A stretch of DNA of 32,000 nucleotides, taken from the NCBI RefSeq assembly GCF_000015025.1, contig NC_008578.1, forward strand, positions 1,050,001 to 1,082,000, in the 5' to 3' direction. The translations under genes were made by a program, and so were the position numbers. Under the pieces are notes generated by a model that ran no database searches, was not told the origin of the DNA, and saw nothing but the letters and a program-made list of their open reading frames with translations. Below, in pieces: positions 1 to 32,000 of the stretch; the first letter of the stretch is position 1; each line of letters starts with the position of its first letter. The DNA comes from Acidothermus cellulolyticus 11B (GTDB lineage Bacteria; Actinomycetota; Actinomycetes; Acidothermales; Acidothermaceae).

Positions 1-96
1 CCGGGCCGGATATAGCGGCCGCGCCGGACTGCGGAGCCTCTGGCAATGTGCGACGATGGAATGCGTTCAGACGACGCAGCGGAGGGCAGTGGACAG

Positions 97-447
97 ATGA
101 CGGTACGCAGTGAGGCTACAGCGCAGGGGGTCATCCTTACCGACAAGGCGGCGGCGAAGGTGCGCGCCCTGCTCGAGCAGGAGGGTCGCACCGATCTCTC
201 GCTCCGGGTCGCCGTCCAGCCCGGTGGCTGCTCGGGATTGCGTTACCAGCTGTACTTCGACGATCGCAGCATCGAGGGCGATCTCGTGCAGGAATTCGGC
301 GGCGTGAACGTGGTGGTCGACCGGATGAGCGCGCCGTACCTCGCCGGGGCGACGATTGATTTCGTCGACACCATCGAGAAGCAGGGCTTCACCATCGACA
401 ATCCCAACGCCACCGGCTCCTGCGCGTGCGGCGACTCCTTCCACTGA
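97..447 (+). CDS. erpA: HesB/IscA-family iron-sulfur cluster insertion protein (ErpA-like)
   Basis: Typical HesB fold sequence (LRVAVQPGGCSGLRYQLYFDD) and the C-terminal CxC motif (GSCACGDSFH). I chose the ATG at 97 because GGAGGG lies about 10 nt upstream. The ORF stays open back to 46. Confidence 0.85.
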   Translation: MTVRSEATAQGVILTDKAAAKVRALLEQEGRTDLSLRVAVQPGGCSGLRYQLYFDDRSIEGDLVQEFGGVNVVVDRMSAPYLAGATIDFVDTIEKQGFTIDNPNATGSCACGDSFH

Positions 448-602
448 TCGTTTTCTGCTGACCGGCGCGGACCGGGGCGGGCGACGGTCCGGGGCGGTCG
501 TGGGCGCTCGGTGCCGTCGGGCGGTGAGGCGGGTCTGTATCATCGCTGCCGCGGCTGGAGAACGGCGGCGTTTCCGGTCGGCACGTCGGTGCCGCAAGAG
601 GA

Positions 603-1628
603 GTGACGGTGCGGATCGCGGTCACCGGCTCCATTGCGACCGACCAATTGATGTTCTATCCCGGTCGGTTCACCGATGACTTCATTGCCGATCACTTTGA
701 ACGGGTCTCTGTCTCGTTCCTCGTCGACCGGATGGAAATTCGCCGGGGCGGCGTGGCGGCGAACATTTGCTATGGCATGGCCGCCCTCGGGCTGCGACCT
801 GCGCTCGTGGGGGCGGCCGGCGCTGATTTCGCTGACTACCGGTCGTGGCTTGACCGGCACGGCGTTGACACCGCATCCGTGCACGTGTTCGAGCTGTTCC
901 ACACCGCTCGGTTCATGTGCACGACGGACGCTGCGCAGAATCAGATCGCGTCGTTCTACCCGGGTGCGATGACGCAAGCGCGCACGATCGAGCTTGCTCC
1001 GGTGGCGGAGCGGCTCGGCGGACTCGACTGGGTGGTCATCAGCCCGAATGATCCCGAGGCGATGCAGCGGCACACGGCGGAGTGCCGGAATCGGGGATAC
1101 CGGTTCGTTGCGGATCCCTCCCAGCAGGTGGCCAACATGGACGGCGCCGAGCTCCGGGAGCTCGTCACCGGTGCGGCGCTCTTGTTCTGCAATGCGTACG
1201 AGAAGGCGCTGCTGGAGCGGAAGACGGGCTGGACCGATGCCGAGGTGCTCCACCGGGTCGGCGTCCGCGTCACCACCCTCGGCGCGCACGGTGCCGTCGT
1301 CGAATCCCCGGACGCGCCCCCGATCCGGGTGCCGGCTGTGCCGCCGCACGAGCTCGTCGACCCGACCGGCGTCGGTGATGCGTTCCGCGCCGGTTTCCTG
1401 TCCGGGATGTGCTGGGGGTTGGGTTGGGAGCGCTGCGCGCAACTCGGTTCGCTGCTTGCGACGTACGCCTTGGAGACGGTGGGCACGCAGGAGTACGAGG
1501 TCAAACCTGAGCACTTCATCGACCGATTCGCGGCGGCGTTCGGGCCGGCTGCGGCCGCGGAGGTCGCACCCCGGCTGGGCGTCACCGACCCGGACAGCGG
1601 CGGGCCGGCCGGCGGGAGGCAGCGGTAG
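603..1628 (+). CDS. adoK: PfkB-family carbohydrate kinase, adenosine kinase type (Rv2202c-like)
   Basis: The N-terminus RIAVTGSIATDQLM, FYPGAM, and DPTGVGDAFRAGF (PfkB signature 2) closely resemble mycobacterial AdoK as I recall it. Start is either GTG 603 or GTG 609. GAGGAG at 598-603 favours 609. Confidence 0.85.
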   Translation: MTVRIAVTGSIATDQLMFYPGRFTDDFIADHFERVSVSFLVDRMEIRRGGVAANICYGMAALGLRPALVGAAGADFADYRSWLDRHGVDTASVHVFELFHTARFMCTTDAAQNQIASFYPGAMTQARTIELAPVAERLGGLDWVVISPNDPEAMQRHTAECRNRGYRFVADPSQQVANMDGAELRELVTGAALLFCNAYEKALLERKTGWTDAEVLHRVGVRVTTLGAHGAVVESPDAPPIRVPAVPPHELVDPTGVGDAFRAGFLSGMCWGLGWERCAQLGSLLATYALETVGTQEYEVKPEHFIDRFAAAFGPAAAAEVAPRLGVTDPDSGGPAGGRQR

Positions 1629-1844
1629 CTCCCGGCCTGGCGGTGCGATTGCTCGTCGGGCCGGTAGGACCGGCGTACCGAGCGGCATTGGACGACCTGC
1701 CGCAACAGGGTGCGCCCTGTCGCGGTTCCGCATCGTGCCGTGCAGTAGGGTCGAAGCGGCCTCGCATCGCGAGGCCCGGTCGGTTCACCGGTTGCTTCCG
1801 GAACGGCATGGGTCGGTATCTGGGACCAGACGGAAGGCCTCGAC

Positions 1845-2687
1845 GTGAGGGGTAGCGCACTGCCCGCAAGGCACGATGGCGGTACGGCGAAAACTGCCCA
1901 CCGGCGACGTTCGGTTGTTGTCCGCATTGGCCTGCTTGTCGCGCTGGTTGGGTTGACGAGCGGGTGCACGGCGAACGACCTGCCGAGGCTCGGCATGCCG
2001 ACACCGATCACCGCGCAGGCGCAACGGGTGTTGCGGCTCTGGCAAGGCGGTTGGGCGGCGGCGCTCTTTGTAGGCTGCATCGTCTGGGGGCTCATCATCT
2101 GGTGCGTTATCGCCTACCGCAAACGGGACGGCGCACAGGCTCCACAGACGACGTACAACGTGCCGATTGAGGTGCTCTACACGGTCGTCCCGGTCATCTT
2201 CGTCGCTGTTTTCTTCTACTTCACCGCCCGGGACGAGAACTACGTCACGAAGTTGTCAGCCCATCCCGACGTGACGGTCGAGGTCGTCGGCTACCAGTGG
2301 GATTGGCAGTTCAACTACTTGAGCGGGCCGCAACCCGATGCGCCGATTGTGGCTCAGGTGACCGGTGATGCTGCGCATGGACATCCGGCGACGCTTGAAC
2401 TGCCGGCCGGCGAGACGGTCCGGTTCAAGCTCGTCTCGCCGGACGTGATTCACGCCTTCTGGGTGCCGAATTTCCTGTTCAAGCGGGACGTCATTCCGGG
2501 TCGGATGAGCGAATTCGACGTCCATATCGACGCGGACAAGCAAGGCACCTACATCGGCCGGTGCACCGAGCTCTGCGGCCTCTACCACGACCAGATGATC
2601 TTCTATGTCAAGGTGGTGGATCCGGTGACATACCAGCATGACCTTGAGACGATGAAAGCGCAGTACGCCGCCGGAGGTGCGTCATGA
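1845..2687 (+). CDS. ctaC: Cytochrome c oxidase subunit II (aa3-type), lipoprotein
   Basis: CuA site HAFWVPNF...[12 protein letters not shown]. Lipobox LTSGC follows a hydrophobic N-terminus, and there are two TM segments. The stop overlaps the ctaD start (ATGA at 2684-2687). The GTG start at 1845 is uncertain. Confidence 0.93.
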
Positions 2688-4396
2688 CCACCGTGGTGGA
2701 TCGCGTCGACGTTCAAGCGCGTCGAATCCAACGGGCGCAGCGGCGCGGGTCGGTGATTGTTAACTGGTTGACGACGACGGATCATAAACTGATCGGCCAG
2801 TTGTATTTGATCACGTCGTTTGGGTTCTTCATCATCGCGGGGATCATGGCGTTGTTGATGCGGGCGGAGTTGGCCCGGCCCGGGTTGCAGTTCTTGACGC
2901 CGGAGGAGTACAACCAGCTCTTCACCATGCACGGCACGCTCATGCTGCTGTTGTTCGCGACACCGCTGTTCGTCGGTTTTGCGAATGTCGTGATGCCGTT
3001 GCAGATCGGTGCGCCGGATGTGGCGTTTCCCCGGTTGAATTTGCTGAGCTACTACCTTTTCTTGTTCGGCGGGTTGATTACGGTTGGTGGTTTTCTCACA
3101 CCGGGTGGGGCGGCGGATTTCGGTTGGTACGCCTACACGCCGTTGTCGGACGTCGCCCACTCGCCGTCACTCGGCGGCGACATGTGGATCATGGGGTTGG
3201 TTGTTTCCGGCCTGGGGACGATCCTCGGTGGCGTGAATTTCATTACCACGATTCTGGTGATGCGGGCGCCGGGGATGACGATGTTCCGCATGCCGATCTT
3301 CACGTGGAATGTGCTCTTGACGAGTCTGCTGGTGCTGCTCGCGTTCCCGGTGTTGGCGGCGGCGTTGCTGGCGTTGGAGGCGGATCGCAAACTTGGTGCG
3401 CATATTTTCGATCCGGCCAACGGCGGCCCGATTCTCTGGCAGCACCTGTTCTGGTTCTTCGGCCATCCCGAGGTGTATATCATCGCGCTGCCGTTCTTCG
3501 GAATCATCACCGAGATCCTCCCGGTGTTCAGCCGGAAACCGGTCTTCGGCTACAAGGGGTTGGTGTTCGCGACCATTTCCATCGCCGGGCTGTCGATGAG
3601 TGTGTGGGCGCACCACATGTTCTCCACCGGCGCGGTGCTGCTGCCGTTCTTCTCGCTGATGACGTTCCTCATCGGGGTGCCGACCGGGGTGAAGTTCTTC
3701 AACTGGATCGGCACGATGTGGCGCGGTCAGCTCTCCTTCGACACCCCCCTGCTTTGGGCGCTCGGCTTTCTCGTGACGTTCCTCTTCGGCGGGCTGACCG
3801 GGATCATTCTCGCGTCACCGCCGTTGGATTTCCACGTCACCGACACGTATTTCGTGGTAGCGCACTTCCATTACGTGCTCTTCGGCACCGTGGTCTTCGC
3901 CATGTTCGGCGGGTTTTACTTCTGGTGGCCAAAGATGACCGGCAAGATGCTCGACGAACGGCTCGGCAAGATGCACTTCTGGACGCTGTTCATCGGCTTT
4001 CACACCACGTTCCTCGTGCAGCACTGGCTGGGTGTGGAAGGCATGCCCCGACGGATCGCCGACTACCTGCCCACCGAGGGGTTCACCACGCTGAACACCG
4101 TCTCGACCATCGGCTCGTTCCTCCTGGCGCTGTCGATGATCCCGTTCGGTATCAACGTGTGGCGGACCTGGCGGTACGCCCCCCACGTCGGCGTCGACGA
4201 CCCGTGGGGCTGGGGCGCCTCCCTGGAATGGGCGACCTCCTGCCCACCACCCCGGCACAACTTCCGCCGCCTGCCCCGCATCCGCTCCTTCCGCCCCGCC
4301 TTCGACCTCCACCACCCGGAGCTCTCGCTGGTTCCGGAGTACCGCCAGCGGATTCCGGTCACTGGGGGAACCGTGTCGGGAGGTGAGCAGGCGTGA
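2684..4396 (+). CDS. ctaD: Cytochrome c oxidase subunit I
   Basis: Heme-copper oxidase signatures [20 protein letters not shown] and VAHFHYV. About 12 TM helices. Confidence 0.97.
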
Positions 4397-4791
4397 AGAC
4401 CGAGGGATTCCTCTTCGCCGGCTGGGCGGCTTTCTTTGCCATTGTGGACGTCGTCTACTGGTACACCTCACACGACCCAACGGGCACGACGGCGCTCGCG
4501 CTTACGGTAGGTCTGGCATTCCTGGTCGGCTTCTTCCTCTTCGTCACCGGTCGGCGAACCGGTCTTCGTCCGGAGGACCGTCCCGATGCCGAGATCTCCG
4601 AAGGTGCCGGCGAGTACGGCTTCTTCCCGGCCAACAGCTGGTGGCCGCTCTTCCTAGCTGGATCGAGCGCTATTGCCGCCCTTGGCGTGGTTTTCGCCTG
4701 GTGGCTGGTGATCGTCGGCATCATGCTGGTGCTGATCAGCGCCACGGGTTTCCTCATGGAGTATTACCGGGGCGTGCACACGCCACGGTAG
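4393..4791 (+). CDS. ctaF: Cytochrome c oxidase polypeptide 4 (actinobacterial CtaF)
   Basis: 132 aa and four hydrophobic helices. The conserved [21 protein letters not shown] block matches Rv2199c/CtaF as recalled. The GTG start overlaps the ctaD stop (GTGA). Confidence 0.88.
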
Positions 4792-4853
4792 ACGGCATCG
4801 GCTTGGTCGGTCGGCGCAGCCGCGCGCCGGCCGGTCGTTCCGCCGGCGGACCG

Positions 4854-5507
4854 CTACCGGCAACCGGAAATCGGCCGGGCAACAGGCCCGTTCTGGGATG
4901 AGCGGCGGTGCTTGGGCGTTGACATCGGGCGACGCCGCCGATCCATGACGGCCACCCAGCCGGCTCCGGCGAGCAGAGCGGTGGTCAGCGCAAGGTGGGC
5001 TACGTCGCCGCGACGCCACCGGTACTGCGGGAGCCCGACCCAGGGTACCCGGAGCCGCGGCAGGCCCAGAACATTTCCGGGCGGCACAGGGGTCGAATCC
5101 GGGTGCGCGTTGGCGTCGCCCCGGGTTATGAAGCCGCCGCCATTAGTGCGGCGAACAACTCGGTGGACGTCGACGCGGCCCGGCATGGCGGGGTCGCGGA
5201 ACACGATCGCCTGGCCCGGCCGGATCTCGGACGGCCGTACCGGCGCGTACAGGACAACATCGCCGGGTGTGAGGGCGGGCCGCATGGAGCCGGAGAGCAC
5301 CACGCTGCCGTGCCAGCCGACGAGCAGCGGAACAACAGCCCAGATCATCAAACTGAGCACGGTCGTGACCAGGCCGACAACGCTCCCGCGGAGCAGCAGC
5401 CAGCCGACCCGGATGGGCGTGCCGGCCGGCCGGGTGCCGAAGCGCCGGAGGAGTCCGGCGCCCGGCTCGCTGAGACCGGGCCGCACGATCTCGGTCTGGA
5501 CGCTCAT
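4854..5507 (-). CDS. Signal peptidase I, archaeal/ER (SipW/Sec11) type
   Basis: Catalytic Ser box SGSMRPAL, His box VDVHRVV, and ITRGDANAHPDS (the GDxNxxxD box). It has an N-terminal TM segment and a C-terminal TM anchor (LALTTALLAGAGWVAV). I chose the ATG at 5507. The ORF is open to 5918 but that extension is Arg/Pro-rich and overlaps the divergent gene. Confidence 0.85.
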   Translation of the reverse strand: MSVQTEIVRPGLSEPGAGLLRRFGTRPAGTPIRVGWLLLRGSVVGLVTTVLSLMIWAVVPLLVGWHGSVVLSGSMRPALTPGDVVLYAPVRPSEIRPGQAIVFRDPAMPGRVDVHRVVRRTNGGGFITRGDANAHPDSTPVPPGNVLGLPRLRVPWVGLPQYRWRRGDVAHLALTTALLAGAGWVAVMDRRRRPMSTPKHRRSSQNGPVARPISGCR

Positions 5508-5586
5508 CGCCGTTCCATCGACCGCCGGGCCGGGCAGATGAGCATGCCGGACCGGGCAGAGAGCGCGCCGCGCTCGGGAGCTAAGC

Positions 5587-6936
5587 ATGCCGGACCGCCC
5601 GCCCCGGGTTGGGCCGCCCGGCTGCGGCTCAGGTAACGGACGAACGCTCCGATGGGGACGTGTGAGCCTTGCGTCCGAGCCGCCGCGGTCGGTGACGCTG
5701 ATCCTGCGTGCCCGGGGTCGGTTCCGGCTGAGCCGTCCTCGACCGGCCCTTCTGATCCTCGCCGCTGGTGTCGTGCTGCTCGAGTTGATTCTCAGCGGCA
5801 CGATGGGGTCGGCGTACTCGGTCTTCTCGGCCACGACGACGAACAGCGCGAATTCTTTCTCGGCGGCGTCGGTGTTTCCGCCCAACGGCGCCTTGTACAG
5901 CGTAGGAGCAAACGCCAACGGGCAGCTCGGGCTCGGGGATACGTCGGTGCACTACAGTCCCGTGCAGGTTGGCACGTCGCAGTGGAAGCAGGTGGGCGGT
6001 GGAGCCCGGCACGCCTGCGGGGTCAGGAGCGACAACAGCCTGTGGTGCTGGGGATCGAACGCCACCGGGCAGCTCGGCATCGGCAACAACACCGACCAGT
6101 ACTCGCCTGTTCAGCCGCAGACCAACACCAACTTCTCGATGGCGGTGGGCGGCGACGATTTCAGCTGCGCGATCCGCGGCGACGGAACGCTCTGGTGTTG
6201 GGGCGGCAACGGCAATGGGCAGCTCGGAACCGGCGACACCACAAGCCGGCTCCAGCCGGTGCAGATCGGCACCGCAACGTGGACGACGGTGACCGCGGGG
6301 CTCTACCATGCCTGCGGAATCCAGACCGACGGGAGTCTCTGGTGCTGGGGGGCCAACGGCAGCGGCCAACTCGGTCTCGGGAGCAACAGTCCATCGTCGT
6401 ATCTCACGCCCACCCGGGTCGGGACAGCGACGACGTGGACCAGTGTCGCCGCCGGATATCTGAGCACCTGCGCGACGAAGAGCGACGGCACGCTGTGGTG
6501 CTGGGGAGACAACACCCACGGCCAGCTCGGGATCGGTAACACGCTGCCGCAGTACAGTCCCACGCAGGTGAGCGGCACGAGCTGGGTGACGGTCTCCGCC
6601 GGTCAGTACACCGCCTGCGCCATCCGCACCAACGGCACATTGTGGTGCTGGGGGGAGAACAGCAACGGCGAGGTGGGCATCGGCAACACCAATACGCCGC
6701 AGTTGACGCCGCAGCAGGTGACGACAGCGACGAACTGGAACACCGTCTCACTGGGGTATCAGCACACCTGCGCGACCCGCAGCGACGGGACCGGTTGGTG
6801 CTGGGGCAACAACACCAACGGACAGCTCGGTCAAGGCAATACCACCCAGCAGACCTTGCCGGTTCAATTACCGTTCGCGACCGTGCAGGCGGTCTTCTCC
6901 GGCTCGCAATCCAACAGCACGTACATCATCAAATAA
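5587..6936 (+). CDS. Secreted RCC1-repeat seven-blade beta-propeller protein with SipW-cognate (TasA/camelysin-like) signal peptide
   Basis: Seven units of about 50 aa built on the pattern LWCWGxNxxGQLGxGxxxxxxxPxQV. The N-terminus has a basic region, a hydrophobic core (PALLILAAGVVLLELIL) and then SGTMGSAYSVFSATTTNSANSFSAAS. ATG 5587 has GGGAG 6 nt upstream. GTG 5662 is an alternative start. Confidence 0.85.
   Translation: MPDRPPRVGPPGCGSGNGRTLRWGRVSLASEPPRSVTLILRARGRFRLSRPRPALLILAAGVVLLELILSGTMGSAYSVFSATTTNSANSFSAASVFPPNGALYSVGANANGQLGLGDTSVHYSPVQVGTSQWKQVGGGARHACGVRSDNSLWCWGSNATGQLGIGNNTDQYSPVQPQTNTNFSMAVGGDDFSCAIRGDGTLWCWGGNGNGQLGTGDTTSRLQPVQIGTATWTTVTAGLYHACGIQTDGSLWCWGANGSGQLGLGSNSPSSYLTPTRVGTATTWTSVAAGYLSTCATKSDGTLWCWGDNTHGQLGIGNTLPQYSPTQVSGTSWVTVSAGQYTACAIRTNGTLWCWGENSNGEVGIGNTNTPQLTPQQVTTATNWNTVSLGYQHTCATRSDGTGWCWGNNTNGQLGQGNTTQQTLPVQLPFATVQAVFSGSQSNSTYIIK
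5887..6933 (+). repeat. Seven tandem repeats of about 150 nt encoding the RCC1 blades
   Basis: A recurrent CTSTGGTGCTGGGG...GGSCAGCTCGG core occurs near 6041, 6190, 6337, 6493, 6640 and 6794, plus a first degenerate unit. Confidence 0.8.
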
Positions 6937-7064
6937 CACCGACGGCAAACCCCCGCAAGGACGGCGGTGTCAGCGGCCGCGGCAAGCGCGGCACGCCGAG
7001 TGTCACGCGGCACAGCCCATCGCCGTATGGGTAGGGGCAGACTCGCAAGCGATTTGCGTGGCGT

Positions 7065-8771
7065 CTAGTGCCCGCCCGGCTGGCCCTCCGTTCCGCCGGG
7101 CCGACCGTCGCCGGGCGTCGCCGCGTCCTGTGGCACCAGCTCGTGGCCGATTTCGCGTGCTTCCGGTAGTTCCGGCTCGTACCAGACCGTGCCCAACGCC
7201 CGGCGCACTTTCAGCAGCGGATTCCGGGTGTGCGGCGCGCGCACCCCGTGTTCGTCAACCGGCGGCGGCAACTCCGGTGCCGGGCCCTGCCGGTACTCCA
7301 ATCCCATCCGCGCGACCGCGTCGTCCGGAAGTTCCTGCTCGACTTCGATGAACTCCCCGTGCGGGAGCATGACGATCCGCCCGGTCTCGTACCCGTGGTG
7401 CGCCGTGCGCAGGTCATGCCGCTGGAGACCGAGGCAGATCCGCCGCGTCACAAAGAAAGCCAACGGGGGTACGACAAGAAACGCGATGCGGAAAATCCAC
7501 GTCGTCGTGTACAGGCTGATGTCGAAATGCACGGAGATGAGGTCGTTGGCGCCGGCGAGGAGCATGATGGCGAAGTACGAAATCATCATGACCCCGAGAG
7601 CGGTGCGGCCGGGCCGGTTCCGCGGTCGGTCGCAGATGTTGTGAATCTCGCGGTCCCCGGTGACCCACGCCTCCAAGGCCGGATACACCGCCATCGCGGT
7701 GAAGAACAAGCCCGGAATGAGCACCGCCGGAACGAAGACGTTCCAGCTGATGGTATGGCCTGCGATATTTGTCTCCGGGTTAGGCATCATGCGCAACGCG
7801 CCTTCGAGCCACCCGATGTAAAAGTCCGGCTGCGAACCCGCGGAGACCTGTGTCGGATCGTACGGCCCGTACAACCAGACCGGGTTGATTTGGAAGAAGG
7901 CGGCGAGCAGCACGGTAACGGCGAAAACCGCGAAGAAGAAGCCGCCGGTCTTCACCATGAACGCGGGGTAGAACGGCGCCCCGACGACATTGTCGTTGCT
8001 GCGGTGCTTACCCGGCCACTGCGTGTGCTTCTGATGCCACATGATCATCATGTGTGCGGAAATCAGGGCAAGCAGCAAGCCGGGGATGAGCAGGATGTGT
8101 ACCACGTAGAGGCGAGGAATGAGTTCGGTGCCGGGAAACTGCCCGCCGAAGACGAACGCAGCGACGTAGGTGCCGACGATGGGAATCGATTCGGCTACTC
8201 CGTAGGCGATGCGCAGACCGGTTCCGGAGAGGAGGTCGTCGGGGAGCGAGTAGCCGGCGAATCCTTCCAGCAACGCCAAGGTCATCAGCGTGAAGCCGAT
8301 GAGCCAGTTCGTCTCACGCGGCCGTCGGAACGCTCCGGTGAAGAAAACCCGGCACATGTGGGCGATGATGGCCGCGACAAAGAGCAGCGCCGCCCAGTGG
8401 TGAATCTGGCGGACGAGCAGGCCGCCTCGCACATCGAACGACAGATGCAGGGTCGAGTTGAATGCCTCCGTCATCTTGATGCCGCGAAGCGGCGCGTAGG
8501 AGCCGTTGTAGACGACCTCCTGCGAGCTCGGGTGGAAGAACAATGTGAGGAATGTGCCGGAGAGGAGCAGGATGACGAACGAATAGAGCGCGATCTCCCC
8601 GAGCATGAACGACCAGTGGTCCGGAAAAACCTTGTTCAACGTGCGGCGGAGGAATGTCGCCGCACCGAAGCGTTCGTCGACCTCGGCCAACGCCCTCCGG
8701 ACCTGAGCAGGCGCCCGCCGTCCGTTCACGCTGGCGTGCCCGTCGGCTGTCGGCCGGTATTCGCTGGTCAT
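7065..8771 (-). CDS. qcrB: Cytochrome bc1 complex, cytochrome b subunit
   Basis: N-terminus FLRRTLNKVFPDHWSFMLGEIALYSF with multiple TM helices and heme-ligand His residues (QIHHWAALLF, VVHILLIPG). It has the long actinobacterial C-terminal extension. The ATG overlaps the qcrA stop (ATGA). Confidence 0.96.
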   Translation of the reverse strand: MTSEYRPTADGHASVNGRRAPAQVRRALAEVDERFGAATFLRRTLNKVFPDHWSFMLGEIALYSFVILLLSGTFLTLFFHPSSQEVVYNGSYAPLRGIKMTEAFNSTLHLSFDVRGGLLVRQIHHWAALLFVAAIIAHMCRVFFTGAFRRPRETNWLIGFTLMTLALLEGFAGYSLPDDLLSGTGLRIAYGVAESIPIVGTYVAAFVFGGQFPGTELIPRLYVVHILLIPGLLLALISAHMMIMWHQKHTQWPGKHRSNDNVVGAPFYPAFMVKTGGFFFAVFAVTVLLAAFFQINPVWLYGPYDPTQVSAGSQPDFYIGWLEGALRMMPNPETNIAGHTISWNVFVPAVLIPGLFFTAMAVYPALEAWVTGDREIHNICDRPRNRPGRTALGVMMISYFAIMLLAGANDLISVHFDISLYTTTWIFRIAFLVVPPLAFFVTRRICLGLQRHDLRTAHHGYETGRIVMLPHGEFIEVEQELPDDAVARMGLEYRQGPAPELPPPVDEHGVRAPHTRNPLLKVRRALGTVWYEPELPEAREIGHELVPQDAATPGDGRPGGTEGQPGGH

Positions 8772-9760
8772 CCTCGCTCCCAGAAACTCGGACCGACCGG
8801 TTCATCGAACCCCGCGGTGGCGTAGAACTCGCCGGTGTCGGGGTGCACGGAAATCGGCAGTTGGGGCAGCCGGCGTGCCGCCGGGCCGAAGATGACCTTG
8901 GCGCCGTCCGGCACGTCGAATGTCGATTGGTGGCACGGGCAGAGCAGTTGCTGCACTTGCTTCTCGTACAGGGTGAGCGGGCATCCGACGTGGGTGCAGA
9001 TTTTCGAGTACGCGACGTGATCCTGGTAGGCCCAGTTCTCGCGCCCAGGCAACGGCTTGTTGGTGCCGGGGCGCAGCCGGATCAGCACCACGGCGGATTT
9101 CGCCAGGTCTTCCTCGGAGAGTTGCTCGCGCGGCAGCGGCAGCACCGTGGTGAACCCACCGACCTCCAGGTCGCCGAGTTTCACGGGACGTCCGGTCTCG
9201 GCGTTGTAGAGCAGAGATCCCTTCTGCCACGGGGTGGTACGGAGGCCGGTGCGCGGCAATGGGCCAAGGTCGCGGAGCATAACGATGGGCGGCAGGGCAA
9301 GAAGCCCCGCCGCAAGCCCTAACGTCCGCTTGAGCAACGACCGCCGGGGCAGTCCGGTCTCGCGGAAGCCCGTCATCACGATGTCCGCGGCGGCGGCGAC
9401 ATCCCGCTCCGGGGAGGCGAGACTGTGGCGCTCCTCAACCGTCTCGTGCGCGGGCATGAGCCAACGGACCCACCCGATGAGGCCGAACGCCAGGCCGGCG
9501 AGGGCGACGCCGAGGCTGGCCCCGAGCCACCGGTTCGACGTCCCCGCACTTCCCGTGCTGTGCGGGACGAACGCCACGTATGCCGCGATGAAACCGGCGG
9601 TGCCGACGGCCGAGAGGAGGAAGGACAGCGCCACGATCCGTTCCGCGCGTTTCGCGCGGCGGGGATCGGCGTCCTGTGGCCGTATCACCCGCTCGATGAC
9701 CCGCGGGCGGATATCCTCGCGCGGCGTTGGACGATTCTCGTGAATCTGCTGGTCGGTCAT
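8768..9760 (-). CDS. qcrA: Cytochrome bc1 complex, Rieske iron-sulfur subunit
   Basis: Rieske boxes CTHVGCP and CPCHQSTF with N-terminal TM helices. The ATG at 9760 forms an ATGA overlap with the qcrC stop. The ORF is open to 9829. Confidence 0.93.
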   Translation of the reverse strand: MTDQQIHENRPTPREDIRPRVIERVIRPQDADPRRAKRAERIVALSFLLSAVGTAGFIAAYVAFVPHSTGSAGTSNRWLGASLGVALAGLAFGLIGWVRWLMPAHETVEERHSLASPERDVAAAADIVMTGFRETGLPRRSLLKRTLGLAAGLLALPPIVMLRDLGPLPRTGLRTTPWQKGSLLYNAETGRPVKLGDLEVGGFTTVLPLPREQLSEEDLAKSAVVLIRLRPGTNKPLPGRENWAYQDHVAYSKICTHVGCPLTLYEKQVQQLLCPCHQSTFDVPDGAKVIFGPAARRLPQLPISVHPDTGEFYATAGFDEPVGPSFWERG

Positions 9761-10563
9761 TGCGCCCTCTTCGCCCGTGCACCGATCCACATGGCGACAA
9801 CGGCGAGCACGCCCATTCCGATGAGCCAACCGACGAGGCCCTCGGTCACCGGTCCGAGCCGGCCGAGGTTGAACCCACCCGGATCCGGCACGCTGCGGAC
9901 CGTCGTGATGTACGCGATGATGTCCTGCTTTTCCTGCGGGGTCAGCTGCTGGTCAGAGAAGACCGGCATCGTTCCCGGTCCGGTGAGCATCGCCTCGTAC
10001 AGCTGCTTGTCCGTGGCGTGGGTCAGCGGCGGGGCTTTCTTGCCATAAGCCAGCGCCCCGCCTTCCCCCGTGAAGTTGTGGCACGCGGAACAATTCGTGC
10101 GGAACAAGGTGCCGCCAAACGCCAGGTCGGCGTTCTTCGGCGGGGTGTACTGCTCCTTACCCGGGATTGCCGGTCCGGGTCCGAGCGACGCGACGTACGC
10201 CGCAAGCGCATCGATCTGCTCCTGGGTGTACCGCGGCCGTTTCGCGGGCGCCTGTGCTCCGGCCTGGGCCAACGGCATACGGCCCGTGCTCACTTGAAAA
10301 TCGACGGCTGCGGCTCCGACGCCGATGAGGCTCGGCGCGGCGGCCGTGCCCTCACCCGCTTTCCCATGGCAGCTTGCGCATCCTTGCAGGAAAAGCGCGC
10401 GCCCCTGGGCAATCTGGGCACCTGGGTCGCCGCTGGCGGCCGACCCGGTGCGTGTCGTCGCCACGCTGTACGCCGTCCCGACCGTGAGCAGCGCCGCCAG
10501 CAAGACGAACACGCCCGCAAGCCGCCGATGCCGGACCCGCAAACGCTGCGGCCGAATTCTCAC
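9757..10563 (-). CDS. qcrC: Cytochrome bc1 complex, diheme cytochrome c subunit
   Basis: Two CxxCH heme motifs (CASCHG, CSACHN), an N-terminal signal/TM segment and a C-terminal TM anchor. GTG start. Confidence 0.94.
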   Translation of the reverse strand: MRIRPQRLRVRHRRLAGVFVLLAALLTVGTAYSVATTRTGSAASGDPGAQIAQGRALFLQGCASCHGKAGEGTAAAPSLIGVGAAAVDFQVSTGRMPLAQAGAQAPAKRPRYTQEQIDALAAYVASLGPGPAIPGKEQYTPPKNADLAFGGTLFRTNCSACHNFTGEGGALAYGKKAPPLTHATDKQLYEAMLTGPGTMPVFSDQQLTPQEKQDIIAYITTVRSVPDPGGFNLGRLGPVTEGLVGWLIGMGVLAVVAMWIGARAKRAQ

Positions 10564-10599
10564 GTCATCTCCTTCACCACGCGCACCAAGCCGGACGAG

Positions 10600-11271
10600 C
10601 TATTTGATGAGGAAGATTGTCGAGAAGAGCCCGATCCACACCACGTCGACGAAGTGCCAGTAGTAAGACACCACAACCGCACTGGTCACTTTCTCTGGGG
10701 TGAAGCGCCCCTTGGAGAGCCGCAGCATGAGCAGGACGAAGGCGATGAGCCCACCGGTGACGTGCATCGCGTGGAATCCGGTGGCGAGGTAGAAAATCGA
10801 ACCATAGGCGGATGACGAAATCGTCATCCCATTCAGGCCCTCGTGGTAGTCGGTCACATACCGGCTGTACTCGTAGCACTGCCCCGCGACGAACACCGCG
10901 CCCATCAGGAGGGTGAGCAGATACCACTCGCGGAGTCCCCACGACGAGACCCGGAAAATCGACCCGCTGCGGCGCAGACGCCGTTCCTCGGCGGCGAAGA
11001 CGCCCAGCTGGCAGGTCACGCTGGAGAGCACCAGGACGATCGTGATGATGCCGTCGAATCCGGTCTCGAGCTTGACCGGCGGCGTGCCTGGCCCGCGGAC
11101 CGGCATCGGCCAGACCGGCTGGACCGAGCGAATCGTGAAGTAGATGGCGAACAGCGCGGCGAAGAACATGAGCTCGGAGGAGAGCCACACGATGGTGCCG
11201 ACGCTGACCAGACTGGGACGGGTGAAAGACCCATGGGCGTGACTCTTGCCCACGGTCGTTGCGGTTGCCAC
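10600..11271 (-). CDS. ctaE: Cytochrome c oxidase subunit III
   Basis: [40 protein letters not shown] and [13 protein letters not shown] resemble CtaE. I chose the GTG at 11271, which gives 223 aa. The ORF is open to 11913 but that part is antisense to the next gene. Confidence 0.9.
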
Positions 11272-11565
11272 GGCGCCATTATTCTCTGGCCGGTTGGCGC
11301 CGGTGCGCGGCCCCCCGGTTCGCGCGTGTCGCCCCTCGCGGCCCGCCGACAGGCCCGAGTCGAGTGCGTGCGGAGCAGGTCCGGTGCGACATGACCACCG
11401 CGATACGATCGGCCCCAGCACACGTCGTCGAACACACCCAATCGCCGCAACGAGTGGGGCAGGAATGGGAAGAGGCGGAGCATGACCGTAGCCGGGCCGA
11501 TGGCAGCCACCACCGAGGTCAATCCGCCCCGTCTGCCGTCGATGCCGAGTGAGGATGGAGCGCGA

Positions 11566-11973
11566 ATGCCGCATACGGCGCACCGTGTCGAGACCCGTAC
11601 GGTCGTGGTCTACAGCGACGACGCGACGGTGCGGGAACGGGTTCGGTTGGCCCTCGGACGGCGTCCGGCCCCGGACCTTCCCGAGCTGCGGTACATCGAG
11701 TGCGCCACCCAGTACGCCGTCCTCGAAGCGGCCGATCACGAGAACGTTGACCTGTTCATCCTCGACGGCGAGGCGGTGCCGGCCGGGGGAATGGGACTCT
11801 GCCGTCAGCTCAAGGACGAGATTTACCGGTGCCCTCCGGTCATCGTCCTGATCGCCCGCCGGGACGACGGGTGGCTTGCCACCTGGTCCCGTGCGGATGC
11901 CACCGTCTTGCATCCCGTCGACGGCGTGCGTTTGACGCCGGTCGTGGTGGATCTGCTGCGGCGGCGCAGCTGA
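11566..11973 (+). CDS. Single-domain CheY-like receiver protein (degenerate)
   Basis: Receiver-like layout: VVVYSDD (acidic pair), DLFILDG (phospho-acceptor Asp position), and [12 protein letters not shown]...TVLHPVD. ATG 11566 follows GAGGATGGAG. Alternative starts are 11482 and 11542. Confidence 0.7.
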
Positions 11974-11987
11974 ACCGGTCGGTGCCG

Positions 11988-13055
11988 ATGACTGCCGACA
12001 CGCCGAGCTGGCCGGAGGTGCTCTCCGCTCTGCTGGCGCGCCGTGATTTGACCGAAGCGGAAGCCGCCTGGGCGATGCACCAGATCATGAGCGGAGAGGC
12101 GACGGACGCCCAGATCGCCGCGTTCGCCGTGGCGTTGCGGGCCAAGGGGGAGAGTGCCGAGGAGGTATCGGGGCTGTCGTCTGTGATGCTTGCCCTCGCT
12201 GCGCCGGTGCCGCCGATCGGGGAGGCGCTGGACATCGTCGGATCGGGCGGCGACCGGGCCCACACGGTGAACATCTCCACCATGGCGGCGATCGTGGCCG
12301 CGGCCACCGGCGTTGTTGTTGCCAAACACGGCAACCGGGCGGCGTCCTCGGCCTGCGGTTCGGCCGACCTTCTCGAAGCGCTCGGCGTGGCGATCGATCT
12401 GGACGGCGCCGGGGTGGCGCGCTGCATTGAGCGAGCCGGTATTGGGTTCTGTTTCGCCCCGGTGTTTCACCCGTCGCTGCGGTACGCGGCCGTGGCCCGC
12501 CGCGAGATCGGGATTCCGACGGTCTTCAATTTCCTCGGGCCGCTCACGAATCCGGCGCGTCCGACGGCGAGCGCGGTCGGGGTGGCTGATCCGCGGATGG
12601 CCCCGGTGGTGGCCGGTGTGCTCGCACGCCGCGGCATGCGGGCGCTGGTGTTCCGCGGCGATGACGGGCTCGACGAATTGACCGTGACGACGACGTCCAC
12701 GGTCTGGGTGGTGCGCGACGGTTCCGTGCAGGAGGTCGCGTTCGACCCGCGGGCGGTGGGAATCGAGCCGGCCGACACCGCGGCGCTTCGTGGCGCAGAT
12801 GCCCGGCACAATGCGGCGGTCGCCCGCGCGGTGCTCTCCGGTGAGCGGGGGCCGATCAGGGACGCCGTCCTGCTGAACGCCGCGGCCGGGTTGACGGCGT
12901 TCGACACGCCGCGTCCGGATCAGCTGGTCGACCAGATCTCGGCGGCGATGACCCGATGCGCCGCCGCTATCGATACCGGTAAGGCGGCTCAGTTGCTCGA
13001 TGCCTGGGTGGAGGCAAGTCAGGCGGCGCGAGGCGTTGATGCGGATCGCTCGTAG
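11988..13055 (+). CDS. trpD: Anthranilate phosphoribosyltransferase
   Basis: [39 protein letters not shown] and the NPARP motif. ATG at 11988. The upstream part of the ORF (from 11829) is Arg-rich and overlaps the previous gene. Confidence 0.95.
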
Positions 13056-13082
13056 CTGGGCAGGGCGGCTACGTCTTTTCGG

Positions 13083-13370
13083 CTAGGTCTCCTCGTCAAG
13101 CCCGAGGGAGAACGCCGCCTCAAGGTCGTGCCGCGAATAGGTGCGGAACGCGACGAGGGTCTCCGTGGCGGTGACGCCGTCCACCTTGTTCAGCCGGGCG
13201 GGGATGACGCGAGCGAGTTCCTCGTGCTGCCGGACCCGGACGAGCGCGACGAGATCGAACTCGCCGGTCACCGAGTACACCTCGGTCACCCCCGGCAGGT
13301 CGGCGATCTGTTCGGCGACTTCGGGGACTCGGTCCACCCGCGTCTTGATCAAGACGATTGCTGTGATCAC
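13083..13370 (-). CDS. Stand-alone Lrp/AsnC ligand-binding (RAM) domain protein with no HTH
   Basis: 95 aa. MITAIVLIKTRVDRVPEVAEQIADLPGVTEVYSVTGEFDLVALVRV is a typical AsnC-type C-terminal domain. Confidence 0.8.
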   Translation of the reverse strand: MITAIVLIKTRVDRVPEVAEQIADLPGVTEVYSVTGEFDLVALVRVRQHEELARVIPARLNKVDGVTATETLVAFRTYSRHDLEAAFSLGLDEET

Positions 13371-13531
13371 GTAAGTACCTTATCCGCCGGTAACCGGGCA
13401 CCCTGCGGGCGATATCCGCCGGCAACTGAGGAATCTGCTGGTGATGCCGCGGGCGCGGGCGCAGCGGCGCGCGCGGGCACTCAGCCGAACCGGGACGTCA
13501 TGCCCGAACCGGGACGTGACGGAGCGCGACG

Positions 13532-15265
13532 CTAGGCGGCTATCCGGACGTGGTTCGACGCAAGGCCGCCGTTGATGGGGATCGCCCATGTTCCCTCGAC
13601 GTCGAGCAGGCGGACGCCGGGCTGGTCGAGCCAGCGCAGGAGCAGCTCCATCTCTTCCGCGTCGGCATAGGCCGTGATCCCGACACCCCGTGGCAGGGAG
13701 GTGCTCGCGGTCGCGACGATCGCGGTGAGCTGGCGGTCAACCTCCGGCTCGCCGGCTGGTATCAGACCGGCCCCGGCGAGGCGGCCGTGGCGAATGACGG
13801 CGACGTCCCATGCGCCGTCCGGACCAGGTCGGGCGGCGACGATCTGTCGGCAACCGGCGAGTGCGGCGAGCCGCTGTGCGCGCCCGACAGCATGCAGATA
13901 GGCGACGAGCCGATCGCGGATCGGGACAGCTTCTTCGTATCGTTGCGCCGCGGCCAGCGGGGTGATGCGGCGCAGCGCGGCGGCGACAACCTCTGAGGGG
14001 TCGCTCGTCATCGCCCGGTGGACCGCGGCGACCACCGACCGGTACGCGTCCGGCGATTGCGCACCGGTGCACGGCGCGCCGCACCGGCCGAGTTCGAACC
14101 ATGCACAGGGCGGTCGGCGGGTTCGGGGTCCGAGCCGGTCGGGGCATCGGCGGATGGGGAAGGCGTCCTGCAGCGCCTCCACCGCCAGGAGCGCGCTCTC
14201 CCGGACATTGAACGGTCCGAGGTAGGTGGCTGCGTCGTTGCGAACCGTATGGACGACGGCAAGCCGTGGGAAGCGTTCATCGGTGAGCTTCACCCACCAG
14301 GTCCGCTCCGGGAATTTCGATCGCCGGTTGTACGCAGGCTTGTGTTCGGCGATGAGCCGCACTTCGCGAATTTCTGCTTCGAGCTCGGTGGCGCAGACGA
14401 TGGGTGTGACGTCCTCGGCGACGCGGAGCATGTCGACGATCCGCCCGCGGGTCTCCGCTGCCGTGAAATAGCTGCGCACCCGCTGTCGAAGGTCCTTGGC
14501 TTTTCCGACATACAGCACCCGGCCCTGACGGTCCCGGAACAGGTAGACGCCGGGCGCGTGCGGCAGCCGCTCGGCGAGGTGGCGTTTCTGGCGTTGCGTC
14601 GCGGTGACCTTGGCGCTGAAGGTTCGCACGTCGGCCAGGGACCCGACGCCGAAGGAGCCCAATCGTTCGAGCAGGCCGTGCAGGACGTCGATGGTCGCGT
14701 ATACGTCGGCGAGCGCCCGGTGATTCGGCGTGGTTTTCGCCCTGAACACCCGCGCCAGCGTGGCGAGGGTGCAATTCGGCGCTTCCTCCCGGGTGAGGAC
14801 TCTGCGGGCCAGTCGTGCCGTGTCGAGGACCTCGAACTCCGGCCAGTCATAACCGGCGGCGGCACAGGCGGCGCGGAGGAAACCGACGTCAAACGGCGCG
14901 TTATGGGCAACCAGAACGCTGCCGGTCGCGAATTCCAGGAATGTCGGCAGGACGGCGTCAATCGGTGGTGCGGGGGCGACCATCGCGTCGGTGATGCCGG
15001 TGAGCACGGTGATGAACGGCGGAATCGGCCGGCCCGGGTTGACCAGCGTCTGTAACTCACCGAGCACCTCACCGCCGCGGACCTTCACGGCGGCGAGCTC
15101 CGTGATGGCTCCGGTTCCGGGCGCACCACCTGTCGTCTCCAGGTCGACGACGACGAACGTGACGTCCCGCAGCGGTGTGTCGAGATCGTCGATCGTGGTT
15201 TGCCGGAACCCCGGCCCAGGACCGCTCGTCACGGCGCGTGATCGCTGTCCGTCGCGCGTTCGCAC
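13532..15265 (-). CDS. Fusion protein: DnaQ-like DEDD 3'-5' exonuclease plus UvrC-like GIY-YIG nuclease domain (Rv2191-like)
   Basis: Exo motifs FVVVDLETTG, AHNAPFDVGFL and HRALADV, followed by GIY-YIG (GVYLFRDRQGRVLYVGKAKDLRQRVRSY). GTG start at 15265. Confidence 0.9.
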   Translation of the reverse strand: MRTRDGQRSRAVTSGPGPGFRQTTIDDLDTPLRDVTFVVVDLETTGGAPGTGAITELAAVKVRGGEVLGELQTLVNPGRPIPPFITVLTGITDAMVAPAPPIDAVLPTFLEFATGSVLVAHNAPFDVGFLRAACAAAGYDWPEFEVLDTARLARRVLTREEAPNCTLATLARVFRAKTTPNHRALADVYATIDVLHGLLERLGSFGVGSLADVRTFSAKVTATQRQKRHLAERLPHAPGVYLFRDRQGRVLYVGKAKDLRQRVRSYFTAAETRGRIVDMLRVAEDVTPIVCATELEAEIREVRLIAEHKPAYNRRSKFPERTWWVKLTDERFPRLAVVHTVRNDAATYLGPFNVRESALLAVEALQDAFPIRRCPDRLGPRTRRPPCAWFELGRCGAPCTGAQSPDAYRSVVAAVHRAMTSDPSEVVAAALRRITPLAAAQRYEEAVPIRDRLVAYLHAVGRAQRLAALAGCRQIVAARPGPDGAWDVAVIRHGRLAGAGLIPAGEPEVDRQLTAIVATASTSLPRGVGITAYADAEEMELLLRWLDQPGVRLLDVEGTWAIPINGGLASNHVRIAA

Positions 15266-15521
15266 AGCACCGGACGGTAGTCCAGGCCGGGGACAGTTTC
15301 GCGGAACGACGCCGCAACGCCCGGGGCGCGGGCGGCGGCCGCTACGTCCGGGAGTGGCACCGCGCGAGCAACGTCCGGGGCGCGGGCGGCTGTGTCACGG
15401 GCCGGTTCGGGGCGGCCTGAATCGGCGGCTGCGGCAGACCTCGGGAAATGTCGGCAGTCGTCCGTACGGTGTGCCCGTACGTCGGTTACCGCCGAAGGTG
15501 GTCGCATGCCGAGGAGGTCCC

Positions 15522-15707
15522 ATGCTCGTCGATTGCGCGCGGTGCGTCGTCCGCGGTGACGCGTGCTCCGACTGTGTGATCTCAGTCATCTTGGACGGGG
15601 CACCGAGAACGGAGGTTGAGCTTGACCCCACCGAACGGCGCGCCCTTTCCGTTCTCGCCGATTACGGTCTTGTTCCACCGCTCCGACACGACCGGCTTGC
15701 CGGGTGA
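15522..15707 (+). CDS. Small Cys-rich hypothetical protein (CxxC-x7-CxxC)
   Basis: 61 aa. The ATG is preceded by GAGGAGG at 15511-15517. It begins MLVDCARCVVRGDACSDCV. Third-position GC is moderately high. I recognised no family. Confidence 0.55.
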   Translation: MLVDCARCVVRGDACSDCVISVILDGAPRTEVELDPTERRALSVLADYGLVPPLRHDRLAG

Positions 15708-15740
15708 CGGGCCGCGGCGGTTACGACATGCGCTCGCGAC

Positions 15741-15780
15741 ATGCATGGCGGCCGCTGAAGATGCATGGTGGCCGCTGAAG
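15741..15780. repeat. Tandem 20-bp duplication (ATGCATGGYGGCCGCTGAAG x2)
   Basis: 15741-15760 and 15761-15780 match at 19 of 20 positions. A smaller CGACATGC repeat lies just upstream (15724 and 15737). Confidence 0.9.
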
Positions 15781-15786
15781 CCGTCA

Positions 15787-15825
15787 CCGCCGCTGCGGGA
15801 GGGATTCACCCTCCCGCAGCGGCGG
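15787..15825. terminator. Perfect 17-bp GC-rich hairpin between convergent genes (candidate bidirectional intrinsic terminator)
   Basis: CCGCCGCTGCGGGAGGG, loop ATTCA, CCCTCCCGCAGCGGCGG. All 17 pairs are Watson-Crick. There is no U tract, which is common in actinobacteria. Confidence 0.65.
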
Positions 15826-15839
15826 ACGTGCCCGCAGGG

Positions 15840-18632
15840 TTATCCGACGGCGCACGAACTGCCATTGAGGCTGAACGCGGTCGGCACCGGATCGCTGCCG
15901 GAGTACGCGAGGTTAAAGCCGAAACTGACCGAACCGCTCGGGCCAATGGTGCCGTTCCACGCACTGGCGGGATTGCTTGCCGTGACGGTCGTTCCGCTCT
16001 GATTGACCGTTGCGTTCCACGCCCCGTTGACGCGTTGCGACGAATTCGGGAACGACCAGACGAGGCTCCAGCCAGAAATCGCGGAGGTGCCGCCGTTCGT
16101 AATCGTGACGTTGATGGTGGCGCCGTTCTGCCACTCACTTTGTTTCACGTAGCGTACGGTGCACCGCAACGCGCCGCTTGACGGTGTCGGGGTTGGTGTC
16201 GCGGTACGCGTTGGGGTAGGCGTTGGCGTCGGGCTCGAGCTCGGTGATGGCGTCGGCGTCCGAGTCGGCGTCGGACTCGGCGTCGGAGTCGGGCTCGGCG
16301 TTGGTGTCGGGCTCGGTGATGGTGTCGGCGTCGGCGTCGGCGTACTGGACGGCGCGGGGCTCGGCGACGAGCCGGAGCCGCACGCCTCGTCGGCGTCCAG
16401 CGGCGGTTCCTGTCCGAAGACCCGGGTCCCGTTCTGGTACACCGGGATGTACGGATCCGGAGTCGCGGCGTACGTTCCCGCCGCAAGACCGGTCAGGCTG
16501 TAGGACGTCGACGAATCCCAGTAGTAGGTCCAATTCGGGCCGATCGCTGCGTTGATGCCGAATTGGAATGCCCGCGAGGGCGGCAAACCGATGGGATGTC
16601 CCGACCAGTCGATTGTCACGTAGTAGACGCAACTGGACGCGTCGCCCCACCGGACTGGTGCACTGACTTTCGCCGGTGTTCCGTCGATTTGCGCGGCCGC
16701 GTCGTAGTACACCGGTGTCGATATGTCAGCAATCGTTTGACCGTGCTGCCAGAGGGATCGGATGTCGAAGTACACCCGTGCGCTCAGGCCGCTCTCGAAG
16801 TGCGGTGGGTGGGTCGCGGTATTCGTGATAGTCACCGTCAATTGGGTTCCCTGGTTGGAATTCTGATTGAGCGTCGCGGTGGCGTAGTACGGATTCTCCG
16901 CTGGCTCGGGAACCGGGGTGAAGGCGGTCATTTGCTGGTTCTGGCCGTAGTACGTGTACAGTCCGGCCAATGCGCCGACGAATGCCGCGTTGTAGTCCAC
17001 GGCCACCTCGTTGAGGACGTAATCGGTCGTCACGTCGTCGGGATGATCCTGGGCATCTGGGCCGCCGACGAGCGCCCCCCAGAGAATGTGCCGGTCGTTG
17101 GGCGGGTCGTTCTGACTGTTGGTGAGCGAGCCGTGCGCGTCGGCGTGGTGCGGGTGCGACGCGGCGGTCGCGGATCCGCCGACGAGCGAGCCGACGCCCG
17201 GGGTCGTCGAACCGAAACCAACGATGTACGAGAACTTCGCCGGATTGTCACCCATGAGGTAGTTCATTTGCCCCATGGCCCAGTCGCTGAATGCGGTCGA
17301 CTGGGGGTCGTTCGGAAAATTCTGCCGGTACGCCAGGGCTTCCAGTTGCGCGGCCGTGTTGTACCGAGCGGATCCCCAGGTGGTGAGGAAAGCGAATCCG
17401 GCGGGAGTCGTGGCGATGAAGTTCGTGTCGGAGGCATTGTCGTGCGGGACATGCGACCAGTACTGCACCTGCCACTTGTTGAAGTAGTGGATCTGGTCGC
17501 GCACGGCTTGCGGGATCGTCGTGTCGCCGTTCACGATCGGATCGAGGACGCTGAACACCCCACCCCATTTGGTGTCCCACGACATCACCCAGATGTTCTG
17601 CCATGTGTTAGTGGTATCGGCGACGATGCGCTTCATCCATCCGGTGTAGTGCCCGGCGGCGTCCGTGCCGAGAATGTCGGTGAGATAGGAACGCTGGCCG
17701 GTCGCCAGATACAGCCAGACCGCCGCCCACGCCAGTTCGTCTTCGTCGTAGCTGGAGTTGTAGAACCCGCCGGAGTAGCCGAGACCGCGGTACTGAACGG
17801 CGAACGCGTACAGCGCCTGTGCGGTGTCGAGCAGTTTGGCCGAATAGGCGGGGTCGCTGGATGCGACGAGCAGCGAGTGGACGGCGAGGGCTGCCGCGGC
17901 GCCGGCTGCTTGGTCACTCGCCGGTGTTTCCGCTGTGGCAAAGTACGCCGGCCGGGGATACAGCGTGGCGCTCTGCAGCTCTGAGGGACCCCAGTAATTG
18001 TGGTCGACGGAACCCTCGCCGACCTGGTACGCGAACGCGACAACCTTGCCGGAGGAATCGCGGAACGTCGACCGCAGGAAGTAGTCGCTGAACCACTTCA
18101 ATTCGTCCAGCCCGTGCGCCCAGGTGCCAGTGGCACGGAATGCCTGCGGAAATTCGTACATTCCCCAACCGAGGGTGGAGGCGGCGTACGACTGCGGAAG
18201 ACCGAATTTCACGTGGTCGCCGGCGTCGTGGAATCCGCCGGAGAGGTCGACACAGCCGTTGCCGTCAGGGTCGAGAATCGCGCGGTTTGCTGCGATGAAG
18301 GTGGCCGACAGGTTTGTGCCGACGTTCTTCGACATGGGCTGCAACGGGACGCACGAATCCGACGGCTCGGAGTCGCCGCGCCATTCCAGCGGCTGGTCAC
18401 CGAGGCTGCGGGCCGGACCTGATTTTTGCGCGTCGTAAAAATACAGCGATTCCTGTAAGGCAAGCGGGAGGGAGTAATGGGCCGTGACCCCGGCGCTCGC
18501 CGCCGAGCCGAGACCACTTACCACGAGAGCGGCGGACCCGACCGCCGCGGCGCTCGCTGCCGCGCTGAATCTCAGCAATCGCCGGCGCAGCACCTGCTGC
18601 CGCCAGACCCGGCGCACCCTGGGCTTGACCAT
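15840..18632 (-). CDS. Secreted GH9 endoglucanase: GH9 catalytic domain, CBM3c, Pro/Thr linker, CBM2
   Basis: GH9 signatures [19 protein letters not shown] and [19 protein letters not shown]3c-like module follows ([23 protein letters not shown]...), then a 64-aa PT/PS linker and a C-terminal CBM2 ([23 protein letters not shown]...[10 protein letters not shown]). The N-terminus [17 protein letters not shown] looks like a twin-arginine-type signal. Start is ATG 18632 or GTG 18653. Confidence 0.93.
16176..16367 (-). repeat. Low-complexity (ACN-CCN)n region encoding the Pro/Thr/Ser interdomain linker
   Basis: The translation is [64 protein letters not shown]. Confidence 0.9.
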
Positions 18633-18680
18633 GCCAGACCGTCCGTTCTCCACGCGTGTATGAAATGAGCCGAGGTGTTT

Positions 18681-18698
18681 CGGTAACGGCAGTTACCG
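18681..18698. promoter_or_regulatory. Inverted repeat CGGTAAC-GGCA-GTTACCG just upstream of the GH9 start
   Basis: Perfect 7-bp arms with a 4-nt spacer, lying 28-66 nt upstream of the two candidate GH9 start codons. It could be an operator or a 5'-UTR hairpin. Confidence 0.35.
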
Positions 18699-18940
18699 GG
18701 CGACCCTGCGAAGAAACCACGGTCCGGAATGGCCGTCGCAACAGTCACGGAAAAAATTCCGCGAGAAGGACAGTAGCGTGCCCGGCCAGAAAGTCAAGAC
18801 CCTGCACGGGCTTTCGGCAAAGTTTCGAAAGGACTGGGGGAGCCGGCTCCGCTGCCAACCAGGTGGGTCCGGCCGTGATGAAGGGGCCACCGTCCCGGGT
18901 TCGCCGCCAGCCAGGCCGGGCCGGCCGAACCGCGGCGCGC

Positions 18941-19040
18941 CGTACGTGCGACACCGGCGGGTACCGTACCTGCACATTGGCGGCGCGCCGTACCTGCACC
19001 CCGAGGGGCCGACAACGACGCGCTGCCGACGTACCCGCAC
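18941..19040. repeat. Four direct copies of a CGTACNYGCRM core (two exact CCGTACCTGCAC) with 24-24-41 bp spacing
   Basis: Cores start at 18941, 18965, 18989 and 19030. The longer matches 18934-18952 and 18982-19000 agree at 16 of 19 positions. Confidence 0.75.
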
Positions 19041-19112
19041 ACCGGCGTGATGACGTGCCGGCACCCTCCGCAGGGTGACGGACGTCACCGTAAGGGCAAC
19101 GTTGCGAAATGG

Positions 19113-19141
19113 TTGCGATCGGGCAACGGAGAAACTACGCT
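19113..19141 (+). promoter_or_regulatory. Candidate sigma-70-type promoter for the riboswitch and NlpC/P60 transcript
   Basis: TTGCGA (19113-19118), a 17-nt spacer, then TACGCT (19136-19141). This fits the actinobacterial TTGACN/TAnnnT consensus. It is not verified. Confidence 0.3.
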
Positions 19142-19179
19142 CCTGCCCAAGCGGTCGTTCGGCAGCCGCACCGTGCGGC

Positions 19180-19300
19180 AACGATCGCCCGCGCCGAATC
19201 CACCAGGAGCCGGGGACCCACCTTCCCCAGGGGTGAATCCGCGTCCGCGGTAGGGCGACTCTTCCCGCCCGAACCCGTCAGCTAACCCGGTAGGCGCTGA
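19180..19300 (+). ncRNA. Cyclic-di-AMP riboswitch (ydaO/yuaA class)
   Basis: All blocks I recall from the ydaO consensus are present in order: CGCCGAAUCC, GGAGCCGGGGACCCA, GGGGUGAAUCC, GGUAGGG, and CCCGCCCGAACCCGUCAGCUAACCCGGUAGGCG. It sits immediately 5' of an NlpC/P60 gene, the classic actinobacterial context. The 5' boundary is approximate. Confidence 0.8.
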
Positions 19301-19322
19301 GGAAGAACAGGAGACCGCCCTC

Positions 19323-20360
19323 GTGGCGCCTTCCCTCCTGCGGCCGACGCTTGCCGGCTTGGCGGTCGTTCTCGGCGTGTCGCTCTCCGTCGGCAGCGCC
19401 TCCGCCGATCCGCAGAGCACGGCGGCCGATGCGCAGACCAGACTTGCCAGCCTCGCTGACCAGGCCGAACTGCTCATCGAGCAATACAACGCAGCTAATG
19501 ATCGGCTGCAAGCCGCCGAGCGGCGCGTGCAGTCGTCGCAGTCGGCGGTGAGCCGCGCCGAACAGCAGGTCGCCGCGGCGCGGACGACAGTCGCCGGCCT
19601 TGCGGTCGTTGCGTACCAGGCAGGGGACACCGGCGTCCTCGAAGCGCTCCTCGTCAGCGGCGATCCGCAGCTCGCCCTCAGCCGCGTGCAGACCCTCACC
19701 CTTCTCCTCAGCCAAAGGCAGTCCGCCTTGCGTGACCTGCAGGCCGCGCAGGTCCACCTCACCCAGCTGCGCCGGCAGGCCGCCCAGGACGTCGCCGCCA
19801 TCGCGGCGTTACGAGACTCCCTCGCGGCTCAGCGCAGTCGGATCGAAAAGCTCGTGGCCCGTCAGCAGGCGCTGGTCGCCGCGCAGCAGGCCGCCGCCAG
19901 GCAGCAGGCCGCTGCGCAGGCCGCAGCGGAAGCCCGGGCCCGGGCGGCTCAGCAGCAGGTCACCCGGTCCGCGCCGCGGGTTGCGCTCGACCTGCCCGCG
20001 CCGGCGGGTGCGGGAGCGGCGGCGATCGCCGTCCGGTATGCGTACGCCCAGCTCGGCAAGCCGTACCGCTGGGGTGGCGCCGGCCCGTCGTCGTTCGACT
20101 GCTCCGGGCTGACCATGCGTGCCTGGGAGGCGGCGGGCGTCTCGCTGCCTCACAACGCGGCGGCGCAGTACGCCGTGACGCCGCACGTGTCGTTGTCCGC
20201 GCTGCAACCGGGCGATCTGATCTTCTTCGGGCATCCGATCCACCACGTCGGCATCTACATCGGCAACGGCGAGATGATCGAAGCTCCGTACACCGGCACG
20301 ACCGTGCGCATCACCAACTTCGGGTATCGCCATGACATCGTCGGCGCTTCCCGCCCGTAG
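19323..20360 (+). CDS. NlpC/P60 peptidoglycan endopeptidase with N-terminal coiled-coil (RipC-like)
   Basis: Signal peptide, then a long Ala/Gln/Arg-rich coiled-coil region. The C-terminal NlpC/P60 domain has catalytic FDCSGLTMRAW and HHVGIYIGNGEMIEAP. GTG start with AGGAGA upstream. Confidence 0.92.
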   Translation: MAPSLLRPTLAGLAVVLGVSLSVGSASADPQSTAADAQTRLASLADQAELLIEQYNAANDRLQAAERRVQSSQSAVSRAEQQVAAARTTVAGLAVVAYQAGDTGVLEALLVSGDPQLALSRVQTLTLLLSQRQSALRDLQAAQVHLTQLRRQAAQDVAAIAALRDSLAAQRSRIEKLVARQQALVAAQQAAARQQAAAQAAAEARARAAQQQVTRSAPRVALDLPAPAGAGAAAIAVRYAYAQLGKPYRWGGAGPSSFDCSGLTMRAWEAAGVSLPHNAAAQYAVTPHVSLSALQPGDLIFFGHPIHHVGIYIGNGEMIEAPYTGTTVRITNFGYRHDIVGASRP

Positions 20361-20392
20361 CTGACCTCGCCGCCCGTCCCTCGGCCTGCCCG

Positions 20393-20420
20393 GTGGTGGC
20401 CGCCTCCCGGCGGCCACCAC
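20393..20420 (+). terminator. 12-bp perfect hairpin after the NlpC/P60 gene
   Basis: GTGGTGGCCGCC, loop TCCC, GGCGGCCACCAC, located 33 nt after the stop codon. No U tract. Confidence 0.55.
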
Positions 20421-20441
20421 ATCCCATGAAACGATCGGGGC

Positions 20442-21581
20442 GTGGGACGGTTGCTCGTCATCTCCAACGACTTTCCGCCCCGGCCGGGTGGCATTCAGGC
20501 CTTCGTCCACGCCATCGTCACCCGGTTGGCCGCGCGCGGCTGCCAGGTCACGGTGTACGCGCCGGCTTGGCCGGGGGCGGCGGAGTTCGATGCCGCCCAG
20601 CCATACCCGGTGGTTCGTCATCCGACGTCGCTCATGCTCCCGACGCCGGACGTTGCCCGCCGGGCCCGCTCCCTCCTGGCAGCCACTCAGGCCGACACGG
20701 TCTGGTTCGGCGCCGCCGCGCCGCTTGGCTTCCTGGCACCGCTCCTCCGACGCTCCGGAGCACGCCGGATCGTCGCAAGCACCCACGGGCATGAGCTCGC
20801 CTGGCTCCGCTTCCCCGGCGCGCGGCAGCTCTTCGTGCACCTCGCCCGCCGCCTCGACGTCCTCACCTACCTTGGGGCGTACACGCACCGACGGCTGGCT
20901 CGAGCCATCGGCCCGGGTGCGCGGCTTGCCCGGCTCAGCCCGGGTGTCGATCCGGCCGTCTTCCATCCCGGCGTCGACGGCAGCGCTGTCCGCCGCCGCC
21001 ACCGGCTCGGAGACGACCCCGTCGTCGTCTGCGTCTCCCGGCTGGTGCCGCGCAAGGGCCAGGACATGTTGATCCGCGCGCTCACACCCCTTCGGCGGCG
21101 GATTCCCGGCGCGCGTCTCCTCCTTGTCGGCGACGGGCCGTACCGGTCTCGGTTGCAGCAGCTCGCCGCCCGCTACGCCGTGTCGGACGCGGTGGTGTTC
21201 GCCGGGGCGGTGTCCTGGTCGGAACTGCCGGCCTACTACGCCGCCGGGAACGTCTTCGCCATGCCGTGTCGTGATCGCTGGTTCCACTTGGACGTCGAAG
21301 GATTCGGCATCGTCTACCTGGAAGCAGCCGCGACCGGGCTTCCCGTCGTCGCCGGAACGTCGGGCGGAGCACCCGAAGCGGTTCCGCCGGGCGGCGGTGT
21401 CGTGGTCGACGGCCGTGATCCGGCCGCCTTGGTGGACGTCCTCGCCGAGCTTCTCTCCGACCCCAAGCGCGCGGCCGAAATGGGTGAGGCCGCCCGGGCC
21501 TGGGTCGTCGCGCACGCGACCTGGGACGCCGCGGCGGCGCGGCTCGCGCAGCTGCTCGACGGCGAGCCGGTCGAGTCGTGA
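20442..21581 (+). CDS. pimB: GT4-family glycosyltransferase, PimB'-like phosphatidylinositol mannoside mannosyltransferase
   Basis: The N-terminus LLVISNDFPPRPGGIQAFV and VYAPAWPGAAEFD...VVRHPTSLMLPTP resemble Rv2188c as recalled. The EX7E region is EGFGIVYLEAAATGLPVV. The syntenic position is between the ripC-like and fadD15-like genes. Confidence 0.85.
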   Translation: MGRLLVISNDFPPRPGGIQAFVHAIVTRLAARGCQVTVYAPAWPGAAEFDAAQPYPVVRHPTSLMLPTPDVARRARSLLAATQADTVWFGAAAPLGFLAPLLRRSGARRIVASTHGHELAWLRFPGARQLFVHLARRLDVLTYLGAYTHRRLARAIGPGARLARLSPGVDPAVFHPGVDGSAVRRRHRLGDDPVVVCVSRLVPRKGQDMLIRALTPLRRRIPGARLLLVGDGPYRSRLQQLAARYAVSDAVVFAGAVSWSELPAYYAAGNVFAMPCRDRWFHLDVEGFGIVYLEAAATGLPVVAGTSGGAPEAVPPGGGVVVDGRDPAALVDVLAELLSDPKRAAEMGEAARAWVVAHATWDAAAARLAQLLDGEPVES

Positions 21582-21851
21582 CCATGCACCCGGCTGGCAA
21601 GTTCCTCGTGCACCAGGTACGCGAGTGCTACCAGGATGGCGACCGTGACGGCGACCAGCGCGGCCAGGAGGAGCGCCGGCTCGGCTGATGGCCGTCGAAC
21701 AACAGCGCCTCGCGTTCTGGCCAAGAGTGCCGGCTCCTGCCGGTGTCCCGCCGTATGCCGCACTGCGCGCCTCCGCCTGACCGACGACCAGCGGCATCAG
21801 CCAACACTGCTGCGTCCGCGCGCGGAATCGGCCTATCGGCGGATTGCGCGG

Positions 21852-22502
21852 CTAGCTCACGTCGTCCGGTTCCAACAGCCCCAGGCGGATGGCCGCCATG
21901 AGCGCCTGGGCGCGATTCGCCGCCCCCAACTTCTCGTACAGCTTCGACACGTGGGTCTTGGTCGTCGACTCGCTGATGAACAGCTGCCGGGCGATGGCGC
22001 TGACGCCAAGGCCGTCGGCCATCAGCTGCAGGACCTCCCGTTCCCGAGGGGTCAACTGCGGACCGGACGGGTTCATGCGACGGCGCATGGCACCGGCAAG
22101 GTCAGCGGCGGAGAACGACCTCGGCGAGACAAGCGCGTGCCGGGCCGCGCTCACCACGTCCTCGGCGGGCGCATCCTTCGCGACGAACGCAGATGCCCCT
22201 GCCTCGAGTGCTCCGAAGAGCTGTTCGTCGCCGGCGTACATGGTGAGCACCACGATCCCGACGTCCGGGCGCTGCCGGCGGAGTTCGCGCGCCACGTCCA
22301 GGCCGCTGCCATCCGGCAGCCGGACGTCGATCACAACGACGTCCGGCTGATGCCGCGTCGCGCATGCGAGGGCTTCGGCGACACTGCCGGCCTCACCGAC
22401 CACTGTGAAATCTCCGGCTCGTTCGAAGGCGCGGCGCAGGCCCTGCCGGATCAGATCGTGATCGTCGACGAGAAGTACGGTCGTCGGCTGCTCAGCTGCC
22501 AT
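21852..22502 (-). CDS. NarL/LuxR-family response regulator
   Basis: The receiver has VLLVDDHDLIRQGL, VVVIDVRLPDGSG and VVLTMY...FVAKD. The C-terminal LuxR HTH is LTPREREVLQLMADGLGVSAIARQLFISESTTKTHVSKLYEKLG. ATG 22502 overlaps the kinase stop by 11 nt. Confidence 0.93.
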   Translation of the reverse strand: MAAEQPTTVLLVDDHDLIRQGLRRAFERAGDFTVVGEAGSVAEALACATRHQPDVVVIDVRLPDGSGLDVARELRRQRPDVGIVVLTMYAGDEQLFGALEAGASAFVAKDAPAEDVVSAARHALVSPRSFSAADLAGAMRRRMNPSGPQLTPREREVLQLMADGLGVSAIARQLFISESTTKTHVSKLYEKLGAANRAQALMAAIRLGLLEPDDVS

Positions 22503-24246
22503 GGCGTCCTCCCTCGGCTGCGGCCGCGGCGATCCTCGTGCCACCCGGTGGGTTGGCTCCCGCCGATCCGGTCGGTGCCGCGGCCTGCACGCTCTGCTCG
22601 GTAGCGGAAATCTCGCTGTAGTGGTCGCCGAGGCGCACCTCGACGATGGTCCCCCCTCCCGGACGCGGGGAGATCGAGAGCGTCGCTCCGATGCGGTCGG
22701 CCCGCTCGTGCATGACCTCGAGACCGAAGCTGTCCAGCCGGGCCGGGCCGAGTCCGCGGCCGTCGTCTTCGACCCGCAGGTGGGCGAACGGCGGGTCCAC
22801 CCGGCACCGAATCCACAGATTCGTCGCACCCGCGTGCCGGCGCGCATTGGTGATCGCTTCCTGGGCGATCCGCAGGAGCTCTGTCTCGACCGGGATGGGC
22901 AGCCGGTCAACCGACTCGTCGAGGATGACGTGCACGGCCAAGCCGATCCCCGGGCCGATCGACCGGACGTAGTCGGCGAGCGCCGCGCCCAAGCTCGTCT
23001 GCGTGCCGACCTCACTGCGCAGGTCGAAAATCGACAACCGCAGTTCCGTGATGAGACGGCTCACGTCGGCGCGGATGGCACGGAGGTCGGCGGCCAGCCC
23101 AGGCGCTGCCGTGGCATTGGCGATCTGATCGTCGATGCGGTAACCCAGCGAGGCAAGTTCCTGCGCGATGCCGTCGTGAATCTCGCGGGCGAGGCGTCGC
23201 CGCTCCTCGGTCGTCGCAAGGGAACGGACCTCCCCGAACAGCAGAGCGGTCTCCAATCGAATCCCGGCGTCCTCCACGACGGCGTCCACGTCGGTGATCA
23301 GCGCTGGCCCGGGAGGGGCGCCGTCACCGTCCAGCACGACAGCCCCGATCTGCCGGTCGCCGACCCGCAGCGGATAGACGGCCTGCCACCCCTGAACCGG
23401 CGTTCCGTCGCTCGGCACCCCGGCGCCGAACCTGCCATGCGCGGTCACCGCACGCTGGTCGGCAAGTGCGTCGCGGAGGGTGAGCGACGTTTCTTCGGTG
23501 GGCACCCAGTGCGCGTCGGGTGCGCCGTCGACGGCAAGCGCGACCAGGTGGCCGCCGTCCGAGCGGATGAGCACCGCACCGCGCCCGAAAGCTAATCGTG
23601 ACCGGATCGTGTGCAACAGCCCATGGGCGACGGCAACGGCGTCCAGACCTTCGGAGAGCTGCCGGCTGATGTCGCGCAATTGCTGCAACAGCGCATGCGC
23701 CACGTGGTAGGAGCGCATGACGTCGGACGTCGACGAGGCGGTGAGCCGCCGGATCCAGGCGGCGAGCGCACCAACCGCCAGTGCGAGCAGAATCCACTGG
23801 CTGGCGGTGGCCGGCAATCCGCTCGGTTGGTAGCCGGCAGCGGCATAACCCGCGAAGAGAACGACGGCCGCGGCGCCCGGTGTGACCAGGGCGGCGGTGA
23901 GCCCGAAGCGGAGCCCGGCCGCGAAGGCCGGCGCAAGCAGGTAGGGGAGAAGGCTCTCCCGTGCCCCGGGCGGCGCGATGATGCCAACCGCAGCGATCAC
24001 TGCTTCGACCGTTGGCAGCAGGTGCCGCCAGCGTTCAGCCCGGATCGGCAGGAGCGACGTGCCGGCGGCCAGCGCAAGCACGAGAGCCCCGGCGACGGTG
24101 CGCCGGGGGTCGGGATCGAGGGCCGCGACCACGAACGACAGGCCGAGGAATGCCAGCCGGACGGCCAGGACGAGGACCTGGGTGTCGAACCGGGCGCCGG
24201 TCCACCACGGCAGTCCGGGCGTTGTGCGAGCCGAATCCCGCGCCAT
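22492..24246 (-). CDS. Membrane-bound GAF-domain sensor histidine kinase (HisKA_3/NarX-type)
   Basis: About 5-6 N-terminal TM helices, then a GAF-like segment. The H-box is ERRRLAREIHDGIAQEL, and the HATPase region includes EAITNARRHAGA...EDDGRGL...GGGTIVEV. ATG 24246 has GGAGAAGG upstream and lies 2 nt after the upstream stop. GTG 24276 is the alternative. Confidence 0.9.
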   Translation of the reverse strand: MARDSARTTPGLPWWTGARFDTQVLVLAVRLAFLGLSFVVAALDPDPRRTVAGALVLALAAGTSLLPIRAERWRHLLPTVEAVIAAVGIIAPPGARESLLPYLLAPAFAAGLRFGLTAALVTPGAAAVVLFAGYAAAGYQPSGLPATASQWILLALAVGALAAWIRRLTASSTSDVMRSYHVAHALLQQLRDISRQLSEGLDAVAVAHGLLHTIRSRLAFGRGAVLIRSDGGHLVALAVDGAPDAHWVPTEETSLTLRDALADQRAVTAHGRFGAGVPSDGTPVQGWQAVYPLRVGDRQIGAVVLDGDGAPPGPALITDVDAVVEDAGIRLETALLFGEVRSLATTEERRRLAREIHDGIAQELASLGYRIDDQIANATAAPGLAADLRAIRADVSRLITELRLSIFDLRSEVGTQTSLGAALADYVRSIGPGIGLAVHVILDESVDRLPIPVETELLRIAQEAITNARRHAGATNLWIRCRVDPPFAHLRVEDDGRGLGPARLDSFGLEVMHERADRIGATLSISPRPGGGTIVEVRLGDHYSEISATEQSVQAAAPTGSAGANPPGGTRIAAAAAEGGRHGS

Positions 24247-24248
24247 GG

Positions 24249-25520
24249 TCACCGCCTTCTCCGCCGGGCGAACCACCGGCGGTCCGAACGCAGCGCCGCC
24301 GGGATCAGTTCGCCGTCGGCTCGCAGGGGCAGTACGTGCTCCCGTGCGAAGGTCCGGATGGCCGCGCTGACCGGATGGTCGGTTTCCTCCAGCACCAGCG
24401 GCACCCCTCGGTTGACCGATGCCGGCACGTCGCGGGATGACGGCACGTGCGCGGAGATCGGGAACGTCACCGTCGTCTCGACATCACTCGCGGAGAGGCC
24501 GACCTTGGAATCCGCCCGGTTCAGCACCACCCGCAGCCGCTCAGTGGGAATCTTGAGGGCTTGGAGGGTGTCCAGCGTGGCCCGCAGGCTCCGGACGGCT
24601 GGAAGGTCAAGCGTCGCCACCAGGGCGATGAGGTCCGATTGGTCGAACGCTGTCAGCACCGGGTCGGTGAAGGCGGGCGGTGTGTCGACGACGACGAACG
24701 CGAAACGGCGGGTGAGCAGTCGCAGCACCCGGCCGACGAGACCCGCGCTGATCGTTTCCGCCGTGTGCGGATCGATGGGAGCGGGCAGCGTGTACAGCCC
24801 AGCGGAATGTCGGGTGAGCAGGGTCTCCACCGCCGGGAGGTCGATGTCCAGGCTGTACGGCGCGGCGTCCGCCAGGCTTCGGGCCGGCATGAGCCGGAGG
24901 ACCACCGCGACGTCCCCGAAGTTCAAGTCGAGATCGACAAGACAGACGTCGTTGCGCCCGCCGGCCGCGAGCGTTGCCGCGAGATTGCAGGCGAGGGTGG
25001 TCTTCCCGCAGCCGCCCTTCGTCGAGAAGACGGTGACGACGACACCACGGGACGTTGCACCGTCGACGGCGCTGGCGTCCCGCTGCCGGAGGGCGGCGGC
25101 GACGGCCCGGGCGCGCGTGAGGGCGCCCCGCAATCCGTCGGCGTCCTCGGTTTTGACGACGTCGCGTACGCCGGCGCGCAGCGCGCTGATGACCAGTTCG
25201 GTGTCCAGGGAGGGGCGGACCAGGACGACGCCGACGCCGGGACGGGTGACCCGCAGTTCGGTGCTGAGCCGCAGGACGTCGTCCAACGGCGTGGATGGTC
25301 CGGCTACGACGATGTCGGTTCCGGGGTGACAGGCCAGGTGGTCGCGCAAGGCCCCGAGGTCATCGATGACGACGGCGGACGGCTCGACCGCGAGGAGTTG
25401 CCGGGCGAGCGTCGGCTCCGATTCGACGACAACGATCATTCCTGTGGCCCGCGGGGTCGAGCGTGCATCCACCTCTCCTGATCGGCCGGGGAGACGGGCG
25501 ATGTCGGGTGACCCGTGCAC
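24249..25520 (-). CDS. CpaE/TadZ-like protein: degenerate N-terminal receiver-like domain plus MinD/ParA-type ATPase
   Basis: Deviant Walker A VFSTKGGCGKTTLACNLA, Walker A' VCLVDLDLNFGD and Walker B FVVVDTPP. The N-terminal 130 or so residues have a receiver-like layout without the acidic pocket. Start is GTG 25520 (15 nt after the fadD stop) or ATG 25439. Confidence 0.85.
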   Translation of the reverse strand: MHGSPDIARLPGRSGEVDARSTPRATGMIVVVESEPTLARQLLAVEPSAVVIDDLGALRDHLACHPGTDIVVAGPSTPLDDVLRLSTELRVTRPGVGVVLVRPSLDTELVISALRAGVRDVVKTEDADGLRGALTRARAVAAALRQRDASAVDGATSRGVVVTVFSTKGGCGKTTLACNLAATLAAGGRNDVCLVDLDLNFGDVAVVLRLMPARSLADAAPYSLDIDLPAVETLLTRHSAGLYTLPAPIDPHTAETISAGLVGRVLRLLTRRFAFVVVDTPPAFTDPVLTAFDQSDLIALVATLDLPAVRSLRATLDTLQALKIPTERLRVVLNRADSKVGLSASDVETTVTFPISAHVPSSRDVPASVNRGVPLVLEETDHPVSAAIRTFAREHVLPLRADGELIPAALRSDRRWFARRRRR

Positions 25521-25535
25521 CCGAGCCCACCGGGA

Positions 25536-27413
25536 TCAATGTCGGCTGGAAGGTGGAGCGGGCTGAGGCAACCGTGTGTAGAGTTCGTCGATCTCGGCGG
25601 CGAACTGAGCGGCGATGACGTCACGCCGCACCTTGAGGGTCGGGGTGAGCTGACCGGTGTCTTGCCGGAACTCGGTGTCGAGAATGCGGAACCGGCGAAT
25701 CGACTCGGCTCTCGAGACGGCCTGGTTTGCTTCGTCCACTGCGGCTTGGATCTCCGCGACGAGGTCCGGATCGTCCCGCAGCTCGGCGAGGGTCAGGCTT
25801 GCCGGCTTGCCCATCTTCTGTTTCCACGCGTCAACGGCTTCGGGGTCAAGGGTGATGAGCGCGGCCACGTACGGCCGGCCGTCGCCGACGACGACACAGT
25901 GGGCGACCAGCGGGTGACCGGCCACCCGGTTCTCCAGCACCGCGGGTGCGACGTTCTTCCCGCCCGCGGTCACCAGAATCTCCTTCCGGCGACCGGTGAT
26001 CGTGACAAAGCCGTCGTCATCGATCTCACCGAGATCCCCGGTGTGCAGCCACCCGTCGGCGTCCAGCACCTCCTGGGTTGCGGCGGGATCCCCCCAGTAG
26101 CCGGCAAAGACGTGGCCGCCGCGAACCAGCAGTTCGCCGTCCGCCGTCAGCCCGACCTCCGTCCCGGCAAGCGGCAGTCCAACGGTTCCGATCTTGGTGG
26201 CGTCGGGTCGGTTGACGGTCGCGGCCGCGGTCGTCTCGGTCAATCCCCAGCCCTCCAACACCGGGATGCCCGCACCGCGGAAGAAGTGCCCGAGATGGGG
26301 TGCCAGCGGCGCTCCGCCGGAGACGACCCACTCGACCGCCCCGCCGAGGGCGGCGCGAATGCGGCGGTAGACGAGCCGGTCGAACAGCGCCCGCCGGACG
26401 CGAACGGCAGCCGTGACCGGCCCGGCGCTCACCTGCTGGGCGTTCCGGACGGCGGCGGCGAAAAGCCGTGACGTGCCGCGTTGCTCGGCGGTCCGGGCCG
26501 CCAGCCAGTACACCTTCTCCAGCAGGTACGGCACCGCGAGGAGGAGGGTCGGGCGGAAGGACGCGAGGTCGGTCTGGAGTTGGTAGGTGTCCGGGCAGTG
26601 CCCGACCGGCACGGCAGCTTCGACGCAGGCGACCTGGATCTCGCGGGCGAACACGTGAGCGAGCGGGAGAAACAGCAGCGCCGACGTGTGCTCATGGAAG
26701 AGCGCCGGCAGGCTGCCGACGGCGCTGCGCGCGGCGAACAGCAGATTGCCGTGCGTGAGCACGCATCCCTTGGGCCGTCCGGTGGTTCCGGAGGTGTAGA
26801 CGATGGTCGCCACGGATCCGGCGCCCAGCTCGCGCCGGGCGGAGGCCAGCTGGTCGTCGGAGGCCCGCTGGGCTGTGAGCCGATCGAGATCGCCGTCCTC
26901 GATCACCCAGATGTGCTGCAGATTGGGCACCACATCGCGGACGGCGTTGACAACGCGGGCATGTTCGGGACTCTCGACGATCGCGGCGGCGACCTGCGCG
27001 TCACCGAGAATCCAACCGATCTGGTCCGGTGAGGATGTCTCGTAGATCGGCACGGTGATCAGACCTGCGTGCCAGAGGGCGTAGTCGACCAGCGTCCACT
27101 CGTAGCGGGTTCGGGAGAGCAGGGCGACCCGGGCGCCCGGTTGCAGTCCGGCGGCCAGCAGGCCCCGGGCCAGGGCGTCGACCGCAGCGTGGAACTGCGC
27201 AGCGGTGATCGGCGTCCAGGTCGGCGGTTCGGTCGCGCGCGCGGCTGGGCCGGGCGGCCGGCTCTCGCGGGCCGGGCGCACGGGACGGCGGCGGAAGAGC
27301 ACGGCGTCCGGACGCGTTCGCGCATGGTCGAGGACGGCGTCCGTGAGTGTCGCAGTCGCGGGGATCTCCGTTACCGCTGGCATGGCGGACACCCGGGCGA
27401 CGTCGGTGGTCAC
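25536..27413 (-). CDS. fadD15: Long-chain fatty-acid--CoA ligase (FadD15-like)
   Basis: AMP-binding motif IVYTSGTTGRPKG, plus GWGLTETT, GWLHTGDLGEIDDDGF and GGKNVAP. Start is GTG 27413 or ATG 27383. Confidence 0.92.
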   Translation of the reverse strand: MTTDVARVSAMPAVTEIPATATLTDAVLDHARTRPDAVLFRRRPVRPARESRPPGPAARATEPPTWTPITAAQFHAAVDALARGLLAAGLQPGARVALLSRTRYEWTLVDYALWHAGLITVPIYETSSPDQIGWILGDAQVAAAIVESPEHARVVNAVRDVVPNLQHIWVIEDGDLDRLTAQRASDDQLASARRELGAGSVATIVYTSGTTGRPKGCVLTHGNLLFAARSAVGSLPALFHEHTSALLFLPLAHVFAREIQVACVEAAVPVGHCPDTYQLQTDLASFRPTLLLAVPYLLEKVYWLAARTAEQRGTSRLFAAAVRNAQQVSAGPVTAAVRVRRALFDRLVYRRIRAALGGAVEWVVSGGAPLAPHLGHFFRGAGIPVLEGWGLTETTAAATVNRPDATKIGTVGLPLAGTEVGLTADGELLVRGGHVFAGYWGDPAATQEVLDADGWLHTGDLGEIDDDGFVTITGRRKEILVTAGGKNVAPAVLENRVAGHPLVAHCVVVGDGRPYVAALITLDPEAVDAWKQKMGKPASLTLAELRDDPDLVAEIQAAVDEANQAVSRAESIRRFRILDTEFRQDTGQLTPTLKVRRDVIAAQFAAEIDELYTRLPQPAPPSSRH

Positions 27414-27446
27414 GAATCATCCTTCGGTGACAGTGCGGCGATCGTG

Positions 27447-27476
27447 TTGACAGGGACGGTACAACACGGTGAGCAT
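27447..27476 (+). promoter_or_regulatory. Candidate promoter (perfect -35 TTGACA)
   Basis: TTGACA at 27447-27452, an 18-nt spacer, then GAGCAT at 27471-27476. It lies in the divergent intergenic region between the fadD15-like gene and the zinc-ribbon gene. Not verified. Confidence 0.3.
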
Positions 27477-27652
27477 CGCCGGGCGGATTGCCGCCGCCCG
27501 CCAGGTTGCCACCGCACCGGCTCGGGCGCGCCCGGCTCGGGAGCACCGGGTCGCAAGCGCCGGCCGGCCGGGCAGGGGCGCTCAGCGGTACGGCGTCCCG
27601 GGCGGCTTCCGGCCCGTCAAGGCGTCCGCTGTGGGTGCCGAAGCAGTCGAAC

Positions 27653-28246
27653 ATGACGACCGAGGTGCGGTGCGGCCATTGTGGGGCTCGGATGCGAGCC
27701 GACGCCGCCTGGTGCACCCTCTGCTACACGCCGGCAACTGGTCAGCCGGTCGGGACGGCCCGCCGCGGTGAGCCGGTCGGCTCCGCCGCCAACGGCGCGC
27801 CCGGTGGCGTGACGACCGACACCCGTCCCGCCGCCCGCAGCGCGCTCGCGACGGACGTCGCCGTAACCGCCGCCGGAACCGTCAGGACGGGGACCGCGAC
27901 GGACACCGCCCCGGTTGCGGCGGGTACGGCCGCCGGTGCGATCAGCACGGCCGGTACGGCCGCCGCTGCGACTGCGGTAACGGCCGGCGCCGCTGCGACC
28001 GCGGGCCTAGGCACAGACGCACCATCTCCCGCCTGGCCGTGTCACGGGTGTGGCGCCAGCGTGCCGCTGGAGGAGTCGAGTTGCCCCCACTGCGGCGCCC
28101 CGTTCTTGCCGCCGGTCGATGACACCCGTGCGAAACTGTCCAGGTTCACGAGCAGCGGGTCGAAGGCTCTGATTATGATCCTCGGGTCGTTCGGTATCGG
28201 CCTGCTCCTGATCGCCGGGATGTACGTTCTCGCGACACTCTTCTGA
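27653..28246 (+). CDS. Double zinc-ribbon membrane-anchored protein with an Ala/Thr/Gly low-complexity spacer
   Basis: CGHCGARMRADAAWCTLC sits at the N-terminus and CHGCGASVPLEESSCPHCG near the C-terminus. A terminal TM helix follows (LIMILGSFGIGLLLIAGMYVLATLF). ATG 27653. The ORF is open from 27488. Confidence 0.7.
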   Translation: MTTEVRCGHCGARMRADAAWCTLCYTPATGQPVGTARRGEPVGSAANGAPGGVTTDTRPAARSALATDVAVTAAGTVRTGTATDTAPVAAGTAAGAISTAGTAAAATAVTAGAAATAGLGTDAPSPAWPCHGCGASVPLEESSCPHCGAPFLPPVDDTRAKLSRFTSSGSKALIMILGSFGIGLLLIAGMYVLATLF

Positions 28247-28359
28247 GCACGGCCGGTCGCAGCGGCGAGAACCGTGGCGCTAGTGTGGCGGGCTGCGCCA
28301 GTTCGTGTGATCTGCTGCGCGGAATGGCGGGACAGTCGGAGCGGACGAATGAGGGCGTC

Positions 28360-29304
28360 ATGGGTCTCACCGTAGGGGTGGACGTCGGTGGCACGAAGGT
28401 GGCCGCGGGCGTGGTGGACGACGACGGTGTCATCCTTGCCCAGCTTCGCGAGCCCACTCCTAAGACGGACACGTCGGCCATCGCCGAGGTCATCGCCGGC
28501 ATGGTGGACCAGCTTCGGGCGGATCACCCTGTCGAGGCGGTTGGTGTCGGCGCGGCGGGTTTCATCGACGCGACGCGGACGACGGTGCTCTTCGCCCCTA
28601 ACCTCGCGTGGCGGGATGAACCGCTGGCCGACCGGGTCACCAAGCTGATCGATCTGCCGGTGGTCGTGGAGAACGACGGGAACTGCCACGCATGGGCGGA
28701 GTGGCGGTTCGGGGCGGCCCGCGGCGCGCGTGCCGCCGTCGCCGTCGTCGTGGGCACCGGCATCGGCGGGGGGATGGTCGTCGACGGGCGGCTGTATCGC
28801 GGCGGCTTCGGCATTGCCGGCGAGTTTGGCCATGTGCGGATCGTCCCCGACGGTCTGCCGTGCGGTTGCGGACGCCGCGGGTGCTTTGAGCAGTACGCGA
28901 GCGGCAACGCCCTCGTCCGGTGCGCGCGCCAGCGGGCCGCCGACCAGCCGGCGGATGCCTCCCGCCTCCTCGACGCCGTCCACGGCGATGTGACGCGGAT
29001 CACCGGGCCCGCTGTCACTGAGGCTGCACGGGACGGCGATCCGATTGCGTTGCGTTGCTTCGCGGAGGTGGGCCGCTGGCTCGGCGAGGGTTTGGCGGAC
29101 CTGGCCGCGGTGCTTGACCCGGACTGCTTCGTGATCGGCGGTGGGGTTGCCGATGCCGGCGACATTCTCCTCGAACCGGTACGGTCGGCCTTTGACGCCG
29201 CATTGACCGGGTCGGCGTATCGCCCACATCCGGCAATCCGCCTTGCCGCGTTGGGCAGTGCGGCCGGGCTGGTCGGTGCCGCGGATCTGGCCCGCCGGCG
29301 CTGA
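28360..29304 (+). CDS. glkA: ROK-family glucokinase
   Basis: MGLTVGVDVGGTKVAAGVVDDDG, VVVENDGN, and the zinc motif CGCGRRGCFEQYASG. It resembles S. coelicolor GlkA, as I recall it, along the whole length. ATG 28360. Confidence 0.93.
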   Translation: MGLTVGVDVGGTKVAAGVVDDDGVILAQLREPTPKTDTSAIAEVIAGMVDQLRADHPVEAVGVGAAGFIDATRTTVLFAPNLAWRDEPLADRVTKLIDLPVVVENDGNCHAWAEWRFGAARGARAAVAVVVGTGIGGGMVVDGRLYRGGFGIAGEFGHVRIVPDGLPCGCGRRGCFEQYASGNALVRCARQRAADQPADASRLLDAVHGDVTRITGPAVTEAARDGDPIALRCFAEVGRWLGEGLADLAAVLDPDCFVIGGGVADAGDILLEPVRSAFDAALTGSAYRPHPAIRLAALGSAAGLVGAADLARRR

Positions 29305-29354
29305 GCCGTCTGGCGCTGAACCGCAGGAGATGGCCCACCTGAGAGGACCGCTGG

Positions 29355-30107
29355 GTGATGAGCGGTGATCCTGCCGTCGGGATACCGAGCCCCGAGTGGC
29401 GGGTGCTCTCCTACAACGTGCGGTCACTGCGGGACGACCGGTCCGCCGTCGTCGAAGTGATCCGGACTGTCCGTCCCGATATCGCGTTCGTCCAGGAAGC
29501 GCCACGGTTCTTCCGGTGGCGCACCCGTTGCGCCCAGCTCGCCGCGGACGCCGGGATGTACGTCGTCACCGGCGGCCGGAGCGCCGGCGATGTCCTGCTG
29601 CTCGCAGCGTTGCGGGTCACCATCCGGTGGGCCCGGGACGTGCGGCTCAGCCACCAGCCCGGGTTGCACCGCCGGGGTGTCGCTCTTGCCGGGGTTGAGC
29701 TGGCCGGACGGCGGGCGGTGGTGGCCAGCATCCACCTCGGGTTGGAGCCGGCTCAACGGTTGCGGCACGTCGCGGAGCTGCTCGCCGTCCCCGAGATCGC
29801 CGAAGGCGTCGATCCCGTGATCATCGCTGGTGACGTGAACGAGGAGCCGTCGGGGCCGGCGTGGCGGCGGCTCGCCGAGCGGTACCGGGACGCGTACGGG
29901 GTCGCCCCCGCCGGCAGGGGGGAGACTTACAGCGCCCGTCAGCCGCGAACGCGAATCGACGGGATCTTCGTCGATCCGCGGTTCCAGGTCATCCGATGCG
30001 AGGTCCCCGACCTTCCCGCCGTCCGGCGCGCCAGCGATCACCTGCCGGTGCTGGCCGTGCTGCGGTTGGCCGCAGACGCCGACGCCCGCGCGCCGCAGGC
30101 TTCCTGA
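29355..30107 (+). CDS. Endonuclease/exonuclease/phosphatase (EEP) family protein
   Basis: VLSYNVRSL, DIAFVQEA, IIAGDVNE and the terminal SDHLPVLAVL. The GTG/ATG start at 29355/29358 has GAGAGGA upstream. Confidence 0.85.
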   Translation: MMSGDPAVGIPSPEWRVLSYNVRSLRDDRSAVVEVIRTVRPDIAFVQEAPRFFRWRTRCAQLAADAGMYVVTGGRSAGDVLLLAALRVTIRWARDVRLSHQPGLHRRGVALAGVELAGRRAVVASIHLGLEPAQRLRHVAELLAVPEIAEGVDPVIIAGDVNEEPSGPAWRRLAERYRDAYGVAPAGRGETYSARQPRTRIDGIFVDPRFQVIRCEVPDLPAVRRASDHLPVLAVLRLAADADARAPQAS

Positions 30108-30119
30108 TCCTTGGGTGGT

Positions 30120-30860
30120 TCAGACGACCGCCCCGTCGTTGGGATCGGAGTCGTCGGCCCGGTCGGTGCGCATCCGGTGCACGAGAATGCCGAGCCCAAT
30201 GACGATTCCGGCGATGCCGAGAGTCACGGTTCCCTCGGGAAGCACAGTGGTGAAGGTATTGAGGGCGATGAGCAGGACGCCGATCAGCAGCGCGGTGATC
30301 GCCCACCGGCTTGCCGTCGAGAGCCGTGGCGGTGGCGGCGGGTCGGGGGGGATGAAGTGTTCGTCGAGGATCGTCAGGGGGTCGTACTCGCCGGTCACAC
30401 CGGACGGGGGAGGAGTGGGCGGTTGCGGGGCGGTTGCCGGCGAGCGGAGGATGCGTCGCCGTACGCCGCTCTCTGGAGGGAGGTCTTCCGCCGCCGGCCA
30501 GGGCGGGTCGGTTGGTTCATCGTCGAAGCTGGCCACGAGCTCGGCCCACGCCGTCTCGATGTCGTCCGGCGCGGACGGTGTCGGTGGGCCCTGTTCGCTC
30601 TCCTGAGCCGCATCGCGCAGCTGGGTGCGGAGAATCGCCCGCGCCCGGTCGAAGTGCTCGGCGTCGACCCAGAGCCGGTCGCGCGGAACCGGCGGCAGGG
30701 TCACGTTCAGGTACCCGCCGACTCGACCGCCGCTCGGCACGGCGTACGCCGCAATGCCGTCGCGGCGTAATGCGACCAGCATCGCGTCGGCCAACCGGGG
30801 ATCGAGGTCGGCCAGGGCAAGGTAGGAGCGGGCGACTAATCCGTTGTCCCGGCCCGGCAT
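30120..30860 (-). CDS. Hypothetical membrane protein: N-terminal globular domain, Pro-rich linker, two C-terminal TM helices
   Basis: ATG at 30860. The hydrophobic helices are WAITALLIGVLLIALNTF and LGIAGIVIGLGILV. The position matches a conserved actinobacterial gene next to plsC. I recognised no motif. Confidence 0.65.
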   Translation of the reverse strand: MPGRDNGLVARSYLALADLDPRLADAMLVALRRDGIAAYAVPSGGRVGGYLNVTLPPVPRDRLWVDAEHFDRARAILRTQLRDAAQESEQGPPTPSAPDDIETAWAELVASFDDEPTDPPWPAAEDLPPESGVRRRILRSPATAPQPPTPPPSGVTGEYDPLTILDEHFIPPDPPPPPRLSTASRWAITALLIGVLLIALNTFTTVLPEGTVTLGIAGIVIGLGILVHRMRTDRADDSDPNDGAVV

Positions 30861-30910
30861 GCTTCCATCCTGCCCTTCGCCGCCGTCCCGTGTGCGCTTG
30901 ACCCGGAGTT

Positions 30911-30967
30911 TTCCGGCGACCGGATCCGGTGTTGCTCACCGGCTGGGGACAGTTCCGGTGACCGGAA
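30911..30967. promoter_or_regulatory. Two copies of the palindromic site TTCCGG-N3-CCGGA(A/T) in a divergent promoter region
   Basis: TTCCGGCGACCGGAT lies at 30911-30925 and TTCCGGTGACCGGAA (perfect 6-bp arms) at 30953-30967, a 42-bp spacing. A degenerate third copy, TTCCGTGCCCGG, sits near 30971. Confidence 0.4.
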
Positions 30968-31057
30968 GATTTCCGTGCCCGGTTGGAGATCGCCGGCGCG
31001 ACCGTCGTTCCGGTTGCCGGTCAGCAGTATGGTGCTGGCGTGCCAGGGAGGTGACCG

Positions 31058-31858
31058 GTGCTGTACTGGATTCTCAAGTGGACGCTCGGGGCGGCGCTGC
31101 GCCTCGTGTTCCGGCCGAAGGTGGTCGGGCTAGAGAATGTACCGCGCCGCGGTCCGGCCATCATTGCCAGCAATCATCTGTCGTTCTCCGATTCCTTCTT
31201 CGCACCGCTGGTCATTCCTGGTCGCAAAGTCACGTTCATGGCAAAGGCGGAATATTTCACCGGCGGCGGCCTCAAAGGGTGGTTCAGCCGGCTGTTCTTC
31301 CGCGGCATCGGACAGCTCTCCGTTGATCGTTCCGGTGGCAAGGCGAGTGCCGCGGGGCTGCGCACCGGACTGGAGGTGTTGCGCGCCGGTGAGCTGCTCG
31401 GCATCTACCCCGAAGGCACCCGCTCGCCGGACGGCCGGCTGTACCGCGGCCGGACCGGGGTGGCCCGGATCGCCTTGGAAGCCGGCGTCCCGGTCATTCC
31501 GTGCGCGATGGTCAACACCGAACGGTTGCAGCCTCCGGGGCGCGTCGTCCCCCGGCTGGTGCGTCCCGAAGTGCGGTTCGGCAAACCGCTCGATTTCTCG
31601 CGATATGCCGGAATGGGTGACGACCGGATCGTGCTGCGCGCCGTGACCGACGAGATCATGTATGAGTTGATGCGGCTCTCCGGTCAGGAGTACGTCGACA
31701 TTTACGCGACGAGGGCGAAGGAATTGTTGCGCAAGCACGGTCGTATCGACCCGGAGGCAGTCCGCCGGGACGCGGTTCCGCTTCGCGACGAGGTGCTCCC
31801 GCCGTCCGAGGAGAGGCATGCCGGGGTGTCGTCCGCCGGGGAGGCCACGGCCGGTTAG
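31058..31858 (+). CDS. plsC: 1-acyl-sn-glycerol-3-phosphate acyltransferase (PlsC family)
   Basis: HX4D box ASNHLSFSDSFF, then FMAKAE, YPEGTRS and VPVIPC. The GTG start at 31058 has GGGAGG 7 nt upstream. Confidence 0.9.
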   Translation: MLYWILKWTLGAALRLVFRPKVVGLENVPRRGPAIIASNHLSFSDSFFAPLVIPGRKVTFMAKAEYFTGGGLKGWFSRLFFRGIGQLSVDRSGGKASAAGLRTGLEVLRAGELLGIYPEGTRSPDGRLYRGRTGVARIALEAGVPVIPCAMVNTERLQPPGRVVPRLVRPEVRFGKPLDFSRYAGMGDDRIVLRAVTDEIMYELMRLSGQEYVDIYATRAKELLRKHGRIDPEAVRRDAVPLRDEVLPPSEERHAGVSSAGEATAG

Positions 31859-32000
31859 CGTGCGCCGCGGGAGACGGCGTGGTCCAGGCGGCGCCGTTCC
31901 CACACCGCGGCGCGGACGCCGTCCCGCACCGGCCGGGCGAACTGCCGGGGGGTGGCGACATCGGCCGCCGCGGGTCGCTAGGCTTGCCCGACGGTGGTTC

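Follow-up and report, generated by a model that had tools for sequence, protein, structure and literature searches.

In a 32-kb window (the whole stretch of DNA that was analyzed) from Acidothermus cellulolyticus 11B, two divergent genes occupy the gap between two convergent operons, cta and qcr (Table 1). The minus-strand gene encodes a Ser/His signal peptidase of the ER/archaeal, SipW-like kind; the plus-strand gene encodes the precursor of an RCC1-type beta-propeller. Both open reading frames lie where the first-pass annotation of this DNA had placed them. The distance that it gave from the peptidase start to the RCC1 start, 80 to 155 nt, corresponds to two of the three start candidates: ATG5587, with a GGGAG 6 nt upstream, is 80 nt past the peptidase start, and GTG5662, the RefSeq start (424 aa), is 155 nt past it; the third candidate is GTG5692. 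On either side, ctaF is the last gene of ctaC-D-F, and qcrB is the last gene of the convergent qcr operon; both are flanks and lie outside the module. The intergenic regions around the pair measure 79 nt and 128 nt. No sigma-70-like site was found in the 79-nt divergent gap, a promoter and terminator scan of 4600-7300 returned nothing useful, and composition gave no signature of foreign DNA at ~4.8-7.0 kb, where the GC content of 0.66-0.70 is like that of the rest of the window.

Table 1. Features of the locus, with positions counted from the first letter of the window
Feature	Position	Strand	Remarks
ctaF, cytochrome c oxidase subunit IV (Cyt_c_ox_IV)	4393..4791	+	PF12270 at 172 bits
S26B signal peptidase gene	4854..5507	-	217 aa, begins MSVQTEIV; ER/archaeal-type (SipW-like) signal peptidase I
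SGSM box with catalytic Ser74	5283..5294	-	S72-G73-S74-M75 columns invariant in two alignments
Divergent intergenic gap, peptidase start to first RCC1 start candidate	5508..5586	.	79 nt
RCC1 propeller precursor	5587..6936	+	449 aa from ATG5587
Signal peptide proper of RCC1 protein	5707..5820	+	n-region RARGRFRLSRPRP, core ALLILAAGVVLLELIL, c-region SGTMGSAYS
TasA-type N-terminal motif VFSATTTNSANSFSAASVF, putative donor strand, then Pro-Pro linker	5821..5877	+	Profile matches
Seven-blade RCC1-like beta-propeller	5887..6933	+	Pfam, AlphaFold2, Foldseek
qcrB, cytochrome b	7065..8771	-	PF13631 and PF00033

The peptidase and the propeller

The boxes from which the first-pass annotation had recognized an archaeal/ER-type signal peptidase (SGSMRP, HRV, and GDANAHPD) are all present as quoted, and the archaeal-type signal peptidase I model bears out that assignment: NCBIfam TIGR02228 (sigpep_I_arch) gives the peptidase 77.3 bits, above its cutoff of 51.85, and the corresponding enzyme of the related locus L001 scores 74.3 bits. 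Across an alignment of 30 homologues, Ser74 (in SGSM), His115 (in HRV), and Asp131 and Asp137 (both in GDANxxxD) are invariant, and the enzyme thus has the Ser/His catalytic pair, with His where P-type enzymes carry Lys. Hydrophobic segments at both the N and the C terminus bracket the catalytic domain. Public records name the protein “peptidase S26B” or “signal peptidase I.” It does not reach the Bacillus SipW equivalog model NF046067 (36.1 bits against a cutoff of 190); judged by its sequence, the enzyme is SipW-like and not a SipW orthologue.

From its N terminus on, the RCC1 protein has a basic stretch and a hydrophobic core, then a 19-residue motif followed by a Pro-Pro linker, and last the seven-blade propeller. 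The propeller, claimed earlier from the letters alone, is confirmed by seven PF00415 repeats, by a match to WD40_RLD (PF25390) at 242.8 bits, and by an AlphaFold2 model in which seven blades of four strands form a closed and complete propeller (pLDDT >90) preceded by a disordered arm (pLDDT <50). Foldseek matched the propeller to UVR8, RPGR-RLD, and RCC1 (TM ~0.75-0.85, E ~1e-29 to 1e-32), and BLIP-II was not among its top 50 fold matches. The search also matched an RCC1-like subunit of Tetrahymena complex IV (7w5z_BP, 8gym_BP). The TasA/camelysin body (the PF12389 jelly-roll with its acceptor groove) is absent from the RCC1 protein, which shares only the N-terminal motif with that family. The earlier remark that RCC1-type cargo of SipW is uncharacterized agrees with our literature search, which found no paper in the library covered that treats SipW and RCC1 together; searches for Acidothermus with RCC1 found no paper, and those on Acidothermus, secretome, and BNR-repeat found nothing judged relevant.

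The N-terminal motif of the propeller precursor

The N-terminal string on which the first-pass annotation relied, GTMGSAYSVFSATTTNSANSFSAAS, is present at 5797-5871 and is the sole such motif in the 32-kb window. A TasA-like profile built from 103 actinobacterial TasA-like N termini, with no RCC1 sequence included, matches the window RCC1 protein at 23.1 bits (E=1.8e-5, 7232 ORFs) and the RCC1 protein of the relatives at 17.6 bits. The full TasA-like profile matches the RCC1 ORF through its positions 15-56 only, and matches no other ORF in the window. When a profile was restricted to the 19 motif positions of TasA-like proteins, with the hydrophobic core excluded, the RCC1 protein still scored 17.7 bits, against 8.1 for the best of 7232 reversed-sequence decoys and 1.5 for the next-best ORF of the window. 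The F, T, N, and F positions are common to the RCC1 motif and the TasA-like family, and the RCC1 arm is identical to the arm of the L001 TasA-like protein at 11/21 residues. On these profile comparisons, the RCC1 motif is homologous to the N terminus of the TasA-like subunits that adjoin the same peptidase family in other Actinomycetota.

The curated signal models are silent on the same motif. TIGR04088, TIGR04089, and TIGR04090 gave no match on the full RCC1 protein or on N-terminal fragments (TIGR04088, threshold 19 bits, nothing at E<=10; TIGR04089, the alternate-type signal peptide domain, threshold 60 bits), whereas TasA, the control, scored 38-42 bits; TIGR04088 scored 22.3 bits on P0224 and 23.5 bits on L046. 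The first-pass annotation had proposed a TasA/camelysin-style signal and had held that a motif unscored by SipW-cognate models would speak against it, and formally that is the result. What stands is a shared motif: the link to TasA-type signals rests on the family-specific profile and on the TasA-like neighbors in relatives, and the curated SipW-signal models miss the actinobacterial branch. Actinoplanes also has a motif-bearing RCC1 protein (P0024). A protein search with a 63-column N-terminal alignment returned 7 candidates, missed the query’s own protein, and is no measure of how far the motif-RCC1 fusion has spread.

Based on alignment with TasA (A27/A28) and with the TasA-like family, we predict cleavage after S78, between SAYS and VF, where small residues at -3 and -1 (A-Y-S) immediately precede the conserved motif. 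The mature protein would then start at V79/F80, and the mature RCC1-discoidin protein of L001 would begin VFASS. TasA is mature from residue 28 (PMC10151520), and TasA residues 28-38, immediately past the SipW cut, are its donor strand; the N terminus of TapA is similar (PMC9674648). TapA has a fold that is already complete and donates its N terminus, starting filaments (PMC10151520), and for AbpB, which has adhesin domains, an initiator role has been proposed (PMC9245690). TIGR04088 spans TasA residues 11-44, and so the “signal” model itself takes in the donor strand. The earlier description of the motif as a SipW-cognate signal is right as to the shared motif and probably too narrow, since the TasA counterpart is a donor strand (PMC9674648): the motif is probably more than a signal.

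Relatives of the locus and the state of the pair in Acidothermus

The nearest RCC1 homologues are 74% and 69% identical. At L001/L005 (MAG GCA_040255675) and L003, an RCC1-discoidin gene is divergent from a TasA-like gene, which is followed by the peptidase, and a membrane-anchored, acceptor-only TasA-like gene lies near the RCC1 locus in these closest relatives. The nearest RCC1 homologues are thus linked to the same peptidase family (L001, L003, and the second Acidothermus strain, L085), as the first-pass annotation had expected. Its “self-contained two-gene module” did not survive the same comparison: the relatives’ module is larger, with a TasA-like subunit, the peptidase, a GGDEF gene, and a membrane-anchored TasA-like protein, and the Acidothermus pair is a reduced version of it. 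The TasA-like neighbor in the relatives matches Pfam Peptidase_M73 only below threshold; its AlphaFold model has the TasA fiber 8AUR as best PDB match (E=1.3e-7, prob 1.0) and AbpA (7UEG) as the third-ranked one, with type 1 pilus subunits among the weak fold matches.

A genome scan for peptidase loci was made with a 7-sequence peptidase alignment. The TasA-like gene occurred in 37 of the 85 profile-scanned sequences (84 loci plus the window), mostly directly upstream of the peptidase, and the same motif was found on FG-GAP, Laminin_G_3, Ig-like, and fn3 passengers at other loci. Candidate anchors occur at L001, L003, L111, L008, L011, and L006: TasA-like proteins of the acceptor-only type, in which a PT-rich linker leads to a C-terminal transmembrane segment. 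The L001 anchor is 372 aa long, and a RIDxRDPKLAxAP tail marks the acceptor-only anchor. RCC1 cargo is rare (1/80 genomic SipW loci); the closely related TasA-like/peptidase loci L111 and L113-115 are without it. In a metagenome scan for the motif-RCC1 junction, only the second Acidothermus strain was found, the remaining matches covering the RCC1 part only. Acidothermus itself was not among the loci returned by the genome scan, and that collection is therefore unusable for finding a TasA-like gene elsewhere in its genome.

Within Acidothermus both genes are intact and conserved. Synteny is the same in the second strain, and across Acidothermus strains and MAGs the two genes remain a divergent pair. 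None of ten natural variants is truncated, and residues 27-120, and hence the motif, do not vary among them. The dN/dS ratios, based on only 31 differences per gene, are 0.27 for RCC1 and 0.48 for the peptidase, and the pair shows 2.3-4.7% nucleotide differences versus 0.2% in qcrB. A profile search of the 32-kb window found no TasA-like body or anchor, and none of the 104 TasA-like homologues found came from the 2,443,540-bp Acidothermus chromosome. No profile in the window matched a remnant of a TasA-like gene or of a discoidin domain, and the 79-nt gap is too short for a TasA-like gene remnant. The putative donor strand in Acidothermus is thus without a known acceptor.

Possible readings of the pair

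A dedicated peptidase adjoins a propeller with a TasA-like linking strand, and we therefore lean, with modest confidence, toward the reading that the pair derives, by reduction, from an actinobacterial TasA-type fiber module in which the relatives’ RCC1 protein serves as a donor-only tip or initiator; a cut-down remnant of this kind is the most likely explanation of the pair. In this model, the RCC1 precursor would be exported by Sec, the neighboring peptidase would cut around the predicted site, and the motif would remain as a flexible N-terminal arm of the mature propeller. By analogy with TasA and TapA, we posit a donor-strand role for this arm. In the closest relatives, it would insert into the groove left open in the neighboring TasA-like subunit; the propeller, with its extra discoidin domain, would be a donor-only initiator or tip, like TapA, AbpB, or FimH; and the armless TasA-like protein, anchored in the membrane by its C terminus, would cap the fiber at the cell end. 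At this locus Acidothermus has lost the anchor, the discoidin domain, and the TasA-like gene, none of which is in the window, and the loss probably extends to the genome. The Acidothermus propeller would then be either an orphan, secreted or on the cell surface and still in need of its peptidase, or docked to an acceptor encoded elsewhere. The protein has what a donor-only initiator should have, an arm resembling the donor strand of the major subunit and a fold (the propeller) that is complete in itself; the gene for a major TasA-like subunit beside RCC1, also expected, is missing from the window and present in L001 and L003.

Could the propeller instead be free? On this account, which we judge unlikely, the pair would be a self-contained export module, the motif would serve only peptidase recognition and cleavage, and the mature propeller would have its own ligand and no role in a fiber. 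Acidothermus has only the peptidase and the RCC1 protein, both conserved, and a TasA-like acceptor was not found; moreover, secreted RCC1-like propellers exist in actinomycetes. BLIP-II, which an actinomycete exports, is likewise a seven-blade RCC1-like propeller, but to our knowledge it has an ordinary signal peptide, and we know of no linked S26B peptidase or TasA-type arm. Against a free propeller, the relatives’ RCC1 gene adjoins a TasA-like subunit bearing the same motif, the design of motif plus passenger recurs on adhesin-like domains beside TasA-like genes, and the predicted cut leaves the motif on the mature protein, where its TasA counterpart is structural and no signal (PMC9674648). 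It is improbable that the signal stays uncleaved as an anchor, the propeller being a type II membrane-tethered protein and the peptidase serving other substrates. The long n-region and 16-residue hydrophobic core with its conserved Glu, together with the silence of the curated signal models, would fit such an anchor; the small residues before the motif, homologous to the known TasA cut (PMC10151520), and a peptidase link kept in three lineages argue against it.

The remaining two accounts have very little in their favor. Among bacterial RCC1 proteins, thousands have an ordinary signal peptide or a lipobox and lack such a neighbor, and one could imagine that a housekeeping LepB-type peptidase processes this one beside an unrelated S26B gene; this is very improbable given that the genes stay divergently paired in Acidothermus, strains and MAGs alike, as well as in the homologues of 74% and 69% identity, and that the motif is common to the usual substrates of the peptidase family. 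We give still less credence to a respiratory role, in which the pair would work for the supercomplex, perhaps by supplying cytochrome aa3/bc1 with an extracytoplasmic accessory, although the pair sits between ctaF and qcrB and, as a curiosity, the propeller resembles the ciliate complex IV subunit. The pair lies in a gap between convergent operons and diverges faster than its flanks, and the relatives’ module adjoins GGDEF, esterase, or glycoside hydrolase genes and not cta/qcr. The first-pass annotation was correct about this location, but the siting it called unusual carries no functional weight, is unconserved in relatives, and looks incidental.

The proposed reduced fiber module is best seen beside known systems. 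It resembles Bacillus subtilis tapA-sipW-tasA, in which a dedicated ER-type signal peptidase is encoded beside its substrates, a motif common to these straddles the cut site with its mature part as the fiber donor strand, and a protein of non-TasA fold, TapA, donates a strand only (PMC9674648, PMC10151520). In contrast, the Acidothermus peptidase is not a SipW equivalog, its cargo is unmatched by TIGR04088, its putative donor-only protein is a seven-blade RCC1 propeller where TapA has an Ig-like domain, and the locus has no TasA-like gene. The AbpA/AbpB bundling pili of Pyrobaculum calidifontis likewise pair a TasA-homologous donor-strand fiber with a proposed starter bearing distal adhesin-like domains (PMC9245690), and AbpA ranks high among the fold matches to the TasA-like subunit of the relatives; the ABP operon, however, is without a dedicated peptidase, and the AbpB domains are beta-sandwiches, not propellers. 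Chaperone-usher pili (FimH, FimA) are alike in logic, with a ligand-binding tip joined to the rod by strand complementation and a basal terminator, but their proteins and machinery are unrelated, and the monoderm Acidothermus cell has no usher or chaperone. Uncharacterized actinobacterial loci with a SipW-type peptidase and a TasA-like gene share both motif and peptidase family with the pair, and among them the closest relatives, L001 and L003, encode RCC1, TasA-like gene, peptidase, and anchor together; compared with these, Acidothermus has neither a TasA-like subunit nor an anchor, no GGDEF gene, and an RCC1 protein that ends without the C-terminal F5/8 type C domain. Pfam PF12389 has been reported from Actinobacteriota. 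Tentatively, and with more doubt than belief, we speculate that these loci encode an as yet undescribed, sortase-independent surface fiber made by many Actinomycetota, often with an adjacent GGDEF gene: a TasA-like rod matured by a dedicated S26B peptidase; interchangeable donor-only tips (RCC1-discoidin, FG-GAP propeller, LamG, or Ig-like); and an acceptor-only, TasA-like base that a Pro/Thr-rich stalk and a membrane anchor at the C terminus would tie to the cell. The Acidothermus RCC1 protein would then be such a tip, orphaned or used with an acceptor from elsewhere.

TasA, TapA, and SipW are the model for biofilm fibers of Gram-positive bacteria, and how such fibers start, are anchored, and acquire binding specificity outside Bacillus is the question that this locus addresses. 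The Acidothermus pair is a reduced version, and the direct biological payoff there is therefore modest. Taken with its relatives, it suggests that what is called the “SipW-type signal” is in fact a movable donor strand, one that unrelated binding domains can carry (an RCC1 propeller here, FG-GAP or LamG elsewhere), and the relatives’ loci suggest that Actinomycetota have the matching membrane-anchored acceptor. In this way, the locus and its relatives offer a modular tip-rod-base model for an uncharacterized class of fibers.

Peptidase, propeller, and the N-terminal signal

The peptidase exceeds the cutoff of NCBIfam model TIGR02228 (archaeal-type signal peptidase I), scoring 77.3 bits where 51.85 are required, and lies far below the Bacillus SipW equivalog model (36 bits versus 190). 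When aligned with 29 homologues, it shows no variation at Ser74, His115, Asp131, and Asp137, the Ser/His arrangement of ER/archaeal-type enzymes. This large family numbers 11,802 representatives at E ≤ 0.001, and 47/150 representatives of the peptidase set exceed 300 aa. Peptidase domain, transmembrane segment, motif (the 19-residue TasA-type N-terminal segment), and passenger are combined in single gene calls (P0359, P0267, P0240, and P0314) and in stop-to-stop ORFs such as the one in L031. Are these true fusions, or missed stops or starts in high-GC DNA? Either may be the case. On L108, a low-GC metagenome contig, the degenerate S26-like gene immediately upstream of an RCC1 gene has NAMSP replacing SGSMxP.

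The RCC1 protein is 100% identical to ABK52733.1 (2,443,540-bp chromosome). Candidate starts are ATG5587, preceded by GGGAG; GTG5662, the RefSeq start (424 aa); and GTG5692, with the first two 80 and 155 nt from the peptidase start. In the AlphaFold2 model of the 414-aa form, residues 66 to 414 (pLDDT >90) form seven four-stranded blades, and the first 63 residues have pLDDT <50. Foldseek matches are UVR8, RPGR-RLD, and RCC1 (E about 1e-29 to 1e-32; TM 0.75-0.85). Public records call the peptidase "signal peptidase I" and its neighbor "BNR repeat" or "RCC1 domain-containing protein"; the GenBank name "BNR repeat domain protein" is a misnomer.

The first-pass annotation expected curated SipW-signal models to score the RCC1 N terminus. 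They did not: neither the whole protein nor its N-terminal fragments matched TIGR04088, TIGR04089, or TIGR04090 at E ≤ 10, in the same library in which the positive control, Bacillus subtilis TasA, scored 38-42 bits on TIGR04088. That model spans TasA residues 11-44 and so includes both signal and donor strand. However, a 39-position profile built from the N termini of 103 actinobacterial TasA-like proteins, with RCC1 sequences excluded, and run against 7232 six-frame ORFs gave the window RCC1 ORF 23.1 bits (E=1.8e-5), matched no other window ORF, and gave the relatives' RCC1 17.6 bits. The motif alone (19 positions, without the hydrophobic core) put RCC1 at 17.7 bits, against 8.1 for the best reversed-sequence decoy and 1.5 for the next window ORF. 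The resemblance to TasA-type signals is real despite the silence of the curated models. The segments line up as follows: TasA, from residue 28, AFNDIKSKDATFASG; the L001 TasA-like protein, AFTSTTSNGANSFAAG; Acidothermus RCC1, VFSATTTNSANSFSAA.

On TIGR04088, the TasA-like proteins P0224 (22.3 bits, over the cutoff of 19) and P0222 (18.1) bridge the TasA-like family to the curated model. For most of the actinobacterial TasA-like subunits tested (P0121 and those of L010, L015, and L024), no NCBIfam model gave a match; this branch lies outside the curated families that cover SipW substrates. All three RCC1 proteins of alignment A3 share a Leu-Glu pair in the signal-peptide hydrophobic core (window 5746-5751), where TasA-like subunits have GLIGSG. 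The motif also occurs, as AVFSATTANSSSFTAAANF (15.7 bits), in another, distantly related RCC1 protein, P0024 (Actinoplanes spp., 724 aa).

Positions of genes and ORFs in the window and in fetched loci
Feature	Sequence	Position	Strand	Remarks
Signal peptidase	window	4854-5507	-	217 aa from MSVQTEIV; boxes SGSMRP, HRV, GDANAHPD
RCC1 propeller	window	5587-6936	+	seven PF00415 repeats; WD40_RLD 243 bits
trpD	window	11829-13055	+	
RNase_T/GIY-YIG protein	window	13532-15265	-	
GH9 cellulase	window	15840-18653	-	C-terminal CBM2; as expected of a cellulolytic thermophile
370-aa-type TasA-like	L001	248-1366	+	
370-aa-type TasA-like	L003	1-1077	+	
370-aa-type TasA-like	L111	3602-4918	-	
370-aa-type TasA-like	L008	5898-6998	-	
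370-aa-type TasA-like	L011	11380-12318	+	
370-aa-type TasA-like	L006	5579-7330	-	
Large motif-bearing	L010	5455-7602		beside peptidase
Large motif-bearing	L011	8228-10621		beside peptidase
Large motif-bearing	L014	7695-9596		beside peptidase
Large motif-bearing	L022	1971-4685		beside peptidase
Large motif-bearing	L026	4065-6422		beside peptidase
Large motif-bearing	L037	4548-7031		beside peptidase
Large motif-bearing	L082	5345-7159		beside peptidase
Joined ORF	L031	7872-9644		
Degenerate S26-like	L108	1857-2489	+	
RCC1	L108	2461-3480	+	

Relatives and genomic setting

Both of the closest RCC1 homologues, P0003 (74% identity) and P0010 (69%), have this motif and, at the C terminus, an F5/8 type C domain. 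On their contigs (L001/L005 from MAG GCA_040255675, and L003), a ~225-aa gene diverges from the RCC1 gene and has the peptidase gene after it. The ~225-aa product has a subthreshold Peptidase_M73 (camelysin/TasA) match and 104 homologues, several with PF12389; its AlphaFold model (mean pLDDT 82) has the TasA fibre 8AUR as its sole strong PDB match (E=1.3e-7), with the archaeal bundling pilin 7UEG in third place. A peptidase scan of 185,579 species genomes yielded 80 loci. A TasA-like gene occurs in 37/85 sequences scanned with the profiles (84 fetched loci and the window), usually directly upstream of the peptidase. The nearest RCC1 homologues are linked to such peptidases in other genomes, but of the 80 genomic loci, L001 alone has an RCC1 neighbor, and the closely related TasA-like/peptidase loci L111 and L113-115 have none; therefore, the propeller is an accessory to a core that is conserved.

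Also part of it are a GGDEF gene and a protein of 370 aa, in which a TasA-like body (97.8 bits) lacking the N-terminal motif is followed by a Pro/Thr/Ser-rich linker and a C-terminal transmembrane segment with the conserved tail RIDxRDPKLAxAP. Proteins of this type adjoin SipW-type peptidase and TasA-like genes, are assigned to no Pfam or NCBIfam family, and are candidates for anchoring the fibre in the membrane or terminating it. At other loci, proteins with FG-GAP propeller, Laminin_G_3, Ig-like, or fn3 domains carry the same motif ahead of them; AAxxF or Pro-Pro often comes next after the motif, a feature shared with the RCC1 proteins. Together, these proteins form a varied set of putative donor-only cargo.

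In the window, the plus strand carries ctaC-ctaD-ctaF and the minus strand qcrB-qcrA-qcrC, and the pair therefore occupies the gap between two convergent operons. In the relatives, the module's neighbors are GGDEF, esterase, or glycoside hydrolase genes rather than respiratory ones. Of the first-pass reading, the SipW-like peptidase, the TasA-like motif, and the RCC1 propeller stand as described; the claim that two genes form a self-contained module does not stand, nor does the weight that it attached to the respiratory location. In mycobacteria, too, unrelated genes presumably lie between ctaF and qcrB. Foldseek also returned the RCC1-like propeller subunit of Tetrahymena mitochondrial complex IV (7w5z_BP and 8gym_BP), noted only as a curiosity beside the cta/qcr position. 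Both genes are already annotated. Searches of the literature found no paper linking SipW-type peptidases with RCC1 cargo and none describing this actinobacterial module.

A proposed donor-strand model and the Acidothermus pair

In published structures, the donor strand of TasA, completing the following subunit, consists of residues 28-38, which come immediately behind the SipW cut; the N terminus of TapA resembles it (PMC9674648). TapA starts filaments by donating its N terminus and, its own Ig fold being complete, cannot sit inside the fibre (PMC10151520). In archaeal pili, AbpB is the proposed assembly starter and presenter of adhesin domains (PMC9245690), an analogous role. By analogy, pre-RCC1 would be exported and cut near SAYS/VF, a site with small residues at -3 and -1 that lines up with TasA A27/A28, leaving a disordered arm of 19 residues attached through a Pro-Pro linker. 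For the relatives, in the simplest model, the RCC1-discoidin protein would be a donor-only tip, the TasA-like subunit the rod, and the membrane-anchored, acceptor-only protein the base. The system is a variant of the TasA/TapA/SipW kind; by analogy, it would share TapA's donor-only role, with an RCC1 propeller as passenger in place of an Ig fold.

What, then, of Acidothermus? Profile searches found no TasA-like body or anchor within the 32-kb window, where the intergenic regions are too short to accommodate remnants of lost genes, and of the 104 TasA-like homologues, not one is from the Acidothermus chromosome, elsewhere in which a divergent copy may lie. In a second strain (L085), the gene order is the same (ctaF, peptidase, RCC1, qcrB). 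Between the two strains, the pair diverges faster than its flanks, differing by 2.3-4.7% in nucleotides against 0.2% for qcrB; dN/dS is 0.27 for RCC1 and 0.48 for the peptidase, on just 31 nucleotide differences per gene. All 10 natural RCC1 variants are full length, with zero substitutions across residues 27-120 (signal, motif, and first blade). Peptidase substitutions fall mostly in the tail at 188-216, after the C-terminal membrane segment, and the catalytic residues are unchanged. The pair is maintained in Acidothermus, and therefore, the propeller probably still needs its peptidase; it would either act alone or dock to something.
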